This document shows positions 1-64,000 of a stretch of 64,000 nt of DNA, one piece after another. This stretch comes from Candidatus Saccharimonadota bacterium (lineage in GTDB: Bacteria; Patescibacteriota; Saccharimonadia; Saccharimonadales; Saccharimonadaceae): assembly GCA_017540545.1 (NCBI GenBank), contig JAFYAV010000002.1, positions 178,588 through 242,587 on the forward strand, given 5' to 3'. Position numbers and translations under genes: made by a program. How positions within the stretch are numbered: position 1 is the stretch's first letter; every line of letters begins with the position of its first letter. The notes beneath the pieces are model-generated. The model was given only the letters and a program-made list of their open reading frames with translations. It was not told the DNA's origin and ran no database searches.

Positions 1-81
1 TGCGTAGATATACGCCACACACGCAAATCCGATAAACAGTGAAATGAATAGTCCAAGAACGATTTTTGCACTTTTTTTCAT
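1..81 (-). CDS. 5' end of a membrane/secreted protein gene truncated by the window edge
   Basis: Minus-strand ATG at 81-79 with AGGGGG Shine-Dalgarno a few nt upstream; translation MKKSAKIVLGLFISLFIGFACVAYIYA is a signal/TM-like segment. Confidence 0.4.
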   Translation of the reverse strand, partial: MKKSAKIVLGLFISLFIGFACVAYIYA

Positions 82-208
82 AGTTACCCCCTTCTTCTAC
101 TTGTTAAGATGCCTTACTTAATTATATCACAAAATACAAAAATAGTCAAGCGAAGCGGTTTGACTGCACGCGCTTAAAGATATTCGCTCTGCGCGTTATA
201 ATATAGCT

Positions 209-1567
209 ATGCAGAACCAGGCAAACTTACGCGAACAATATCCAGAATTCATCTACGAATCATACAAAGTAGAGCGTAGCATTAATGGGATCCATGTCGA
301 ATATGTCTACAGATTAGGAGAGCATGTTTTCAAGCCCACGGTGGATATCTCCGTATCAGACATTCGCTTTTCACAGTTTAACGTACCTTTCGTAGAATAC
401 ATGTTTTTCAACTTTGGCATCATCAATGCCATCAACTACTACAAGCTCACCTGTTCACCTACCTTTGTCGTTAATGCTGGCCCGCTCGACGAAAAACAAA
501 AGGCCTTTTTCAAGAAACTCTTTTATGGCGGCCTTGGCGAGTTTATGTATGTGAATCAGCTCAACATCCCATTTGAAGACTTCATAGAGATTAAGGCCGA
601 TCAGCCGCCCGCCGAACATCCAGACTACGAGCTTGATGGCGCAACTTTTAGCGGCAATCTCATCCCAGTCGGCGGCGGCAAAGATTCCGTCGTTACCCTA
701 GAAGCACTTCAAAGTATGCATGCGGATAATCTTTGTCTCCAATATAATCGCGATATATATCCAGAAAATCACGCCGCCCAAGAATGTATTGCAATCGCCG
801 GTTATTCAGTCAACGATATCGCCGACTTCAACTTGACTCTCGACAAACACATGTTAGAGCTCAACCAACAAGGATTCTATAATGGCCATATCCCGTTTTC
901 GTCCTGTCTAGCTTTTGCTGGCTATATCATGGCCTACCTCAACAATAAAGCGTATATTATCGTCTCCAACGAAGCATCCGCCAACGAGGGCAATATCGCC
1001 GGCACAAACATCAATCATCAATACTCAAAGAGCTACGAATTCGAAAAAGACTTCCAAAACTACTGCGACGCCTACTTTACTCCTAAAATTAAGTATTTCA
1101 GCCTATTACGCTGCATTAACGAATATATTATCGTCCAAAAGTTTCTTAAATTCCCACGCTATCTAGACATATTCCGTAGTTGCAATGTCGGCACAAAAGA
1201 AAATAAATGGTGCGGACACTGTGCGAAATGTCTATACGTTTTTATTATGCTGTACCCGTTCGTACCGCTAGACAAACTCGAAAAGATTTTTGGCGGAAAC
1301 ATGCTTAACGACCAAAGCCTGCTACAAATTTTCCTCGGCCTCGTTAACCCAGATTTGACAAAACCATTTGAATGTGTCGGCACGCGTGAGGAAGTCAATT
1401 ACTCACTAAAGCTTGCTGTCGAGCATACGCGCGGTCATCTACCATATCTGCTTCAGTATTACCGCAACAATCTTTATGACCCCCAACAAACCTACAATAT
1501 TGAAAACTATTACAATCCCGAGCACAGCATACCAAAAGAATATCTGGAGTTACTCGCAAAATTATGA
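209..1567 (+). CDS. PP-loop ATPase-like protein, MurL-like candidate (UDP-MurNAc-L-Ala-L-Glu epimerase)
   Basis: 452-aa ORF; PP-loop-like motif LIPVGGGKDSVVTLEAL; Cys cluster CNVGTKENKWCGHCAKC; stop overlaps murD start (ATGA at 1564-1567). Architecture and murD coupling match what I recall of MurL/MurD2; not verified by search. Confidence 0.45.
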   Translation: MQNQANLREQYPEFIYESYKVERSINGIHVEYVYRLGEHVFKPTVDISVSDIRFSQFNVPFVEYMFFNFGIINAINYYKLTCSPTFVVNAGPLDEKQKAFFKKLFYGGLGEFMYVNQLNIPFEDFIEIKADQPPAEHPDYELDGATFSGNLIPVGGGKDSVVTLEALQSMHADNLCLQYNRDIYPENHAAQECIAIAGYSVNDIADFNLTLDKHMLELNQQGFYNGHIPFSSCLAFAGYIMAYLNNKAYIIVSNEASANEGNIAGTNINHQYSKSYEFEKDFQNYCDAYFTPKIKYFSLLRCINEYIIVQKFLKFPRYLDIFRSCNVGTKENKWCGHCAKCLYVFIMLYPFVPLDKLEKIFGGNMLNDQSLLQIFLGLVNPDLTKPFECVGTREEVNYSLKLAVEHTRGHLPYLLQYYRNNLYDPQQTYNIENYYNPEHSIPKEYLELLAKL

Positions 1568-2862
1568 AACAAGACATCATTAATTACCTCAAAGATAAGC
1601 GCATCCTCATCCTTGGCTACGGCCGCGAAGGCAAGAGCGCCCTAAGCTTTATTCAACAAAACCTACCCGAAGCCAAATATGCCGTCGCCGATCAAAATGA
1701 CCTCCAACTGGATGGTGTGCAAACTTTTTGCGGGCCAGATTACCTCGACGCCGTTAAAAATTTCGATATTGTCATCAAATCGCCTGGTATCCCCACCCGC
1801 GAATTTGTCGCCAAAGAACAAATCCCAAAAATAACCTCCCTGACGGATTTATTTTTACGTTTCTGCAAAAATACCATTATCGGTATTACAGGCACAAAAG
1901 GGAAGAGTACCACCGCATCATTGACGCATCACATTCTCAAAACTGCCGGAAAAGACACGATCCTAGTTGGCAATATTGGCATTCCTTGCTTCGATGCACT
2001 CGAGCAAATTCAAGACGATACTATCATCGTCTACGAAATATCCTGTCACCAGCTCGAGTTCGTCAAAGCTAGCCCCAAAATTGCCATTCTGCTCAATCTC
2101 TACGAGGAACATTTCGACCACTACGCTAAGCCAGAAGATTATTTCAATGCCAAAAAGAACATTTATCACTACCAGGACGAGAATTGTACGTTGATTTATG
2201 GCGACATCTTTCAGCACGCCAGCCACGAAGAAATCGACCATTTGCCAATGCGTAAAATCGATATCTATCACGATGTCAACATACCGCCCGAGCAAATCCA
2301 TACTCATCTTGTTGGCGAACATAACTTACACGACATCTACGCCGCCATCAGCGCCTGCGAGGCGGCCGGGCTTGAACGTTCAGAAATTCTCCCTACCATC
2401 GAGAGCTTTCGCGGTTTACCACACCGTATGGAATATGTCGGCGAATATAATCATATTAAGTTCTATAACGATTCTATAGCTACCGCCCAAGAAGCAGTTA
2501 TCAATGCGGTCAAGGCCCTCGGTAAGGTCGATACACTAATACTTGGCGGAATGGATCGCGGTCTCAATTATCACCCTATCGTGGAGTTTCTGCGTCACAG
2601 TCAAGTGCGCAACATCATCCTTCTGCCAAACACGGTGCAATCGTTCCAAAGAATTTTCAATGAAGCTCCTTTTTCACAAAAGCTCATTCCGGTCGCCAAT
2701 ATGGCCGACGCCGTCGACGTAGCATACGAAGTCACCGCAACAGATCATATCTGTTTACTGTCCCCAGCCGCGGCCAGCTATGGTTTCTATAAGAATTTCG
2801 AAGAACGCGGTGCAGATTTTTGCAATTTAGTAAAAAACCATACTAAAATAAAATCAAATTAA
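1564..2862 (+). CDS. murD: UDP-N-acetylmuramoyl-L-alanine--glutamate ligase (MurD family)
   Basis: N-terminal Rossmann LGYGREGKS, Mur-ligase P-loop GITGTKGKSTT, C-terminal Mur ligase domain; 432 aa. Confidence 0.9.
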   Translation: MKQDIINYLKDKRILILGYGREGKSALSFIQQNLPEAKYAVADQNDLQLDGVQTFCGPDYLDAVKNFDIVIKSPGIPTREFVAKEQIPKITSLTDLFLRFCKNTIIGITGTKGKSTTASLTHHILKTAGKDTILVGNIGIPCFDALEQIQDDTIIVYEISCHQLEFVKASPKIAILLNLYEEHFDHYAKPEDYFNAKKNIYHYQDENCTLIYGDIFQHASHEEIDHLPMRKIDIYHDVNIPPEQIHTHLVGEHNLHDIYAAISACEAAGLERSEILPTIESFRGLPHRMEYVGEYNHIKFYNDSIATAQEAVINAVKALGKVDTLILGGMDRGLNYHPIVEFLRHSQVRNIILLPNTVQSFQRIFNEAPFSQKLIPVANMADAVDVAYEVTATDHICLLSPAAASYGFYKNFEERGADFCNLVKNHTKIKSN

Positions 2863-2876
2863 CATAAGGAATATAT

Positions 2877-3419
2877 ATGCTATATCAAATATTTGCCTCC
2901 AGCTATAGCTCGAGTAGTTATGGCCCATCTGTCGGCGACGCCTCTGGCTTTTTTGCCGCGTTAGCCACCTACTTAATCGCAATGTTAGTCGCAACCCTCG
3001 TCATCTCCATTGTAACTATTATCGGTATGTGGAAAGTCTTTGAAAAGGCCGGCTACGAAGGCTGGAAGGCTATTATCCCAATTTACAACCTCTACATTCT
3101 AACTGAAATTTCTGGCCAGAATGGCATGTTGGTCCTACTCATCCTCATTCCAGGCATAGGCTCGCTAATCTGGACTATAATGGTCGCCGCTAAAATGGCC
3201 CCAGCGTTCGGCAAAGAAGCCGTCTTTGCGGTTGGCCTCTTCCTCTTGGCGCCAATCTTCTACTGCATCCTTGGCTTCGGCGATGCGCAATATCAGCTCA
3301 ACGACATAGCGGCAGACAACGCCCAACCAAGCAATCCAACCACAGATACCCCAGAAGCTCCGGATACCCCAGAAGCTCCGCAAACTCCACAAAACCAAGG
3401 CCCAACCGTACAGACATAG
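2877..3419 (+). CDS. DUF5684-like small membrane protein with Pro-rich tail
   Basis: Motif MWKVFEKAGYEGWKAIIPIYNLYILTEISG typical of the DUF5684 family; several TM segments; C-terminal tandem TPEAPDTPEAPQTPQ. Confidence 0.7.
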   Translation: MLYQIFASSYSSSSYGPSVGDASGFFAALATYLIAMLVATLVISIVTIIGMWKVFEKAGYEGWKAIIPIYNLYILTEISGQNGMLVLLILIPGIGSLIWTIMVAAKMAPAFGKEAVFAVGLFLLAPIFYCILGFGDAQYQLNDIAADNAQPSNPTTDTPEAPDTPEAPQTPQNQGPTVQT

Positions 3420-3435
3420 TTAAAGAAAAACTACA

Positions 3436-3465
3436 AGCCGCTCTCTCAGCCAGGGCGGCTTTTTG
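3436..3465 (+). terminator. Rho-independent terminator
   Basis: AGCCGC...GCGGCT stem followed by TTTTT. Confidence 0.7.
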
Positions 3466-3482
3466 ATATATAATCTATACAG

Positions 3483-5456
3483 ATGAACTTCAAATTACAC
3501 AGTAAATATCAGCCGACTGGCGACCAACCTCAAGCTATCAGGACGCTCACTGAGGGGCTCAACTTAGGCAAGCGCCAGCAAACTCTACTTGGTGTTACTG
3601 GCTCTGGTAAAACTTTTACCATGGCAAACATTATTGAAAAGTATAACCGCCCAACCCTAGTCTTAGCACATAATAAAACTCTTGCCGCTCAGCTTTATTC
3701 GGAGTTTCGTGAATTTTTCCCCGAAAACGAAGTGCATTATTTTGTCAGTTACTTCGACTACTATCAGCCAGAAGCCTATATTGCCAGCACGGATACATAT
3801 ATTGAAAAAGACTCCGCCATCAACGAAGAAATTGACCGCCTCCGCCATGGCGCCACCGAGGCATTGCTCACGCGTCGCGACACCCTAATCGTGGCATCGG
3901 TTTCCTGCATTTACGGCATCGGTTCACCAGATAATTATCGCAAAATGGCCATCCGCCTCGCTAGAGGAGAGCAACGAGATATGGCACAGTTTATCCGTCT
4001 ACTTAGCGAGATTCAGTATCATCGCAATGACATTGCCTTCGAGCGCGGCAACTTCCGCGTACGCGGCGATACGATTGATGTTTTTCCAGCTTCGGGCGAC
4101 CGCGCCTATCGACTCGAGTTTGGCTTTGATAGGTTAGAACGCATTAAGGTAATTGATCCACTCACCGCCGAGGTTATCTCCGAGCCAGAAGAAATCGGCA
4201 TTTTCCCAAATACCCACTATGCCACGCCGAAAGAATCGCTCGACCTCGCCATCCGTAAAATCCGCGCCGAATACGAAGCGCGCCTCAAATTCTTCAACGC
4301 CGAAAACAAGTTCCTAGAAGCGCAACGTCTTAGTCAGCGCATTAAGTATGACCTCGAAATGCTAGAGACTACTGGCTTCGTAAAGGGAATTGAGAATTAC
4401 TCACGCCACCTTGAAGGCCGTCATCAAGGGCAACCACCCGCCACATTATTAGACTTCTTCCCAGACGATTTTCTCATGCTCATCGATGAATCCCATATGA
4501 CACTTCCGCAAGTTCGCGGCATGTTCAATGGCGACCGCGCTCGCAAAGAAACGCTCGTCGAATACGGTTTCCGCCTGCCTAGTGCACTAGACAACCGCCC
4601 ACTCACGTTTGCGGAGTTTGAGCGACATATTAACCAAGTAATCTACGTCTCTGCTACGCCAGGCGAATACGAACTTCAACATTCACCAGCACCAGCCGAA
4701 CAAGTTATTCGTCCGACCGGACTACTTGATCCAGAAATAGAAGTCAGGCCAAGCGAAAATCAAATTGACGACTTAGTTGAAGAAATCGACCAACGCATCG
4801 CTAAAAGCCAACGCATACTCGTAACTACCCTTACAAAGCGCATGGCTGAAGATTTGTCCGACCATCTTATCGAGCTTGGCATCAAAACTGCTTACATTCA
4901 CAGCGATATTGACACCCTTGAGCGCGGGGATATTTTACGTGATCTGCGTAATGGCACTTACGACGTTCTGGTTGGTATCAATCTCCTTCGCGAAGGCCTC
5001 GATTTGCCAGAAGTTTCATTGGTCGCAATTCTTGATGCCGACAAAGAAGGCTTTTTGCGTAGCGAATCTGCACTCGTACAAACAATCGGTCGCGCCGCCC
5101 GCCACGTCGAAGGCAAAGTCATTATGTACGCCGACAATATGACCGGCAGTATGCAACGAGCCATCGAAGAAACCTACCGCCGTCGCGAAATCCAGCAGAA
5201 GTATAACGAAGAGCACCACATTACGCCAAAATCCGTCGCTAAGGAAATTGGTCAAGGTTTACGCGCAATTATTCCAGAAAAAGAGAAGAGTAATAAGCTT
5301 GATCTCCGCAAGATTCCACGCGAAGAACTACCGCAAATCATTAAGGAATTATCGTCGCAAATGCAACTCGCCGCCGCCAATCTCGAATTTGAGCGCGCCG
5401 CTGAGTTACGCGATCAAATCGAAGACATAAAACAAGCATTAGAGCATAAAAAATAA
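3483..5456 (+). CDS. uvrB: Excinuclease ABC subunit B
   Basis: Walker [27 protein letters not shown], helicase C-domain, C-terminal UVR motif [15 protein letters not shown]; 657 aa. Confidence 0.97.
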
Positions 5457-5472
5457 GGAGCACGGATATAAT

Positions 5473-6252
5473 ATGGAAGATATTTTAAAACACATCAACT
5501 GGGATAATATCGTATCTAGTGGCGTCACAATCATTATTGCCATCATACTATACCAAGTAGTTAAGACGCCGTTTAAGAAAATTCTACGTCGCGACAAAAA
5601 CAAAGAGCGCAATACCTACGCTTCGATGATCGGCAGCTTCGCGCGCATGGCCTACATTGTACTCGTCGCACTTTTTATTCTACGTATCAATGGCGTCAAT
5701 GTTGACGGCCTGCTAGCAGGTGTCGGAGTTGCCTCGGTTGCCATCGGCCTTGCCGTGCAAGATACGCTAAAAGATATCATTCGTGGTATCTCAATCATAT
5801 CTGAAGATTACTTCAAAATGGGCGACTATGTCACAATTGGTGACACTAGTGGTACGGTCATCTATTCCGGCATCCGATCAACTAAGCTAAGAGACGCCCT
5901 CACTGGCAACGTTATCTCTATTGCCAATCGCAATATCGAAAAGGCAGAAGTTGGCGCTACGGCTATTAGCCTCAATATTCCGCTGCCGTATGAACTCAAA
6001 CTATCTAAGGCCGAAGAAATCATGCAAGAAATCGCCTTTCAGTGTAACGGCGTCGATTTCGTGACTGAATGCCAGTATCTAGGAGTCAACGCGCTAGGCG
6101 ATTCCGCCATCGAATACCGTCTCTTTGCTAAAAGCGAAAAGGGTAAGCGCGCCGACGCTAAGCGCAATATTCTCCACAAAACCCTAGAAGTTTTAGAACA
6201 ACATAAGGTCAACGTACCGTATCCGCAAATGGACATCCACCGCAAAGACTAG
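5473..6252 (+). CDS. Small-conductance mechanosensitive channel (MscS family)
   Basis: TM helices then GLAVQDTLKDIIRGISIISEDYFKMGDYVTIGDTSGTV beta-domain signature of MscS. Confidence 0.85.
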   Translation: MEDILKHINWDNIVSSGVTIIIAIILYQVVKTPFKKILRRDKNKERNTYASMIGSFARMAYIVLVALFILRINGVNVDGLLAGVGVASVAIGLAVQDTLKDIIRGISIISEDYFKMGDYVTIGDTSGTVIYSGIRSTKLRDALTGNVISIANRNIEKAEVGATAISLNIPLPYELKLSKAEEIMQEIAFQCNGVDFVTECQYLGVNALGDSAIEYRLFAKSEKGKRADAKRNILHKTLEVLEQHKVNVPYPQMDIHRKD

Positions 6253-6261
6253 GAGTATTTT

Positions 6262-6813
6262 ATGCTAAAAGCTAAAGCTGAAATCGTCGTTGATAACGAA
6301 ATAACTTTAAAGCGTTTTTTGCATGATGTAGATGGATTGAAATATGAAATGATTCTCGCCAATCATGACCATCTCTTACCATGGCTACCATGGGCGGATA
6401 AATACGAAAAATTCGAGGATATGCTTAATTTTACGGAGGATCAAATTAAAGAATTCGACGCCGGTCGTCAGTTTGGCTACAATATCTTTTACTTTGGCGA
6501 ACTCGTCGGCTCCATTGATATCCACGCCATCGCCGAAGACGACCATCATTGCGACTTAGGCTACTGGCTCGATAAAAAATATACCGGTAAAGGCATCATG
6601 ACGCGTTCCGTCAAAGCCTTGACCGACTACGCCATGAACGAGTTAAAAATGCACCGCGTTGTCATTAAGGCTGCGCCAGAGAACAATGCCTCCATTTCGG
6701 TCGCCGAGCGCCTCAGCTTTACTCGCGAAGCACTGTTGCATGATGAACAATATTTAATTAATCGTTATTACGATACAGTAGTATATGCAAAAATCAACCC
6801 ACAAACCACATAA
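6262..6813 (+). CDS. GNAT N-acetyltransferase (RimJ/RimL-like)
   Basis: LGYWLDKKYTGKGIMTRSVKALTDYAM ... HRVVIKAAPENNASISVAERLSF pattern of RimJ/RimL-type GNATs. Confidence 0.8.
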   Translation: MLKAKAEIVVDNEITLKRFLHDVDGLKYEMILANHDHLLPWLPWADKYEKFEDMLNFTEDQIKEFDAGRQFGYNIFYFGELVGSIDIHAIAEDDHHCDLGYWLDKKYTGKGIMTRSVKALTDYAMNELKMHRVVIKAAPENNASISVAERLSFTREALLHDEQYLINRYYDTVVYAKINPQTT

Positions 6814-7162
6814 AGGCAACCATAACAACAAAAAACTTTTTATCGTCATATCAGTGGTAGCCGTAATCGCTATCATAATCACCATTGCCATTATAATGAG
6901 TGCACGGAATCCCTACGAGCATCCATATCGCATTCCGGCAGGGTATACTAAAGTTGAAACTAAGGACATGTCAACGGTAGACGGGGCAAAGACGACGTTT
7001 TATTTTTACCCAGATAAAGTTATTCAAGAAACAATCTCCGAATTCCCCAGTGGACACCCTTGTAATTGCAGTTCCAAACGCGTAATAACTATTTATCCAC
7101 CCGCTAATACCATAAACGAAGTCTATAAACTAAAAGGCGAATCGTTTACTGAATACAATTAA
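6785..7162 (+). CDS. Hypothetical N-terminally membrane-anchored protein
   Basis: 125-aa ORF, basic N-terminus, single TM (LFIVISVVAVIAIIITIAIIM); overlaps the preceding gene by 29 nt. Confidence 0.55.
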   Translation: MQKSTHKPHKGNHNNKKLFIVISVVAVIAIIITIAIIMSARNPYEHPYRIPAGYTKVETKDMSTVDGAKTTFYFYPDKVIQETISEFPSGHPCNCSSKRVITIYPPANTINEVYKLKGESFTEYN

Positions 7163-7223
7163 TGCCTCATTTATTCCTCTTTAGTGTCATGCAATTGTCC
7201 TAAAAGATGTTATAATATATCCT

Positions 7224-8669
7224 ATGAAAACAGTTACTCGATTTGCGCCGTCGCCGACCGGCTATATCCACATCGGCAATGTTCGTTCAGCCATTTACCC
7301 CTACCTCGTTGCAAAACAAGAAGAGGGTACATTCATTTTGCGTATCGAGGATACTGACCAGGCACGCTACGTTGAGGGTGCTACTGATTTGATCAAAGAC
7401 ACTCTGCTTTGGCTCGGACTCGACTGGGACGAAGGCCCAGATAGAGGCGGTAATCATGGCCCATATTATCAGACTCAGCGTAAAGAGATTTATTACGAAT
7501 GGGCGAAGAAGCTAATCGCAAATGGTCGCGCCTATGCTGATCCAACTCCTAGCGAAACCGTCGCCAAATATCGCGAAGAAAGCAACAAAGCTAAGAAAGC
7601 TTTCCTCTACCGCAACTATCGCCCAACCGACACACCAGAATGGAAAGTCGGCATTCCGCTCAGGCTCAAATCTGAGCCAAAAGAATATACTTATCACGAT
7701 GAAGTATATGGCGACCTGCATTTAGGCCCAGAAACCCAAGACGACATCATTCTTATTAAGGCCGACGGCCTCCCGACTTACAATTTCGCCCATATCGTTG
7801 ACGATGCCACTATGGGTGTAACGCATGTGATGCGCGGACAAGAATACCTACCAAGCATGGGCAATTATCTTGAGCTTTACGAGGCGTTCGGACTCGAGCG
7901 TCCAAAATTCGTCCATCTGCCACACATTCTTGCTCCAACCGGAAATAAAAAACTTGGCAAACGCGATGGTGCTAAATCCGCCAACGATTATCGTATGGAT
8001 GGCATTTTGCCGGAAGCTATGTTGAATTTCCTAGCCTGCCTTGGCTGGAATGACGGCACCGAGCAAGAACTATACAGCAAACAAGATCTTATCGAAAAGT
8101 TTAAACTCGAACGCATCCAACGCGCTGGCGCACGCTACGACGAGCAGAAACTCCTCTGGCTCAATGGTCAATGGATTCGTCGCCTATTCCAAGAAGACGC
8201 TAAGGCGCTTTATGCGCGCACTCAAGATTTCTGGCCGGAGTCTGCCGCAAAATATGATGACAATTACAAATTCAAAATCTTCAGTATTATCTACGACCGT
8301 CTCAAGACACTCGGCGACCTCAAAACTATGACCAATTACTTCTTCGAAGATCCAAAAGTCGACATGGATGTTATTACTAACAACAAAGCCCTCAAAAAAC
8401 TCTCGGAACATGAAATCTGCGATTTGCTCCGCCAATCTGTTACTAAACTCCAAAATGTCAACGAATGGACTGCCGAAAACCTCCAGACGGCACTCAATGA
8501 GCTTCTGACGGAAAGCAACCAAAAACCCATGGTGCTCTTCGGCCTAATTCGCATCGGCGTCAGCTTTGCACCATTTAGCCCAGCACTGCACGATACGCTT
8601 GCCGTATTGGGCAAGAATACTAGCCTTGCCCGGCTTAATGCCGTGATTACCGCCTTCGCGCGTGACTAG
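7224..8669 (+). CDS. gltX: Glutamyl-tRNA synthetase
   Basis: RFAPSPTGYIHIGN (HIGH motif), KLGKRDG (KMSKS-like), 481 aa class-I GluRS layout. Confidence 0.95.
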   Translation: MKTVTRFAPSPTGYIHIGNVRSAIYPYLVAKQEEGTFILRIEDTDQARYVEGATDLIKDTLLWLGLDWDEGPDRGGNHGPYYQTQRKEIYYEWAKKLIANGRAYADPTPSETVAKYREESNKAKKAFLYRNYRPTDTPEWKVGIPLRLKSEPKEYTYHDEVYGDLHLGPETQDDIILIKADGLPTYNFAHIVDDATMGVTHVMRGQEYLPSMGNYLELYEAFGLERPKFVHLPHILAPTGNKKLGKRDGAKSANDYRMDGILPEAMLNFLACLGWNDGTEQELYSKQDLIEKFKLERIQRAGARYDEQKLLWLNGQWIRRLFQEDAKALYARTQDFWPESAAKYDDNYKFKIFSIIYDRLKTLGDLKTMTNYFFEDPKVDMDVITNNKALKKLSEHEICDLLRQSVTKLQNVNEWTAENLQTALNELLTESNQKPMVLFGLIRIGVSFAPFSPALHDTLAVLGKNTSLARLNAVITAFARD

Positions 8670-8696
8670 CTATGTTACTTATGTTAAACTTATAGC

Positions 8697-9998
8697 ATGG
8701 ATAGCTATAAGCGACCATTCCGTGGTTCGAAAATCTACACCCGCAAAAAGACCAAAAACGACAACGCGCTCGTTAATCTCTATAAGGAAAGCGAATTTTC
8801 GGAAGAGGAAGCTAAAGCGGACATCGATAATTTTCTTGACGAATCCGACGAAGTTAACGAAGAGGATGTTCCAGTCAAAAAATCAGTCAAAAAAGAACGC
8901 AAAAAGGCTCACGAAAGAGAAGAGCGGCAACGACGCGCAAAAAGCGCCTTCGGCAAGATTTTTGCAGCCATTATCCTGATTGCCATAGTAGTTTTTGGTG
9001 CACTATTCTTTTTTAGGCCATCTTTCACTGAAAATGTCGCCGACGAGACCAAAACAGAAAACGCCATCGCCGACAAAATCTATTATTCGCCACTTACGGG
9101 CCTAGAAAGTACCAACGAAAAGATATCTACCGCCGAAGCTACTTGCATTATGATCGAAAACAGCGTTGACGCTCGTCCGCAATCTGGCCTAACTGCAGCG
9201 GGCGTCGTTTATGAGGCCGTGGCCGAAGGTGGTATCACGCGTTTTATGGCCGTCTATCAAGATGAACTACCTAGTTGGGTAGGCCCAATTCGCTCCGCTC
9301 GTCAAACTTTCGTCCATTTATCTCGCCAATACAGCTGCGGATACGTACACGTTGGCGGCGCCGCAAACACCACTAGCACGCTCGGCAGTAATGGATACCG
9401 CAACCTAGACGGTGGCTACTATGAAGGTCAATATGTTTTCCGAATATCAAGCCGTTATGCGCCGCATAACGTCTATACCGATGCCCAACATCTCAAAGAG
9501 TGGAGCAACAACAAAGGTTGGCGCGAATCAAAGTTTACCGGATTTAAGCGCATCAAGCCCGACACATCAGTCGAACCCGAAAAACGTAATGCGACCACTA
9601 TTACGGTCACCATGTCCGGAGATAATAGCTATAACGCTAGCTGGAAATATAACGCCAATACCAATAAATACGCCCGCTCCCACGTCGCTGGCGGCGCACA
9701 TATGGAGAGCACTAAAAGCGGCCAACAAAATCAAATCACCACTGATGTCGTTATAGCAATGAAGACTAGCACCGTCACTCGCCCAGGAACCCTCTTCTAC
9801 GACCATACAACTACCGGCTCCGGCGAAGCCTACATCTTTCAAAATGGCGTCGTCCGCAAAGCCACTTGGCGTCGCGCTAACGTAACCGACGAGCTTGGCT
9901 TTTATGACGACGAAAACAATGCCATCGAATTAAATCGTGGACACACTTGGATAAGTATTTACAATAATACAGCCGGCGGACACGTCAGTTGGAAATAG
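8697..9998 (+). CDS. DUF3048 (YerB-like) membrane-anchored protein
   Basis: Basic N-terminus, one TM, then IENSVDARPQSGLTAAGVVYEAVAEGGITRFMAVY signature of DUF3048. Confidence 0.75.
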   Translation: MDSYKRPFRGSKIYTRKKTKNDNALVNLYKESEFSEEEAKADIDNFLDESDEVNEEDVPVKKSVKKERKKAHEREERQRRAKSAFGKIFAAIILIAIVVFGALFFFRPSFTENVADETKTENAIADKIYYSPLTGLESTNEKISTAEATCIMIENSVDARPQSGLTAAGVVYEAVAEGGITRFMAVYQDELPSWVGPIRSARQTFVHLSRQYSCGYVHVGGAANTTSTLGSNGYRNLDGGYYEGQYVFRISSRYAPHNVYTDAQHLKEWSNNKGWRESKFTGFKRIKPDTSVEPEKRNATTITVTMSGDNSYNASWKYNANTNKYARSHVAGGAHMESTKSGQQNQITTDVVIAMKTSTVTRPGTLFYDHTTTGSGEAYIFQNGVVRKATWRRANVTDELGFYDDENNAIELNRGHTWISIYNNTAGGHVSWK

Positions 9999-10010
9999 AA
10001 AGGAAATAAA

Positions 10011-11030
10011 ATGTACGGCGCATACGTATCCCCAGAATCATTAGAAGACTACGAGAATAGGAATAAGGCGGAAAAACGAAGAGATATACCACCAGAACAA
10101 AATTTCGAAACAGGCATGCAGAGCGGCGTGCCACCATTTGCCGGCGAAAGCGTCGCAGAGGTTGCTAGCGGAAGTGTTGCAGAGGGTGTCGGCGAAATCG
10201 GCAACGCCGAAGACGTAATAGACCCATACAATGACAGTCGTAAGATGCCAAATAACGTCGTCGAAGGAAAAGCTATGGATATGCTAGATCAAGGAGGCGA
10301 GAAAGGGATTGATATTGAGGGCCTTACGCAAGCGACCGCCGGTACAATTGGTAGCGATAATGTTAAACAAGAAGGACTCATAAAGGGAACCGTGAACACG
10401 GCAGTAGATGAGAATAGTCCTGATAGGGAAATTGCGGGAATAGAAGACGCCATCACAACTGCGGCAGCAGTAGCCGCAGCCGGCAATGTCGCTACGGGGG
10501 AAGCCATTGTTAAAGAGCTTAGCGGAAGCGACAGTGCCACGGCTAAATATGAAGCTACACAGCTAATCGACAGCGCCAAGTCTGCTGCCGAAATGGCCAA
10601 AACCAACGCCGAGCACATAAAAGATGGCGACCATGAAAGCCAAGATGGCGAACAGCAGACTCGGATACGAGGCGTAATCAATAGCGCAGATAATATTATA
10701 AAAACCGCTGAACAAAATCTAGCGGCGTTAGATGCTGCCGCAGCCACAAAAGAGGATATGGATCAAAAAACAGCCGACGGCAACGCAGAAAATCCCGAAG
10801 ATGAACTATTGGCAGAAGATAGCAATGAAGAAATCGCCCGGTCAGTAATCAACTCGTCACCAGACGTTTTTAATGCTAGCCCAGACACGGTAGAAACCAT
10901 ATCGAGGACGGTGAAGGAGAAAAAAGCAGCAAACGCTGACGAAGCACCCAAATCTGTTGTTGACAATGACAGCATTGGCAACAACAACCGAGCCGCCAAT
11001 GAGCTAGGCGAACTCAAAAATGCCGCATAA
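10011..11030 (+). CDS. Acidic, low-complexity hypothetical protein
   Basis: 339-aa ORF rich in A/E/D/G, no TM or recognisable domain; the antisense ORFs inside it look like shadows. Confidence 0.6.
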   Translation: MYGAYVSPESLEDYENRNKAEKRRDIPPEQNFETGMQSGVPPFAGESVAEVASGSVAEGVGEIGNAEDVIDPYNDSRKMPNNVVEGKAMDMLDQGGEKGIDIEGLTQATAGTIGSDNVKQEGLIKGTVNTAVDENSPDREIAGIEDAITTAAAVAAAGNVATGEAIVKELSGSDSATAKYEATQLIDSAKSAAEMAKTNAEHIKDGDHESQDGEQQTRIRGVINSADNIIKTAEQNLAALDAAAATKEDMDQKTADGNAENPEDELLAEDSNEEIARSVINSSPDVFNASPDTVETISRTVKEKKAANADEAPKSVVDNDSIGNNNRAANELGELKNAA

Positions 11031-11034
11031 GAAA

Positions 11035-11060
11035 ATACCCCCCAGACGGGGGGTATTTTT
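11035..11060. terminator. Bidirectional terminator between convergent genes
   Basis: 9-bp stem ATACCCCCC/GGGGGGTAT, AGAC loop, T-run on plus and A-run upstream. Confidence 0.75.
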
Positions 11061-11076
11061 GTCTGGTAACTGAAAT

Positions 11077-11484
11077 TTATTTTTCCTCTACCGAAATATC
11101 CAATTTATCATCTACGGTCATGTGATATACTTTTGTCTCTATCGCGTCTCCACCATCTTCGGTAATATCCTTATATTCAAAAACTACATCCGTTTCGCCC
11201 GTCTTGAGCGCTTTAAAGGAATAAGTTTCCTCAACGCTACCCCCATCCATACCTGGGTCAAGATCTTTTGATTCTACACCCACATACTCAATTACCGAAT
11301 CATCACCAATTTCATATAACCACTTATATGGGACTCCTCCGTTCGTTTCGAGGGTAATTTTAACTGAGCCCGGAGCCGTCTGCGACATCTTAATGATGCT
11401 CATTATCACTACGACAATTGCCACTACGCCAAGCACTACAGCCGCCAACATGGCAATCCGTCGAGTTGGCTTAATATTTTGCAT
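11077..11484 (-). CDS. Chagasin-like (I42 family) cysteine-peptidase inhibitor, membrane-anchored
   Basis: N-terminal TM; LETNGGVPYKWLYEI ... GGSVEETYSFKALKTGETDVVFEYK resembles the NPTTGY.W / G..G...F.F.A...G...L.F.Y pattern of chagasin family. Confidence 0.55.
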   Translation of the reverse strand: MQNIKPTRRIAMLAAVVLGVVAIVVVIMSIIKMSQTAPGSVKITLETNGGVPYKWLYEIGDDSVIEYVGVESKDLDPGMDGGSVEETYSFKALKTGETDVVFEYKDITEDGGDAIETKVYHMTVDDKLDISVEEK

Positions 11485-11568
11485 TATTCATCCTCCTTAT
11501 GTCTAAATTGTAGCATATCTCCTTCCCGCCAACTCTGCTACAATAAAGGCAGTTAAGCGAGATTAATT

Positions 11569-13176
11569 ATGTACACTAACGATAAAATTCTCGTCGGCAA
11601 ATCCGACAAACAAGAACTGTCAATTCTCTTAAATATGGCTAATCGCCACGGACTCATCACGGGCGCTAGCGGCTCCGGCAAAACTATTACCCTCAAAGTA
11701 ATAGCCGAAAGCTTCTCCGATGCTGGCGTACCAGTTTTCCTCGCCGATGTTAAAGGCGATCTTGCCGGCACGGCCGTCGAAGGCGAAATGAACGAAAACG
11801 TCCAGAAACGCGTCGACCAACTCGATCTTAAAAAATATGGCTTTGAATGCAAGAAATTCCCAGTCCGTTTCTGGGATCTTTACGGCGAAAACGGCCACCC
11901 AATTCGCGCCACTATCGAATCCGTCGGCCCAGACGTACTCTCGATGATGCTTGGTCTATCCGAAGCTCAGGAGGGCAATCTAGACATCGTCTTTGAAGTC
12001 GCCAAGGATGAAGGTTTACAATTAATCAATCTCGCAGATCTTCGCTCGACGTTGCAATATGTCGCCGAAAATAAAGACAAATACATCACCAAATACGGCA
12101 ATATCACTACGCAAAGCGTTGGCGTCATCCAGCGCAGCCTGCTCGCACTAGAAAAGCAGGGCGCAGACAAGTTCTTCGGAGAGCCCGCGCTAGACATTCA
12201 AGACTTTTTCGCAAACGACACCGATGGTCGCGGCATGATTAATATCCTTCACGCGGTCGAGCTATTCCAGAGCCCAGATTTATATGCCTCATTCCTGCTC
12301 TGGCTACTCAACACGCTATTCGTCACCTCGCCAGAAGTTGGCGATTTGCCGAAGCCCAAAATCGTCTTCTTCTTCGATGAGGCGCATCTGCTATTCAATG
12401 GCATGCCCGCCTATCGTCTCAAAAGAATCACTCAGGTGGTTAAGCTTATTCGCTCGCGCGGCATCGGTCTATACTTCGTCTCACAGAAGCCGACCGACAT
12501 CCCTGACGATATTCTCGCCCAACTTGGCAACCGCGTCCAACATTCGCTCCGCGCCTATACGCCAACCGAGCTTAAAGTCGTAAAGGCTGCCGCCGGCGCC
12601 TTCCGCGCCAACAAAGCCTTTGATACCGAAAAGGCCATTTCTGAACTAGGCACTGGCGAAGCGCTCGTATCCTTCCAAGACGAAAAGGGCACTCCAACCA
12701 TCGTGGAGCGAGTCACGATTCTGCCGCCGCAAAGCTCCATGGGAACCATCGACGATATAACTCGTAATCGCATAATTAATAACAGCAGCCTATGCGGCAA
12801 ATACGACGAGGCTATCGATAACGAGACCGCCCACGAGAAAATCTCTAAGCACAACGAAGAAAAAGCTACGGCCGCCGAAGAGGAACGCAAGCGCATCGAA
12901 GCCGAAAAGCAGGCCGCAAAAGAAGCTAAAGAGGCGGAAAAGCAAGCCAAAGAAGCCGAAAAACAGGCCAAAGCCGAGGAGCGCGCCAGAACACTAGAGG
13001 AAAAACAAAAAGCCGCTCTCGAACGCGAAAAAGCCAAGCTCGAAGAAAAGAAAAAGGCTAATAGCCTTGGTGGTAAAATCGAGAAAACCGTCACCACCGG
13101 CGTTCAACGTGGCGTCACTAACGCTATCTCTAGCACAATATCCAAAACGCTCAGGGGCATATTTAAGTTTAAGTAA
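11569..13176 (+). CDS. HerA-like / DUF853 family P-loop NTPase with Lys/Glu-rich tail
   Basis: NRHGLITGASGSGKTITLKVIAE Walker A, IVFFFDEAHLLF Walker B; C-terminal EAEKQAKEAEKQAK-type repeats. Confidence 0.8.
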   Translation: MYTNDKILVGKSDKQELSILLNMANRHGLITGASGSGKTITLKVIAESFSDAGVPVFLADVKGDLAGTAVEGEMNENVQKRVDQLDLKKYGFECKKFPVRFWDLYGENGHPIRATIESVGPDVLSMMLGLSEAQEGNLDIVFEVAKDEGLQLINLADLRSTLQYVAENKDKYITKYGNITTQSVGVIQRSLLALEKQGADKFFGEPALDIQDFFANDTDGRGMINILHAVELFQSPDLYASFLLWLLNTLFVTSPEVGDLPKPKIVFFFDEAHLLFNGMPAYRLKRITQVVKLIRSRGIGLYFVSQKPTDIPDDILAQLGNRVQHSLRAYTPTELKVVKAAAGAFRANKAFDTEKAISELGTGEALVSFQDEKGTPTIVERVTILPPQSSMGTIDDITRNRIINNSSLCGKYDEAIDNETAHEKISKHNEEKATAAEEERKRIEAEKQAAKEAKEAEKQAKEAEKQAKAEERARTLEEKQKAALEREKAKLEEKKKANSLGGKIEKTVTTGVQRGVTNAISSTISKTLRGIFKFK

Positions 13177-13246
13177 CTCGCCGACAGGCAATAGCCAAAT
13201 GCACCCATCCAGTATAGGATGGGGTATTTGATAGCATTTATAATCT

Positions 13247-13636
13247 TTACAATTCAACGTAGCCTATCCAAGCTTCTTTGTCTATCCCTGGCTTTTTATA
13301 GTCACCAGAAAAAACATGTACTCCGAAACCATATGGCGTGCCAACATTGTCCATTGCTTCATATATGTCGTTTGTTACCGTATCGTAGCTAGTACCCTTA
13401 TCGTAATGATTTCGAACGAGCGTGCCAGACTGCTGATATCCTTCCGTGTCTTCCCATTCACCCCCCACAGATACCGTAAAACCGTCTTCCAACTGCGTAG
13501 CTTTTTCCACTAGCCCTTCCAACTTTTCCCTCCATGTCTCATTCTGCTCACCATTAAGATTTGGTTCCATATCGCTCCACCCGTTAGGCGATTCGGCGTT
13601 TTTAGCTTTTTCGTGGTCCTGTTGCATTTGTTGCAC
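13247..13636 (-). CDS. Hypothetical protein
   Basis: 129-aa ORF with GAGGTG Shine-Dalgarno 6 nt upstream of the ATG; no recognisable domain. Confidence 0.6.
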   Translation of the reverse strand: MQQMQQDHEKAKNAESPNGWSDMEPNLNGEQNETWREKLEGLVEKATQLEDGFTVSVGGEWEDTEGYQQSGTLVRNHYDKGTSYDTVTNDIYEAMDNVGTPYGFGVHVFSGDYKKPGIDKEAWIGYVEL

Positions 13637-13871
13637 CTCTTTTTACTTATTTTTAATATAACATCAACTATCGCAATCATGAAAAAAATAAAACCTTGCA
13701 CTTCGCCGCCAGACCCCTCTTCATTAGAGCGCCACGGCAAAAGCTTAGCGCGGGCATTATTTTCTACAACAGACATTAAACCAATGGCAATGGTATAATG
13801 GTAGTCAAAAATAAATCATTGCCCCATTTAATAAGATCAAAATTTTATTAGAGAGAACATGGAGGCCTAAA

Positions 13872-14390
13872 ATGTCTACACTAAACAAAAAACTAACAAT
13901 ATCCATACCCATTTTAATCACCATCATCGTTTCGGTAGTTGCTATAACGATTTTGATGAATAACCATAAACCAGACGCCGATCCAAACCTAAATTCCACC
14001 AATAATTCAGAAGAATCAGTTAACAGTGAACCTAAAACGGAGACTACAAAAATGGACAAAATGTTCGTGACTATAAGTGACAAAAAATATGAAATAAAAC
14101 TAGAAAATAATTCTACTGTTTCTGCACTTATGCAAGAATTACCGCTAGAAGTATCCATGAGCGATTTAAATAATAACGAAAAATATGTCGACCTAGACAG
14201 TTCGTTGCCAACAAATACTTACAGCCCGAAACATATCGAAGCCGGAGACGTAATGCTATTCGGCAATAACTGTCTCGTAGTATTCTACGAATCTTTCGAT
14301 ACAAGCTATAGCTATACAAGAATTGGACATATCGACAATCTGCCAAACCTCGGTAGCGGCAGTATCTCTACGACTTTCAGCGCCGAATAA
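13872..14390 (+). CDS. Cyclophilin-like-fold domain protein, membrane-anchored
   Basis: GGAGG SD; N-terminal TM; NSTVSALMQELPLEVSMSDLNNNEKY...AGDVMLFGNNCLVVFYESF..SYSYTRIGHI matches the cyclophilin-like family pattern. Confidence 0.6.
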   Translation: MSTLNKKLTISIPILITIIVSVVAITILMNNHKPDADPNLNSTNNSEESVNSEPKTETTKMDKMFVTISDKKYEIKLENNSTVSALMQELPLEVSMSDLNNNEKYVDLDSSLPTNTYSPKHIEAGDVMLFGNNCLVVFYESFDTSYSYTRIGHIDNLPNLGSGSISTTFSAE

Positions 14391-14501
14391 ATTAATATCT
14401 TTAAGTACGTATCAATATTATGTCCTTAGCGCGATACGGAAATTAGTCTTTACGCTCTAAATCTTGATAACTCATTAATACTCCAAGGATTTTTATGAGT
14501 A

Positions 14502-14693
14502 AATATTCATCATATCCACGTTAGGAGTATAAATGGCAAAGAAAATCATGCCACGCTCCATGTTGTAGTCAAAAAATACGACAAGAATATTAAGAACGCC
14601 GTAAAGGAGGTTTTGAAGAAGCACAATATTTCACATTCCGTAATAGAAATCGAGCAGGCGGATGAGGAGTGCCAAGAAAAAATCTGCAAATAG
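14502..14693 (+). pseudogene. C-terminal remnant of a cation-diffusion-facilitator (CzcD/ZitB-type) transporter
   Basis: Start-less open frame IFIHIHVRSINGKENHATLHVVVKKYDKNIKNAVKEVLKKHNISHSVIEIEQADEECQEKICK* matches the cytoplasmic C-terminal domain pattern of CDF transporters; the TM part is missing. Confidence 0.5.
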
Positions 14694-14865
14694 CATATGT
14701 AGAACCATGAAAAATTGCGCTTGGACCTAGAAAAGATTTCGAACCTGAGCTTTTCCGCAGGTTCCCTGTTGGTGGATGTTACGTTTTGATTAGGAATCGC
14801 AAAGAAATGAACATTGAACCAGTGTAAAGGAATTAGTTAATTCCTACAATGTCATTGAGGAAGTA

Positions 14866-15543
14866 TTAGCTATTGCGTAATTCTTTAATTCTATTAATAA
14901 TCTTAGCCATATCTGTAAAACGTTCTGACGCCTTATCGAACTTTATCTTACAGAACCCCTCGACTAAGTCCTTATTATAATCAAGTAGCTTACCAAAGAA
15001 GGTAGGTACTGCATAGTGCCTCTTCGAATATTTGGGAATCATCATTCCGTCCGAGAAACCTTTCTCGATATTAGAAGCGTTAATAGTTTCTGCGGCTGCA
15101 TTGATGGCATTTTCGTAGTTGGACGGCGATTCGGCTACAGCCACGTCTAGACCGGCCAATAACGCCAAGACGAAGAATTCGAAATTCGGTCTATTAATAA
15201 CTAGCTCGTAGCCGGCTTCATGTACCATTATTTCGAACTCTTCAAGAATAACGCCATGCTTCTCCATGTAATCGTAGTCGCATACCAACCATTTTTCTAG
15301 GTTATCTCCATTGGAAAAATCGCATAAGGGTCCGTCCGTCCTCTTTTGAAACCCCAAATCTAATGCTTCATTGGCGGCTTCAATTATCTTATTATGCCCG
15401 TGAACACCATTTAGCGGCACGGGCACGACAGCAACACTTGCGCCACTCTGGTTAATTGATTGACCACTAAAAGCCCTGTCTAACTCCCTAATAAAAGCAG
15501 GTTCGCTATTTTCGCCTTCAGTACATATAGCTAGATACAACAT
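14866..15543 (-). CDS. RloB-like (Toprim-related) protein, AbiLii-like
   Basis: N-terminus LYLAICTEGENSEPAFI matches the RloB hallmark (CEGe.tEp.Y); start overlaps the ATPase stop (TAATG). Confidence 0.7.
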   Translation of the reverse strand: MLYLAICTEGENSEPAFIRELDRAFSGQSINQSGASVAVVPVPLNGVHGHNKIIEAANEALDLGFQKRTDGPLCDFSNGDNLEKWLVCDYDYMEKHGVILEEFEIMVHEAGYELVINRPNFEFFVLALLAGLDVAVAESPSNYENAINAAAETINASNIEKGFSDGMMIPKYSKRHYAVPTFFGKLLDYNKDLVEGFCKIKFDKASERFTDMAKIINRIKELRNS

Positions 15544-16718
15544 TACAATCTCACATTTGGCGTTGCGCCTAGCAAGCCTTTATTATATTTTCTCTCAATT
15601 GAGACGTCGTCATTTCTTATATAATTTGGCGCTGTTTCTATTTTTGATTCTTCATTATGATTCTTGCTTACAAAACGGATATTTTCTTTACCTAGCTGGT
15701 TCTGCAATTGAGTACAGTGGGTATTTACTATTAATTGAGCTTTCTTACTATTGTTCTGATCTTCAAACAGCTTTGCAAGCAACTTGCATTCCACCGGATG
15801 TAGATTATTTTCAAACTCATCTATGTATAATATCTTTCCATTCTCTATCGTATCGAGGAGAGGGTAAGCCATGTCGAAGAACCGCTTCGTGCCAGTGGAT
15901 TCATGCGCCGCGAGATCAAATTTCTTAACGCCGGAAACCACACCGTTCTCGTCATGAATTACGTGCAATGTAGAAACCTCATAGCTCTTTCTGTCCATAT
16001 TGGCCTTAAACTCTTCGGTAAATGGCAAATCCTTATAAAATTTTTCTGGCAATTCCACCGTAGACACTACAAGGTCTTGGATAGACATATCTGCACTGCG
16101 TAGAAGCTCAAGAACTTTTTGCTTGAAAGCAGAATCTTCCATAGTTTTTTTAGCAGTCAAAGCCGTGAGCTGTTCACCACTGATTAGATTGAAATTATTT
16201 AACCAATCGAAAACATCTTTTGCGTATTTATTATTGTCTTCCCATGCCTTAGTCAGCACTAATGCGTCTGGGCGCGTACGCCTTAATAGGTCATTGCTAA
16301 AGCCTTTCTCGGCATATCTGTCTTCTTTATTCATAGAATTACGGCGGAAAACCGTTTCAAAACTGGAATCTTTTTTATTACGAACTTTTAAATACTCATC
16401 TTTAACTGCGCCCAATAGCAACGAAAAGCCATATCGATATACTTTGTCATCATTTTCCATTTCCGCTTCAAAACAAGTAGGGTTCTTTCCGGCAGATGTG
16501 CTAAGTAAAAAATCCTCATATCGCATTACTTGTCCTTCGAAACGAGTAGACATGCGAATAAAATCTCTATAAAACATCATTGCTTTAAAGAGATTAGTTT
16601 TACCGGCACCGTTAGGGCCATATATTGCGGTGACATTCTTAGGTCCATCGCTAAATTCTATCTTTTGAGAGTCCTTAAAAGACCTATAGTTGGTCACACT
16701 AAAGTTACGCAGCCTCAT
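15543..16718 (-). CDS. AAA_21/ABC-type ATPase, AbiLi/RloA-like
   Basis: MRLRNFSVTNYRSFKD...AIYGPNGAGKTNLFKAM Walker A; YIDEFENNLHP Walker B/D-loop; NTHCTQL. Confidence 0.8.
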   Translation of the reverse strand: MRLRNFSVTNYRSFKDSQKIEFSDGPKNVTAIYGPNGAGKTNLFKAMMFYRDFIRMSTRFEGQVMRYEDFLLSTSAGKNPTCFEAEMENDDKVYRYGFSLLLGAVKDEYLKVRNKKDSSFETVFRRNSMNKEDRYAEKGFSNDLLRRTRPDALVLTKAWEDNNKYAKDVFDWLNNFNLISGEQLTALTAKKTMEDSAFKQKVLELLRSADMSIQDLVVSTVELPEKFYKDLPFTEEFKANMDRKSYEVSTLHVIHDENGVVSGVKKFDLAAHESTGTKRFFDMAYPLLDTIENGKILYIDEFENNLHPVECKLLAKLFEDQNNSKKAQLIVNTHCTQLQNQLGKENIRFVSKNHNEESKIETAPNYIRNDDVSIERKYNKGLLGATPNVRL

Positions 16719-17124
16719 TGAGTCCTTTCATTAGTTGTATTGATTATAGCACAGATATTTTCCAAAGTCAATATATTCTGCTATTTTTTTGCAGAAAAAT
16801 GGTATTTTGGAAAATATCTTATAATACATACCCTCAACTATTAATAATCGCAACCAAGAGCATATTGCCACACAGGGGCTATGAAACAGCGGTCATTATA
16901 GCATCTAACTCTAACAGGGGGACTCCACTTGTTTACAAGTGGATATTTTTATGGAAAAAGTACTGTTTAACCGCTTGTACGCAAGCGGTGCTTACGGGAG
17001 CGGCACCGATTATTTACGATCGGTGAAATATGGCCAAATTACACAATAAACAAGAATAAAGCAATACTCCACTATCCACTACAACAGTAGTGGACGTCTG
17101 ATGAGTTTTGTCAGCTTAAGCGTA

Positions 17125-17153
17125 TTGACAAATAGCACAAAATAGTGTAAAAT
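17125..17153 (+). promoter_or_regulatory. Sigma-70-type promoter of the G5-domain gene
   Basis: TTGACA (17125-17130), 17-nt spacer, TAAAAT (17148-17153). Confidence 0.6.
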
Positions 17154-17180
17154 ATACATAATACATCATAAGGAATTATT

Positions 17181-17723
17181 ATGGGAGTAATACCCGAGAA
17201 AATAGCTATTTCACTAGGCGTAACCGCTGCGGCAGGCCTTATTCTTGGCGGAGTAGTATTGAGCACTACTAATATCAATAGAGCAGATAACGACCAGACT
17301 CAAGCTCAACAAACCGCACCAGAACGCACCATTACTGAAACAAAGAAAGAATCCATCAGCTATGAAACCAAGACAGTGGAGGATGGCTCCATCGAATATG
17401 GCCAAACTGTAGTTAGAGCCGAAGGATCATATGGCGAAAAAACTTACACTTATAATGTTACCTATGAAGGCGACAAAGAAATTTCAAGAGAACTCGTAAA
17501 AGAAGAGATTACCAAACAACCAGTAGCAAAAGTAATTGCAAAAGGAACTAAAATTGTCTGGCACTGCGTAGATGCAACATCGTATAACAAAAACCCATAC
17601 GACGACAATAAGTGCACTAGTAGCACTGGTGAAATTCGTTATGTTTCAGACTCTCAATCACGCGCCCTCGATCCGTCTTATAGCCCGGGCCAATCTGGCC
17701 ACTATTATTACAACAGTAAATAA
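17181..17723 (+). CDS. G5-domain protein, membrane-anchored
   Basis: N-terminal TM; YETKTVEDGSIEYGQTVVRAEGSYGEKTYTYNVTYEGDKEISRELVKEEITKQPVAKVIAKGTK is a G5 domain. Confidence 0.75.
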   Translation: MGVIPEKIAISLGVTAAAGLILGGVVLSTTNINRADNDQTQAQQTAPERTITETKKESISYETKTVEDGSIEYGQTVVRAEGSYGEKTYTYNVTYEGDKEISRELVKEEITKQPVAKVIAKGTKIVWHCVDATSYNKNPYDDNKCTSSTGEIRYVSDSQSRALDPSYSPGQSGHYYYNSK

Positions 17724-17801
17724 TAAGCCGCTATCAAAATATCGTCAGAAATGGCGATATTTTTTCTGGATTTATAATCAAAACGATCATAAGATCCGAT
17801 C

Positions 17802-17999
17802 ATGAAATATACAATCACGATAGAAGAAACGTGCACAAAAGACTTCGATATTGAAGCCGAAAGCGCCGAAGAAGCCTGTGAAATAGCTGAACAAAACTAT
17901 AAATCAGGCGAGTTTGTCCTAGACCCAGGCGAGCGTCAGTTTAAGCAAATAGCTATTGCGACACCGAGTGATGGAACTACAGAATGGCGAGAGTTTTAG
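17802..17999 (+). CDS. DpnD/PcfM-like small acidic protein
   Basis: 65 aa; MKYTITIEETCTKDFDIEAESAEEACEIAEQNYKSGEFVLDPGE resembles the DpnD/PcfM family seen in R-M cassettes and conjugative elements. Confidence 0.5.
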   Translation: MKYTITIEETCTKDFDIEAESAEEACEIAEQNYKSGEFVLDPGERQFKQIAIATPSDGTTEWREF

Positions 18000-20137
18000 A
18001 TTTCTTGAATTCCGAGACTCTTTAGATACTCGTACGTTCCGTCGTAGAATTCAGGCAGGCGTGTACTATCTTCCCAAAAACCATTCGGAGATTTATTCTT
18101 ATTCCCCTCAGGAACACAAATAATCATACCGGCACGAGCGCGCGTAAGTAATACGCGATACGCATTCAGCATATACTTCTGTTTTTCGCGATTATTCTCA
18201 GTTCTTCCGAGTTGCTCGATCCATTTCGTATTACCATTAAAGGAGTAATAATGCCATCTTCCATTCTCGTATCGCATATCCGCATCCCAAAGTAGGCAAG
18301 TATAATCTAGTTCAAGGCCCTGCACCTGAATCTCCGTCGCAGCGTCTTCAAGATAGTTTGACGAACGCGTATCAGTTTTATCTTCTAGGAACCAATGAAC
18401 GGCATTTTCGTCGCCGGACGGCAAAATATGAATTGCTAGCGGTTTAAATCGCGCCGCTTCTTTAGTGACGAGTACGCCAGTGCGCTCTGTCCCTCTAGCT
18501 TTTTCGTGTAGCCATTTTCGCGCTTTAGCCATGTCACGAGTTAATAGAATAGGATATTTATCCTTTATTTCGTCATACAGCTCCGCAGCATTATCATCAA
18601 AAGCGAGCAGAGAGTGAACGAAAGCAGATACTTTTTCGGAACGATATGAACGGAGCGAGACGCTTAGATGTAAATTATTCGAATACGTTACATTCGGATT
18701 ATCGGCCAAAAGCTCATTAACTTTGCCCTCGGCATATTCCGGTTCAGTCAGCTCTGGGGAGATATAAACATTCCAGTGACGATACTTTTCATTAAGGGCT
18801 TTTATCCACTCAGAGATACCCGCTTCGCCGGTATTAATTTCTTGACCACCGCCAACTAGACAAACAATAACTGCCCAGTCCCTGCGTTGGTCAAGCGACC
18901 AAATCAAGAAAGCTGCTTCTGACATCGGAAAATTCGGAACTTTGAGTTTATTACCGTATGTTCCACCGCGTTTTAAGTAATTGGCGAGCCTTTCATGCGT
19001 CCACGAGCGCTGCGCTTCATCGAATATAGCGACATGTTCAACCTCGCCAAAGCCAGATGCGCCCATTTCGACGGCCTTATTTGGATCTATCTCTAGAACG
19101 CCGTTCTCGACTGGATTTTTAATTTTCGCGAGCATATTATCGCGATAGCGATGAATCATCTGAATAGATTTACGAACTTCGCGACGAGAATCAGTAAGCT
19201 TCTTCTGTTCGCCACGCGCCTTTGCTTTTCTGAAATTATCCTGCGCTAAAGCCTCATTTAAAACTGCCACAAGTGGCCCATTTCCAGATAAATATACTGC
19301 TCCGTCATCTTTTGCCGGATCGTTAGAACCATCACGATACGTTTGTTTAATTGCTACATCTAGACCAACCAATGTCTTGCCGGCGCCAGGAACGCCCGTA
19401 ACGAAACAAATGCTTTTCTTTCCATTCTTCTCACTATCCTGAATGACATCTAGGATGTATTGAATCGTTCTTTCTGTAGAAACATTATCCGCTTCATGAC
19501 GAGTGATATCTTCCACTGAATGATTTTCGTATAGCAAACGAGCCGCTTCGATAATTGTTGGAGTAGGAGCATATGGGCTAATTGACCACCTCTCGTCAAC
19601 CGGCATCTCGTCTGGATAAGCACCTAATACATTTTCAATTACATTACTGAGCTCGTTACTGTTCGAAACAAGCGGATTTATAACCTTGTCATCATAGACG
19701 GACATTTGAACTTGTGTCGAATAATTTACATAATTCGTAGCGACAAGAATAGGTGCGATGATTTTGTCTTCGCTAAATTTATGGAAGTTCTTTAAATCTA
19801 GCGCGTAGTCGAAGACTTGATCGATATCGGCCTCCAAAATATTGGCTTGGCCAACCTTAAACTCGATACAGAAAATGATGCCGCGATAAAGCAAAACTAC
19901 ATCTACGCGCTTACCTAAACGCGGGATATTATATTCGAATATTATGCGCCCGCTTTTATCATTCAACCTTGCCACAATATTGCGCATGACCAGTATTTCT
20001 TCCTTCCATGCGTCGACTTGTGTCGTCTGTACTTGCCCATTATAGTTTTCAACAAGAATTCCCATAATAGACCTTTCGTCATTGTCTAGGAAGCCACATA
20101 AATCGTTTTCATATAGACAGCGAGGACTCTTATTCAT
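17996..20137 (-). CDS. PD-(D/E)xK nuclease + DUF2075/Schlafen-type SF1 helicase protein (copy A)
   Basis: N-terminal FEYNIPRLGKRVDVVLLYRGIIFCIEFKVGQ (E..D..E.K core); Walker A FVTGVPGAGKTLVGL; Walker B VAIFDEAQRSW; motif VI-like VLLTRARAGMIICV; 713 aa. Confidence 0.8.
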   Translation of the reverse strand: MNKSPRCLYENDLCGFLDNDERSIMGILVENYNGQVQTTQVDAWKEEILVMRNIVARLNDKSGRIIFEYNIPRLGKRVDVVLLYRGIIFCIEFKVGQANILEADIDQVFDYALDLKNFHKFSEDKIIAPILVATNYVNYSTQVQMSVYDDKVINPLVSNSNELSNVIENVLGAYPDEMPVDERWSISPYAPTPTIIEAARLLYENHSVEDITRHEADNVSTERTIQYILDVIQDSEKNGKKSICFVTGVPGAGKTLVGLDVAIKQTYRDGSNDPAKDDGAVYLSGNGPLVAVLNEALAQDNFRKAKARGEQKKLTDSRREVRKSIQMIHRYRDNMLAKIKNPVENGVLEIDPNKAVEMGASGFGEVEHVAIFDEAQRSWTHERLANYLKRGGTYGNKLKVPNFPMSEAAFLIWSLDQRRDWAVIVCLVGGGQEINTGEAGISEWIKALNEKYRHWNVYISPELTEPEYAEGKVNELLADNPNVTYSNNLHLSVSLRSYRSEKVSAFVHSLLAFDDNAAELYDEIKDKYPILLTRDMAKARKWLHEKARGTERTGVLVTKEAARFKPLAIHILPSGDENAVHWFLEDKTDTRSSNYLEDAATEIQVQGLELDYTCLLWDADMRYENGRWHYYSFNGNTKWIEQLGRTENNREKQKYMLNAYRVLLTRARAGMIICVPEGNKNKSPNGFWEDSTRLPEFYDGTYEYLKSLGIQEI

Positions 20138-20529
20138 TTTTTAAGTTCCTTAATTACGACCTCGTCGGCAGGAAGCCAGTTGATAGAGTCGAGCTCATCG
20201 CGATGGAGCCACTTGGCCGCATCGTGCTCCTTAAGCGTTAAGGTACCACTTTTCACCTTCGCCAGGAAGCAGTCCATGCTTAAATGAAAACTTAGGTAAT
20301 CATACTCTACTGTACATAGTTTGTCGCCTACATTAATCTCCGTGTCGAGCTCTTCTATAATCTCGCGGCGAAGTGCTTTTTCCGGAGTCTCTCCCGCTTC
20401 AATCTTTCCTCCCGGAAACTCCCAATACCCCTTCCATTCTCCGTAACCTCTTTGGGTGGCAAAATATTTATCGCCATCAGCTATAATGGCAGCTACGACT
20501 CGAATTGTTTTATTCGTGGAGCTCATCAT
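20134..20529 (-). CDS. NUDIX (MutT-like) nucleoside-triphosphate pyrophosphohydrolase
   Basis: Nudix box GGKIEAGETPEKALRREIIEELD; stop overlaps the start of helicase copy A (ATGA). Confidence 0.85.
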   Translation of the reverse strand: MMSSTNKTIRVVAAIIADGDKYFATQRGYGEWKGYWEFPGGKIEAGETPEKALRREIIEELDTEINVGDKLCTVEYDYLSFHLSMDCFLAKVKSGTLTLKEHDAAKWLHRDELDSINWLPADEVVIKELKK

Positions 20530-20636
20530 TATTCTTGATTAGATCTTATCATAAAACATGCAAAAACTTAGGATGGCAGGGGGGATAAGTACGTGCTTGC
20601 GCTTTCGGTTTTTTCGATAGTTGCTTTAATTAATAT

Positions 20637-21146
20637 ATGAGTTTATTTCAGGAATTCCAAAATCACGAAAAACTGCTCGGTCGAAGAAAACTTGAGGCTA
20701 TGGATTTTTATATTTTAAATATCAAAAAGAACCTGAAATACGAAGAAATCATTTATAATAAACGCAATTTTGAAGAGTTTGAACACTGGTATTATTCATC
20801 TTATCTACAAGATAAGTGTTACAATCGTAGCATGGACGAAGTTAGTAAAGCTGTCGTGGATTTTACGCACGAACGAGATTGGGACCAGTTTCATTCGCCA
20901 GAAAATTTAGCGAAGTCTATTGCTATTGAATCGGGCGAACTTCTTGAATGTTTTCAATGGAATTCTAACTTTGACAAAAAAGAAGTCTGTAAAGAACTAG
21001 CCGACGTCGTAAACTATAGCATCCTCTTAGCAAACAAGCTTGGCGTGAGACTCGAAGACATTGTTATGGAGAAGTTAAAAGAAAACTGTAGAAAATATCC
21101 GGTCGAAAAAGCCAAAGGTAAAAGTACGAAATACACAAAGCTATGA
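20637..21146 (+). CDS. MazG-like all-alpha nucleotide pyrophosphohydrolase
   Basis: FTHERDWDQFHSPENLAKSIAIESGELLECFQW ... ELADVVNYSILLANKLG; the family-sized core starts at the internal ATG 20832 (104 aa), so the 20637 start may be an over-extension; stop overlaps helicase copy B (ATGA). Confidence 0.8.
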   Translation: MSLFQEFQNHEKLLGRRKLEAMDFYILNIKKNLKYEEIIYNKRNFEEFEHWYYSSYLQDKCYNRSMDEVSKAVVDFTHERDWDQFHSPENLAKSIAIESGELLECFQWNSNFDKKEVCKELADVVNYSILLANKLGVRLEDIVMEKLKENCRKYPVEKAKGKSTKYTKL

Positions 21147-23023
21147 TAGTTTACCAAGACACGAAGAAACAATTTCAGGCCGATGTCGACTTAAACCAGA
21201 TCGTCGACAAGATCAATAACGAGTATATACCTCGTTTTGGACATACGACAGAGTCGCAGCTCCGCGCTTGGAAAAATTCCATGCAGTATATGCATAATGT
21301 ACTCAATACGGGCGAAATCCCAGACGATGCCGGCGTAGCAATAGAATATAATATCCAGCCAACGTCTAAACGAATCGACTTTCTTTTATCTGGCAAAGAT
21401 GAAAACGGAAACCTAACGGCAATTATTGTCGAATTGAAGCAGTGGGAAAGCTGTGAAGCAGTTCGCGACGAAGATGGCGTAGTTGAAACTTTTGTGGGCG
21501 GAGGCAATCGCAAGGTTGCGCATCCAAGCTACCAAGCAATGAGCTACAAGCATCTCATTCAGGATTACAACGAGGCAGCACAAGAAGGACCAGTATATCT
21601 TTTCCCGTGCGCATTTCTACATAACTACCGCATCACTCCAGAGGATCCGATAGTTGACCCACAATATGACGAATACCTCAAAGAAGCACCCGTATTCGGC
21701 GCGAATGATTTCGAAAAGCTTCGGAACTTCATTAAAAATCATCTATCTACCGGCGATAAAGGCGAAACGATTTTTAAGATTGAATATGGTCGAATTCGTC
21801 CATCTAAGATGCTTCAGGATTCTATTGTGCGAATGCTTCAAGGCAAGAAAGAATTCGTCTTAATTGATACACAGAAAATAGTATACGAGCACGCAAAACG
21901 CATAGCTCGAAAAGCCGAATTTGATAACAAGAAGCACGTATTAATCGTAAAAGGTGGTCCAGGCACCGGCAAAACAGTCCTAGCAATTAATTTACTCTCG
22001 GACTTTCTAAATGAAAGCTTGTCAGCATTTTATGTCACGAAGAACCAGGCGCCTCGCGCCGTATTTAAACAAAAACTAAAAGACGGCGGCTTCAAGAATG
22101 TATTCATCGACACCCTGTTTCAAAGCTCTGGAAGTTTTATCGACTCAGTAACAAACGGAATTGACGTCTTATTAGTTGACGAGTCGCACCGTTTGAATGA
22201 AAAATCAGGAATGTTCTCAAATAAGGGCGAGAATCAGACAAAAGAAATAATTAATGCCGCCAAGTTCTCTATTTTCTTTATAGATGAGGCACAGAGAGTC
22301 ACGTTAAAAGATAAAGGCACGATTGCCGATATAAAGAAATTTGCATCCGAACAGAACGCTGAAATAGAAGAAATAGAACTTGATAGCCAATTCCGCTGTA
22401 ATGGCTCAGATGGATATTTGGCATGGCTAGACAATTTACTCGAAATTCGCGAAACCGCAAATGCAAATAGTCTCGAATACGATTACGACTTCCGCGTCTT
22501 TGATGATCCGAACGAATTGTACGACGCAATTGTTAAGCGGAATGATAATAATAAAGCCCGTATGGTTGCTGGCTATTGTTGGGATTGGGTTAAGGCTGGT
22601 CAAAATAATACCGATGTCCTAGATATTACAATTCCAGAATTTGGCTTTGCAAAGAGCTGGAACTTAGGAAATACTTCAACTTGGGCTATAGATCCAGAAT
22701 CTATCGAACAAATTGGTTGTATTCATACCTGCCAAGGGCTTGAGTTCGACTACGTAGGCGTAATTATAGGAGACGATATGCGTTATGAGAATGGCAGAAT
22801 CGTAACAGACGCCACTAAGCGCGCAAAAACCGACTCGTCGCTCAAGGGTCTCAAGAAATTAATTGCCGAGGATCCTGACGCTGCGGAAGAAATTGCGGAC
22901 AAAATCATTAAGAATACGTACCGCACGCTCATGACACGAGGAATGAAAGGTTGCTATGTCTATTGCACTGATACATCGCTTGCGGAATATTTAAAAGCGA
23001 GTCTCGCAAGGCTTAATAAATAA
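21143..23023 (+). CDS. PD-(D/E)xK nuclease + DUF2075/Schlafen-type SF1 helicase protein (copy B)
   Basis: IEYNIQPTSKRIDFLLSG...TAIIVELKQWE nuclease core; Walker A VKGGPGTGKTVLAINL; LLVDESHRL and FFIDEAQRV; YRTLMTRGMKGCYVYC; 626 aa. Confidence 0.8.
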   Translation: MIVYQDTKKQFQADVDLNQIVDKINNEYIPRFGHTTESQLRAWKNSMQYMHNVLNTGEIPDDAGVAIEYNIQPTSKRIDFLLSGKDENGNLTAIIVELKQWESCEAVRDEDGVVETFVGGGNRKVAHPSYQAMSYKHLIQDYNEAAQEGPVYLFPCAFLHNYRITPEDPIVDPQYDEYLKEAPVFGANDFEKLRNFIKNHLSTGDKGETIFKIEYGRIRPSKMLQDSIVRMLQGKKEFVLIDTQKIVYEHAKRIARKAEFDNKKHVLIVKGGPGTGKTVLAINLLSDFLNESLSAFYVTKNQAPRAVFKQKLKDGGFKNVFIDTLFQSSGSFIDSVTNGIDVLLVDESHRLNEKSGMFSNKGENQTKEIINAAKFSIFFIDEAQRVTLKDKGTIADIKKFASEQNAEIEEIELDSQFRCNGSDGYLAWLDNLLEIRETANANSLEYDYDFRVFDDPNELYDAIVKRNDNNKARMVAGYCWDWVKAGQNNTDVLDITIPEFGFAKSWNLGNTSTWAIDPESIEQIGCIHTCQGLEFDYVGVIIGDDMRYENGRIVTDATKRAKTDSSLKGLKKLIAEDPDAAEEIADKIIKNTYRTLMTRGMKGCYVYCTDTSLAEYLKASLARLNK

Positions 23024-23303
23024 TTACTCTTTATCCCCCCACGGAACTTCAAGGTATGCACTCTTTTACAACAATCATTAATTGTGGCAGCCCTCGCAGA
23101 GTTGTCGTATTTTAGCTTGGTTCGAACTATTCTTCAACTAGTACATAATGCTTATGCTTGCGTTCTTGAACCTACTAAATTCCCTGGATTTACAGACGAG
23201 AGCGGCCGATATACTTCAAATGGATCTTTTGGCCCGAAAAATATTCTTGAACCCCGAAATTGACCAACAAAAAACACCCTACGGGCATTTTTAGCTTATC
23301 TTG

Positions 23304-23380
23304 TGGTGATCCCGGAGGGAGTCGAACCCTCGATTTTCTGGATGAGAACCAGACGTCCTAGACCACTAGACGACGGGACC
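23304..23380 (-). tRNA. tRNA-Glu (anticodon CUC), CCA encoded
   Basis: Reverse complement GGTCCCGTCGTCTAGTGGTCTAGGACGTCTGGTTCTCATCCAGAAAATCGAGGGTTCGACTCCCTCCGGGATCACCA folds as a cloverleaf; anticodon loop TTCTCAT. Confidence 0.95.
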
Positions 23381-23490
23381 AATATCAGTATTGTAACAGA
23401 AACATCCCCCTTTTGCAAATCGAAAAAACATGGTATAATAACAGTAGTCGTAAGGGGAAAGACCCTTGCCGAATGGGAGTTATATATAAA

Positions 23491-23940
23491 ATGAATATTA
23501 TTAGGCGTTATTGGCGTATTATATTTCCAATATTTTTTGTAATATTAATCTGGATTTTCTCAGACATGAGTGGCGATAATTCTAACAACAAGTCGCTCTA
23601 TTGGGCCGGAATGCTTGGGCTTTCCAACGCTATTACTCGCACTATTGCCCACTTTGTACTGTTTGGTGCGCTAGGTTTCTCCATCTCCGCCTTCGTTAAA
23701 GGTCTCCATTCGACAGAATTTCCCAACATCTCCCTCACTCTTTACCCAATCGTCCTCTGCGTCGCCTATGGCGCCATCGACGAAGTTCACCAACTCACCA
23801 TCGTTGGTCGCAACGGTACAATTGGCGACGTCTTTATAGACTCCCTTGCCGGCATTATTGGTACTCTAATCTATATCATCATCTTCTGCTTCTGGCGACG
23901 TTGGCGTATTTATCGCCAATTAAAACAAATCAGCAGATAA
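23491..23940 (+). CDS. VanZ-like family membrane protein
   Basis: 4 TM segments, conserved IDEVHQL motif; the ORF opens at 23413 but ATG 23491 (MNIIRRYWRIIF) fits the family N-terminus. Confidence 0.7.
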   Translation: MNIIRRYWRIIFPIFFVILIWIFSDMSGDNSNNKSLYWAGMLGLSNAITRTIAHFVLFGALGFSISAFVKGLHSTEFPNISLTLYPIVLCVAYGAIDEVHQLTIVGRNGTIGDVFIDSLAGIIGTLIYIIIFCFWRRWRIYRQLKQISR

Positions 23941-23981
23941 TTAAAAGAGCCGACGCACAAGCGCCGGCTTTTTTGTTGTTT

Positions 23982-24656
23982 TTATGCAACAGGCACAAAC
24001 ATTACATTCCCCGTTGAGCAGCAATACGAAAGTTTTTCTACAATCTTCGGCAGAGCAGTGAGAGGAAGACAATCGCGCATGCCTATTTCCTCAATAATGT
24101 CCTGAACCATAACGGAATTCACGGTTGCATACCGAATATTGCACGGACCGCTTAAAGCACGATAAACCTTCCGTGCCAAAGCAGCCTCGAAGTGTTTCCG
24201 AAAAGGCTCATTAATCGCTGCGCCATATTGCGCCAGACGCCTTGTCCAGCCTTCGACATATGCGATCAGCCATTCCGGCCATTCATCGCGGGGCGCGTAA
24301 ACCTGGTAGAGATCATACCAGTACGGCTCGGATTTACTCCGGACCTGGTTCACAATTTCAGCCCAAAATTCATCGTCGCCGTAGCGTATCGATAAGACCT
24401 CAAGAACGCATCCAATATTTTCGATACAATTCTTCATGTCTTTATCGTTCGTCCAGAAGCCAGCTGCTCTCCTGCTATCGATAACGCCAGTCAGCTCGTT
24501 CGCAAAACCTTGCCTCCTCATCCGAAGTCGGCCCGACGTGCGCATTTTCTCGCAGGCCTCCTCCAGAATTTCATACGTACCCAACGGCATGCCGGGGGCA
24601 CACAAACGATACGACGGGTCTTCAACGGCAGCGAGAATTTTTCGTACTACGTTCAT
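23982..24656 (-). CDS. Orphan hypothetical protein (W/R/C-rich, cytosolic)
   Basis: 224-aa ORF, AAGGAG SD 6 nt upstream, consensus promoter upstream; no recognisable domain. Confidence 0.7.
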   Translation of the reverse strand: MNVVRKILAAVEDPSYRLCAPGMPLGTYEILEEACEKMRTSGRLRMRRQGFANELTGVIDSRRAAGFWTNDKDMKNCIENIGCVLEVLSIRYGDDEFWAEIVNQVRSKSEPYWYDLYQVYAPRDEWPEWLIAYVEGWTRRLAQYGAAINEPFRKHFEAALARKVYRALSGPCNIRYATVNSVMVQDIIEEIGMRDCLPLTALPKIVEKLSYCCSTGNVMFVPVA

Positions 24657-24760
24657 TACAGCTCCTTTCGCTCGTGCAAAAAACTAAAGGTCCATTACAT
24701 TATCGCATGGTTTAGATTCATCACCTCCATCCCATAGCATGCGATAATGCTAACCTTAAT

Positions 24761-24789
24761 ATTATAAAATACTCGCACGCATTAGTCAA
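24761..24789 (-). promoter_or_regulatory. Consensus sigma-70 promoter of orphan gene 23982-24656
   Basis: On minus strand TTGACT (24789-24784), 17 nt, TATAAT (24766-24761); followed by an 11-bp perfect hairpin ATTATCGCATG/CATGCGATAAT (24748-24699). Confidence 0.65.
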
Positions 24790-24934
24790 TAGAACCGTAT
24801 TAGTCTCCAATCTTTGCAATATATCCCCTGGAACAAAAAATCGGCATCCATGCCGACCAGTTTTTATTGCAAAACCACTATGGACTAATTATATCACACT
24901 TGCGACATTTTGTCAATTTTGCTAAAATATAGTC

Positions 24935-26236
24935 ATGAAACTACCAGTAGTAGCAATCATTGGGCAAACCAATGCCGGCAAATCTAGTCTATTTAATCGC
25001 CTTGTACGCAAATCGCAAGCTATCGTTGCGCGCGAAGCGGGTACAACTCGCGACAATGTTGTCGGTAGGGTTGAGGGAAAGTATATCCTCATTGACACCG
25101 CCGGCCTCAAAGACCCGAACGACGACTTCGAGGCGCATATTCAGGATCAAATCGACGACGCTATCGCCTCGGCCGACATGATTTTGATCGCAATGGACTC
25201 AACTAAATACCCCGACCACAACGACAAGCTCATTGCCAAAAAAGCCCTCAAATCCGGCAAACCGACCATGCTCCTACTCAATAAATCCGACATAGGAGAA
25301 GCACTACCGCTTGAAGAATTCTATAGCCTAGGCGTCAAAGACCCATTACGCGTTTCCGCAACTACTGGCCTACACCTAAATGAGCTTCGTGCGATAATCG
25401 ATCAAGAACTCAAACAACTTGGCTTCAGTCTCACTCAGGCAAAACAGCAAGATGATACGCTCAAAGTCGCCCTAATCGGCCGCCCCAATGTCGGCAAGTC
25501 TAGTCTTTTCAATTCGCTCGCCAAGAAACAACAGGCCATTGTAGCTAACCTTTCTGGCACGACTCGCGACATTAACCGCACCGAAATCAAATATAAAGGT
25601 CAAACTATCGAGTTGCTCGACACGGCCGGCTTACGCAAACCTGGCAAAAGGGAAGTGGGCATCGAAAAATTCAGCGCTTTGCGTAGCCTTGCCGCAATCG
25701 AAGAAGCCGATATTTGCTGCCTACTTATCGACAGTACCGAGCCACACTCCAAACTCGACCAGACTCTAGCTGGCGAAATCATTAAAGCCGGCAAAGGTAT
25801 CATCCTTGTTGTCACTAAAACCGATCTCGAGCACAAAGCAACTGATGCTATTCTCGACGATCTCGAATATGACTTTAACTTTGTTCCATACGCTCCAGTC
25901 GTTATGACGTCTAGCGTAGAAGGGAAGAATGTCACAAAAATCTTCGAGCTCGCTCAGCAAATCGATAAAGCCCGTCACGCCGAACTTAAAACTTCCGATC
26001 TCAATAAGCTCCTCATGGACGCCGTCGCCTCGCATCCACCAGCCGGGCTCAAAAACACCCACCCCAAGCTCCGTTACATGGTGCAGACCGACACCTGCCC
26101 GCCCTGGTTCGTGGTTTATGGCAGCAACCTCAGCCTTCTTCACTGGAGCTACAAACGCTATCTCGAACGCCGACTCCGCGAAGCCTTTGATTTCACCGGC
26201 ACGCCAATTTTCTTTAGCTTCCGCAATCGCGATTAG
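24935..26236 (+). CDS. der: Ribosome-associated GTPase Der/EngA
   Basis: Two tandem GTPase domains (GQTNAGKSSLFN...DTAG; GRPNVGKSSLFN...DTAGLRK...TKTDL) plus KH-like C-terminus. Confidence 0.95.
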   Translation: MKLPVVAIIGQTNAGKSSLFNRLVRKSQAIVAREAGTTRDNVVGRVEGKYILIDTAGLKDPNDDFEAHIQDQIDDAIASADMILIAMDSTKYPDHNDKLIAKKALKSGKPTMLLLNKSDIGEALPLEEFYSLGVKDPLRVSATTGLHLNELRAIIDQELKQLGFSLTQAKQQDDTLKVALIGRPNVGKSSLFNSLAKKQQAIVANLSGTTRDINRTEIKYKGQTIELLDTAGLRKPGKREVGIEKFSALRSLAAIEEADICCLLIDSTEPHSKLDQTLAGEIIKAGKGIILVVTKTDLEHKATDAILDDLEYDFNFVPYAPVVMTSSVEGKNVTKIFELAQQIDKARHAELKTSDLNKLLMDAVASHPPAGLKNTHPKLRYMVQTDTCPPWFVVYGSNLSLLHWSYKRYLERRLREAFDFTGTPIFFSFRNRD

Positions 26237-26267
26237 CGCATGCAGATAATATGCTAAAATCTATCTC

Positions 26268-26789
26268 ATGAAAGTCATTGTAGGTTTTGGCAACCCTGGC
26301 AGCAAATACAACTTTACCCGCCACAATCTCGGTTTTTTGGCGCTAGATTTTTATGCAAAAACCCACAAACTCACATGGCAAAACAAACCTAAATTCAACG
26401 CAATCGTCGCTAAAAATGACGAAAACGGTACATTATTCATCAAAGCGCAGACCTATTACAACGAAGTAGGACAAAGCGTCCGCGCTGTACTGGACTTCTA
26501 CAAACTTTCACCGCAAGATATTCTAGTAATCTGCGACGATTTTAATCTGGAATTTGGAAAAATACGCTTCCGCGAACGGGGCAGTGCGGGTGGCAACAAT
26601 GGTCTCAAATCCATCATCGCTCATTTAGGGACCGAGGATTTTCCGCGCCTCCGCATCGGCACAGCTAACGACGATATTCGTAGCAAGGTTGGCGATACGG
26701 ACTTTGTTTTATCGCGATTCAGCGAACAAGAGTACGCAGAACTACCGACAATCCTTCGCGAAATAGAAAGCTTTATTGATAAAAAATAG
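26268..26789 (+). CDS. pth: Peptidyl-tRNA hydrolase
   Basis: GFGNPGSKYNFTRHNLGF, DDFNLEFGKIRFRERGSAGGNNGLKSI. Confidence 0.95.
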   Translation: MKVIVGFGNPGSKYNFTRHNLGFLALDFYAKTHKLTWQNKPKFNAIVAKNDENGTLFIKAQTYYNEVGQSVRAVLDFYKLSPQDILVICDDFNLEFGKIRFRERGSAGGNNGLKSIIAHLGTEDFPRLRIGTANDDIRSKVGDTDFVLSRFSEQEYAELPTILREIESFIDKK

Positions 26790-26836
26790 GGCCGTCCACA
26801 ATGGGCAGCCCTCTTCAGTGCGATTCTGGAAAACAA

Positions 26837-27730
26837 CTAGTCACTTACAAGACGACAATACTTAGAACCAGCTATTGTCTCTGAGCAGAGATTCCCGCCA
26901 TTGTACCAGACGGGCTGAAAGCAAGTGTGATAAATGCCTTCAATTTGCTCCACGCACTTCCTGAACGGCTTCAGGCTGTCTTTGTGATAATAAAAGTTGA
27001 TCTTCTTGTCCCCGAAGGACACCGATGCTGCGCTTGGACCAAACGTAAAAATACCGTCTACGGGGAACGGCGTGAAAGAAGAGTTCGCAACAATCTGTCT
27101 GAACTTCTTCCTGAGGTCCCTTCGTTCACGATATCGAGCAAGAACAGCATCGAACCTTTCTTCCTCCGGCACCTTTTTCTCAAAGTATGCCATTGGATCC
27201 TTCTCAAACTCCTCCAGATGCTCCGCCCCACCAATATGAAGATGGCCGAACTGCCACGAATAGGCATACCCGAATGGAGAGCTCCACCCCCTAGGCTGAA
27301 TCTTAACCAAGACATAGCCATTGGGGTCATCGAACCGAATAACCGACCGCCCCCATTGATCCTTCCATCCACTGCTTCTGGTTCTATCCGTGAACGCAAA
27401 GAGAGGAACGTCGGCACCTTCCGCGGTAACATCAGCGTTGTCTTTCCCGATATTGAACCGATCCGTAGTTAGCATAATGAGCTGGTCTCGCTTAGTGCCA
27501 CAAGAAACCAGATTATACGTTTTTTCATAACCTGGCACTAACATACAATGATGAATATCCATGCACTGATGCCGATAGCGCCCAAGCACATCGACGCTCG
27601 TCGAAATCGTGTCCGGCCTAAAGCCGTCCGCTCGCAGAACAGGCCAACCGTCATCGAAACCGTACCCATCGCTCGTAGCGCGCCAACTAAGCACCTCATC
27701 ACAGCTTTCACTTCGCAATAATCGAATCAT
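26837..27730 (-). CDS. Orphan hypothetical protein
   Basis: The ORF runs to 27790, but the ATG at 27730 (MIRLLRSE...) has a GGAGGTG SD 4 nt upstream, so a 297-aa product is preferred; no recognisable domain. Confidence 0.65.
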   Translation of the reverse strand: MIRLLRSESCDEVLSWRATSDGYGFDDGWPVLRADGFRPDTISTSVDVLGRYRHQCMDIHHCMLVPGYEKTYNLVSCGTKRDQLIMLTTDRFNIGKDNADVTAEGADVPLFAFTDRTRSSGWKDQWGRSVIRFDDPNGYVLVKIQPRGWSSPFGYAYSWQFGHLHIGGAEHLEEFEKDPMAYFEKKVPEEERFDAVLARYRERRDLRKKFRQIVANSSFTPFPVDGIFTFGPSAASVSFGDKKINFYYHKDSLKPFRKCVEQIEGIYHTCFQPVWYNGGNLCSETIAGSKYCRLVSD

Positions 27731-28053
27731 TATCCACCTCCTAAACACATATCGCACAGCTGTTCCGTCGCAACTAACCCACCCATACAAATCCTAAGAT
27801 CCTGTGGGTTCAAGAGATAAAATAACATAAAAAAGTATTCCCTTCAAATAATGACCAGATACCGCACCGTCCGGACGACTAATCATGCTTTGCAAAAGTG
27901 CAAAAAACCTGTCAAAATCGCCCAAAAATGACGCAATTTATACAATATTTTTACAAAATAACAATAAGCATTTTCACCCCTGTAGAATCCGCACATTTCT
28001 GGTCATAATCTGGCAATTTTCCGTAGATTTTACAAAAAAAGATGGAAAAAGTA

Positions 28054-28082
28054 TTGCATATTTTGCAAATACGTGCTATAAT
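28054..28082 (+). promoter_or_regulatory. Near-consensus promoter of a non-coding transcript
   Basis: TTGCAT (28054-28059), 17-nt spacer, extended -10 TGCTATAAT (28074-28082). Confidence 0.65.
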
Positions 28083-28089
28083 CATAATA

Positions 28090-28383
28090 GTTTTGGCCCA
28101 AAGGGTCAAAAAACCGCACCTAAATAATTGATAACGTTGCTAAATTTATTTTAGCAAATGTTGCGTGCTTTAGAAACTCTTTCGGCCTTCAAATTTCTCC
28201 TATAGTTTGAAGTGAAAAGTATTACCTCCACTTAGAAAGATCTTTCTAAAGCTAGCAATCCCTATAACCGGCGGACCCCATGTGTGAGGTGGGTCACGCT
28301 TCCGGAGTTCTCCGGGTGCCTTAGGAGGTGTGTTGTAGGGCCAAATAGCCACAGGTGATGCCCACCCTTACCTGTGGCTTTTT
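28090..28383 (+). ncRNA. Candidate structured ncRNA (~295 nt), family unknown
   Basis: No ORF; promoter upstream; closing helix UUUGGCCC (28092-28099)/GGGCCAAA (28338-28345); several internal helices; terminator GCCACAGGU...ACCUGUGGC+UUUUU (28348-28383). Confidence 0.45.
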
Positions 28384-28447
28384 GGTGGTTTAATTTCTTT
28401 GCACTCATCGCTAAAATGTTAATCTGCATCTATGCTAAAATAAGAAT

Positions 28448-29743
28448 ATGCAAAATACTATTCCGAGCAAAATTCTTTCAAAAATCCTAAGAGGAATAGT
28501 ATTATCTCTTGCGTTAGCCGTTATCGCCTTCGCTCAAGGCGCTAACGCAAAAACTACCGAAGAAAAAGCAAATTTCCGCAACGTCCAAGCTGGCAGCATG
28601 GGCCAAAATGTTCTATACAGAAGCGCACATCCAGCTCAACCCACCAAAAGCGGCAGCACCACTCGCGCAAGAGCAGCCAATAGGCTCGCTGAGCAACACG
28701 GCATACAGGCCGTCCTCAATTTAGATGACTCCGATTCTGACATCAAAAAAAATCTTAAAAAGCTTGACGCTACGCCGTCAAATTACTACTATGCAGCGCT
28801 ATACGAACAGGGCAAGGTTAGCCCATCCGGTATGTCTGGCCCGGATGGGAATCGGAATTCTTCTTATCGCAAAAAAATGACCAAAGCCGTTAGATTCTTT
28901 GCTACGCATGAGGGGCCATACCTGGTACATTGCGTGATTGGCCGAGATCGTACTGGAATAACCATAGAATTACTCTTAGGCCTAATGGGCGCATCTTACG
29001 ATTACATGTTTGATGATTGGGCTAAAACCGACCCAAACCTGTACGGCACGAGCGTAAGTGAAGCCAGAGAAAATGCGAGAAAGCGTCTAAATGCAGATCT
29101 CGGATTTATAACAGGGAAAAACCTAAAAGATAGCGAATGGAAAAAAGTCGACTTCCGATCATACGCCGAAAACTTCCTTAAAAAAGGCGGGATGTCATCC
29201 AGCGAGATCGCAGCGCTAAAGGCTAATCTATCAAAATCCTACACGACAGATGGGAAACTCACCGATGGCGGTAGCGGTGGTGGGGGTGGCGGAAGCAGTG
29301 GGGGCGGCGGAAGCGGTGGTGGCGGCAGCGGAAGCTCTTCCGGCGGGAATAATAATGGCAACAATTACGACAATGGACTGAACCCCGGCGTTACCGTCAA
29401 GCCCGACAGGGAGTCCAAGTGCACCACAATCCTCGATTCGTCATTGTGCGACGAAACAAACGGTGAAGAGAATATCATACACATACTCAAGTTCGTCATT
29501 AATACTTTTACGATAGGAGTGGCGACGCTAGGCACAATCGGCATTATTTACAGCAGCTATATTATCATGTCGTCGAGTGGCGATGAATCAAAAATCAGAA
29601 AAGCCAAAACTCGCATTCTCGAAATAGTTATCGGTTTCTTACTCTGGGCTATATTCTATGGAGCATTGAGCTTACTTATACCAGATGCCCCAAATATCGA
29701 GGAGGAATCGCCGAGCGAAACTACGGCTCTTGTAGTCAAATAA
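28448..29743 (+). CDS. Secreted protein-tyrosine-phosphatase domain fused to a two-TM pilin-like C-terminal module
   Basis: Signal peptide ...AVIAFAQGANA; NFRNVQAG and HCVIGRDRTG (CX5R) of the Y_phosphatase3 type; GGSGGGGGGSSGGGGSGGGGSGSSSGG linker; C-terminal Cys pair plus two TM helices resembling TrbC/VirB2-like T4SS pilins. Confidence 0.7.
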   Translation: MQNTIPSKILSKILRGIVLSLALAVIAFAQGANAKTTEEKANFRNVQAGSMGQNVLYRSAHPAQPTKSGSTTRARAANRLAEQHGIQAVLNLDDSDSDIKKNLKKLDATPSNYYYAALYEQGKVSPSGMSGPDGNRNSSYRKKMTKAVRFFATHEGPYLVHCVIGRDRTGITIELLLGLMGASYDYMFDDWAKTDPNLYGTSVSEARENARKRLNADLGFITGKNLKDSEWKKVDFRSYAENFLKKGGMSSSEIAALKANLSKSYTTDGKLTDGGSGGGGGGSSGGGGSGGGGSGSSSGGNNNGNNYDNGLNPGVTVKPDRESKCTTILDSSLCDETNGEENIIHILKFVINTFTIGVATLGTIGIIYSSYIIMSSSGDESKIRKAKTRILEIVIGFLLWAIFYGALSLLIPDAPNIEEESPSETTALVVK

Positions 29744-29746
29744 TTA

Positions 29747-30235
29747 CTATTTGCTCGTCAGCTCTTCGCGATAAGTTTTACCAGTCGTATAATTAATTGC
29801 CTCAACATGCGGCATTGCGTCGAGTAGGGCAATAATAGCCTTATCGGTTTCATCATTCTGCATCGACGACTTTGCCTTCTTCTTGTGCGACTCAACATGC
29901 GCCTTCTTATACACAATTCTCGTCACGCCGGCCTGCAACAAGAAACGCAGGCAGTCCACACATGGCGCATAAACCGAGTAGCAGGTGCAACCCGACAAAT
30001 CACGATGCGCAAAGATAATTGCATTTATCTCGCTATGCATCGAAAAATAGTATTTCATCGGACGCTCGGTTAAAGTAAGCTTCGACTCGTCCGCACCCTG
30101 AATCAAACCATTATAACCAAAAGAAACCGGTCGTCTTTTTTCGTCCACAATCACCGTACCGACTTGTGTTGAAGGATCCTTCGAACGCAACGCCACCGTT
30201 TCGGCAATTTTTAAGAAATATTCATCCCAATCCAT
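29747..30235 (-). CDS. dCMP deaminase (ComEB-type cytidine/deoxycytidylate deaminase)
   Basis: HSEINAI (H[AS]E zinc motif) and PCVDCLRFLLQAGVTRIVY (PCxxC). Confidence 0.85.
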   Translation of the reverse strand: MDWDEYFLKIAETVALRSKDPSTQVGTVIVDEKRRPVSFGYNGLIQGADESKLTLTERPMKYYFSMHSEINAIIFAHRDLSGCTCYSVYAPCVDCLRFLLQAGVTRIVYKKAHVESHKKKAKSSMQNDETDKAIIALLDAMPHVEAINYTTGKTYREELTSK

Positions 30236-30357
30236 ACTTCACACTCCTATTATTAATATAAATATAGCACCTTTGGTGTTATCGACAAAAACAAGCAAAA
30301 TTAGCAAAAAACAAGCTTATGCTTTCTTGCATAATTATGTATGATATTATATAGCAC

Positions 30358-32634
30358 ATGAGTAAAAATCTAGTTATCGTCGAGTCTCCCGCCAAAGCGC
30401 ACACTATCGAGAAATATCTCGGCAAGGACTTTACTGTTCTCGCTTCGGTCGGGCATATTCGCAAAGATACGAAGGTCGATAAGAATACTTTTGAGGTCAC
30501 CTACGAAGTTGATCCTGGGCACAAAAGTGTTATTACCGATCTTAAAAAAGCCGCTAAATCCGCTGACAAAATCTGGCTCGCAACGGATGAAGACCGCGAA
30601 GGAGAAGCCATTTCCTGGCACCTTTGCGAAGTACTTAAACTGCCAAAAGATACGGCTCGTATTACTTTTCACGAAATCACCAAATCCGCCCTCGACGCAG
30701 CTATTAAAAATCCGCGTACGGTCGATATGGACATGGTCGCCTCACAGCAGGCTCGTCAAACTCTCGATATGCTAGTTGGTTTTGATCTCTCCGGCATCGT
30801 TCGCAAAAAGGTTCCCGGCGCCATCTCAGCTGGCCGCGTCCAAAGTCCAGCCCTTCGTCTCATCGTCGAACGCGAGCAAGCAATTGAGAAATTCGCTAGC
30901 AAATTCAGCTATAAAGTTTCTGGCAACTTCGGCTTCGATGCTAAACTCGACCACGATTTCGACACCGAAGCTAATGCGCGCGCATTCCTAGAGAAGTTAA
31001 TTGGTGCAGATTTCGCCGTTGACGCTATCGAAAACACTCCGGGTACCCGCAAGCCAGCTCCGCCATTTACTACCGCATCCATGCAAATCGAAGCCAACTC
31101 TAAGCTTGGCTATTCCGCTCGTACTACGATGCAGGCCGCCCAGGCGCTTTATCAGGCCGGCTTAATTACTTATCACCGTACCGACAGCCTTAACCTAAGC
31201 AAACAGGCCATCGCTAGTATGGCTAGCTACGTTGAAGACAAATACGGCAAAGAATACGTTAAGGTTCGCAATTTCAAAACTAAAACTGCCGGGGCGCAAG
31301 AGGCTCACGAGGCAATTCGTCCTACCGACATCAGCAGGGAATCGGCCGGCAAAAATGATTACGAAAAACGTCTCTACAATCTCATCCGCAATCGCGCACT
31401 CGCCACGCAAATGGCTGATGCGCGCATTGAAACTACCACCATCACCGTAGCTACTCCGACCAAATATAAATTTGTCGGCAAGGGCGAAGTGGTCACCTTT
31501 GACGGCTTTCTGAAAGTCTATGGCCGCATCAAAGAAAACGAATTACCTCAACTCAAGGTTGGCGACAAGCTGAAGGCTTCCGTTATTACGGCACGCCAGA
31601 ACTTTGCCAAACCGCCCGCCCGCTATACTGAGGGGTCGCTCGTTAAAAAACTCGAGGAGCTTGGTATCGGTCGCCCAAGTACTTACGCTAGCATCATGAC
31701 CGCAATCCAAACTCGCGGCTACGTCGTCAAGGGCGAATCTGAAGGCGAAGAGCGCACCGTCGTCGAGCTCAAGCTCGAAAATGACCAAATCAGCAAAGCA
31801 GATGTCACCGAAAAATTCGGCGCCAACAAAGGCAAGCTCCTTCCTACTCCTATTGGCGAACTCATTTCTGGCTTCTTAGTTGATCACTTCAAGAACATCG
31901 TCGATTACAAATTCACTGCCAACATCGAAAAAGACCTCGACTTAATTGCCGACGCCAAGCTCGACCGCGTCAAAATGTTGCGCGACTTCTACGGTCCATT
32001 CAACAATGATGTGCTTGCTAGTGAAGGAATTGAACGCTACAATAACGCTCGCCTACTCGGCCACGACCCAAAGACTGGCAAACCTATTTATGCCAAAGTA
32101 GGGAAGAATGGCGGCTTCATCCAACTCGGCGAAAACGAAAAAGAAACCGGGGAAAAACCGCGCTTTGCGCCACTACCGAAGCGCAAAAGCGTCAAGACCG
32201 TCACGCTCGAACAGGCCCTGCAACAACTCGATCTGCCACAACTACCACGCACACTTGGCACCGCCAAAGATGGCGCCGAAATCATTGCTGCCGCCGGCCC
32301 ATTTGGACCGTACCTAAAAGGTGGCAAATATAATATTCCACTTGGCAAAGAATACGATCCATATACTATTACGCTCGAAGAGGCCGAACCGCTCTATGAG
32401 AAAAAACGCGATTCCTACATTGCCGACTGGGGCGAGATTCAGATTATCAATGGTGCCTATGGCCCCTACGTCAAAGGCCCCGGCCGTCGCAATTTCGTCC
32501 GTATCCCTAAAGACGTTGACCCAAAGACCGTCACAAAAGAGCAGGCAGAAGAGTATCTAACCAATAAACCGAAGAAGACGCGCCGCCCCGCAAAACGTCG
32601 ATCAGCGACAAAAAAGACGAAAAGCAAAAAATAA
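30358..32634 (+). CDS. topA: DNA topoisomerase I
   Basis: Toprim LVIVESPAKAHTIEKYLG, TDEDREGEAISWH, active-site region LITYHRTDS, basic C-terminal tail; 758 aa. Confidence 0.97.
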   Translation: MSKNLVIVESPAKAHTIEKYLGKDFTVLASVGHIRKDTKVDKNTFEVTYEVDPGHKSVITDLKKAAKSADKIWLATDEDREGEAISWHLCEVLKLPKDTARITFHEITKSALDAAIKNPRTVDMDMVASQQARQTLDMLVGFDLSGIVRKKVPGAISAGRVQSPALRLIVEREQAIEKFASKFSYKVSGNFGFDAKLDHDFDTEANARAFLEKLIGADFAVDAIENTPGTRKPAPPFTTASMQIEANSKLGYSARTTMQAAQALYQAGLITYHRTDSLNLSKQAIASMASYVEDKYGKEYVKVRNFKTKTAGAQEAHEAIRPTDISRESAGKNDYEKRLYNLIRNRALATQMADARIETTTITVATPTKYKFVGKGEVVTFDGFLKVYGRIKENELPQLKVGDKLKASVITARQNFAKPPARYTEGSLVKKLEELGIGRPSTYASIMTAIQTRGYVVKGESEGEERTVVELKLENDQISKADVTEKFGANKGKLLPTPIGELISGFLVDHFKNIVDYKFTANIEKDLDLIADAKLDRVKMLRDFYGPFNNDVLASEGIERYNNARLLGHDPKTGKPIYAKVGKNGGFIQLGENEKETGEKPRFAPLPKRKSVKTVTLEQALQQLDLPQLPRTLGTAKDGAEIIAAAGPFGPYLKGGKYNIPLGKEYDPYTITLEEAEPLYEKKRDSYIADWGEIQIINGAYGPYVKGPGRRNFVRIPKDVDPKTVTKEQAEEYLTNKPKKTRRPAKRRSATKKTKSKK

Positions 32635-32698
32635 AACCACAAAAAAGGCCGCGCAACACTTTCGCGCGGCCACTTCATACTAACGCCCTCCTACCATA

Positions 32699-33250
32699 TC
32701 ACAACATAGCCGTAAGCCGTTCGGCAGCATCGAGAACGCTATCTCTGGGATCCGTGAAGAACGCTGTGTCGCCCAGGCAGTACCAGAACCGAAGTCGGGA
32801 ACTGTCTGCCAATCGTGACAAATAGTGCAACTTCCACTCGCCCAACTCCGAACGTCCGCGTTTGCAGATACGGGTGCTATAGCGACTCCCGTAGAACTCG
32901 GGATACACCTCACGAGTCCTGAGACAAACGATATAGCTAGGCCGACCTTTCGGAGGAGTGATTTCGAGGTTCTCCTCCAAGCGCCATTCATCCCAGGTGT
33001 CCTTGTAGATTCGCACATAGCCCAACCTGGCCAGATCGAGCCTCCCGTTCACAAAGCACTCGCGATGCTTCTCCATCACCTCTTCGGGACTAAACGCCCG
33101 GTTTCCATTCCTCATGATTGCGAAACCATCCGGGTGACCGGGCACACGATAGACGAGCACGGCATACTCGACGCCGTCTTTCTCGACCAACGTCAACCAA
33201 TACTCGACTTTGCAAGACGTAAGTCTCCTCAAAAAGTTCTTTAATAACAT
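32699..33250 (-). CDS. Orphan hypothetical protein
   Basis: 183-aa ORF; GGAGGG SD; near-consensus promoter upstream; no recognisable domain. Confidence 0.65.
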   Translation of the reverse strand: MLLKNFLRRLTSCKVEYWLTLVEKDGVEYAVLVYRVPGHPDGFAIMRNGNRAFSPEEVMEKHRECFVNGRLDLARLGYVRIYKDTWDEWRLEENLEITPPKGRPSYIVCLRTREVYPEFYGSRYSTRICKRGRSELGEWKLHYLSRLADSSRLRFWYCLGDTAFFTDPRDSVLDAAERLTAML

Positions 33251-33288
33251 TTTTTATCCCTCCATAAAAAAGATATTTAACTTAGTTA

Positions 33289-33316
33289 ATTATATCATAA
33301 AATCATTAATATGCAA
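33289..33316 (-). promoter_or_regulatory. Near-consensus promoter of orphan gene 32699-33250
   Basis: Minus strand TTGCAT (33316-33311), 16-nt spacer, TATAAT (33294-33289). Confidence 0.6.
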
Positions 33317-33497
33317 ATTTACACTCGTCTGCGAAACACTCTCCGTTCCACCTGCCGAATATAGTAAAACCTAAAAATTTGTCAAAATACAAGCTCCGCA
33401 TCACAATTCCGCCTATGCTTATAGTCTTATAATATTTTTTCGAAGAATCGCCAAAAATGTAGTATAATAATTCGCAAGTGAAAGTAACATTTACTTG

Positions 33498-33526
33498 TTG
33501 ACAACATGTTGCATACATGTTATTAT
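33498..33526 (+). promoter_or_regulatory. Sigma-70-type promoter
   Basis: TTGACA (33498-33503), 17 nt, TATTAT (33521-33526). Confidence 0.6.
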
Positions 33527-33582
33527 ATTAATAGAACAAGCATTAACCTAAGAATAGACGGAGAAAAATAAGGAAACTCGGC

Positions 33583-34614
33583 ATGAACAATGCGGACACA
33601 ATTACTAAGGCTATTTCTAGTAGTCTGAGCATCATCGAACAAGAGCGTGAAAGGGAAATTATCTCTCGTCGGTTTGGGCTCAACGGGCACAAAGAGACTC
33701 TCGAGCAAATCGGCGAAATGTTATCAATCACACGAGAGCGCGTTCGCCAACTAGAAAAAGCGATTCTTATCCGTCTCCGCATTGCTGCCGAAGAAGGCAA
33801 AATTAGCGAACTTGCACCAACCGAAAAGTTAATGATTCGCAATCTTACTGAAATGGGCCGCGTAGCCCGCGCATCCGATTTGGCCAAAAAAATCCTCGGC
33901 CACGAACCAAGCGCAATAGAAAAAGCCAACTTTAGTTTCCTTGGCGAAATCTCTCCAGCACTTACTATCGTTCCAGAGAATGACAAATACCACAATGCCA
34001 TCGGCATTGCTGAATACGGCGACGAAAAAGCCATTCGCAGCAAAGTTGACGAAATTGTCTCCCTAATCAAAAGCAACAAAAAGCCGATGACTATCGACGA
34101 GCTCGACGAAAAGCTTAATTACGAGCATCCAAGCCATATCGAAGCTATTGCACATGTTAGTAAGCTTCTTTCTACTCTAAACGATCAATGGGGCCTCACT
34201 AAGTGGCCAACCGTTAATCCAAAAAACATTCGCGACAAAATCTACGTAGTGCTTGAAGAGCATAAAGAGCCAATGCATTTCAATGATATCGCAAAAGCTA
34301 TTAGCTCATCCGACTTCAAACGTAAAGATGTCACTGTCCAAGCTATCCATAACGAACTTATTAAAGACCCTCGCTTTGTCTTAATTGGTCGCGGCATCTA
34401 TGCGCTTGATAGTTGGGGTTACCAGAAGGGAACTGTCTCGGATATTATTACCAAAATTCTCAAGAAAGCCGGCGACGAAGGACTTTCGCGCAAAGAAATT
34501 GTCAAGCAAGTTCTCAAAGAACGCAAAGTTAAAGAAACTACCGTTCTGCTTAATCTTCAGAATAAAAAACTATTCACCAAAGTTGGCCGCGATAGCTACA
34601 AGATAGCACAATAA
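33583..34614 (+). CDS. Sigma-70 region-4-like HTH plus HARE-HTH DNA-binding protein
   Basis: ISRRFGLNGHKETLEQIGEMLSITRERVRQLEKAIL (sigma region 4); C-terminal IYVVLEEHKEPMHFNDIAKAI...FVLIGRGIYAL (HARE-HTH-like). Confidence 0.65.
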   Translation: MNNADTITKAISSSLSIIEQEREREIISRRFGLNGHKETLEQIGEMLSITRERVRQLEKAILIRLRIAAEEGKISELAPTEKLMIRNLTEMGRVARASDLAKKILGHEPSAIEKANFSFLGEISPALTIVPENDKYHNAIGIAEYGDEKAIRSKVDEIVSLIKSNKKPMTIDELDEKLNYEHPSHIEAIAHVSKLLSTLNDQWGLTKWPTVNPKNIRDKIYVVLEEHKEPMHFNDIAKAISSSDFKRKDVTVQAIHNELIKDPRFVLIGRGIYALDSWGYQKGTVSDIITKILKKAGDEGLSRKEIVKQVLKERKVKETTVLLNLQNKKLFTKVGRDSYKIAQ

Positions 34615-34629
34615 TAGCAGGGGGGAGCG

Positions 34630-35640
34630 TCAGCCGAGTATTTCTCTAGTCAGAGCTTCATTTTCAGCCGCCAATGCCTCTTCTTCGGCCATATTTCGAG
34701 GCACCCTCCCACTCATTGCACCGCCAGTAGCTAGCATATACCTAACGGCAGCTTCAACTCTATCTTCTTTGCTAGTCAGCCACTTTGGCAATTCGCCAAA
34801 ACGCATGCAATAATAATCCGCTAAATCATACAACTTTTCTTGCCCTAAGCCTTCCGGAGGCGACATATCACGCAGGCCACCTTTTTCGACAGTCTTCTTC
34901 CATTCCCGACATACAACTTCTTCTTTCTCGTCTTGCTCCATCTCATCATATAAATAGCTCAGCCATCTAGCATCATTCTCTCCCCGACCTAATGTATATT
35001 CCGATGCTACATCTATCCGCCCCTCCTTATCGAGACCTTCCGGCAATTCCCCCTTTGCTCTACAGTAAAAAACAGCCACCCTCCGCTGCGTCCACTTTCC
35101 TACGTTATCGGGTACTTTTTCGTTTTTTATGCAATAATCTCTCGCGTCTGCAAAACGCTTTGCTATCTCTGCGGCTTCTTCCTCGCTTAGTTCACCGCTC
35201 ATTAACATACGACCATTATCGCCATCACGATTGAAAGAATACATGAAACCAGACACCGCCGCACGCTCCATTCCAATCCTTAATCGCTCCTCCGCAGTTA
35301 ATCCCTTGGGCAACTTTAGACTTTCCGAACTATACTGAAAGGCAACCTGTAGCCGTTCCTCTTCACTTAAATCACTCGCCAGCTCACCACTCTTGCGACA
35401 GTATGCAAGAGCTTCTTCCTTCCTTTGTTCGCTATCATTTTTTTCGCCTAACCCAAGACGTTCTATTGACATTAAAACCTCTTCACCAAGACGCTCACTT
35501 TGAATATTGGGATCATAATCCTCCTCATTATCCACGCCTGTTTCCGTAGGCATATAATCTGGGTACGGTCCACTATATTCCGGATGGGGACCAATATCGA
35601 TACTGCGACTTCCGCCCGAACTCTCCCAACGTATTTTCAC
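34630..35640 (-). CDS. Hypothetical repeat protein (4 x ~45-aa Y-C-x3-G-E-L-P type repeats)
   Basis: GTG start overlapping the adk-like stop (GTGA); repeats AYCRKSGELASDLSEEERLQVAFQY / FYCRAKGELPEGLDKEGRIDVASEY / YYCMRFGELPKWLTSKEDRVEAAVRY. Confidence 0.6.
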   Translation of the reverse strand: MKIRWESSGGSRSIDIGPHPEYSGPYPDYMPTETGVDNEEDYDPNIQSERLGEEVLMSIERLGLGEKNDSEQRKEEALAYCRKSGELASDLSEEERLQVAFQYSSESLKLPKGLTAEERLRIGMERAAVSGFMYSFNRDGDNGRMLMSGELSEEEAAEIAKRFADARDYCIKNEKVPDNVGKWTQRRVAVFYCRAKGELPEGLDKEGRIDVASEYTLGRGENDARWLSYLYDEMEQDEKEEVVCREWKKTVEKGGLRDMSPPEGLGQEKLYDLADYYCMRFGELPKWLTSKEDRVEAAVRYMLATGGAMSGRVPRNMAEEEALAAENEALTREILG

Positions 35641-36266
35641 ACTGCGCTACCGTAATCTATTTTTATGTGCTCAGAAATTTTGTCATATTGCTTGCGCGGC
35701 ACTAACCCCCATTCACCCAAAACCTCGTCGATACGCTCAAGGACATCTTCCGGCGTACCCATGCCGTTAATCTCGCGGATTTGAACATTCTCCATACTCA
35801 GAGCCCGAATCATACCAGTAATTGCACGATCGTACTGGTCTTGCCGCCGCTCAATCGCAGCCCTTGTATCATCAATGCGTTTTCGCTCCATAAGCCGCTT
35901 CCATAATTCCCCATGCGGTACGCGCAAAATAATCGCACCAGTCAAGTTTCCAATTTCATGATTATCAATCAACCAACGCACCTGCCGGTAACTAGAAGGA
36001 AAGCCGTCTAGCACGACGCGCCCAACGCCCTTTGCGTGCGCACGGCGCACTACGTCCCCCATCAAACTATTCATCATTTCGTCATCTACGAACATCCCAT
36101 GCTCGAGAGCATACATAATATCCTTGTTTTGCATGCTCATTAACATGTCTCGCGAGGAATACCAAGACCAACCATGCTTGCGTGCAATCAATTCCCCCTG
36201 CACACTTTTTCCGCTGCCTGGAGCTCCAAATAAGGTAATCATAATTAGATAATAACACAATGTCAC
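35637..36266 (-). CDS. adk: Adenylate kinase family protein (short, no zinc LID)
   Basis: P-loop ITLFGAPGSGKS, SSRDMLM, VLDGFPSSYRQVRWL, RKRIDDTRAAIERRQDQY; the likely true start is the internal ATG giving MITLFGAPG. Confidence 0.6.
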   Translation of the reverse strand: MTLCYYLIMITLFGAPGSGKSVQGELIARKHGWSWYSSRDMLMSMQNKDIMYALEHGMFVDDEMMNSLMGDVVRRAHAKGVGRVVLDGFPSSYRQVRWLIDNHEIGNLTGAIILRVPHGELWKRLMERKRIDDTRAAIERRQDQYDRAITGMIRALSMENVQIREINGMGTPEDVLERIDEVLGEWGLVPRKQYDKISEHIKIDYGSAV

Positions 36267-36303
36267 CTCAGTAATTTCAATACTTTTATGCTAAAATAAA
36301 AGC

Positions 36304-39138
36304 ATGGAAATTCTTCACTTTTTTATGATGCCGATAGTTTGGATTCCAATAGTTATTGTTCTGATTGTTTTGACAGCCCGTAACTACCGCAAAATTAATC
36401 GCCTTCAGGTTCTTAATGTAGATAGCGTCCTTTTGATGATGGAGATACCAAAGGATAACGACAAGAAAGAGCTTGCCGCCGAGCAGCTTTTTGCATCCCT
36501 GCATGGTATTCTGCGCGACAGCAATGAGCTTAAAAACTCCGGTGGCGTTCAAGAACATCTTTCTTTCGAAATTGCCTCTAGCGGCAATCAAATCCGTTTC
36601 TTCGTCTGGACTCCAAAGGTCCTCCAGTCATTCGTAGAAGGGCAAATCTACTCACAATACCCCAGCGTTCAAATCTATCGTATGAAAGAAGATTATGTCG
36701 ATCGGCGCGCTAATTATCCTGTTTCTTACAGCGCAGAAATAGTCCTAACCGAAAACGAAGCCCTACCAATCAAGACCTTCGAATCATTCGAAGTTGACCC
36801 ATTAGCCGGTATTACCGGGACGCTCGCCAAACTCAATCCGAACGGCGGGGAAGAGCTGTGGATCCAAATTCTAACGCGCCCAGTCGCCGACGATTGGCAC
36901 AAAAAAACCGATTCATGGGTTAAAGCAGTCAAAGCAGGGAAGACGTGGGACTTCTTCCATATCGATTGGCAATGGCTCGCCGAAGTTATTGCCGCTTTAT
37001 GGCGCCCGCCAGAGGGCGGTACCGCTCAGCCAGTTACCGTAGAGCTCTCCGATCGCGATAAGACGCGCGTCTCTAAGGCGGAAGAAAAAGCCACAAAGCT
37101 CGGCTTTGCCGTTAAAATTCGCCTCGTCTATGTTGGCCAAGACGAGATGAATGCCAAACTCAATATGCAAGCTCTTGTTGGTACCTTCAAGCAATACAAC
37201 TCAACCAATCTAAACGGCTTCAAGATGCTAGGTGGCACTTTCGAAAAAAGCGCTCTTGATGCATACAAAGAACGCCAGTTCACCGATGAGGGTTTTATCC
37301 TAAACATCTCCGAATTGGCCTCGGTCTACCATCTGCCACACACGAACGTCGAAACGCCAAATATCGTCTGGGCGTCTAGCAAGACCGCCGAGCCGCCCGC
37401 TAAGTTGCCGATGCTCACCGGCGACTCCAGTTTCGACGAAAATATTTCTGCTTTTGGTCTTACTGATTTCCGAGGCATCAAACACCAGTTTGGTATGTAT
37501 CGTCGCGACCGCTCACGCCACGTCTATATCATCGGCCAGACTGGCTCAGGTAAATCTGGCTTACTCACCCTATTCGCTCTCAGCGACATCTATCATAATC
37601 AGGGCTACTGTATCATTGACCCGCACGGCGATCTTGCCATGGATAATCTTAAGTTCATCCCCGAAAGTCGCATAAAGGACGTTATCTACTTCAACCCCGC
37701 CGATACGCAATATCCGATGGCCTTCAATCCACTCGAAGTTTACGACCCAGCCCGCAAGCCGAATATCTCTTCTGAAGTCATTGGCGTATTGAAACGCATG
37801 TTCGGCGATTCTTGGGGTCCCCGCCTTGAGCATATCTTGCGCTATACTCTTCTCGCCCTGCTCGATCGCCCTAATAGTACACTGCTTGATATTTCGCGCA
37901 TGCTCACAGATAAAGAATTTCGCAAAGAGACGCTCTCCTACTGTACGGACGTAACTGTACTTCAGTTCTGGAAACAAGAATTTGGCTCCTGGGGCGACAA
38001 GCAAGTCAACGAATCTATTGCGCCAGTTCTCAACAAGGTCGGCGCCTTCACGGCCAACCCAATTATCCGTAACATCATTGGTCAACCAAAATCCAGCTTT
38101 GATATTCGCAAAATTATGGACGAGGGGAAGATTTTGGTCGTCAACCTCAGCAAAGGGCTTATTGGCGAAGACAATGCCGCCATCCTCGGCTCCTTCTTGG
38201 TCACCAAAGTCCAGCTCGCCGCAATGAGTCGTAGCGATATTGAAAATATCGAAGATCGTCGCCCCTTCTACCTCTACGTAGATGAGTTTCAGAACTTCGC
38301 CACCGACTCCTTTGCCGTCATTCTCTCCGAGGCGCGCAAATATGGCCTCAACCTCACTGTCGCCAACCAGTATACTAGCCAGATGACAGAGTCGGTCCGC
38401 GATGCCGTATTTGGCAACGTCGGCACCTCAATTAGCTTCCGCGTATCTGCCGATGATGCCCCAATCCTCTCAAAGCAATTTGAGCCCGTCTTTGAAGCTC
38501 AGGACCTCCTCAACCTCAACAATCGCCACTTTGTCATCTCGATGATTATTAACGGCGAAAAGACGCCTGCTTTCTCTGCCACTACCCTAAGCATCCCGAA
38601 ACCGCCGAACGATCTCACGCCACGCATTGTTGCCTACTCGCGCCAAACCTATGCCAGAGGAAGGGAAGAGGTCGAACAGGAAATTCGCGAAACTATCTCG
38701 GCGGCAGAAAAATATAAGAAAGAGCTCTCCGATTCCGGTCGCGAAGCTGGCGAGCGTGGCTCTCAACCCAAAGAGAAACCCCAATTCGTGCATGTGCCCA
38801 ACGCTACCCCTCAAGATGATTTTCGCAAACAAAAAATCTCCCCTAACGCCGCCGAAGGTGGCACGAGCTCTGGTAACGGACTCAAAGATATTGGTAAACT
38901 CCTAAGCGAGAAAGCTATCAAAAACACTACCGCCCTCAATAGCCCAAATATTAAACTCACAGAAGTCGAAAACGAGCCAGAAGACAATAGCGTTGAGACT
39001 GAAATAATCAATCATCGCCCAACTATCACGTCATCTGGCAACGGCAATGCGAAAATCACCCATACTGGCGGCCAATCTCGCGGCAATCGTAACCATAAAA
39101 ATCGCAACCGCAACAACAAAAATAAGAATCACTCTTAG
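36304..39138 (+). CDS. Type IV secretion coupling-protein-like ATPase (VirD4/TraG/TraD family)
   Basis: N-terminal TM anchor; Walker A YIIGQTGSGKSGLL; Walker B FYLYVDEFQNF; basic/low-complexity C-terminal tail; 944 aa. Confidence 0.7.
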   Translation: MEILHFFMMPIVWIPIVIVLIVLTARNYRKINRLQVLNVDSVLLMMEIPKDNDKKELAAEQLFASLHGILRDSNELKNSGGVQEHLSFEIASSGNQIRFFVWTPKVLQSFVEGQIYSQYPSVQIYRMKEDYVDRRANYPVSYSAEIVLTENEALPIKTFESFEVDPLAGITGTLAKLNPNGGEELWIQILTRPVADDWHKKTDSWVKAVKAGKTWDFFHIDWQWLAEVIAALWRPPEGGTAQPVTVELSDRDKTRVSKAEEKATKLGFAVKIRLVYVGQDEMNAKLNMQALVGTFKQYNSTNLNGFKMLGGTFEKSALDAYKERQFTDEGFILNISELASVYHLPHTNVETPNIVWASSKTAEPPAKLPMLTGDSSFDENISAFGLTDFRGIKHQFGMYRRDRSRHVYIIGQTGSGKSGLLTLFALSDIYHNQGYCIIDPHGDLAMDNLKFIPESRIKDVIYFNPADTQYPMAFNPLEVYDPARKPNISSEVIGVLKRMFGDSWGPRLEHILRYTLLALLDRPNSTLLDISRMLTDKEFRKETLSYCTDVTVLQFWKQEFGSWGDKQVNESIAPVLNKVGAFTANPIIRNIIGQPKSSFDIRKIMDEGKILVVNLSKGLIGEDNAAILGSFLVTKVQLAAMSRSDIENIEDRRPFYLYVDEFQNFATDSFAVILSEARKYGLNLTVANQYTSQMTESVRDAVFGNVGTSISFRVSADDAPILSKQFEPVFEAQDLLNLNNRHFVISMIINGEKTPAFSATTLSIPKPPNDLTPRIVAYSRQTYARGREEVEQEIRETISAAEKYKKELSDSGREAGERGSQPKEKPQFVHVPNATPQDDFRKQKISPNAAEGGTSSGNGLKDIGKLLSEKAIKNTTALNSPNIKLTEVENEPEDNSVETEIINHRPTITSSGNGNAKITHTGGQSRGNRNHKNRNRNNKNKNHS

Positions 39139-39187
39139 TACTTCGGGGCGAGAACCCCACTACACGACGGTTCCGGACATCCTTCCA

Positions 39188-39216
39188 TTGACAATAAAAT
39201 ATCTGTATGGCATAAT
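39188..39216 (+). promoter_or_regulatory. Sigma-70-type promoter of the degV-like gene
   Basis: TTGACA (39188-39193), 17 nt, CATAAT (39211-39216). Confidence 0.6.
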
Positions 39217-39280
39217 ATCATGATAGTTTTTGTGTCTCTAATCAATGCAATAACAGTTCTTTTCTATAGGAGGATGAAGT

Positions 39281-40279
39281 ATGGTTAATTTCCAGATACT
39301 CACCGATGCTTTATGTGACTTGCCTGCCGATTGGGTAGCTAGACGCGACTACTTAACCGTCGTCGAAACACCCATCATCGTAACTGGACGGCACCACAAT
39401 CTGACCTTGCGCAACTTAGTCGCCGACGACTTTAGCCAAGTCGAATATTATATCAATCAAGGTGACAGCGTTACTACCAGCCAACCCCACATTCTCGACC
39501 CTGACGGCATTAATCCGAACAGTATCGAATCGCTAACGCGCAAGTATGTTCTTGGCGGCAAAGATGTAATTTACATCGTCATGAACAGTGAACTTAGCGG
39601 CGCCTACGATACCGCCTCGGCCCTTTTCAGCCAGCTTGAAAATTGGGCTACAGAGCAGGGGAGACGCATCACCTGCGTCGATTCAAAGTGTATGTCGACC
39701 GGACTTGCACTGCTCCTCATGGAGCTAGACGAAAAGATTCGGTCCGGCAAGATCACCAATATCGCCGAAGTCCGCGATTTCGTCGAGAAAGAACGTGGCC
39801 ATATCGGCCATTATTTTACCTGGGGAGAGCTCTCGTATATAAAGCGCTCTGGTCGCGTAGATGGTGTTAGTGCCATGTTTGGTACGCTTTTGGGTATTCG
39901 CCCTATTTGTTCGGCGCAATACGGCGAGGATGGCGAAACTCGCAAACTTGAACACGTCAACCCGCATGCCATGATACGCGGTATCACCAAGTTCGGTGAC
40001 GTTATTGGCGCATATGCGAAGAAACATATCTCGAATCCAAACGGACCTGTCATTGTCGCTCATGGCAACGTTCCGCACGATGCAGAACTCGTCGCCAAGC
40101 AAATACGCAAATATTTGCCAAACGCCGTCATTTACATCGGACCCGAGTGGCGTTGTGGTCCTGGCATTCAGGCCCATGGCGGGCCTACGTCTATCCATGT
40201 CAACTTCCGCACCGACGACATCGGCACGCTCGAAGATACACGTAAAAACATGCAATCGATTATTCGCAACCTGAGATAA
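39281..40279 (+). CDS. DegV family (fatty-acid-binding) protein
   Basis: N-terminus ILTDALCDLPADW resembles the IvTDSt.DLP DegV start; 332 aa, slightly longer than the typical DegV size as I recall it. Confidence 0.6.
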   Translation: MVNFQILTDALCDLPADWVARRDYLTVVETPIIVTGRHHNLTLRNLVADDFSQVEYYINQGDSVTTSQPHILDPDGINPNSIESLTRKYVLGGKDVIYIVMNSELSGAYDTASALFSQLENWATEQGRRITCVDSKCMSTGLALLLMELDEKIRSGKITNIAEVRDFVEKERGHIGHYFTWGELSYIKRSGRVDGVSAMFGTLLGIRPICSAQYGEDGETRKLEHVNPHAMIRGITKFGDVIGAYAKKHISNPNGPVIVAHGNVPHDAELVAKQIRKYLPNAVIYIGPEWRCGPGIQAHGGPTSIHVNFRTDDIGTLEDTRKNMQSIIRNLR

Positions 40280-40310
40280 CAATCATAGCTCATTCAAACC
40301 TGCACTATAA

Positions 40311-40338
40311 GGCCCCACTCAACTCGCGGGGCCTTTTT
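40311..40338 (+). terminator. Rho-independent terminator
   Basis: GGCCCC...GGGGCC stem followed by TTTTT. Confidence 0.75.
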
Positions 40339-41219
40339 CATGCAAAAATCAAATATCAACAGAGGTCGTACAGAGATAAAAGGGTAGGGGAAGTGATAAT
40401 TTCAACCCTAACCCCTACCCCTGTTTTTCATAAAGTCCACTCCCCTGTTCTACCTCTGGTAATTATACCCCCACCTCTGTTGCTATCTAGTAAATGACCT
40501 AGACGACATTGAGCGGCTAAATTGAGCGGCTAAAATACCAAGCCCACAGAAAGCCACAGGACGCACGAAATAGCATTAGCAGCATCAGAATACATATATA
40601 GGTCAGAAAACGTCACTACGCGCAAAATAGGGCATAAATACGACAAATCTACGACCGGGCTCCAAAAACAAGCACAAACAGGACGTATGAATAATCGTCT
40701 TTTTGTCATATTTCCAATGTCGCACAATGTATATTTTACGACATATACATATAATGAACTCGGCTATATAGACAATCGTCCACAAACGGTAATAACACCT
40801 ACATAAAGCCCTGCTTATAGATGTATTTTAATTCTGCGGCTGTGGCAACGCGGCAACCAACCGCTCGCCAAAACATATAGTTGGAGGGGTGTCCCCCGGA
40901 AAAATCAGCCGGGGGAGCGCGTCACAAATCGCCAATTTGACAGCCAATACGTCGACTCAACGCCTCAACACCTTAAAATCGCATATTATGCCATAATTCC
41001 ATTCATGAAAATCATTATTCATGCGTGAAATTTCACATTTATTTGACTTTTTCACGCTTTCATTTTTTTATGCGCCCTACTCCCCTTGCCTGCCTATTTT
41101 TATTACGATCGCTCATCGCCCACCCCACCCATGCATAATCTCGTATAATTTTTACCCGAACAAAAACCGAACATTCAGGGAACTCGGGGGAGTGGAACTG
41201 CTAAATTTCAATAATCGGC

Positions 41220-41840
41220 TTATTTATAGTAAGCCTTCCCCTCCACGCGCAAATCAACGTAAGTCGCCCTAACTTTCTTTTTATCTAGATAACGAATCAT
41301 CCGCCCCATGTCCTCCGCCTGTACTGCACTGCCACGATCCACTGTCATCTTATAATATTCTTTACGATCTTTAACGAATACGTGCATCTCGCGCACTTTA
41401 TTCAAAGGCAAAATTACGTGATCAATCTCATAACCTTCTGATCGCGCGTCATCCTCTAAGCGCGCCACAAACAGCCTCACGCGAGAACTAATTTCTGTAT
41501 TAGCATTTTCGTCTTTTATATCCACCGTTGGCTCCGGCTGCTTCACGACTTCTTTCCTTGCCTGGTTCTCCGCCGCAATCTCTGCCACATAATGCCCCAC
41601 TACAACCCCTGCCAACACGATAATCAAAACAACACCAAGGACTACGCCAACATTCTTACGTTTGCTGCGCTTTCGTTCCTTCATGCGCTCCAACTTCGCC
41701 TTACGCTCATCCGCAAAGGCGTCACCCGCAATCGTCCGCCCAATTCGGTAACTCTCATTCTCACGCTTCTGACGACGTCGCGGTTGCTGCGCTACATCTT
41801 GTTCCAAAGACTTCTTTTTTCTACCGCCAGGTAGCTTCAT
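41220..41840 (-). CDS. Membrane-anchored protein, tentatively FtsQ/DivIB-like
   Basis: Basic N-terminus, single TM (VVLGVVLIIVLAGVVVG), C-terminal beta-rich domain ending ATYVDLRVEGKAYYK as FtsQ-type proteins often do; weak assignment. Confidence 0.4.
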   Translation of the reverse strand: MKLPGGRKKKSLEQDVAQQPRRRQKRENESYRIGRTIAGDAFADERKAKLERMKERKRSKRKNVGVVLGVVLIIVLAGVVVGHYVAEIAAENQARKEVVKQPEPTVDIKDENANTEISSRVRLFVARLEDDARSEGYEIDHVILPLNKVREMHVFVKDRKEYYKMTVDRGSAVQAEDMGRMIRYLDKKKVRATYVDLRVEGKAYYK

Positions 41841-41848
41841 TTCGACTC

Positions 41849-42919
41849 CTAATAGTTCTGTAGCACCTCGAGTCCAGGCAGAGTTTTGCCGGACAACAGC
41901 TCTAAGCTCGCGCCGCCACCCGTCGACACTAAGTTGAAGTTCAAGTCATCTTCCTTCAAGGAATCGACAAAACCAGCCGTGTCGCCGCCACCAATTACCG
42001 AAAAGCATCCATCATACGAGCCAATTGTTAGCGCCACAGCATGCGAGGCCTTTGCGAAGCGTGGATCTTCCACTTTACCGAGCACGCCATTCCAAACCAC
42101 CGTTTTCGACTTTAATACCATACTCATAATTTTCGCGGCACATTCTTTCGAGATATCTAGCTTAGCACCATTTTCATCTTCGACAAACTTGTCTGCCACA
42201 TATACTTTTTCATCGTTCGACGTATAACCATCGGCCGCTATCTTACCGCCCACTGCAATCCTGTCCGCAATCGGCAAAAACTTATCAATCAAAGGCTGCT
42301 TGTCTTCGACTTTTGCACCACCAATAATCACTAATAGTGGGCGCTCGGGGTTGTTTATAACGCTCTCCAGGCTTGAGACCTCTTTCTCGACCAAGAATCC
42401 CGCCACAGCCGGAATTTTCCTCGCAATCGCATCGGTCGACGCATGTGCGCGATGAATCACCGCGAAGCCATCCTGTACAAAGATGTCTGCCCCTGTTGCG
42501 CTGAGAATCTCGTCCGCATACGCATCCGAATTTTCTTCTTCCAATGGCGAAAAGCGCAAATTCTCCAACAAGATAATTCCACCTTGAGGTAAATTATCGA
42601 CCGCATATCTCGCCGCTTCACCGACTGTCGCATCGGAAAAACGCACATCCTTATCCGGAAGCAATTCCGCCAACTTCTTTGCGACTGGCGCTAATGAGAA
42701 TTCTGGCTTCGATTCGCCATCCGGACGACCCAAATGGGAAATCAAAATAATCTTTGCTACGTTCTGTTCCATTAAATATTGCAAAGTTGGCAAACTCGCA
42801 CGAATCCGCATATCGTCCGCCACCTCCCCATCTTTAATCGGTACGTTATAATCAACGCGCACCAAGACATTCTTTCCCGTCACATCAATATCGCGTACCG
42901 TTTTCTTCCGGAATCTCAT
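41849..42919 (-). CDS. pgk: Phosphoglycerate kinase
   Basis: VLVRVDYNVP, ISHLGRP, STGGGASLELLSGKTLPG; 356 aa (short for the family). Confidence 0.93.
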   Translation of the reverse strand: MRFRKKTVRDIDVTGKNVLVRVDYNVPIKDGEVADDMRIRASLPTLQYLMEQNVAKIILISHLGRPDGESKPEFSLAPVAKKLAELLPDKDVRFSDATVGEAARYAVDNLPQGGIILLENLRFSPLEEENSDAYADEILSATGADIFVQDGFAVIHRAHASTDAIARKIPAVAGFLVEKEVSSLESVINNPERPLLVIIGGAKVEDKQPLIDKFLPIADRIAVGGKIAADGYTSNDEKVYVADKFVEDENGAKLDISKECAAKIMSMVLKSKTVVWNGVLGKVEDPRFAKASHAVALTIGSYDGCFSVIGGGDTAGFVDSLKEDDLNFNLVSTGGGASLELLSGKTLPGLEVLQNY

Positions 42920-42934
42920 TTTTGCCTCCTATTT

Positions 42935-44371
42935 TTAAATCTTTCGGATTTGAATTTGGTTCGTTCCGCCCTCTTCGTCTACTAAACCAGACACGACCAC
43001 AACAGTTAACTCTTTCTTATCTTCGTCAAGCTTCAAATAGCCGTTATTCTTCAATTCCTGTATAGTGTCAATCACATAATTATCATCATATTCGCGCACA
43101 TAAGCAGAATTGGCATAAGTTAAGGCCAACTGCCCCGCTACGCGCTTATTGCTTGTAATGGAAACCATCGGAATGTTCGGACGTTGCGCAGCAATTGCCT
43201 CTGCCGTTGCGCCACTCTTCGTTGCTACCGCAATCAAGTCTGCGCCAATCTGCTCCGCCAAACGTACCACAGCGCGCGAAATCGCATCGTAATTCTTGTA
43301 GTTCCCTATCGTGTCTTTGTCGATCGGCAAAATTCGTGAATTATCCTGCGTATACAAAATGACCTTTTTCATCTCTTTGATAGCTTCAATCGGGTATTTA
43401 CCGTTCGCTGTCTCGTCTGAAAGCATCACCGCATCGGCACCGAGCAATACTGCCGTTGCTACATCGGAAACTTCCGCACGGGTTGGACGCGGATTATCCA
43501 CCATACTCCCCAACATCTGCGTTGCTACGATACAAATCTTTGAATACTGGCGACATAGCGCAATTAACTTTCGTTGCACAATCGGCACAATCTCAGCACC
43601 CGCCTCATAGGCTAAATCACCACGCGCCACCATAATGCCGTCGCTCGCCTTCACGATTGCCTCCATTACCTCGTCGCTCTCGACCGCCTTCTTAGTTTCA
43701 ATCTTCGAGATAATTTGCGCCGTCGAGCCATGCGATACCATCACTTGGCGTAACTTATCTACGTCATCCGCGCACTGAATGAAGCTCATCGCCACAAAAT
43801 CAAAATCACGGCTCGCGCCAAATTCGATATCGGCCAAATCTTTCTCGGTAATAATATCGCCGCCCATATCAGTATCAGGCAAATTAATGCCCTTACGGCT
43901 CATTACGAAACCATCATTCTCGACCTTAATCTTGATTGCCGTCTTCGACACAATCTCCGTAGTCGTGCCTTCAATTTTTCCATCAAATAATAATACTGGT
44001 TCGCCTACTTTAACTTTCTCGGCCAAGTTGTATTGCACTGGCAAAACATTGCCGCCATCATGCTGCTTGCAGGCATAATCTAAAATTAGCTCGTCACCAG
44101 CCTTTACGTCGTAATGGTTATTCTGCACGTCGCCCAATCGGATCTTCGGTCCCTGCAAATCCTGCACAATCGCCACACTCTTGCCTCGCTCTGCCGCATA
44201 ACGCCGAATTGTCGCAATCTGTTGGTCACGCTCTTCATAAGTACCGTGACTAAAATTTAAGCGAAAACCGTTCACGCCCGCATAAACCATTTCTTTCAAC
44301 TTCTCTTCTGCAAATACGGATGGGCCAACCGTTGCCAAGATTTTAGTGCGTTTAAATAATTTAGTACTCAT
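42935..44371 (-). CDS. pyk: Pyruvate kinase
   Basis: TKILATVGPS, NGFRLNFSHG, IISKIETK, MVARGDLAYE; 478 aa. Confidence 0.95.
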   Translation of the reverse strand: MSTKLFKRTKILATVGPSVFAEEKLKEMVYAGVNGFRLNFSHGTYEERDQQIATIRRYAAERGKSVAIVQDLQGPKIRLGDVQNNHYDVKAGDELILDYACKQHDGGNVLPVQYNLAEKVKVGEPVLLFDGKIEGTTTEIVSKTAIKIKVENDGFVMSRKGINLPDTDMGGDIITEKDLADIEFGASRDFDFVAMSFIQCADDVDKLRQVMVSHGSTAQIISKIETKKAVESDEVMEAIVKASDGIMVARGDLAYEAGAEIVPIVQRKLIALCRQYSKICIVATQMLGSMVDNPRPTRAEVSDVATAVLLGADAVMLSDETANGKYPIEAIKEMKKVILYTQDNSRILPIDKDTIGNYKNYDAISRAVVRLAEQIGADLIAVATKSGATAEAIAAQRPNIPMVSITSNKRVAGQLALTYANSAYVREYDDNYVIDTIQELKNNGYLKLDEDKKELTVVVVSGLVDEEGGTNQIQIRKI

Positions 44372-44451
44372 ACCTTAATTATATCATTAGATAACCAACC
44401 AACATAAGCTCTTTAGACGACAAACCCGGCCTTCCGACCGGTTTTTAAGCA

Positions 44452-45031
44452 TGAAAATAGGGCGTCTGCCTACAGGTTTAAATATACACTGTAGCAGGCG
44501 CCCATTTAGCTTATTATTGGTGGTGCCGCTCATGCGGCTTTTTTAAAACAATGGACTTTTCCCCATCTTTCCTCCGACTTATCGATCTCTCTTACATCGG
44601 GCAACTGGTAGTCCTATTCAGGCGTCTGCGCCTCTCGAGCTGCCGCCATCGGCGGGCTAGCGCACTGGGTCTCTGAAGACTACCGTTAACAATGGTTTTT
44701 TAACCTCGCGCATCATCCCTTCCGGCGACGTGCGCGAGGTTCCTACGTCGCTTGTCCAGTCTTTTCACGCTTAGGAGCCTCCTCTCCCCCAAAAAATGGT
44801 CCGTCACCCGCCTTTGCGCGGGCCGCATGGATTATTGGATGATACTAGCTAGGCAGAGGTCTCAGCCTCGCCGCGATCCAAAATGCGAACTAGCACAATT
44901 CCGAGCTGTTCGCATAGCCTTATGCTCCGGGCGAGCGTGCCCTAAGCAAAAGTCCACCAATATGTTTCATTTACTCACCCCCTCCCTGGTGGTTACTTTG
45001 ACTGTTTCATAATACAATTTAACGGCCAACT
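44452..45031 (-). ncRNA. Candidate large structured ncRNA (~580 nt), family unknown; strand tentative
   Basis: No ORF of 60 aa or more on minus; consensus minus-strand promoter; long-range closing helices, pseudoknot candidate, many GC hairpins; long hairpin 44503-44460 followed by UAUUUUC. Confidence 0.45.
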
Positions 45032-45037
45032 GTGCCT

Positions 45038-45066
45038 ATAATACCACACTATCGACTAAATGTCAA
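45038..45066 (-). promoter_or_regulatory. Consensus promoter driving the large ncRNA candidate
   Basis: Minus strand TTGACA (45066-45061), exactly 17 nt, TATTAT (45043-45038). Confidence 0.6.
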
Positions 45067-45707
45067 TACTTTTTCTCAACTTTTTCGTACAAATTCCTAT
45101 TCTACAGATAAGAGTCCCCTGCCCTAACTCAAAAATCTAGCATAAAGATAGGCGCACTTCGTGCGCCTTAAATAAGTGACTTTGATTGGAAAATGTGCAA
45201 ATATAGCCCAAATAATACGCTATCTTGCTGCCGCTTTTTCGCAAGCACGGAAAGTGCCGCGTCACGCTTTTGTCCGCAGACTCAATAGGGCCGCTCCAGA
45301 CGCACAAATGCGCCTCCCTATGGTGAAGCGACTGGGCAATCAATCGCCCAAACGCTTCACCTCACGTAACGACCATCATTCCAACCAGAAGACCTATCGG
45401 CCTTCTACCATTTCGCCACTACGAAGCCCCATGGCTGGGGAATAATTTGTCAGCGCCAGATCGATTTCGAAAAACCGGCTCGTTTTTCATCTTTGGTAGC
45501 ATATTCTATCTTATTAAATATGCCATCAACGATGAACTCGAATCAGTTAGCAGACGAAATAGCTGACGCACGGCGGGCCTCATGTTAACAAAGCCGGCCG
45601 GTCCAATCATGAAAAGAACAGCCGCTTTTCGTAAGCGACTGTGTGATTATACATACCGCATCAAAATATGTCAACAGTTATATGTACTCTTAGTCGCCTA
45701 GTCAGCA

Positions 45708-45716
45708 TGCTATAAT
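45708..45716 (+). promoter_or_regulatory. Extended -10 element upstream of the giant gene
   Basis: TGCTATAAT 28 nt upstream of ATG 45744; GAGG Shine-Dalgarno at 45735-45738. Confidence 0.5.
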
Positions 45717-45743
45717 AATCATAACAAGTATACCGAGGTAATA

Positions 45744-48700
45744 ATGCGAAACCCCAACCACTTCCCTACGAGCCAAGAACGCGACAGCGAATCGGAGCTA
45801 CAGGAGGAAATAGATGAAGCGATGTCCGAAATACGTTCCGAGAAAATCGGCCATCGCCTAATAAGTGTTGCTAAAAATATCGTGGAAGGATTCGCAGCTA
45901 AGCCAATGCTGGACAGAATCAGCCAACTCTCGAACAGTGACAACTTACGCGACAAAGCCAAGCTTAAACAATATCAGTCAGGAGAAGGACGCATAGATTT
46001 ATCCAACGATAAAATATTAGAGGCACTATTGGATTCATATGATTCGTTCAATGAAGAGCGGCTAAAATCGCTACTCGCTAAAGGAGTTGAACCGAGCCGT
46101 ATCCTAAAGAACCAACATCTCCAGCAATTAAGCATAAGCAAGCTGGAAAACATGCTCACCCCGCCACCGGATGGCGAACCGTCACCCATGACCGAAGCGG
46201 CCACCAAAAAAGAAGCGACCGCTGCTTCATATAACAAGTTAATGTGGTCATTCTTCGACCAAGTTACTGCCGACGAGAAAACAAGAGAACAAATCATCGC
46301 AAATAGCGATAAAAAAGGCATCGCTAAACACGGAGACGACATATGTGACGAGCTGCTCAACAACTCGCCATATAGCGGTCGCGAAATATTCCGCGAACCC
46401 GAGCAAGTCGAGTTAGCCAAATCTAAGATAAATATACTCAAGCGACTTGGCTACGAATACTTCTCCGATGACGACCAGGAGGAAAAAGAACGCAAAGCGT
46501 CTAATATATTCGGCAGCGAAAATCTTGGCCATAAATATAGAACTTTAGGCGAGTTCGGCTTCTTAAATCAAGACGCGGTTAGTACGCTCTATCACGTCAA
46601 AGCTCAATTAATGAAAAGATACGCAAGTGGCGACTCTTCGGTCATTGCTGGCTACCACAAACTCCCCCCATTCATTCGCAATTCTTACAGCGAAAAAAGA
46701 TATGTGCAAAACTTTTTCCAAATTCCTCACGAACTCGAACCAAATAAAGACGACCAGGCGGCACAATATTGGCGTTCGCAAGACCAAAAGAACGGCTTCG
46801 ATACCATGGCCTTCATAGCATCAGTGTCGACTAATAATGAATCTTCCGTTAGCTGCCTCGACGAGGGCCAAATCAGTGATGATTTCTTCATGCCGGATAG
46901 AGGCCCAACTAGCCATATTATGAATCTATGCGACGCTAGTGCCCCTTACTCGAGACCGGAATACGGCGACGACGAGCGTGGTATTCTCACGATTCTAGCT
47001 AATAATACCGGGCGCATCCCGAACGCTAACGCAAAAGGATTGGTCAAGAACTGGGCGCAGCTACAAGATTACGATGCTGAAAAAGCCTATCTCGAATACG
47101 TTTCAAGAGGTGACGCTAGATTCAAGAGGAATAACCCAGCAACTGGCGAGCTAGAAGATATCTCGCTTTTCGACGAAAATGGCGATCCTACGGACGCTTT
47201 CTATGATTTTGACGCTATTAGCGCCTACGCTCCAAAGCGCTTCCTCTCGCGACTCGACGAAAACTGGCAGAGACACTTCTCGGGAGACGAACTTTATGGA
47301 CTTGATTTTCTTGATTCTCACCCTTCTCTCGATTGTCTTTCTTCAAAATCGGTTTTTAAGGATTGCCCGACTAAGGACTTTTTGGAAATAATCCGCAACA
47401 AACCCGAAACCGTCGAACAAATCCTTCAGCTTCAAGGCGAGAGTAGATCATCATCACAATTCCTCAAAGACGCTATTGGAATCGCAAGCAAAGATGCTTT
47501 GGATGCATGCTTTGACGATAATGGCCCAACGCCAGAATTCTACCGTCGCGCACTCGAAGCGTCCCCTCTCGACTCGATTAATTATATATGGGAACAAATA
47601 TTCATCCGCGAAAACGCAATCAACATTGACGCTCCGACTGCTAATCTCTGTGGACTATGGGCGGACGGCTGCAACTCATTGCCAGGTTTTGTCACTCGCC
47701 GCGAGACCTATATTGACGAAAATGGCAACAAGCTGAGGCGCCCTTGGACAGAAAACATCCCTAAATATTTCGACGAAAATGGCGCAAAACCAGAGTTTTG
47801 GCTTGAAACCCTCAAAGAAAGAAACCTCGCTTTTCTCCGCCAAACAGAACTCGAGCACGGCAGCGAATTTGGCTTCGATGCGCCAACAAGACATTGTTAC
47901 GAATTGCTCGCCAATCTCGGCTCGGCAGACTATCCGTCATTTTTTATCCAACCCGACGAAATATACATAGACGAAAATGGCAACGAACAGAGGCGCCCTT
48001 GGACAGAAAACATCCCCAAATATTTCGACGAAAATGGCGCAAAACTAGAATTTATCACCGACTGCTTACGCGCCAAGCAATTCAAAACAATAGAGCGCGT
48101 AAACTTCGATCCAAACAAATATACAAATCTTGACGATTTCACAAGACAGTTTATTACCTCTGTTGGTACAAATACAGAAACCACTATGCCCTTGGATAAA
48201 TCGAACATCATCTTTGCTCTGACAAAATTCATCACCAAAGACGCCGTCGACTGGAATAAGGCATCAAAACATGAACAAGAAATCCGTGAAGCTTTCTCGG
48301 AGAACGCAACGAAAGACATGGCGCTCCGTTCCCTAAGAAAAGCATACGAGGGCTATCTTTTCAGCAAAGACACTTCTGACTTCCCTATCGGCCTCAAAGC
48401 CCTGTCCGACTACATGCATAGCAAGGGTGGAGCCGGTCCACTCACGCAAATTGAAGCGTTTTTAGATTTCGCTGGAGCACTTGGAGAAGCGAATGATGGC
48501 GGATGCAAAGAGTTGACGTCAAAACTAGAGAAAAAAATGCAACAATATCGCTGGAGTAACCAAGAAAAGACAAACTTCTACGCTATCTCCGCCGAAGTGC
48601 TTCAAGCTAGCCCAGATCTATACAAAGAATTAGCATCGTTGCTAGAAAACATCCCTAACCAAGAAGATTTCAGCAAGTTCACAACGGACATATATCCACT

Positions 48701-50594
48701 ATTCCGCGCCAAACTCGCCCTACTAAGACAATACGATTATTCAGGCGATCACGTTGGTCACGGATATAGTACCGCATACTACAACCCCGACGATATTGAA
48801 AAAGTCAAGGAACAGCTACACGGCGCAATAGGCGTACTTAATCTAGGCCAAAACTCCCCAAGTCGACGCCAGCAAGGTATGGAAATAGTCCGCAAGAATA
48901 TGCTCAAAGATATCACTGAACTATTTAAGGATAAATTAAACATTAGCGAAGGGGCTATTCCGAACGAATTCTACAAAAACGATGTCAGAGTTATTCAAGA
49001 CATGACATTGTATTTGAGCTTCATAAATAATCCCGATTCATACAAGAAAAACTTAATTAGTCTATATTTGGCACTGCTACTCGACAAGAATGGTGGCTGG
49101 AATAAGCTTCGCAATGGTGAAACGGTTCCGGTTGAAAAACTACTAGACATCACCCCTCCCGAGATAGAAGCTATCCAAAACGCCTTCGAGATGAGCCGCA
49201 AAAATAATCCCGTCAATCACGAAAATACCCGTATCGACACCGACGACCCAGATCGCCTACGAGCCTTCCAGGCCGCCCTCCAACAACAAGCCAGCTCGAC
49301 CCGTACCGGTAGCATCATAACCGTTGACGAGCATCTCCGAAATCTCGCCGCAAATGCAGACGAGTTAAGAGACCCAGATGCGCTGTCGGAAATCGATCGC
49401 CAAAGAGCCGAGATGCTTGAGCAATATTCTGCCAGACAAATTCGGACCGTCTCTAGCAAACTATGGGGGCGTATAAGCGGAAAAAATATACCGCTCAACG
49501 ATGAGGAATCGATAATCGCAGATAAACTAACCGGCATTCTCGCGAGCCAAAATATCGAACTCACCCCAGATAATATTGTCGCTTATCTCCAAAGAGGCTT
49601 CAACGCCATCGAAGCGTCAAACAAAATCCAACAAATCCTAGAAGGATCCCACGTAACTGACGCTATTAATGATTTTCAGCGAATATTAACGCCGCCAGAC
49701 GAAATCATCAAGATATTTAACGATAAACTAGAACAAGATTTCCAGCCGCTATCAGGCGCGATGGCAATTGGCTCCGACTTAAACTACCTAGAGAATCTCT
49801 TAAACAAATACGAAGATCGGCTAACGAAAGAAGAGATGGATGCCGCACAGGAGTATATCGGTTCTATTAGAACTAAAATGGCCGAGCTAGAGTCGCTCAG
49901 TGGCGAAATAACCAAAAAATTCGAAACTATCGCAAAAGATCTAGACGGCGTTGCCGGATCTGATGGCCTAAAATCCATCATAGAAAATATCGCGAATATT
50001 GCAAAAGGCGGCGACTCAGAGCAGATTCTAACTACAACTTTCACCAATGATTTCGTTATCATTCTGGAAAACATGCGCGCATGTCTGAGTGCTTATACTA
50101 AAGGTTGCAATAATGACACAAATCTATCCTTTGCCGAAGGCTATAGATTCTATCTTTACACTAGCAATGAAATGTGGGCGGGAAGCAGCAATAGCGTCTC
50201 GGACGAAATTGTCTATTTTATCCCAGGCGAAAAAGATGGCAATAAGTCAATGGATTTTGTCATGGATAGAATTTACGGTCAAAAGAACAAGGACATCTTC
50301 GATAATCATGTCAAAACAATGGTCCAAAAGGCATCTGAACTCAAAAAACAATTCCCGGAAACTCCGATTAGGGTCTTTATTCCGGACGGCACAATGCAAA
50401 GCTGCTGCGTGAGTGTAACTGCCGAAGATGTTGCTACTAGAATTGGGCTACCAGAAGGCGCTACCGCCGAAGCAGTCACCGAAAAAACGTTCACCGTTCC
50501 AGAAACCAGTTTCGGAGACCACTACATAGAATTTGGCGAAAACGGCAGGACTCCAGGCCCCCGCCCCGTTAGTGGTATCGAGATAATACTATAG
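45744..50594 (+). CDS. Giant orphan protein (1616 aa), no recognisable domain, internal repeats
   Basis: Uninterrupted 4.85-kb ORF; acidic, mostly helical-looking sequence; recurrent FDENG-x3-EF motif; no signal peptide or TM seen. Confidence 0.8.
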   Translation: MRNPNHFPTSQERDSESELQEEIDEAMSEIRSEKIGHRLISVAKNIVEGFAAKPMLDRISQLSNSDNLRDKAKLKQYQSGEGRIDLSNDKILEALLDSYDSFNEERLKSLLAKGVEPSRILKNQHLQQLSISKLENMLTPPPDGEPSPMTEAATKKEATAASYNKLMWSFFDQVTADEKTREQIIANSDKKGIAKHGDDICDELLNNSPYSGREIFREPEQVELAKSKINILKRLGYEYFSDDDQEEKERKASNIFGSENLGHKYRTLGEFGFLNQDAVSTLYHVKAQLMKRYASGDSSVIAGYHKLPPFIRNSYSEKRYVQNFFQIPHELEPNKDDQAAQYWRSQDQKNGFDTMAFIASVSTNNESSVSCLDEGQISDDFFMPDRGPTSHIMNLCDASAPYSRPEYGDDERGILTILANNTGRIPNANAKGLVKNWAQLQDYDAEKAYLEYVSRGDARFKRNNPATGELEDISLFDENGDPTDAFYDFDAISAYAPKRFLSRLDENWQRHFSGDELYGLDFLDSHPSLDCLSSKSVFKDCPTKDFLEIIRNKPETVEQILQLQGESRSSSQFLKDAIGIASKDALDACFDDNGPTPEFYRRALEASPLDSINYIWEQIFIRENAINIDAPTANLCGLWADGCNSLPGFVTRRETYIDENGNKLRRPWTENIPKYFDENGAKPEFWLETLKERNLAFLRQTELEHGSEFGFDAPTRHCYELLANLGSADYPSFFIQPDEIYIDENGNEQRRPWTENIPKYFDENGAKLEFITDCLRAKQFKTIERVNFDPNKYTNLDDFTRQFITSVGTNTETTMPLDKSNIIFALTKFITKDAVDWNKASKHEQEIREAFSENATKDMALRSLRKAYEGYLFSKDTSDFPIGLKALSDYMHSKGGAGPLTQIEAFLDFAGALGEANDGGCKELTSKLEKKMQQYRWSNQEKTNFYAISAEVLQASPDLYKELASLLENIPNQEDFSKFTTDIYPLFRAKLALLRQYDYSGDHVGHGYSTAYYNPDDIEKVKEQLHGAIGVLNLGQNSPSRRQQGMEIVRKNMLKDITELFKDKLNISEGAIPNEFYKNDVRVIQDMTLYLSFINNPDSYKKNLISLYLALLLDKNGGWNKLRNGETVPVEKLLDITPPEIEAIQNAFEMSRKNNPVNHENTRIDTDDPDRLRAFQAALQQQASSTRTGSIITVDEHLRNLAANADELRDPDALSEIDRQRAEMLEQYSARQIRTVSSKLWGRISGKNIPLNDEESIIADKLTGILASQNIELTPDNIVAYLQRGFNAIEASNKIQQILEGSHVTDAINDFQRILTPPDEIIKIFNDKLEQDFQPLSGAMAIGSDLNYLENLLNKYEDRLTKEEMDAAQEYIGSIRTKMAELESLSGEITKKFETIAKDLDGVAGSDGLKSIIENIANIAKGGDSEQILTTTFTNDFVIILENMRACLSAYTKGCNNDTNLSFAEGYRFYLYTSNEMWAGSSNSVSDEIVYFIPGEKDGNKSMDFVMDRIYGQKNKDIFDNHVKTMVQKASELKKQFPETPIRVFIPDGTMQSCCVSVTAEDVATRIGLPEGATAEAVTEKTFTVPETSFGDHYIEFGENGRTPGPRPVSGIEIIL
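47709..48052 (+). repeat. Intragenic direct duplication (two ~90-nt near-identical blocks 255 nt apart)
   Basis: 47709-47797 vs 47964-48052, roughly 90 percent identical by eye; encode YIDENGN(KL/EQ)RRPWTENIPKYFDENGAK(P/L)EF. Confidence 0.85.
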
Positions 50595-50684
50595 GAGATT
50601 TCTTCAGCACGACCCCACTCCGCCAAGATGCGCATCACAACAAAAAACACCCGCCTAAAGAGTGTTTCCAAAAACTCAATGTTA

Positions 50685-50760
50685 TGGTGATCACGGCGGG
50701 ATTCGAACCCGCGATTGCCAGGATGAAAACCTGGAGTCCTAACCACTAGACGACGTGACC
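50685..50760 (-). tRNA. tRNA-Glu (anticodon UUC), CCA encoded
   Basis: Reverse complement GGTCACGTCGTCTAGTGGTTAGGACTCCAGGTTTTCATCCTGGCAATCGCGGGTTCGAATCCCGCCGTGATCACCA; anticodon loop TTTTCAT. Confidence 0.95.
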
Positions 50761-50799
50761 AGTGCCCTTATTTTAACAATTTATCGGGCTTTTCGCAAG

Positions 50800-51975
50800 T
50801 TATTTATCTTTAGCAACGCCGATTATTATGTCAGCTAGGCTCTCTGCCGCATTGTCTTTCGTAAAGCTATGCAAGTTCTTCGCAAGTTTTTCGCGTTCCT
50901 TCTCACTACGCAATAGATGAAGAATTGCATCTAGCAATAATTCTGGCTTTTTCATCATTTTCGAATCGGAAACCACAATTGCCGCCTCGGCCTTTTCATA
51001 AGCTTTTGCGTTCTTTACCTGGTGACGTCCAGGCAACTCTTCATTCGGCACCATCACGACCGGCTTTGCCATACCAGATAGTTCCGTCATCGTCGAAGCC
51101 CCAGCGCGTGAAACCACCACGTCGGCCGCACCAAACAGCTTCCACATCTCACTCGAAAACTCAACCATCCGAAAATTACTTTGCAATACGCCGTCTTCCC
51201 ACTTCTCGTACTCTTTCAAGTCCAGCATATCCGGATAACGCTCCCGCCCCGCCACTAGCATCGCTGAACTAGACTTTAGTAACTCTGGCAAAATCTTCCG
51301 CATCGTCAAATTAATATCTTCCGCTCCTAAACTACCACCCGTCGCCAAAACGAGTTTCTTTTCTGGATCAAAACCCAGTTCTTTCTTCAGATTTTTTTGC
51401 TTCGCCTCAGATACAGGCTTAAACTCTTCGCTAATCGGAATCCCCGTCCATTCCGCCTTGTTTTCTGGGTAATTATAGTAACTCAGGGGCATACCAGTCG
51501 CAATCTTTGCTGCCCTCTTCGACAGTAATCGATTTGCCAAACCCGGCACCGCATCACTATCGTGTACCACATATGGAATTCTCAGCAACCGCGCCGCCAT
51601 CCCCACCGGCAAACAAACATAGCCGCCCTTCAAAAATACCACATCCGGTCGATGCATAATCATACGAAACAAGCTCTGGAAAAAGCCTGCAACTACCCGA
51701 AAGAAATCGGCTATATTATTCAGAACTATATCAAAATGGCGCAAATAATCCATCAAGCCAAAACCAGCATAGCGGCGAAACTTCCCTGCCGCCACCCTCT
51801 TAATATTCACATCCATCCCGTTCTCGATAGTAATTTTGCGTGCGTTTTTGTAATACTTTTTGTCAGTCCAAAAATCAATCTTCGCACGTGGGCGTATTTT
51901 CCAAATCTCACGTACGACGGCAACTACCGGCGTAACGTGCCCCCCGCTCCCCCCGCCGACTACTAGTATTCTCAT
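50800..51975 (-). CDS. murG: UDP-GlcNAc:lipid I GlcNAc transferase MurG
   Basis: MRILVVGGGSGGHVTP, LATGGSLGA, SRAGASTMTEL; dcw-cluster position. Confidence 0.93.
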   Translation of the reverse strand: MRILVVGGGSGGHVTPVVAVVREIWKIRPRAKIDFWTDKKYYKNARKITIENGMDVNIKRVAAGKFRRYAGFGLMDYLRHFDIVLNNIADFFRVVAGFFQSLFRMIMHRPDVVFLKGGYVCLPVGMAARLLRIPYVVHDSDAVPGLANRLLSKRAAKIATGMPLSYYNYPENKAEWTGIPISEEFKPVSEAKQKNLKKELGFDPEKKLVLATGGSLGAEDINLTMRKILPELLKSSSAMLVAGRERYPDMLDLKEYEKWEDGVLQSNFRMVEFSSEMWKLFGAADVVVSRAGASTMTELSGMAKPVVMVPNEELPGRHQVKNAKAYEKAEAAIVVSDSKMMKKPELLLDAILHLLRSEKEREKLAKNLHSFTKDNAAESLADIIIGVAKDK

Positions 51976-53089
51976 CTATTACTTCCCTGCTTGTCCAGGT
52001 GGATATCTGCAACGTCATTCCGACGACGAACGAGACAAACATCATACTCGTGCCGCCATGGCTTAAGAACGGCAACGTAATGCCTTTCATTGGCATTAAC
52101 GCCAACATTCCACCTACATTTATTATAACATGCGACAAAATCCAGGTAAAAACACCTAGCGCAAACAGACTCTGCTCCTCATCCTTCGTACGCTTCGATA
52201 CCCCTAGTATCCTCTGCAGCAACACAGCATATACTACCAAAACTATCACCGCGCCAAAAAAGCCCCAGGCTTCGCCCACGACCGAAAAAATCGAATCGCT
52301 TGGCGCCTCTGGCAAATACCCCGTCGTTTGCACACTATTACCAAGTCCAACCCCAAACGCTCCACCGGTACCAAAGCCAATCAGAGAATTCATAATATGA
52401 AAATCGTCGCCCTGCCCACTAAAACTCGCCAAACGGTCCAATCTGTGTGGCGCCACCTGAATCAGCAATACCACACAAACCGCCACGACTAACGCGAATA
52501 CTCCCAACTGTTTCCATGGCATTCCGCCCACAAACATCATCATACCTAATATCATATAAATTACCGCCGTACTACCCAAATCCTTTTCCAGAAAGGCCAC
52601 CGCAATCGCCACAGCGCCAATAATCGTCGCCATCGGTATCCAGAATTCACTTTTGTCTAACTGCCCTTTCTTACGTCGATCCGACACCAACCATGCGCCA
52701 TAAAAAAGCACCGCAACCTTCAAAAATTCCGCTGGCTGAAAACTTCCTAGCAAAGGAACGTTTAAGGCTCGGCATGCGCCCTCGTCGCAAATCACTAGAC
52801 CTTCGACGCCCGCTCTCCCTAGTATTGCCGTCAAGAAACATAATCCAATTGCCAGCATCGCCATCCCCTTGCTGTACTGACCCAACTTCTGGTATGGAAT
52901 CAACGCCCCAATCAACAGCATCACTACTGACGCAAAAATACCCTTCAAATGCCCTGTAAAATAATAATCCGTGGCAATCCCCTCAGACTGCGCCGCACGC
53001 GGTCCTATCGCATAAACAATAATGAGTCCGGCCGCCATCAGCCCCACCGTCAACAACAGAATTGTAAAATCTGGCCGGTGTTTTCTCAC
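51908..53089 (-). CDS. ftsW: SEDS-family peptidoglycan polymerase FtsW
   Basis: Polytopic membrane protein with FtsW/RodA layout, located between mraY and murG; overlaps murG by 68 nt. Confidence 0.88.
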   Translation of the reverse strand: MRKHRPDFTILLLTVGLMAAGLIIVYAIGPRAAQSEGIATDYYFTGHLKGIFASVVMLLIGALIPYQKLGQYSKGMAMLAIGLCFLTAILGRAGVEGLVICDEGACRALNVPLLGSFQPAEFLKVAVLFYGAWLVSDRRKKGQLDKSEFWIPMATIIGAVAIAVAFLEKDLGSTAVIYMILGMMMFVGGMPWKQLGVFALVVAVCVVLLIQVAPHRLDRLASFSGQGDDFHIMNSLIGFGTGGAFGVGLGNSVQTTGYLPEAPSDSIFSVVGEAWGFFGAVIVLVVYAVLLQRILGVSKRTKDEEQSLFALGVFTWILSHVIINVGGMLALMPMKGITLPFLSHGGTSMMFVSFVVGMTLQISTWTSREVIDENTSSRRGERGARYAGSCRRT

Positions 53090-54117
53090 TTAATAATGCC
53101 CCCACCCATTGCCAAAAAGATCCCAAGCATCGCTGTCACCCCGCCAATAATCCAAAATCGCATCACTACTTTGCTCTCTTCCCAGCCTTTCGCCTGTAAA
53201 TGATGATGCAACGGTGCCGAAATGAACACCTTGCGATGGAAGAACTCCTTCGCACAAATCTGAATTAACGAACTGCCCGCCTCGACTACGAATAAGATGC
53301 CAATTATCGGTAACAGCAAAAACGAATTCGTCATCATCGCCACAACACCAAGCCCCGCACCTAGCGCGAACGAACCCGTATCGCCCATCATAAAACGCGC
53401 CGGATACACATTGAACCAGATATAAGACAGCAGCGCGCCTAGCACAATAAAGCAGAATGCAGCCAAAAACCACTGCTCTTGTAACAGCGCAATAATGCCA
53501 TACGAGCCATAGGCCAGCATCGTCAAGCCACCCGCCAGGCCGTCCATACCATCGGATATATTTACGGCATTTCCAGTAGCAACGACTGCGAACGCAAACA
53601 GCGCAATCATGCCCACGACGCCAATATTAACCGATCCCATATACGGCACCATTACCGAAGTCCAACCTAGCTTTACGGCAAAGAACCACCCCAGCGCCAC
53701 CCCCAGCGCCGTAATCATGGCAAACTTGACCGGTGCACGCAGGCCAGCCGCCGCATTCTTCCCGAACAGGTTTATCGTATCGTCGATGAATCCAATCACC
53801 CCGCCGCCGACGAAAGCCACAATCGGCAGCCATGTTTGTCCGCGATTAAGGGCATTACAAACAATCAGCACTACCGGAACAGCCACCAGCATAATTAGAC
53901 CCGCCATCGTTGGAAAATGACGCTTAATCTTCTCTTTGTGTAATTCATTCATTACCTTGAGTTCTTCCCCAGTCACTGCTACGCTTTTCTGACGCTTCCA
54001 GAGCTTATGCTTATAGGCAAAAGTCGTATAAAATGGCGTCAGAAACATCGAAAGCAAAAAAGCGCCCAATGCGACAAATAGCTCATATCCAATTCTGGAA
54101 TTAATATCCTTAATCAT
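53086..54117 (-). CDS. mraY: Phospho-N-acetylmuramoyl-pentapeptide transferase
   Basis: NISDGMDGLAGG, FMMGDTGSFALG, 10-TM layout. Confidence 0.95.
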   Translation of the reverse strand: MIKDINSRIGYELFVALGAFLLSMFLTPFYTTFAYKHKLWKRQKSVAVTGEELKVMNELHKEKIKRHFPTMAGLIMLVAVPVVLIVCNALNRGQTWLPIVAFVGGGVIGFIDDTINLFGKNAAAGLRAPVKFAMITALGVALGWFFAVKLGWTSVMVPYMGSVNIGVVGMIALFAFAVVATGNAVNISDGMDGLAGGLTMLAYGSYGIIALLQEQWFLAAFCFIVLGALLSYIWFNVYPARFMMGDTGSFALGAGLGVVAMMTNSFLLLPIIGILFVVEAGSSLIQICAKEFFHRKVFISAPLHHHLQAKGWEESKVVMRFWIIGGVTAMLGIFLAMGGGIIK

Positions 54118-54131
54118 TCGCTTTTTCCTTT

Positions 54132-55877
54132 CTATTTTACTGGTTCTATTCTTAAATATTCTAGCAAATAATTACTAATGTCCGTGAATATTGGTACCGC
54201 ACTGACCGACCCCCACAATAGACTATTACCATCTAGGCGAACCATAATTACGTAGCTCGGCAAAGCACCAGCCTTCTTCGAGCCTCCATAGCCGATCACG
54301 CTCGCAATCGTCTTATCCGAGGTATATTTACCATTTTTATCGTAGGTCTCAGATGTGCCAGTTTTCAAACCGACCCTATACCCCGGTTTATCCCCCACGG
54401 TAAGCGCCTCTTTCTGACGCACCTCCTCCAGCATTGAGCGCATCTGGTCACTCGTGCTCTCCGAAATCGTTTGCCGCACCGCTGCCTTGCTCTCGTCTTT
54501 ATAGAACACTCCATTCTTCATTTGCCCAGCAACAATCGTCGGCCGATAATACTTGCCGCCATTTACTAATGACGAAAAAGCCGACGCTACTTGGATCATC
54601 GTTAAATTCATTCCCTGTCCGAAAGTCATGTTTGCATAACGCACCGCGTTACCCTCGTCCTCTTCTGGACTGATGATTATCCCTGGCGCATCATATAGTT
54701 CAATGCCCGTACGTTGCCCTAACCCGAAATTCTGCGTTAAATAATTATATAGCTTCGTACGCGCCGCCTTCGTGATGCTGCCGCCGCCCAAACGTCGCAA
54801 CGCCTCAATCGAACCGGTATTAAATGAATAGTCTAGCGCCGTTCGGAAAGTAATCTGCCCAATCGCCGTATAGGTCAAAGCATTCTGCATCCTGCGATCG
54901 CCCACAATTGTGTACCCCTTATTGTAATAAGTATCCGTCGGCCTCAATACGCCCTCATTTATCGCCGCCGCGTAAGTAAAAGTCTTACAAACCGAAGCTG
55001 GCTCGTACGGCGTTTCAACCACCCGATTCACGAATAATGATGCATCCTTCACCTCGTAATACTTTTCCGGCTCATAAGTCGGGTAATTCGCCATCGCCAT
55101 CACCTTGCCCGTATTTGGATCCATCACCAATACGCTAGCCGTCGTGATTGCCTTATTGCCGTCCGAATGCGTCTTCAATATCTTCTCAACCTTCCGCTGA
55201 ACATTCTCATCTATCGTCAGCACAATATTGTCGCCATCTTTTGCCGGGATTTCGACATTATCGTCACCAATCGATAGTGGAATCTGGTTTACGTCCGTTA
55301 TCGTCTTCAACATACCATCTTTGCCAGCTAAGCGCTCATTGAGTGCGCCCTCTAATCCAGTTCCGGTGCCCTCTGCATTGATGAAACCGAGCAATTGCGC
55401 GCCCAAACTTCCCGCCGGATAAACCCTACGCGAAGTCTCCTTCTGCCCCACCCCGCGCAAATTCGCTTGTTTTACCTTCGTAACCGTATCGTAATTGACA
55501 TGTTTCGCAATCTCAACATAACCACTATTCATATTCGACCATACTTTATCCCAAGTTGTAATCATTTGATTACCCAAAATATTCGTCAATTGCGCTTGCA
55601 CCTTATCTTTGTCATCAACATAACTAGGATCGACAAAAATCAGCCATGTCCGCTCGTTCATAATTACCGGCGTCGTATCATTTGCGCCACTCATCATATA
55701 AACTTCGCCACGCTTTGCAAGCAGTGAATATTTCGACACCCGCAACGCGCTAGCTGCGTCCTCATATTTTTGATGGTCAATAATCTGCACTAAGAAAAGT
55801 CGCGCCACAGCAATTGCGAAAGCAGCAAAAACAACGATTTGCACCAATAAGTAACGCGATTTTCGCGACATAAGCAT
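54132..55877 (-). CDS. ftsI: Class B penicillin-binding protein (FtsI-type transpeptidase)
   Basis: N-terminal TM; SxxK (ASVCKTF), SxN (YSFNTG), KTG (LKTGTSE); dcw position. Confidence 0.9.
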   Translation of the reverse strand: MLMSRKSRYLLVQIVVFAAFAIAVARLFLVQIIDHQKYEDAASALRVSKYSLLAKRGEVYMMSGANDTTPVIMNERTWLIFVDPSYVDDKDKVQAQLTNILGNQMITTWDKVWSNMNSGYVEIAKHVNYDTVTKVKQANLRGVGQKETSRRVYPAGSLGAQLLGFINAEGTGTGLEGALNERLAGKDGMLKTITDVNQIPLSIGDDNVEIPAKDGDNIVLTIDENVQRKVEKILKTHSDGNKAITTASVLVMDPNTGKVMAMANYPTYEPEKYYEVKDASLFVNRVVETPYEPASVCKTFTYAAAINEGVLRPTDTYYNKGYTIVGDRRMQNALTYTAIGQITFRTALDYSFNTGSIEALRRLGGGSITKAARTKLYNYLTQNFGLGQRTGIELYDAPGIIISPEEDEGNAVRYANMTFGQGMNLTMIQVASAFSSLVNGGKYYRPTIVAGQMKNGVFYKDESKAAVRQTISESTSDQMRSMLEEVRQKEALTVGDKPGYRVGLKTGTSETYDKNGKYTSDKTIASVIGYGGSKKAGALPSYVIMVRLDGNSLLWGSVSAVPIFTDISNYLLEYLRIEPVK

Positions 55878-55943
55878 AAGAAAATTATACTACAAAAAAC
55901 TTCGGTCAAACACCTACCGAAGTTTTTTTCGGAAAAGAAAAGA

Positions 55944-56306
55944 TTATTCTTTTACAAAATCCGCACTATTCGCATTTACCATCGTCGCCGCAACCGTGTT
56001 CTTATCCTCGTCCGCCGCCGCAGCCGTTATTTTTGCATTTTCTACCGCCAGCGCATCCCGTTGAGCCTCAAGATCGACAATTTCACTGTCTACCTTTGCA
56101 ATTTCGACATCATAATTTGTCACCTTTGTACTTTGGGTCAGGAAAATTAAGCCAGTTAGTAGCACAATCAACACAATTGCAATTGTATGACTGACCGGCC
56201 CCAGGACGATTCTCGAATTATGCCGCACGTCATTTCGGTTTCGCGCCCACATACTTGACGAGCTTCTCGTTCCTGTCATCCTTCTTGTTGCATAATATGC
56301 TGGCAT
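55944..56306 (-). CDS. ftsL: FtsL-like cell-division protein
   Basis: 120 aa, single TM followed by a coiled-coil segment, directly upstream of ftsI. Confidence 0.6.
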   Translation of the reverse strand: MPAYYATRRMTGTRSSSSMWARNRNDVRHNSRIVLGPVSHTIAIVLIVLLTGLIFLTQSTKVTNYDVEIAKVDSEIVDLEAQRDALAVENAKITAAAADEDKNTVAATMVNANSADFVKE

Positions 56307-56706
56307 TAAAAATATTCCGTTTTTGTTTTTGTTTTTGTTATTCTCTACAAATAAGCTTTGATGGTAAGCTGGACGGCAAGAGAAAAACGTCCAGCTCCAC
56401 CAAAGTAGGTCAAAATATTATTGGTCTACACACTCCGCACTCTAACTTCACCTATTGTAGAGGCACCCCGAGACCGGGGCATATAGGTTCGTTGCTTGCG
56501 TTTTAGCATTAAAAAGATATGTTATCGGTCAAAATAAAAATCTTTTTGATTGGTCAAAATATCGCCAAAACTATCGGAAGTGTACTTTCACCTGTTGCGC
56601 ACGGCTTCTGTTCGTAACAGTAATCTTTGCCATACTTTACTCCTTTTTTATGTTTGTTTTTCGATACGCTCGAAAAAATGCCCCATCATGAGCGCAGTCG
56701 AATTGG

Positions 56707-57615
56707 TCAGATTCTTTCTGCGACCCTCAATTTCGCACTACGAGCGCGTGGATTGTTAGCAATTTCAATATTGTCCGCAATTATTGGCTTCTTGTTTATA
56801 ATGCGCAGCTTCGACTCAATCCCTTTGCTACTTTCTTCTTTGAAATACTCTTTTACGAGTCGATCCTCGAGGCTATGAAATGTAATAATCGCTACCCTTC
56901 CGCCCGGATTTAACAATTTAGGCAATAAAGGCAAAGTGCGCTCAATGATCCCCAATTCATCATTCACAACAATCCTAATTGCTTGAAAAATACGTGTCGC
57001 CGGATGCGTATGCGAGTACGGAGATTTGGACTTTATCAAATCGGCGAGCTCGGTAGTTGTTTCGATAGGCCGATGCATGCAAATTTCCCGGGCTAGCATC
57101 TCTGCACGACCACGGCGCTCCTCTGCATATGCCTCAAAAATATCCGCTAGCTTCCGTTCGCTCCATTTATTTACTACCATCCATGCGTCCAACTCTTGCG
57201 ACTCATCCATTCTCATATCGAGTCGTGCCTCGCGAGCAAACGAAAAACCTCGTTCTCCATTATCTAATTGCGGCGAAGAAACTCCGAAGTCAGCCAGAAT
57301 CATATCGAAGCTAATTCCACTCTCCACAAGTAGTAGCGCAGTACTATAAAAATCATCATGCATCAATCTCGGCTTCACCTCTTGGTACTTCGCCTCTAAG
57401 AAATTCATCGCATTCTGATCACGGTCATTCAAGACCGCCCCTTTATAGTTCCGAGTTACTTCCAAAATTTTATCAGCATGCCCACCGTATCCCGCCGTAA
57501 GGTCTAAATATGTTTCACCTTCTCTCGGCCGAAGATACTTTAATACATCCGATAATAATACTGGAATATGAACTTCATTCATTTCTTCATTATATCTTAG
57601 TTCGAACCCGAGCAT
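56707..57615 (-). CDS. rsmH: 16S rRNA (cytosine1402-N4)-methyltransferase
   Basis: HIPVLL, DLTAGYGGH, ITFHSLEDR; the family-like N-terminus starts at the internal ATG 57582 (MNEVHIPVLL). Confidence 0.93.
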   Translation of the reverse strand: MLGFELRYNEEMNEVHIPVLLSDVLKYLRPREGETYLDLTAGYGGHADKILEVTRNYKGAVLNDRDQNAMNFLEAKYQEVKPRLMHDDFYSTALLLVESGISFDMILADFGVSSPQLDNGERGFSFAREARLDMRMDESQELDAWMVVNKWSERKLADIFEAYAEERRGRAEMLAREICMHRPIETTTELADLIKSKSPYSHTHPATRIFQAIRIVVNDELGIIERTLPLLPKLLNPGGRVAIITFHSLEDRLVKEYFKEESSKGIESKLRIINKKPIIADNIEIANNPRARSAKLRVAERI

Positions 57616-57852
57616 CTAGAAATTTCAGGTGTTTGTGTTTTTTGATTTTTATTTTACCCTTTACAAATTTAAGATATCCACAATTATAGCCAGCGTATAG
57701 CCAACCCATTTAATTATGGAGTTGAGAGACTTAATTTGCTTGAGGTGGAGTTATATGTTTGGGAGGTGTGTATTTTTGATAAATGTGCCTATGGTTTCTA
57801 TGTCGCGTATCCTAAACGCGCCCAAAACTCCTAGATGTTCGGATTCGAACAA

Positions 57853-57881
57853 ATATTAACGTGCTTTAAAAATATGACCAA
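57853..57881 (-). promoter_or_regulatory. Candidate promoter of the dcw operon
   Basis: Minus strand TTGGTC (57881-57876), 17 nt, TAATAT (57858-57853); implies a 230-265-nt leader before rsmH. Confidence 0.45.
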
Positions 57882-58306
57882 TTAGTTCTTAGCGAGCGTA
57901 ACGATCTGATACGCGTGCGATTGGTCCTTGATCTCAATTTTCTTTTTCATTTTTTCCAACCGTCCTTGGTTATATTTTTATATTGTTTTCGTGGTTTTTA
58001 TTTTGCGTTTCCACTTGTCCTTAGTTTAGACAACTATCAACAAAAATTCAAGACCTATTTTTGCTGCATTTTGCACATTTCGGTGCAAAACTACCGCCAA
58101 AAACAGGGGTAAAACCGAACAAAAAAATTGTTCTGCTTCTGCTTTTTCACACTTGCATGAATAGCTACAACGTGTCATAAAAACCGAACGCACAGCATAT
58201 TGACAGACGTTATTATTATTTTATAACTACTGCCCTGCCCGCCCTTGCCATAATCAAAAAATATTTCGCAATAAAAAAGCTCGAGATACCCATCCCGAGC
58301 AACCCC

Positions 58307-58930
58307 CTAAAAGAACAAGAAATCGATCAACCGCTGTTTTGTGCAAAGCACAAAACACTGATTGCGCTTTTTCCGGTTGTAACGCTCATACCTTGCGCGA
58401 CTCATGACGAGCCCAAACACATTCCCACGCGAATCTACCACCTGGACGACAACTTTCTTCTTCCCCCTGCGAATTACTCCAGAAAGCAAATCGGCTCGTT
58501 GAACCCGACCAGCGCGAAATGAAATACGGTCTTCCAATTGCTCTGCGAAACATCTAGCAACCTCCAATCCAGCTACAACGACACATAGCAAAAACAATAC
58601 GATAGCCGCATCGTCCCGCGTTATATCACCCTGCCAGTGCGAAACGCACAGCATAGCAAGCAGACAACAAGCGAGTAGTCCGATTACGCTCAGCCAGCGC
58701 ACAAAAGCCTGCCGAGATCGGCGATTCCACTCGGCCAACTCTTCTTCGCCGAAAGCCGTAACGGCTTCCTTCTGGCGCTTTAGCGTTAATCGCAACGATA
58801 CCCAGTGTAACGGCCGCCGTATTAATAATACGTATACAAGCAAAGTCATAGCCGTTATGGGTAGCGACAATACCGCAATCGACATGATGACCACGAGAAT
58901 CTGTCCCAAAAAATGCAGGAAACTCGACAT
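58307..58930 (-). CDS. Hypothetical membrane protein (4 TM + basic C-terminal domain)
   Basis: 207-aa ORF; hydrophobic N-terminal half; terminator hairpin + T-run downstream (58300-58279). Confidence 0.65.
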   Translation of the reverse strand: MSSFLHFLGQILVVIMSIAVLSLPITAMTLLVYVLLIRRPLHWVSLRLTLKRQKEAVTAFGEEELAEWNRRSRQAFVRWLSVIGLLACCLLAMLCVSHWQGDITRDDAAIVLFLLCVVVAGLEVARCFAEQLEDRISFRAGRVQRADLLSGVIRRGKKKVVVQVVDSRGNVFGLVMSRARYERYNRKKRNQCFVLCTKQRLIDFLFF

Positions 58931-58957
58931 ATCCCCTCACCGTCCTTTCTCTACCAA

Positions 58958-59506
58958 TCAGTCATCTACAACATTACTACCGCTAACATTTCCGATCGTA
59001 ACGGCATACACCCGTCTACCAAAGCGATTGACCGAAAAAGTGGCAATTACGTCGCCGTCTTTTACTTCAGTAATACCCGACCGAATCAAGAATTTCCCGT
59101 CAATCCTATTCCTTTTCTCTCCAGACTTCGGAATATAGTCGTCGTTCGCCCAGATAATCCCAAAGTGGCCACTTCGAGTCTCTCTTCTAGCCGTCAGGAA
59201 GACACTTAATATAATCCCTATGAGACCAGCCGCAAATGCACCATCGGGCGTAACGAATCGACCCGGCAAACAAAGCGTCAATACGACCAACACAGGTATT
59301 GCACCCCAGAAATTAGGAAAATATACCCCACGAAACCTCTGGTAAACATTATCCCGCTCCAATGCCCCCACATTGATAATTCCGTCCACCGAGACATCCT
59401 TTACCGTCTCACGAAGCGCCGCAGCATATCGCCACTTGATCATCACAAAAGTAGCGACCAGCCATGCAGCCACGAAAGTTACCAAAGCGCAAACAATATA
59501 CCACAT
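58958..59506 (-). CDS. Hypothetical membrane protein (TM N-terminal half + small soluble C-terminal domain)
   Basis: 182-aa ORF, similar layout to its downstream neighbour. Confidence 0.65.
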   Translation of the reverse strand: MWYIVCALVTFVAAWLVATFVMIKWRYAAALRETVKDVSVDGIINVGALERDNVYQRFRGVYFPNFWGAIPVLVVLTLCLPGRFVTPDGAFAAGLIGIILSVFLTARRETRSGHFGIIWANDDYIPKSGEKRNRIDGKFLIRSGITEVKDGDVIATFSVNRFGRRVYAVTIGNVSGSNVVDD

Positions 59507-59675
59507 ACTACCGTTAACCTCCTTTGACTAATCATAAAACCGTGAGCACACAACTACTAAAAAACTGCGCCGCCTGATGCTTCACTGAAACCCAAACTAC
59601 GCTAAGATATATTTAAACAGAAAAAACGCAATCCGTCAAGGACGCAACGCCTATCCATCAGCCTAACGGGCTTAA

Positions 59676-61004
59676 CTAATCGATCAATTTGTCTTCGTAC
59701 ATCGTTCGTATCAAAGTACTACGCTTCTGGTCCAAAAAGTCATTTTTACCAGACAGAAACAATGTGCTCATCAAATTTTTATCCTTAATATGCTCGTCTA
59801 TGTACTGCCAGACCAACGCATATCCGCGGTAATAGTACAAATCCGCATTAATCGGTAACACCCCAGTCCCCCTAAAGGTACGCTGCACTATACTAAAACA
59901 ATCCTCCTTAGTGCGCTCACTCGCGAAATGTTCAAGCCTCCACACTATCTCGAACGTTTCCCGAAAATCCTTTTTACAAACCTGAGCCAAACCGATTGAA
60001 AGATAACGCACGATACCCAAATCGTCATAATGCCCATCTAATGCCTGCTCGCACACCTTTGCTAGCCCCTCCTCCGTCAATCGACTATAAGTACCGCTAC
60101 GTGATTGTGCCAAAACTGGCAAACTTCCATTTATTTTAGCCGAGGCAAAACGCACAGTATGTACACACAATTCGTGCATAATAATTTTTTCAAGCTCATC
60201 GCGGCTATAGTTGCTACTCCTACCGCCCGGAATAATTATCTTCTTCTTGGACGCGCTGACCGAAGCAGTAAGGTGTTCCTTATTCACCACAGCTTCAAAA
60301 CCGATGTTCAGTTCCGTCTTTATGATTTCATTAAAAATACTAGCGGCCTCAGCAGGCGTAAACTCTTCCTTATCTTCTGGGATATGGCTCAATATTCCAC
60401 CAAATAATGCTTTTAGTTGCCTCCCGAACTCCCTCACGAGCTCAGGCCGTGGCACATAACGTTTTTTATGATTGCGCCCCATTACCCCAATTTTGTCGAT
60501 CATTTCATGATAGGTATCTCGATCTTTTTGTTTTATACGCTTAGTATCTATTGCACCTATACGCTCTCTCATTAATGACCAAAAAGTATCGTCGTGCATT
60601 CTCCCAAACGCCGCATCGCTGGCACGCTGAAATCTTTTTGCAGCCTCAAGCCGTCCATTGTTTTGATTATAGTCGTATGCCGCCAAAATCAGCTCGGTCT
60701 GATACCAGCTTTGCCCCAAGTCTTTTATAAATGACCATTTCGCATCATCCGTCAAATCACCGCGAACCTGTATTTCGCGCAATAAATATTGAATTCGAGC
60801 TCGTTTCTTCTTTAGCTTCTCTATATCAATCTTTTTATACTCGAACCGCGGCCTATTTAAAAACTCGTCCGTCAAAAATTCTTTCATCGCATTCGCTTCA
60901 TTGACTGGACGAAGATAATCAACATAACTCAATCGACAAGAATCTACCGCTTTCATTAGCTCATAAAAAGTACCGTCTTTGCCGGAAACATTAGCGATTT
61001 GCAT
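59676..61004 (-). CDS. DUF1704 (MATCAP-like) zinc metallopeptidase
   Basis: HExxH (IIMHELCVHTVRF) followed by LTEEGLAKV, resembling the QEGLA motif of DUF1704 proteins. Confidence 0.6.
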   Translation of the reverse strand: MQIANVSGKDGTFYELMKAVDSCRLSYVDYLRPVNEANAMKEFLTDEFLNRPRFEYKKIDIEKLKKKRARIQYLLREIQVRGDLTDDAKWSFIKDLGQSWYQTELILAAYDYNQNNGRLEAAKRFQRASDAAFGRMHDDTFWSLMRERIGAIDTKRIKQKDRDTYHEMIDKIGVMGRNHKKRYVPRPELVREFGRQLKALFGGILSHIPEDKEEFTPAEAASIFNEIIKTELNIGFEAVVNKEHLTASVSASKKKIIIPGGRSSNYSRDELEKIIMHELCVHTVRFASAKINGSLPVLAQSRSGTYSRLTEEGLAKVCEQALDGHYDDLGIVRYLSIGLAQVCKKDFRETFEIVWRLEHFASERTKEDCFSIVQRTFRGTGVLPINADLYYYRGYALVWQYIDEHIKDKNLMSTLFLSGKNDFLDQKRSTLIRTMYEDKLID

Positions 61005-61042
61005 ATATTTATTATACTACAGATAAATAGACGTCAGATTGG

Positions 61043-62863
61043 CTATATCTGATGATTGCGCTGGCGCTTGCGCATGGTGGGGTTCAATTCTTTCTTTCGC
61101 AAACGCAAAGATTTTGGCGTAACTTCTAGTAGCTCGTCCTCCATCAAGAAATCAAGGCATTGCTCTAGAGAAAGCTGTGTATATGGCGTCAACTGAATTG
61201 CTCCATCCGAAGCATGCGTACGCATATTTGTCAGCTGTTTCTCACGACAAACATTGATGTCAAGCTCGTCCTTCTTTGATAAGCCCACGATCATGCCCAT
61301 ATAAACATCAACCTGTGGCGGAATATACAAAATGCCGCGTGCTTGCGCCGCATCGAGCGCATAAGCCGTACTCTGTCCAGCCTCCGAAGCGACCAAGGCA
61401 CCATTACGCTCCTGACGATAATGCGACGTTACTGGCTGATATCCCTTCGGCAATGTATTCATAATCGCCGTGCCCTTCGTTTCGGTCAAAAGATTATTAC
61501 GAAGACCAATCAAGGCTGCCGTCGTAATATTATAGCGGAAGCGCACTGCACCAGTTGTAGTCATTTCTTGCTCAATCAACTCCGCCTTGCGTACTCCAAG
61601 TTCTTGCGAAACGGCACCTACGAATTCCGAAGCCACCTCAATCGTCAGCTCCTCGACCGGCTCCATCTCGACACCATCTTCCATCTTGTAAACCACTTCT
61701 GGGCGTCCAACTTCCATCTCGTAACCCTCGCGACGCATTGTTTCTATCAAAACCGACAGATGCAGCTCGCCGCGCCCAGAAACTTTGTAGCCCAAACCTT
61801 GCGGCTCCAAGCGTAACGCAATATTTGTCTCGAGCTCTCGCTTTAAGCGATCGCCAATCTGGCGAGAGGTCGTAAATTCACCCTCACGCCCCTTTAGTGG
61901 CGAAGTGTTTGGCCCGATGTAAATGCTTAATGTTGGCGCCTCCAATTCAATCGTCGGCAAAGCCTCAGGATTATCGCCTGTTGCAATCGTATCGCCAATT
62001 GAGGCCGCACCCACGCCCGCCAAAGCTACAATATCACCCGCAATCGCCTCAGTCGTTTCCTCTCTACCTAAGCCTCGGTAAGTATATAAACTATCGATCT
62101 TACCACGCACGATGTCGCCATTAACCTTCATAATCGAAACGGGTTCATTCTTTTTTAGATGCCCACGGAATATTTTGCCAATCGCGTATTTGCCTAAATA
62201 ATTATCCGCCGCCAGCGCCGCCACCAAAAGCTGTGCGCCTTTTGTGTCGTCGCTATCTACCTGCGGCTCTGGAATTTCATTAATAATTGCATCAAAGATT
62301 ACGTGCAAATCATTATCCAACTCTGGCGTTTTACCAGCCTTGCCGTCGCGCGCAATCGCATAATAGGTTGGGTACTTAAGCTGCTCCTCATTCGTTGCTA
62401 GCTCCAAGAACAAATCGCCAATTTCGTCCTCTACCTCACCCAAGCGCGCCGCCGGCTTATCAATCTTATTTATTACTACAATCGGCGTTAAAGACAATTC
62501 TAGAGCCTTCTGGAGCACAAATTTCGTTTGCGGCATTGGCCCTTCTTGCGCATCTACAATCAGCAATACGCCATCCGCCATGTTGAGCGTGCGTTCAACT
62601 TCTCCAGAAAAGTCCGCATGCCCTGGCGTATCAATAATATTAATCTTGTAGCCATTATAGAAAACCGCGGTCTGCTTTGCCGTGATTGTGATTCCGCGCT
62701 CATGCTCCTGATCGCCCGAATCCATAATCAAAGTTTGGCCCATTTCGGCCTGATTCTCTCGAAAAGTATTGCTCTGCTTCAAAAGAGCGTCCACTAAAGT
62801 GGTTTTACCATGGTCGACGTGCGCAATAATTGCTACATTGCGAATTTTACTCTTATCTTTCAT
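61043..62863 (-). CDS. typA: Translational GTPase TypA/BipA
   Basis: IAHVDHGKTTLVDALL, DTPGHADF, NKIDK, EF-G-like domain order; 606 aa. Confidence 0.96.
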   Translation of the reverse strand: MKDKSKIRNVAIIAHVDHGKTTLVDALLKQSNTFRENQAEMGQTLIMDSGDQEHERGITITAKQTAVFYNGYKINIIDTPGHADFSGEVERTLNMADGVLLIVDAQEGPMPQTKFVLQKALELSLTPIVVINKIDKPAARLGEVEDEIGDLFLELATNEEQLKYPTYYAIARDGKAGKTPELDNDLHVIFDAIINEIPEPQVDSDDTKGAQLLVAALAADNYLGKYAIGKIFRGHLKKNEPVSIMKVNGDIVRGKIDSLYTYRGLGREETTEAIAGDIVALAGVGAASIGDTIATGDNPEALPTIELEAPTLSIYIGPNTSPLKGREGEFTTSRQIGDRLKRELETNIALRLEPQGLGYKVSGRGELHLSVLIETMRREGYEMEVGRPEVVYKMEDGVEMEPVEELTIEVASEFVGAVSQELGVRKAELIEQEMTTTGAVRFRYNITTAALIGLRNNLLTETKGTAIMNTLPKGYQPVTSHYRQERNGALVASEAGQSTAYALDAAQARGILYIPPQVDVYMGMIVGLSKKDELDINVCREKQLTNMRTHASDGAIQLTPYTQLSLEQCLDFLMEDELLEVTPKSLRLRKKELNPTMRKRQRNHQI

Positions 62864-63025
62864 TTATTACCTGTCCACAAATAAAACAGGAACGAGTGCT
62901 TCGCTCATTCCCGCGATTAATAAAAACTTAGTCAAATTATACCAGATACCGCTTATGGAGTAAAGCTCAAGCGCCATAGGGTCGCAAGCCAACAAAAAAC
63001 AGCCATAAAAGGCGTTTTTCGTTTA

Positions 63026-63102
63026 TGGTGGGCGGTATAGGATTCGAACCTATGACCTCGTCTACGTCAAAGACGCGCTCTAGCCAACTGAGCTAACCGC
63101 CC
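63026..63102 (-). tRNA. tRNA-Val (anticodon GAC), CCA encoded
   Basis: Reverse complement GGGCGGTTAGCTCAGTTGGCTAGAGCGCGTCTTTGACGTAGACGAGGTCATAGGTTCGAATCCTATACCGCCCACCA; anticodon loop TTGACGT. Confidence 0.95.
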
Positions 63103-63163
63103 ATAAAGTCTGCGCTTATACTAGCATATTCCCCTATTTTTCGCAAGTGACAACGTCGGCAAA

Positions 63164-64000
63164 CTACCCGTTATTTTTCTGCCGCTTTGACTGAATCCTT
63201 TTTGCTACAACATAATATTTCAAGTCAAAACCATCCGTCGCATCCATCGGGTTATACCTACCATCATATATTTCATCATATACTTTCGCCATCTCGTCTA
63301 TCTTTTCCGGATGCCTATCAAAATAGTCATCCCTAAACATCAGCCCAAATTGCTCCCCAATATACCACGCCTCCCGCTCGAGCAATTGCGCCCGATAAGC
63401 ATCATATCCAACTTCCTTATTTTTACTTCCAATATAAAAATCATGATTAATCTTATACTTACGCGCCATCACACCTTCCCCACGCAATTCTATTTCTTTC
63501 TGTCTTTGATGCCAGAGCTCGTGAACTACCGTTTCCGCAATTGCCGCCAATGAGAGATGACTATTGACGTCCACCTTTATTGTTCGGTCATTATAGGCTT
63601 TCCCTTCATTAGAGCAAACATCAATAGTGCGTTCGTCTTTCGAAATCGTCACTTCGCAGCTCGGACACTCTTCTAAGCCCATTTTTCTTGCTACCACTTC
63701 TACGAAATGAGTTATCACCGGCGTAATCTCCGCTTCATTCAGATTGGCAAAGTCGATCGAATCATCTGGCAGGGCGTCAAACAACTCCCTGTCCAACCCA
63801 CCGCCTTCCGGACTCTTCATTAGATCAATACCAACCGAAGTCATTCTTTTCCTCATAACTTCAAAATCTTCCGCATAAATATCCGGCCTCTCCCGCACCA
63901 GTACATCAAACCATCTTTTATCAATATTACGTCCGACCAAATATGTCCATACATCCTCTCGCGTAGTGGTTTCACTCTTCTGTTCACGCAGAGCTTTCAC
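63164..64000 (-). CDS. Hypothetical HExxH protein, N-terminus probably beyond the window edge
   Basis: ORF open to the window end; VVHELWHQRQ HExxH motif; no family recognised. Confidence 0.55.
   Translation of the reverse strand: MKALREQKSETTTREDVWTYLVGRNIDKRWFDVLVRERPDIYAEDFEVMRKRMTSVGIDLMKSPEGGGLDRELFDALPDDSIDFANLNEAEITPVITHFVEVVARKMGLEECPSCEVTISKDERTIDVCSNEGKAYNDRTIKVDVNSHLSLAAIAETVVHELWHQRQKEIELRGEGVMARKYKINHDFYIGSKNKEVGYDAYRAQLLEREAWYIGEQFGLMFRDDYFDRHPEKIDEMAKVYDEIYDGRYNPMDATDGFDLKYYVVAKRIQSKRQKNNG

Follow-up and report, generated by a model that had tools for sequence, protein, structure and literature searches.

Why should a nuclease-helicase gene be coupled to a nucleotide pyrophosphohydrolase gene, twice in one locus and with hydrolases of unrelated folds? 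The question was raised by two divergent operons in a 64 000-nucleotide stretch of a Candidatus Saccharimonadota contig (the window), for which the initial annotation had proposed a functional two-gene module rather than chance adjacency.

Gene layout and domain content

The four open reading frames were confirmed from the ORF list and translations of the window; positions, divergent order and junctions were all as first described. On the minus strand, a NUDIX pyrophosphohydrolase (131 aa; 20134..20529) precedes a 713-aa nuclease-helicase (A-type; 17996..20137), and on the plus strand a MazG-like ORF with an N-terminal extension (169 aa; 20637..21146) precedes a 626-aa nuclease-helicase (B-type; 21143..23023). 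Stop and start codons overlap as ATGA in both pairs (20134-20137, minus strand; 21143-21146, plus strand), for which co-transcription and translational coupling are the best explanation. The divergent spacer (20530..20636), earlier put at about 100 bp, measures 107 nt if the 169-aa MazG ORF is accepted; it is kept in Saccharibacteria relatives, contains the near-palindrome TGATTAGATCTTATCA (20536-20551) and may act as a promoter region.

A DpnD/PcfM-like gene (65 aa; 17802..17999, plus strand; PF14207 at 4e-13) is convergent with the A-type gene and overlaps its 3' end by 4 nt. It accompanies the module in relatives, with its position kept in loci L009-L014, and its membership of the module is uncertain. 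The AbiL-like system noted in the island was recovered (14866..16718, minus strand), with an AbiLi ATPase of 391 aa (PADLOC, 1.3e-64; Pfam AAA_21) and an AbiLii/RloB protein of 225 aa (PADLOC, 7e-07; Pfam RloB); it is context, a system separate from the two hydrolase modules. GC content is 0.39-0.42 at 13-24 kb and 0.45-0.49 in the flanks, and a tRNA-Glu(CTC) gene (23304..23380, minus strand; ARAGORN) marks the edge of this low-GC island.

Both large proteins consist of a PD-(D/E)XK nuclease and a DUF2075/Schlafen-type SF1B helicase and are Nhi-like in architecture. All motifs quoted beforehand were present in the translations (EYNI..KR[VI]D..[IV]E[FL]K; GVPGAGKT/GGPGTGKT; DEAQ/DESH; LLTRAR/LMTRG; and the Nudix box), and the Pfam search returned PF09848 in both proteins, besides NUDIX and MazG-like PF12643 in their partners. 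The A-type protein matches the PADLOC PDC-S41 HMM over its full length (9.7e-247, 818 bits) and its homologues number over 8000, with 74-81% identity across phyla. Its helicase domain (18110..19417, minus strand) was delimited by Pfam (PF09848, DUF2075/SLFN-g3 helicase, aa 241-676, 5e-68) and by invariant columns, with Walker A at 246-255, DEAQ at 373-376 and motif VI at 663-668. The nuclease core (about aa 60-130; 19748..19960, minus strand) was assigned from conservation, HMM and model: E68, E92 and K94 are invariant and D79 is more than 90% conserved in 56 diverse representatives, the AbiO HMM of PADLOC aligns to aa 31-264, and there is a weak NERD match. Where the AF2 model is confident in its N-terminal part, it resembles chain M of two McrBC entries (presumably McrC), Hjc and restriction-endonuclease-like folds; the top two matches reach prob 0.98, with weak E-values.

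The B-type protein matches PF09848 at 1e-103, and its PADLOC matches are all partial (AbiO 1e-16, Nhi 2.6e-15, PDC-S41 2e-18). Foldseek placed its AF2 model (pLDDT 80.7) closest to SLFN11, the Dna2 nuclease-helicase, RecD2, Upf1 and Dda. The nuclease core (21320..21622, plus strand), likewise assigned from conservation, HMM and model, carries E68, D79, E97 and K99, invariant both among 45 homologues and throughout alignment A2; it coincides with a weak REase_MTES_1575 match (aa 62-111) and a predicted core of beta-sheet and helix (aa 64-159). Judged by BLASTP (2e-06 over 77 aa, plus a second N-terminal segment), the A- and B-type proteins appear only distantly related, in keeping with the earlier view of strongly diverged proteins sharing one architecture. 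Domain searches for a modified-base reader in either protein gave no DUF3427, SRA, EVE or PUA match.

The partner enzymes have unrelated folds, as had been proposed. The NUDIX protein (Pfam, 9e-18; PADLOC PDC-S07, 164 bits) carries the Nudix box GGKIEAGETPEKALRREIIEEL, whose residues are invariant in 16 partner NUDIX proteins. Its best matches are NTP hydrolases of the MutT/NudG/3GWY type, with 43.9% identity to Bacteroides fragilis Q5LBB1 (3GWY); the NCBIfam MutT and NudG models all scored under their cut-offs. The MazG-like core (104 aa; 20832..21146, plus strand; PF12643 at 4e-17) is of the all-alpha DCTPP1/RS21-C6 type, these being its best solved relatives (8e-17, 41% identity). Its metal-binding E/E/E/E/D residues are at least 95% conserved in 62 partners, and PADLOC returned nothing meaningful for it (two marginal matches at E about 0.01). 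The small domain fused to its N-terminus (65 aa; 20637..20831, plus strand) was delimited by alignments and HMM search and has no Pfam match. In relatives it forms its own 53-aa ORF about 25 nt 5' of MazG; the HMM search gave 5 fused cases, window included, and 18 separate ones. Because the extension is kept in frame in diverged relatives and occurs as a separate ORF elsewhere, the 169-aa reading of the MazG gene is supported.

Conservation of the pairing

Neighbourhoods were sampled at 80 A-type and 80 B-type independent loci. A NUDIX gene directly adjoins 14 of the 80 A-type genes (17.5%; 12 downstream, 2 upstream), and 24% have NUDIX or MazG within 1.5 kb. MazG directly adjoins 40 of the 80 B-type genes (25 upstream, 15 downstream) and lies within 1.5 kb in 53 (66%). 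Clustering of the neighbours gave 17 members for NUDIX (among them two free-standing methyltransferases and two fusions of NUDIX and methyltransferase) and 48 for MazG, every other cluster having 2-4, so that no other operon-like neighbour of DUF2075 genes comes near the hydrolases in frequency. Gaps between hydrolase and helicase elsewhere are mostly -34 to +25 nt, and the short spacing holds whichever gene comes first and across many unrelated contexts. In the reverse test, all 13 places that hold MazG relatives had a DUF2075 gene 2-4 nt downstream; a GIY-YIG-DUF2075 variant among them has exchanged its nuclease domain but keeps MazG. Hydrolase-DUF2075 adjacency is far beyond chance, and the proposed module was borne out. 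The suggestion that one partner role had been supplied twice also gained support from cross-combinations (MazG beside A-type genes in L056, L032, L098 and L066; NUDIX beside a B-type gene in L110), which amount to evolutionary interchange.

The pairing is not obligatory, as it had been described. The hydrolase is missing from most A-type loci and roughly one in three B-type loci, including whole clades and some plasmids, which indicates that the nuclease-helicase works without it. Nor is the NUDIX family dedicated to DUF2075: the surveyed adjacency extends beyond this genome, but NUDIX relatives also adjoin SauUSI-like and HsdR-like enzymes. Phage genomes seldom carry the genes (1 and 4 of 50,697 records), which fits host or mobile-element defence.

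Role of the hydrolases

On viral contigs, the closest NUDIX relatives lie 3-30 nt downstream of genes for proteins with PLD nuclease, SF2 helicase and DUF3427, which is the SauUSI architecture; NUDIX proteins beside SauUSI-like genes are 59-70% identical to that of the window. In a neighbour-joining tree (about 130 residues, without support values), DUF2075-linked and SauUSI-linked NUDIX genes intermix within one clade, which fits a function without specific protein contact. DNA containing 5mC or 5hmC is the substrate that SauUSI cuts, and a NUDIX gene is linked to no fewer than 60 SauUSI-like genes (PMC3141236; PMC7641849); this linkage was described in 2011, its function being left "to be examined" (PMC3141236). 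Restriction persisted after deletion of a SauUSI-linked NUDIX gene (PMC3312211), in keeping with the role of an accessory and not of an effector. DUF2075 NTPases have also been noted beside DUF3427-type modification-dependent enzymes (PMC6765204). Some MazG/B-type modules contain or adjoin Mrr_cat, GmrSD or DUF3578 genes, such type IV-related domains being a small minority of neighbours (Mrr_cat 3/87).

The nearest characterised homologues of both hydrolases act on 5-substituted dCTP. The B. fragilis enzyme has a kcat/Km of 4-7e6 M-1s-1 for 5-Me-CTP, 5-Me-dCTP and 5-hydroxymethyl-dCTP and is far less active on canonical NTPs (PMC5158307); DCTPP1/RS21-C6, and likewise E. coli Orf135/NudG, are described as hydrolases highly specific for 5-methyl-dCTP (PMC10742078). 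The window hydrolases probably destroy modified cytosine nucleotides, by extrapolation from homologues at 41-44% identity, a distance at which Nudix specificity can change. Among the roles first listed, modified-NTP hydrolysis and self-protection fit the evidence best; dNTP depletion and signal degradation fit less well.

We favour, at roughly even confidence, a reading of the region as two restriction modules of Nhi-like type, each with an accessory enzyme that removes 5-modified dCTP from the nucleotides available. The helicase-nuclease would load onto invading DNA and degrade it; the hydrolase would stand outside the cutting machine and act on the nucleotide pool, turning 5-methyl- or 5-hydroxymethyl-dCTP from degraded foreign DNA or an infecting phage into the monophosphate. 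Modified cytosine would be kept out of the host chromosome, so that the host would not become a target of a nuclease acting on modified or abnormal DNA, and phages building 5mC/5hmC DNA would lose a precursor and stall in replication; the benefit may be host protection, starvation of such phages, or both. NUDIX and DCTPP1-like MazG would then be non-homologous enzymes recruited to one job, and the two modules, which tend to travel together, probably differ in target or substrate range. Since no reader domain was found, modification dependence of the DUF2075 nucleases stays an inference, and for Nhi the reported targets are replication intermediates of phages rather than modified DNA (bioRxiv 10.1101/776245). 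The recurring partnership may explain how such nucleases spare the DNA of their own cell.

The same modified-dCTP chemistry could serve another biological role. As an offensive effector, the hydrolase would deplete canonical or phage-specific dNTPs (hm-dCTP), and stalled forks would be destroyed by the Nhi-like partner. Such a role is rather unlikely, although Nhi has been proposed to degrade phage-specific replication intermediates (bioRxiv 10.1101/776245), the NUDIX family is by itself enriched in defence islands (PDC-S07, detected without PDC-S41 in S. thermophilus), and homologues are specific for 5-Me/5-hm-dCTP (PMC5158307; PMC10742078): homologues are far less active on canonical dNTPs (PMC5158307), and deleting the SauUSI-linked NUDIX gene did not relieve restriction (PMC3312211). 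An effector of this kind would, moreover, touch only phages with modified cytosine. Both families also include enzymes acting on alarmones or dinucleotide polyphosphates, and tight translational coupling would suit toxin/antidote-like stoichiometry, as would the toxicity of AbiO at high copy number. A regulator that degrades a signal ((p)ppGpp, Ap4A, a cyclic or linear oligonucleotide) or lowers ATP/dATP locally, holding a toxic nuclease-helicase off until infection, is nevertheless improbable: the nearest characterised relatives are 5-substituted dCTP hydrolases, the sampled neighbourhoods contain no conserved cyclase gene or other gene that would make a signal, and the NUDIX gene swaps freely among unrelated partners.

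It is a little more doubtful still that PDC-S07 NUDIX, MazG and DUF2075 genes are independent single genes for defence or house-cleaning, grouped together in defence islands and nothing more. PADLOC does treat PDC-S41 and PDC-S07 separately, many DUF2075 genes lack a hydrolase and NUDIX occurs without DUF2075; yet overlaps of 4 nt and gaps no longer than about 25 nt recur in both orders and many unrelated contexts, hydrolases form the only large neighbour clusters, DUF2075 genes adjoin MazG relatives at all 13 places, and NUDIX without DUF2075 is still tightly coupled to another nuclease-helicase. Least probable by far is RppH-like processing of nucleic-acid ends, from 5'-triphosphate to 5'-monophosphate, for loading of a 5'-3' SF1B helicase-nuclease. 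The helicase resembles Upf1 and Dna2, and NCBIfam RNA pyrophosphohydrolase models match the NUDIX protein weakly (3e-07, far under cut-off), but its best matches are NTP hydrolases, and DCTPP1-type MazG enzymes are known to act on free nucleotides only.

Comparison with known systems

In the literature searched, neither a link between DUF2075 and NUDIX or MazG nor a named two-gene system of hydrolase and DUF2075 nuclease-helicase was found. The parts are already catalogued: the A-type and NUDIX proteins fall into PDC-S41 and PDC-S07, two unrelated single-gene candidates of PADLOC. PDC-S41 was not mentioned in the literature searched, which also yielded no experimental validation of either. Their linkage and the MazG/B-type module are absent from the catalogue, whereas the SauUSI-NUDIX linkage has been known since 2011 (PMC3141236).

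DCTPP1/RS21-C6, NudG and B. fragilis 3GWY share fold and catalytic motifs with the window hydrolases. They are housekeeping or structural-genomics proteins without a known nuclease link, whereas the window genes lie in defence operons, and the Saccharibacteria MazG carries the extra 65-aa domain. Nucleotide-pool enzymes used against phages include the dNTP-depleting dCTP deaminase and dGTPase; their folds are unrelated to those of the window hydrolases, and they work singly on canonical dNTPs, with no nuclease-helicase partner.

In SauUSI-type type IV enzymes the nuclease is of the PLD type, the helicase belongs to SF2 and DUF3427 reads 5mC/5hmC, where the window proteins have PD-(D/E)XK and SF1B DUF2075 domains and no detectable reader; what the two systems share is a NUDIX gene, of one orthologous group, in tight linkage with the nuclease-helicase. 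Closest in architecture are the anti-phage proteins Nhi (S. epidermidis SERP2475), "Nhi-like" (Millman et al. 2022) and lactococcal AbiO, which share the N-terminal PD-(D/E)XK nuclease, the DUF2075 SF1B helicase and the setting in defence islands and mobile elements. Similarity to the Nhi HMM is low (18.6 bits for A-type; 54 bits, over part of the protein, for B-type), and these systems are described as single genes without a hydrolase, whereas each window protein has its coupled NUDIX or MazG partner.

Organisation of the two divergent gene pairs

Four ORFs were called at the locus: the A-type nuclease-helicase gene (17996-20137, minus strand, 713 aa) with its small partner, the NUDIX gene (20134-20529, minus strand, 131 aa), and a MazG-like ORF (20637-21146, plus strand, 169 aa) followed by the B-type nuclease-helicase gene (21143-23023, plus strand, 626 aa). 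These calls agreed exactly with the ORF positions of the initial annotation, and the ATGA stop/start overlap described for each small-to-large junction was seen in the sequence. The predicted domains were recovered by a Pfam scan (PF09848 in each large protein; NUDIX and PF12643 in the small ones), and the AbiL-like neighbour proposed for the island was identified as an AbiLi ABC-type ATPase with AbiLii/RloB (PADLOC, 1.3e-64 and 7e-07; Pfam AAA_21 and RloB).

The AbiL-like pair shares a low-GC stretch with the four module genes (GC content 0.39-0.42 versus 0.45-0.49 in the flanks), bordered by a tRNA-Glu gene (23304-23380). Just outside this island lies the gene for a 535-aa P-loop protein with a C-terminal lysine/glutamate-rich repeat (..KEAKEAEKQAKEAEKQAKAEE..; 11569-13176, plus strand). 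The best protein matches were 97-100% identical and were assigned by NCBI to Candidatus Saccharibacteria. The GC skew was below zero in all 2-kb windows over the 64 kb (minimum -0.35); the whole region is thus part of a single replichore and contains no skew switch.

A DpnD/PcfM-like gene (17802-17999, plus strand, 65 aa) is convergent with the A-type gene, with whose 3' end it shares 4 nt; its position is kept in all close relatives (L009-L014), where a YjbR-family gene comes after it. The divergent spacer holds a near-perfect 16-bp palindrome, TGATTAGATCTTATCA (20536-20551), just upstream of the NUDIX start. The palindrome is kept among Saccharibacteria relatives and could serve as an operator; in contrast to these loci, a small HTH gene was found upstream of the A-type gene in the Firmicutes loci L001-L008.

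Domain composition of the nuclease-helicases and their partners

A-type protein: The protein matched PF09848 (DUF2075, "Schlafen group 3 helicase") at 5e-68 in Pfam. In an alignment of 56 diverse representatives of the A family, E68, E92 and K94 were invariant and D79 was conserved in more than 90%, a pattern that constitutes a PD-(D/E)XK signature; the Walker A and DEAQ motifs and the arginines of motif VI were also kept. The window protein itself qualified as a PD-(D/E)XK nuclease, and the AbiO HMM spanned its aa 31-264. By using PADLOC, it was placed in the single-gene phage-defence candidate family PDC-S41 (9.7e-247, 818 bits; aa 6-713 aligned with profile positions 3-653 of 657). Neither the Nhi nor the AbiO family HMM was matched over the full length (Nhi 18.6 bits, aa 236-264 only; AbiO 20.7 bits). 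The AlphaFold model was poor overall (pLDDT 59.6), the input alignment being shallow (77-97% identity), and the confident N-terminal domain alone was used for Foldseek. Matches were weak, with chain M of two McrBC entries first, followed by Hjc resolvases and restriction-endonuclease-like folds; from the chain length and the "stalkless mutant" entry, chain M is probably McrC.

B-type protein: PF09848 was matched at 1e-103 (Pfam), and E68, D79, E97 and K99 were (nearly) invariant across the family, so that the PD-(D/E)XK nuclease assignment holds here too. The AlphaFold model was good (pLDDT 80.7), and its top structural matches (human SLFN11, the Dna2 nuclease-helicase, RecD/RecD2, Upf1 and Dda) were SF1B helicases. 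Full-length matches to the Nhi or AbiO HMM were absent here as well; the partial matches reached 54 bits for Nhi (aa 252-421 aligned with 192-332 of the 470 profile positions) and 58.6 bits for AbiO. Membership of PDC-S41 was rejected, the match being partial and at 2e-18.

Long B-type forms (785-823 aa) carry a C-terminal Peptidase_S24 (LexA/UmuD-like) domain (L175:1368-3833, L182:1784-4141, L185:1401-3872), and two loci have S24 as a gene of its own (138 aa) between the MazG and B-type genes (L122:3563-3979, L128:3569-3985). RecA/DNA-damage-linked control of the B-type nuclease-helicase is thus possible. At another locus, a 440-aa reverse-transcriptase (RVT_1) gene occupies this place (L137:2692-4014), and an A-type gene is present in the same locus.

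Comparison of the two large proteins: The similarity between A-type and B-type was remote (BLASTP 2e-06 over the C-terminal helicase motifs, with a second segment at the N-terminal EYNI..KRxD), and both contain the Walker A, Walker B and motif VI elements of a DUF2075 SF1B helicase. A relaxed scan of the N-terminal regions of both gave sub-threshold NERD and MTES_1575 matches among nuclease domains. No Pfam domain of a modified-base reader (DUF3427, SRA, EVE/PUA, McrB-N etc.) was detected in either protein, the relaxed N-terminal scans included; the linkers (aa 130-240 in A-type, aa 160-260 in B-type) carry no domain assignment. A PDB sequence search with the large proteins yielded nothing useful.

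NUDIX partner: The protein scored 65 bits against PF00293 (cut-off 21), has an intact Nudix box (GX5EX7REUXEEXGU) and was placed over its full length in the PADLOC candidate family PDC-S07 (3.7e-49). Residues G40, G41, E44, E47, R55, E56, E59 and E60 were invariant in 16 partner proteins. The nearest solved relative is Bacteroides fragilis Q5LBB1/3GWY (2e-28, 44% identity). In a screen of 74 substrates, this enzyme reached kcat/Km values of approximately 4-7e6 M-1s-1 on 5-Me-CTP, 5-Me-dCTP and 5-hydroxymethyl-dCTP, with far lower values on canonical NTPs (PMC5158307).

MazG partner: PF12643 was matched at 62.6 bits, above the gathering score (cut-off 27); the metal-binding ExxExxE...ExxD motif is present, and its acidic residues were at least 95% conserved in 62 partners. 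Catalytic residues are thus kept throughout both hydrolase partner families. Among solved structures, the MazG core came closest to dCTP pyrophosphatase 1 of mouse and human (RS21-C6/DCTPP1; 8e-17, 41% identity). Both DCTPP1/RS21-C6 and E. coli Orf135/NudG have been cited as highly specific 5-methyl-dCTP hydrolases (PMC10742078). PADLOC gave no meaningful match to MazG. A start of the ORF at the internal ATG 20832 was rejected for this genome because the 65 upstream codons (20637-20831) encode a small conserved domain with the motif MS[IL]..[ED][YF]..H...LG....A.D.Y....Y...YN...FE.F, which had no Pfam match. Its counterpart in other Saccharibacteria-type loci (L019-L021, L108, L192-L201) is a separate 53-aa ORF, located upstream of a 104-aa MazG at a distance of approximately 25 nt, which makes the domain a lineage-specific third component.

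Linkage and exchange of partners in other genomes

A-type loci were sampled as one genome per species (80 loci, 44-81% identity) and covered Firmicutes, Bacteroidota, Kiritimatiellia, Spirochaetes, Planctomycetota, Acidobacteriota, Proteobacteria and a Methanobrevibacter MAG. NUDIX directly adjoined the A-type gene on the same strand in 14/80 loci (12 downstream, 2 upstream) and lay within 1.5 kb in 17/80, the corresponding figure for MazG being 4/80. These adjacency counts were obtained with a clean NUDIX model; a first iterated HMM had picked up a methyltransferase domain through fusion proteins, so that methyltransferases of approximately 200 aa were mislabelled. When the 125 operon-like neighbours of A-type genes were clustered, NUDIX formed a cluster of 17 members (two of them stand-alone methyltransferases, two others NUDIX-methyltransferase fusions) and MazG one of 4, all others having at most 2. 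NUDIX was absent from the distant clade of A-type loci at approximately 45% identity, and ten unusually long A-family representatives contained no fused NUDIX or MazG domain.

Among 80 metagenome contigs with B-type genes, MazG was the direct neighbour in 40 (25 upstream, 15 downstream) and lay within 1.5 kb in 53, mostly with gaps of -34 to +25 nt; its neighbour cluster had 48 members versus at most 4 for any other. The same pairs were found in mouse-gut elements, at a prophage end, in Bacilli chromosomes and on Priestia and Marivirga plasmids, and solitary relatives without a hydrolase on, for example, a Methanosphaera plasmid and Bacillus cereus plasmids. The pairing, which had been presented as seemingly obligatory, is thus real and recurs in independent contexts but is facultative; it is strong for MazG/B-type and moderate for NUDIX/A-type. 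We are highly confident that the pairs are true functional modules in which a nuclease-helicase is the effector and a nucleotide pyrophosphohydrolase the accessory.

Searches in the reverse direction started from the hydrolases. For three MazG relatives (77-80% identity), a DUF2075 gene started 2-4 nt after the MazG stop in 13/13 places shown. In L202-L204 (e.g. L202:3001-5097), a 113-aa MazG-like gene directly precedes a 583-aa GIY-YIG + DUF2075 protein; here the nuclease domain has been replaced and the MazG partner retained. Scans of the viral collection with a single NUDIX or MazG protein returned 1-3 loci only, and an alignment-based scan was needed. None of 80 NUDIX relatives on IMG/VR contigs had a DUF2075 gene within 3.5 kb. 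The closest of them (59-70% identical) lay 3-30 nt downstream of genes for large PLD nuclease + SF2 helicase + DUF3427 proteins, and two others adjoined HsdR-like proteins. The PLD + helicase + DUF3427 architecture is that of SauUSI, which belongs to the type IV enzymes and cleaves 5mC/5hmC DNA (PMC6765204). A conserved MutT/NUDIX gene adjoins sauUSI and at least 60 SauUSI-like genes, its function having been left to be examined (Xu et al. 2011, PMC3141236); its deletion did not abolish restriction (Monk et al. 2012, PMC3312211), and the link was also recorded by Bell et al. (2020, PMC7641849). In a neighbour-joining tree of NUDIX proteins, built without support values, DUF2075-partnered and SauUSI-partnered genes were intermixed, which implies that partners were switched repeatedly within a single NUDIX group.

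Both pairs together: Divergent A and B pairs were found in close Saccharibacteria relatives (L009-L013), and tandem pairs in other Saccharibacteria (L192, in the order NUDIX-A-MazG-B; L195; L196) and, in further orders, in a Lachnospiraceae genome (L042) and two metagenome contigs (L137, L153); in the Methanobrevibacter MAG L033, A and B are convergent and lack hydrolases. The recurrence of these two rare genes together exceeds chance, and could reflect complementary specificities or plain clustering in defence islands.

Further genes in the islands: Some loci encode a fusion of NUDIX with a class I SAM-dependent methyltransferase (Methyltransf_25/11, TehB-like; L043:6179-7192, L066:7071-8084, L153:1857-2840), which stands alone in others (fused and stand-alone forms also in L041, L042, L136, L163 and L179). 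An HNH_4 endonuclease protein of approximately 390 aa regularly follows the methyltransferase beside A- or B-type DUF2075 genes; the two genes hint that further chemistry, on nucleotides or in DNA modification, is encoded in these islands. In the Firmicutes integrative element of L001-L008, the A-type/NUDIX pair precedes an AAA_17/adenylate- or cytidylate-kinase-like gene (8691-9233, 180 aa), another nucleotide-metabolism gene in the operon, after which come a 506-aa protein without an assigned family and an HNH_5 protein. The Priestia plasmid NZ_CP083270 (L025, 685-5866) carries, in this order, a restriction endonuclease, MutT, a DUF3578-domain protein whose gene overlaps the next, a MazG-like protein, B-type DUF2075 and a type I R-M system, so that both kinds of pyrophosphohydrolase occur in one island. 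The A-type protein is 66-81% identical among Saccharibacteria, many Firmicutes and Bacteroidota, Kiritimatiellia, an Alphaproteobacteria MAG and the archaeal Methanobrevibacter MAG (L027-L084, e.g. L033, L039, L048), which indicates that the gene has recently spread by horizontal transfer, and widely, within the communities of gut and rumen, errors of MAG binning being possible.

Proposed function and relation to known systems

Architecture, conserved catalytic sites, operonic linkage and partner exchange, all demonstrated here, were combined with the properties of characterised homologues. At 41-44% identity to Q5LBB1, NudG and DCTPP1/RS21-C6, the window NUDIX and MazG proteins are predicted to be pyrophosphatases of 5-substituted dCTP. 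Two unrelated folds at the same genomic position would thus supply one chemistry, by which the pool is cleared of 5-substituted dCTP. The nuclease-helicase would degrade invading DNA; the hydrolase would act on free nucleotides and keep modified dCTP from being incorporated, and the host chromosome would be spared the mark or defect on which such nucleases act. Phages that make 5mC/5hmC DNA may be starved of precursor as well. An accessory, pool-level role fits the findings that NUDIX is dispensable for restriction by SauUSI, serves three unrelated classes of nuclease-helicase and is missing beside many DUF2075 genes. Taken as a whole, this combination of nuclease-helicase and clearance of 5-modified dCTP is the best explanation, and we consider the odds that it is correct to be even. 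Counted against it were the view that Nhi targets replication intermediates, the failure to detect a modified-base reader in A or B, and the distance (41-44% identity) over which substrate specificity was extrapolated. The kinship of A and B with type IV enzymes is one of association, through the NUDIX partner common to SauUSI-like enzymes. Type IV domains were occasional neighbours (e.g. Mrr_cat, 3/87), and a Pfam census of the non-hydrolase neighbours of B-type genes gave no strong enrichment; no contextual proof of modification dependence is therefore claimed.

A more far-reaching reading, regarded as rather unlikely, is that self/non-self discrimination is enforced at the dNTP pool: A, B and SauUSI-like nuclease-helicases would attack modified or aberrant DNA and carry a dedicated pool-immunity enzyme (NUDIX or DCTPP1-like MazG). 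The 5-modified-dCTP pyrophosphatase, supplied convergently by two folds, would then have the protective role of the methyltransferase in classical restriction-modification, and PDC-S41-type and B-type DUF2075 proteins would be modification-dependent restriction enzymes of a new class.

If the best explanation, clearance of 5-modified dCTP beside a nuclease-helicase, is right, two separate single-gene candidates of a defence database would become one defined two-component module, joined by a sister module of MazG and B-type DUF2075 that is uncatalogued and occurs very widely (thousands of homologues in bacteria and some archaea). It would also answer a question open since 2011, namely why SauUSI-like enzymes keep a NUDIX gene unneeded for restriction, and would suggest as a general principle that nucleases reading modified DNA may need nucleotide-pool hygiene for the safety of the host. 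The recruitment of two unrelated folds for this hygiene would have its parallel in what DCTPP1 has been proposed to do in mammalian cells. The kinship with human Schlafen helicases is of comparative interest. In practice, phage therapy and DNA transformation could be influenced by these modules, which are common among Saccharibacteria and the bacteria of gut and rumen.

No description of DUF2075 pairings or of a very tight MazG/DCTPP1-like + DUF2075 module was found in the literature searched, nor of non-homologous NUDIX/MazG replacement, NUDIX partner switching or a unifying modified-dCTP hypothesis. The parts themselves are already known: Nhi-like nuclease-helicases, the PDC-S41 and PDC-S07 candidates and pool-sanitising pyrophosphatases; the link of NUDIX with a nuclease-helicase is published for SauUSI. 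Nhi, AbiO and "Nhi-like" proteins, described as single-protein nuclease-helicase defences, have in common with A and B an N-terminal PD-(D/E)XK nuclease and a C-terminal DUF2075 SF1B helicase. A and B share this architecture with Nhi and AbiO but fall outside those sequence families; on the strength of the architecture and the partial database matches, Nhi, AbiO and "Nhi-like" proteins are the closest characterised kind.

Follow-up and report, generated by a model that had tools for sequence, protein, structure and literature searches.

Staphylococcus aureus RNAIII is a structured regulatory RNA of about 500 nt that folds into many hairpins and a long-range helix between its 5' and 3' parts, and its small ORF, hld, encodes a peptide of 26 amino acids. 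Other dual-function small RNAs include Spot 42/SpfP, in which SpfP has 15 amino acids, SgrS/SgrT, and SR1/SR1P. The hok-type mRNAs of type I toxin systems combine fold-back inhibition, a hydrophobic membrane toxin ORF of about 19 to 50 amino acids, and an antisense RNA. ROOL RNAs average 581 nt, were first found in cow rumen metagenomes, often lie next to tRNA genes, and adopt a complex multi-stem fold (Weinberg et al. 2017, PMC5737381). Here, we analyzed a 64,000-nt stretch of Candidatus Saccharimonadota DNA (the window), in which an ORF-poor, GC-rich RNA unit of about 580 nt lies on the minus strand between tRNA-Glu and pyk, from approximately 45032 to 44452. With a probability of roughly 55%, this unit is a stand-alone gene for an RNAIII-like dual-function RNA of a new family, and the family is lineage-specific and fast-diversifying, restricted to the tRNA-Glu/pyk interval in a single genus-level clade of rumen Saccharibacteria.

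Sequence motifs support the prediction of an independent, strongly promoted, terminator-ended, and highly structured minus-strand RNA. An earlier note on this DNA had proposed a minus-strand promoter TTGACA-17-TATTAT, and this element is indeed present at 45066-45038, with an additional TG. The promoter region (45038..45080) comprises an upstream A-rich tract, the -35 element TTGACA (45066-45061) embedded in an imperfect inverted repeat (TTGACATTTAGTCGA), a spacer of 17 nt, and the extended -10 element TGgTATTAT ending at 45038, and it matches the consensus at 11/12 positions, plus the TG. This promoter type is common to L001, D-type, L094, L116, and L131 units from relatives, which are MAGs of rumen and gut Saccharibacteria. 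From the promoter spacing, transcription would start at about 45032, ahead of a 5' leader hairpin (start and hairpin 44998..45032, arms 45029-45021 and 45006-44998) that shows compensatory changes in L094 and L134; both transcript ends are deduced from sequence motifs. The opposite end carries the long GC hairpin (44503-44460) followed by UAUUUUC that had also been noticed before, a putative intrinsic terminator (44452..44503) with an imperfect hairpin of about 16 bp. Its homolog in L001 combines a hairpin with compensatory changes and U-runs, and analogous terminators are present in all sister units. Promoter and terminator are kept in these units despite unalignable interiors. As in dual-function small RNAs, both elements belong to the unit itself and are independent of its neighbors.

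The strand, first assigned mainly by the promoter, is the minus strand also because the terminator, the Shine-Dalgarno (SD)/ORF modules, and the counts of G-U versus A-C cells agree on it. G-U cells outnumbered A-C cells (86:40, 117:12, and 100:11), SD-plus-start sites were enriched for the sense strand only (38, compared with 8 for the antisense strand and about 15 for shuffles), and the alifold energy was lower for the sense strand in all three alignments. No promoter-like site was found on the plus strand inside the unit. The plus strand folds well too (z -5.7), and therefore folding energy alone does not decide the strand.

The unit contains no minus-strand ORF of at least 60 amino acids, as had been stated, the longest having 48 and 42. 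The label "non-coding" needs amendment, however, since a 16-codon frame near the 5' end appears to be conserved as a peptide across sister units. This SD-led frame, ORF1 (MKHIGGLLLRARSPGA), was correctly recognized before, with its start placed at about 44972; it runs from an ATG at 44970 to a TAA at 44920 (44920..44970, 16 codons plus stop) and is preceded by SD1. The peptide is kept in L134, L116 (MKSNGGQLLRGEHPL), and L094 (MKNIGGLLIRKRSPDTL), and its motif recurs in L001-type (MKSAEGIFIRGRLPN), D-type (MKKHGILLAPEHPE), and L003-type units; ORF1 is the one element that all sequence types have kept. Of the five polymorphic sites in the L001-type block, four are synonymous third positions, with indels in frame, and the sole substitution among six aligned D-type sequences is synonymous; an Arg codon even changes family, from CGC in the window to AGA in L094. 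ORF1 is frameshifted in one L001-type MAG (L001) and in one D-type MAG (L006, by a 1-nt deletion). These data show that ORF1, as a predicted coding sequence, is under purifying selection at the peptide level, and this evolutionary evidence (conservation, synonymous polymorphism, in-frame indels, and an SD) is what points to a small ORF selected for its peptide. Because conservation at the peptide level comes with mainly synonymous polymorphism, the RNA is probably dual-function. Conservation of ORF1 could partly act at the RNA level, because the frame overlaps the helix P1 described below. After GGLLL, the peptide is mostly polar or basic and contains R-A-R in the window, R-K-R in L094, and R-G-R in the L001-type, followed by Pro near the stop; the R-x-R motif is not universal, being replaced by R-G-E in L116 and A-P-E in the D-type.

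SD1 lies in a small hairpin (44973..44993) whose CACC/GGUG stem is invariant and which carries the SD GGGAGGGGGUGA in its loop and 3' arm; GGAGGUGA is kept in 5/5 window-type sequences. Further SD sites follow. SD2 (GGGGGAGAGGAGG, approximately 44790-44778) precedes ORF2 (MKRLDKRRRNLAHVAGRDDARG, 44700..44768), a frame of 22 codons with a GUG start that toggles to AUG in L134 and L116. ORF2 has an in-frame 3-nt indel in L094, and an MKR[LF] start is also found in the L001-type; the peptide beyond the start is not conserved, and the coding status of this frame is uncertain. SD3 (GGAGG, 44575-44571) stands before the 7-codon mini-ORF MGKSPLF (44566-44543; module 44543..44575), and L094 has an SD and a short ORF (MI*) in the matching place. 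Within the unit, neither a resistance gene nor another regulated ORF follows.

That the unit is structured beyond chance, as had been suspected, is borne out by its folding energy (MFE z -4.4 versus shuffles, minus strand) and by the GC content of its core, 0.57 versus 0.30-0.44 in the other ORF-free gaps of the window. With a structure taken from the window's own MFE, 86.3% of cells were paired in the five window-type sequences, which represent three independent lineages only. Twenty-nine pairs were changed on both sides in this set, against 10.8 ± 2.7 in shuffles (0/500 reached 29) and 3-11 in slid controls. Several predicted pairs are broken in close variants. The data show conservation of a closed multi-hairpin fold, as predicted by this comparative analysis.

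Closure of the fold would be provided by P1, a helix of 9-11 bp between the 5' part and the segment that immediately precedes the terminator. Its 5' strand, UAUUGGUGG (44954..44962), overlaps ORF1 codons 3-6, and its 3' strand is CCACCAAUA (44515..44523). The pairing 44962-44954/44523-44515 is part of the MFE structures of the window's unit and of L094; in L116, P1 can be drawn by hand, but the MFE structure has the P1 3' strand paired with the 5' leader. End positions of P1 covary. The tenth position is A.A in the window, U-A in L134, and A-U in L094, and L116 shows a U-A to A-U swap. A split closing helix had been suggested for this region; the homologs support the contiguous pairing given above and not the split form, whose AAAAGUCCA arm L094 and L116 have either lost or altered. 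The hairpin GCCGC-AUGA-GCGGC (44525..44538), likewise suggested, adjoins the P1 3' strand and is identical in L132, L134, and L094 (with the loop AUAA in L094), and L116 has a longer hairpin instead.

Between the strands of P1, the elements differ in conservation. A proposed long-range pair, GCUUAGG/CCUAAGC, is broken in L094, L116, and L134. From a proposed interleaved pair of helices, the stem AUGCGAAC/GUUCGCAU persists as hairpin H2 (44883..44915), and the pseudoknot arm CCGGAGC/GCUCGG is lost, being broken in L094 and L116. The basal stem of H2 is kept, and its apical stem varies (AGC/GCU in the window, GACG/CGUC in L094, CAG/CUG in L116). The next hairpin (44835..44881) is dispensable in relatives, being shorter in L132 and L134 and mostly deleted in L094 and L116. 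Helix 10, CAUGC/GCGUG (44766..44829, arms 44829-44825 and 44770-44766), encloses hairpin H3 and SD2 and is 100% paired, with a G-U to A-U change; H3 (44823-44806) has two compensatory pairs in L094. The best conserved element is hairpin H5, AACCUCGCGCACGUCGCC-GGAA-GGGAUGAUGCGCGAGGUU (44702..44741), a stem of 10-11 bp with a GGAA apex that had already been singled out. Eleven of its 17 pairs are invariant, two carry one-sided changes to G-U, and a bulge is turned into a pair via an indel in L116 and L094. Nine pairs are changed on both sides in helices 16-19, which form a long three-part stem domain (44603..44687) ending in CCGCC-GAU-GGCGG.

In one clade of rumen Saccharibacteria, the interval between tRNA-Glu, which bounds the variable hotspot, and pyk holds one or two units, which invariably lie immediately 5' of pyk and in its orientation. 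Tandem arrangements of two complete units, each equipped with a promoter and a terminator of its own, occur in L094 and in the window itself. By these comparisons, the unit belongs to a hypervariable family whose members are arranged in tandem. The strain with this unit occurs in samples such as ERZ12202683, ERZ28653461, SRR11784291, and SRR33718320. Neither a search of the window against itself for additional copies nor a scan for units with a comparable promoter and SD turned up any, and PADLOC and NCBIfam searches with the neighboring giant ORF and a 206-aa ORF gave nothing credible that would indicate a defense island. The interiors are unalignable between sequence types and sister species, only the promoter matched in a blastn search of the unit against 63 syntenic genome loci, and interiors are swapped as cassettes between conserved ends among near-identical strains. 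Fourfold sites of pyk are near saturation between species (0.49), and therefore unalignable interiors alone do not prove non-homology. D-type units have an RNA identity of 0.90-0.93, compared with 0.75-0.83 at pyk fourfold sites, which shows purifying selection on the putative D-type RNA.

No known family accounts for the unit, in agreement with the by-eye result of the earlier note. It had no match among the Rfam 15 families, including ROOL, GOLLD, OLE, raiA, HEARO, and tmRNA. Only tRNAs were found in the window at the gathering threshold, only chance-level matches and no RNA family in 44300-45350 at E<=10, and only tRNAs or chance-level matches in six sister loci at E<=5 and in the L067-class RNA. 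A tmRNA reading, considered for the 5'-3' helix, adjacent hairpin, and internal ORF, was rejected: the hairpin adjoining P1 is capped by a loop of 4 nt and not by a T-loop, no CCA end follows P1, no model matched, and ARAGORN reported only three tRNAs and no tmRNA in the window. A CsrB-like protein sponge was rejected as well, the GGA count being, by rough estimate, not above the expectation from base composition. An 86-aa ORF on the opposite strand (44752-45012, +) has no Pfam match and is not homologous to its L094 equivalent. Resemblance to hok-type mRNAs lies in the predicted pairing of the 3' end with the 5' initiation region through P1, which would close the full-length RNA and should block the small 5' ORF. 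Despite this fold-back, the unit does not fit a type I toxin-antitoxin system: ORF1 encodes only 15-17 amino acids and no hydrophobic membrane peptide, there is no sign of an antisense RNA gene, with no promoter-like site in the unit's plus strand, and the body is far longer.

Like RNAIII, the unit appears to be independently transcribed and in the 500-nt class, with multiple hairpins and a long-range 5'-3' helix, and it shares with RNAIII and SpfP a short ORF near the 5' end, here predicted to be translated, as well as a strong promoter and an intrinsic terminator. RNAIII differs in having no sequence or model similarity to the unit, and its C-rich loops pair with SD regions, whereas the unit displays G-rich SD-like sites with start codons. 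In further contrast to RNAIII, the unit has a hypervariable, strain-exchanged body, and units are arranged in tandem at a single locus. In the dual-function reading, ORF1 would be translated while the RNA is being transcribed. Once the P1 3' strand has been made, the RNA would close on itself and ORF1 would be shut off, with the SD1 hairpin and P1 masking the initiation region in the finished molecule. The closed RNA may then act in trans, and could do so as a riboregulator or by engaging ribosomes or 30S subunits via its G-rich SD-like sites. Structure conserved beyond ORF1 and the purifying selection on the D-type may be consistent with such a regulatory role of the RNA itself. Trans-acting regulators with conserved targets do not usually have a hypervariable body, which counts against this reading, and no target, partner protein, or complementary sequence was identified for the RNA.

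Conservation of ORF1 as the sole element common to all sequence types would also be explained if the unit were a micropeptide gene with a long structured 3' UTR, in which only the 15- to 17-amino-acid product matters, as a small effector or signaling peptide. The roughly 450 nt after ORF1 would then mainly stabilize the mRNA or be tolerated, hence their free variation, as seen in interiors that are unalignable between types and swapped between near-identical strains. We regard this as unlikely, considering that the D-type interior is better conserved than synonymous sites, that hairpins stay paired through compensatory changes, and that length and high GC content are maintained in a reduced, AT-leaning genome. 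Moreover, the finished RNA would have ORF1 masked by P1.

The constant position directly upstream of pyk, in the same orientation, raises the question of a cis-acting leader or attenuator, in which translation of ORF1, or stalling on it, remodels the leader and sets terminator passage into pyk and pgk. A leader ORF ending in R-x-R-x-P or HP and followed by a terminator does resemble ribosome-dependent attenuators. However, pyk has its own conserved promoter after the terminator (TAAAGAGCUUAUG...TGATATAAT 44386-44378), just 5' of its ATG at 44371, in a region outside the RNA (44372..44441) that also holds a second small hairpin (44441-44426), and the same extended -10 stands before pyk in relatives without any unit. 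The ORF1 stop and the terminator hairpin are also about 415 nt apart, complete units can occur in pairs, and most related genomes have no such leader upstream of pyk. Attenuation of pyk is thus decidedly improbable, even with leader ORF and terminator in place.

Still less probable is an ornate RNA of the ROOL/GOLLD kind, a large, tRNA- or mobile-DNA-linked RNA with a three-dimensional or oligomeric job that has diverged too far for existing models. The length of about 580 nt, the rumen/gut origin, and the proximity to a tRNA gene fit the description of ROOL (PMC5737381). A closed multi-hairpin fold and a variable hotspot adjoining tRNA-Glu are in line with this reading as well, but no covariance model of ROOL, GOLLD, OLE, raiA, HEARO, or any other Rfam 15 family matched any sequence type, even at the permissive thresholds of E<=10 (window) and E<=5 (sister loci). 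The unit has no phage context: blastn against 50,697 phage genomes gave no match, and the promoter pattern had 0 matches in IMG/VR viral contigs. The ROOL consensus spans phyla, whereas these units are unalignable between sister species. The unit has a conserved micro-ORF and ribosome-binding sites, and we know of no conserved translated micro-ORF described for ROOL. Finally, a decaying protein gene or neutral spacer, with promoter, SD, start, and terminator as remnants of a small protein gene and the rest drifting, is highly improbable: ORF1 resembles the N terminus of a secreted protein (MK followed by hydrophobic residues), the GC content is nearer that of coding than of intergenic DNA, and interiors are unalignable between species, but no long ORF was seen in about 12 sequence types, indel lengths do not follow multiples of three, the D-type changes more slowly than synonymous sites do, compensatory pair changes clearly exceed the controls, Pfam and NCBIfam gave no match, tblastx against relatives gave only chance-level matches, and no conserved long ORF or protein homology was found on either strand, the opposite-strand ORF included.

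It is tempting to speculate, although we consider it a distinctly doubtful proposition, that these units represent a new kind of RNA device, coupled to translation, in ultra-small episymbiotic bacteria. A conserved arrest-type micro-ORF, with (hydrophobic)3-R-x-R/E-x-P or HP beside the stop, would sense what the ribosome is experiencing, for example a small molecule bound in its tunnel or a limitation of proline/EF-P, and control closure of a large, strain-specific RNA body. This body, with several ribosome landing pads made of an SD and mini-ORFs of 2-8 codons followed by hairpins, might capture or release ribosomes or form a higher-order particle, and conflict with phages, hosts, or competitors might drive its cassette diversification.

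The genomes of Saccharibacteria measure about 1 Mb and contain hardly any spare DNA, and yet this lineage maintains, at a single hotspot, 0.6-1.3 kb of GC-rich structured RNA genes with apparently strong promoters. The undescribed RNA family, without match in Rfam, joins a large conserved predicted fold, a selected micro-ORF of 15-17 amino acids with extra ribosome-binding sites, and cassette-like replacement of the body. Our literature searches on structured or small RNAs in Saccharibacteria found nothing relevant, and a trans-acting role, if real, would make the RNA, to the extent of these searches, the first known riboregulator from the candidate phyla radiation and also an example of an RNA body under diversifying selection. 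Should ORF1 encode an arrest peptide, the unit would be a testable sensor. At the least, it offers a concrete new target for curators of RNA families and for rumen metatranscriptome studies.

The minus-strand promoter TTGACA-17 nt-TATTAT at 45066-45038, proposed in the earlier note, was confirmed in our analysis, with an upstream TG and a score of 11/12. So was the terminator hairpin at 44503-44460, ~580 nt downstream and followed by UAUUUUC, although it is an imperfect GC stem of ~16 bp. The core of the unit has a GC content of 0.57, versus 0.30 to 0.44 in the remaining ORF-free gaps of the window. The earlier note could match the unit to no known family by eye, and it also matched none in Rfam 15, either at the gathering threshold (whole window) or at E<=10 (44300-45350), and the sister loci gave no family match either. 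ARAGORN found no tmRNA, phage genomes and viral contigs showed no similarity to the unit, Pfam and NCBIfam matched none of its coding content, and an ORF on its opposite strand was not conserved among relatives.

Downstream on the same strand lie pyk and pgk; upstream are a 1616-aa ORF (45744-50594, plus strand) without Pfam, NCBIfam, or PADLOC match and tRNA-Glu(ttc) (50685-50760, minus strand). The window belongs to a Saccharibacteria genome, to which MAGs of the Nanosyncoccaceae type from rumen and gut are related. In the related loci L001, L122-L124, and L094, the gene order is murG, tRNA-Glu, unit(s), and pyk, and the 1616-aa ORF separates tRNA-Glu(ttc) from the RNA units in the window's lineage only, which characterizes the tRNA-Glu flank as a variable insertion hotspot. 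A metagenome contig (L066; Logan SRR11784291) carries an identical unit with pyk and pgk downstream. Its first base corresponds to 45025 of the window, 7 nt past the predicted start of the transcript, which may be a coincidence of assembly.

Compared by blastn with 46 syntenic Saccharibacteria loci, the unit matched in its promoter only. However, identity at the fourfold-degenerate sites of pyk is just 0.49 between the window and L001, the nearest species (pyk 96% identical in amino acids); neutral sites are thus nearly saturated, and the silence of blastn is no proof that the unit is absent. By inspection, the spacers of L001, L003, L004, and the L005-L008/L046 group (D-type) were each found to hold a unit at the same place, consisting of a promoter of this type, often AAAAAGTATTGAC-N5-GTCAA...TGnTAWTAT, an SD with a short ORF, ~500 nt of GC-rich sequence without ORF, and a GC hairpin with U-run, followed by pyk's own promoter. 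A metagenome scan for the promoter pattern and look-ups of near-identical pyk proteins identified true homologues, namely, L132 (96.9% identical), L134 (94.4%), L116-L121 and L133, L094 (~72%), as well as further unrelated types (L131, L136, L137, and L139), each of which opens with an SD-led micro-ORF. L094 harbors two complete tandem units, one of the L003 type and then one of the window's type.

Minus-strand ORFs are short, as previously stated, the longest between promoter and terminator comprising 48 aa, but the unit is not entirely non-coding, since a 16-codon SD-led frame, ORF1 (44970-44920, minus strand), is conserved as a peptide. Its SD, GGAGGUGA, is kept in all homologues, and the peptide is conserved where nucleotides differ (MKHIGGLLLRARSPGA in the window, MKIIGG... 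in L134, MKNIGGLLIRKRSPDTL in L094, and MKSNGGQLLRGEHPL in L116), with codon differences such as CGC to AGA (Arg), TTG/TTA, AGG/AGA, and TCG/TCA. The pattern (hydrophobic)3-[RK]-x-[RHE]-x-P near the ORF1 stop is found again in types that otherwise cannot be aligned (L001-type, MKSAEGIFIRGRLPN; D-type, MKKHGILLAPEHPE; L003, ...RLIFKTHPHPL), while the L139 micro-ORF (MINLSHPP) has only the HP-before-stop ending in common with it. Six L001-type variants show in-frame N-terminal indels and, in the block IFIRGRLPN, four synonymous third-position polymorphisms and one replacement; the single substitution among six aligned D-type ORF1 sequences is synonymous. ORF1 is frameshifted in two MAGs, L001 and L006. 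ORF2 (44768-44700, minus strand) retains its SD and GUG/AUG start, but its peptide is not conserved. Across ten units, we counted 38 SD-plus-start sites on the sense strand, versus a shuffle expectation of ~15 and 8 on the antisense strand; most begin mini-ORFs of 2 to 8 codons, some directly followed by a stable hairpin. The hairpin GCCAYGCGCAACGCRUGGC is common to three otherwise unalignable types, L001 (3270-3300), L131 (95-1085; a variant of ~950 nt), and D-type (L005), with compensatory C-G to U-A changes; it follows an SD-led mini-ORF of 2 to 5 codons with UAG stop directly (L001 and L131) or after 6 nt (D-type).

The unit RNA has a minimum free energy (MFE) of -215.9 kcal/mol (z -4.4 versus dinucleotide shuffles), but folding is as good on the plus strand (z -5.7), so that energy leaves the strand undecided. 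In three alignments, alifold energies were lower for sense than for antisense (-74.8 versus -66.9, -161.7 versus -142.9, and -215.2 versus -203.1). G-U cells outnumbered A-C cells (86:40, 117:12, and 100:11), counts that are biased because folds were predicted on the sense strand. Promoter and terminator orientation, alifold energies, G-U excess, and SD-plus-start sites agree in pointing to the minus strand.

Projected onto a five-sequence alignment of the homologues, the window's MFE structure was paired in 86.3% of cells versus 82.7% in shuffles (0/500 as high), and 29 pairs were changed on both sides versus 10.8+/-2.7 in shuffles and 3 to 11 with partners slid by 1 to 3 columns; these values reflect only three independent lineages and a structure derived from one of the sequences. 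Best supported, all on the minus strand, are the leader hairpin, H2 (44915-44883; apical stem re-formed by three distinct sequences), H3 (44823-44806; two compensatory pairs), the helix 44829-44825/44770-44766, H5 (44741-44702), and a long stem domain (44687-44603; nine pairs changed on both sides). Of the split closing helix described previously, the AAAAGUCCA arm is not kept in homologues, but P1, pairing UAUUGGUGG (44962-44954) with CCACCAAUA (44523-44515) on the minus strand, stands as closing helix. One position further out, the bases are A.A in the window, U-A in L134, and A-U in L094. In L116, P1 can be rebuilt as AAUGGU-G-GAC/GUC-A-ACCAUU with a U-A to A-U swap, but the MFE structure instead pairs its 3' segment with the 5' leader. 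The formerly proposed GCUUAGG/CCUAAGC pair and pseudoknot arm CCGGAGC/GCUCGG did not hold up in homologues.

Given pyk's own promoter and the tandem arrangement of units, the unit is unlikely to act on pyk in cis. The extended -10 of pyk, TGATATAAT (44386-44378, minus strand; region 44372-44415), lies only 6 nt ahead of the ATG, so the mRNA probably has no leader or a very short one, and the same element precedes pyk in distant relatives, in which tRNA-Glu lies ~90 nt from pyk without a unit. The window, too, has a second tandem unit (45674-45145, minus strand), directly upstream of the first. Its TTGACA-17-TATAAT promoter (45674-45646) is perfect, its RNA (~500 nt; MFE z -7.2) is poor in ORFs and is closed 5' to 3' by a helix of its own, GAUUGGA/UCCAAUC, and a terminator (45168-45150) follows. 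Sister strains carry this unit at 98 to 99% identity; no homologue was found outside them, and an SD-led 5' ORF is absent.

The window and L116 share 98.3% identity in the upstream unit and 0.93 at pyk fourfold sites, with few differing positions in the terminator and pyk promoter region, whereas identity drops to 0.62 to 0.71 over the stretch that starts at the SD of ORF1 and stops shortly ahead of the terminator, a mosaic with sharp bounds. The window, L132, and L134 show ~40 differences in the first 270 nt versus three in the remaining 310 nt. D-type RNA is more conserved (0.90 to 0.93) than pyk fourfold sites (0.75 to 0.83), indicating purifying selection; its indels do not come in threes, and strains (L005-L008 and L046) differ in how many copies they carry of the whole module SD-AUG CUC UAG-hairpin. 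L046 has a ~150-nt tandem duplication, and L007, L008, and L046 have an extra ~37-nt repeat. These patterns identify the units as functional RNA genes that swap their bodies as cassettes, and not as drifting spacers.

A promoter with its -35 inside the inverted repeat TTGAC-N5-GTCAA also occurs at L067:885-1191 (minus strand) and 43 similar metagenome loci (L068-L115), in other metagenome-derived contigs. The RNA there, ~250 nt, terminator-ended, and unrelated to the unit (z -4.7), has C-rich CCCUCC/ACCCCC stretches and no Rfam match, and is possibly another undescribed ncRNA. The palindrome common to both promoters may be an operator.

Judged from sequence comparison, the unit is an autonomous structured RNA, in which selection acts on the RNA and on its 5' micro-ORF, and constitutes a new RNA family. 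In the predicted fold, its 3' segment is shown to pair onto ORF1 codons 3 to 6, with the ORF1 SD within a hairpin. ORF1 would be translated mainly during transcription, before the 3' strand of P1 emerges ~440 nt later; the RNA would then close and mask ORF1, and the closed multi-hairpin RNA, with G-rich SD-like sites exposed, might act in trans. The R-x-R plus Pro motif of ORF1 resembles known arrest motifs (PMC8298421, PMC12583479) and is a candidate arrest motif. In size (~580 nt), rumen origin, and position beside a tRNA, the unit looks like ROOL (PMC5737381), yet it gave no match to the model of that family; its nearest counterparts in kind are dual-function RNAs, for example RNAIII. What is unusual in this family is the hypervariable cassette body, the tandem arrangement of units at one hotspot, and the multiple predicted ribosome-binding sites.
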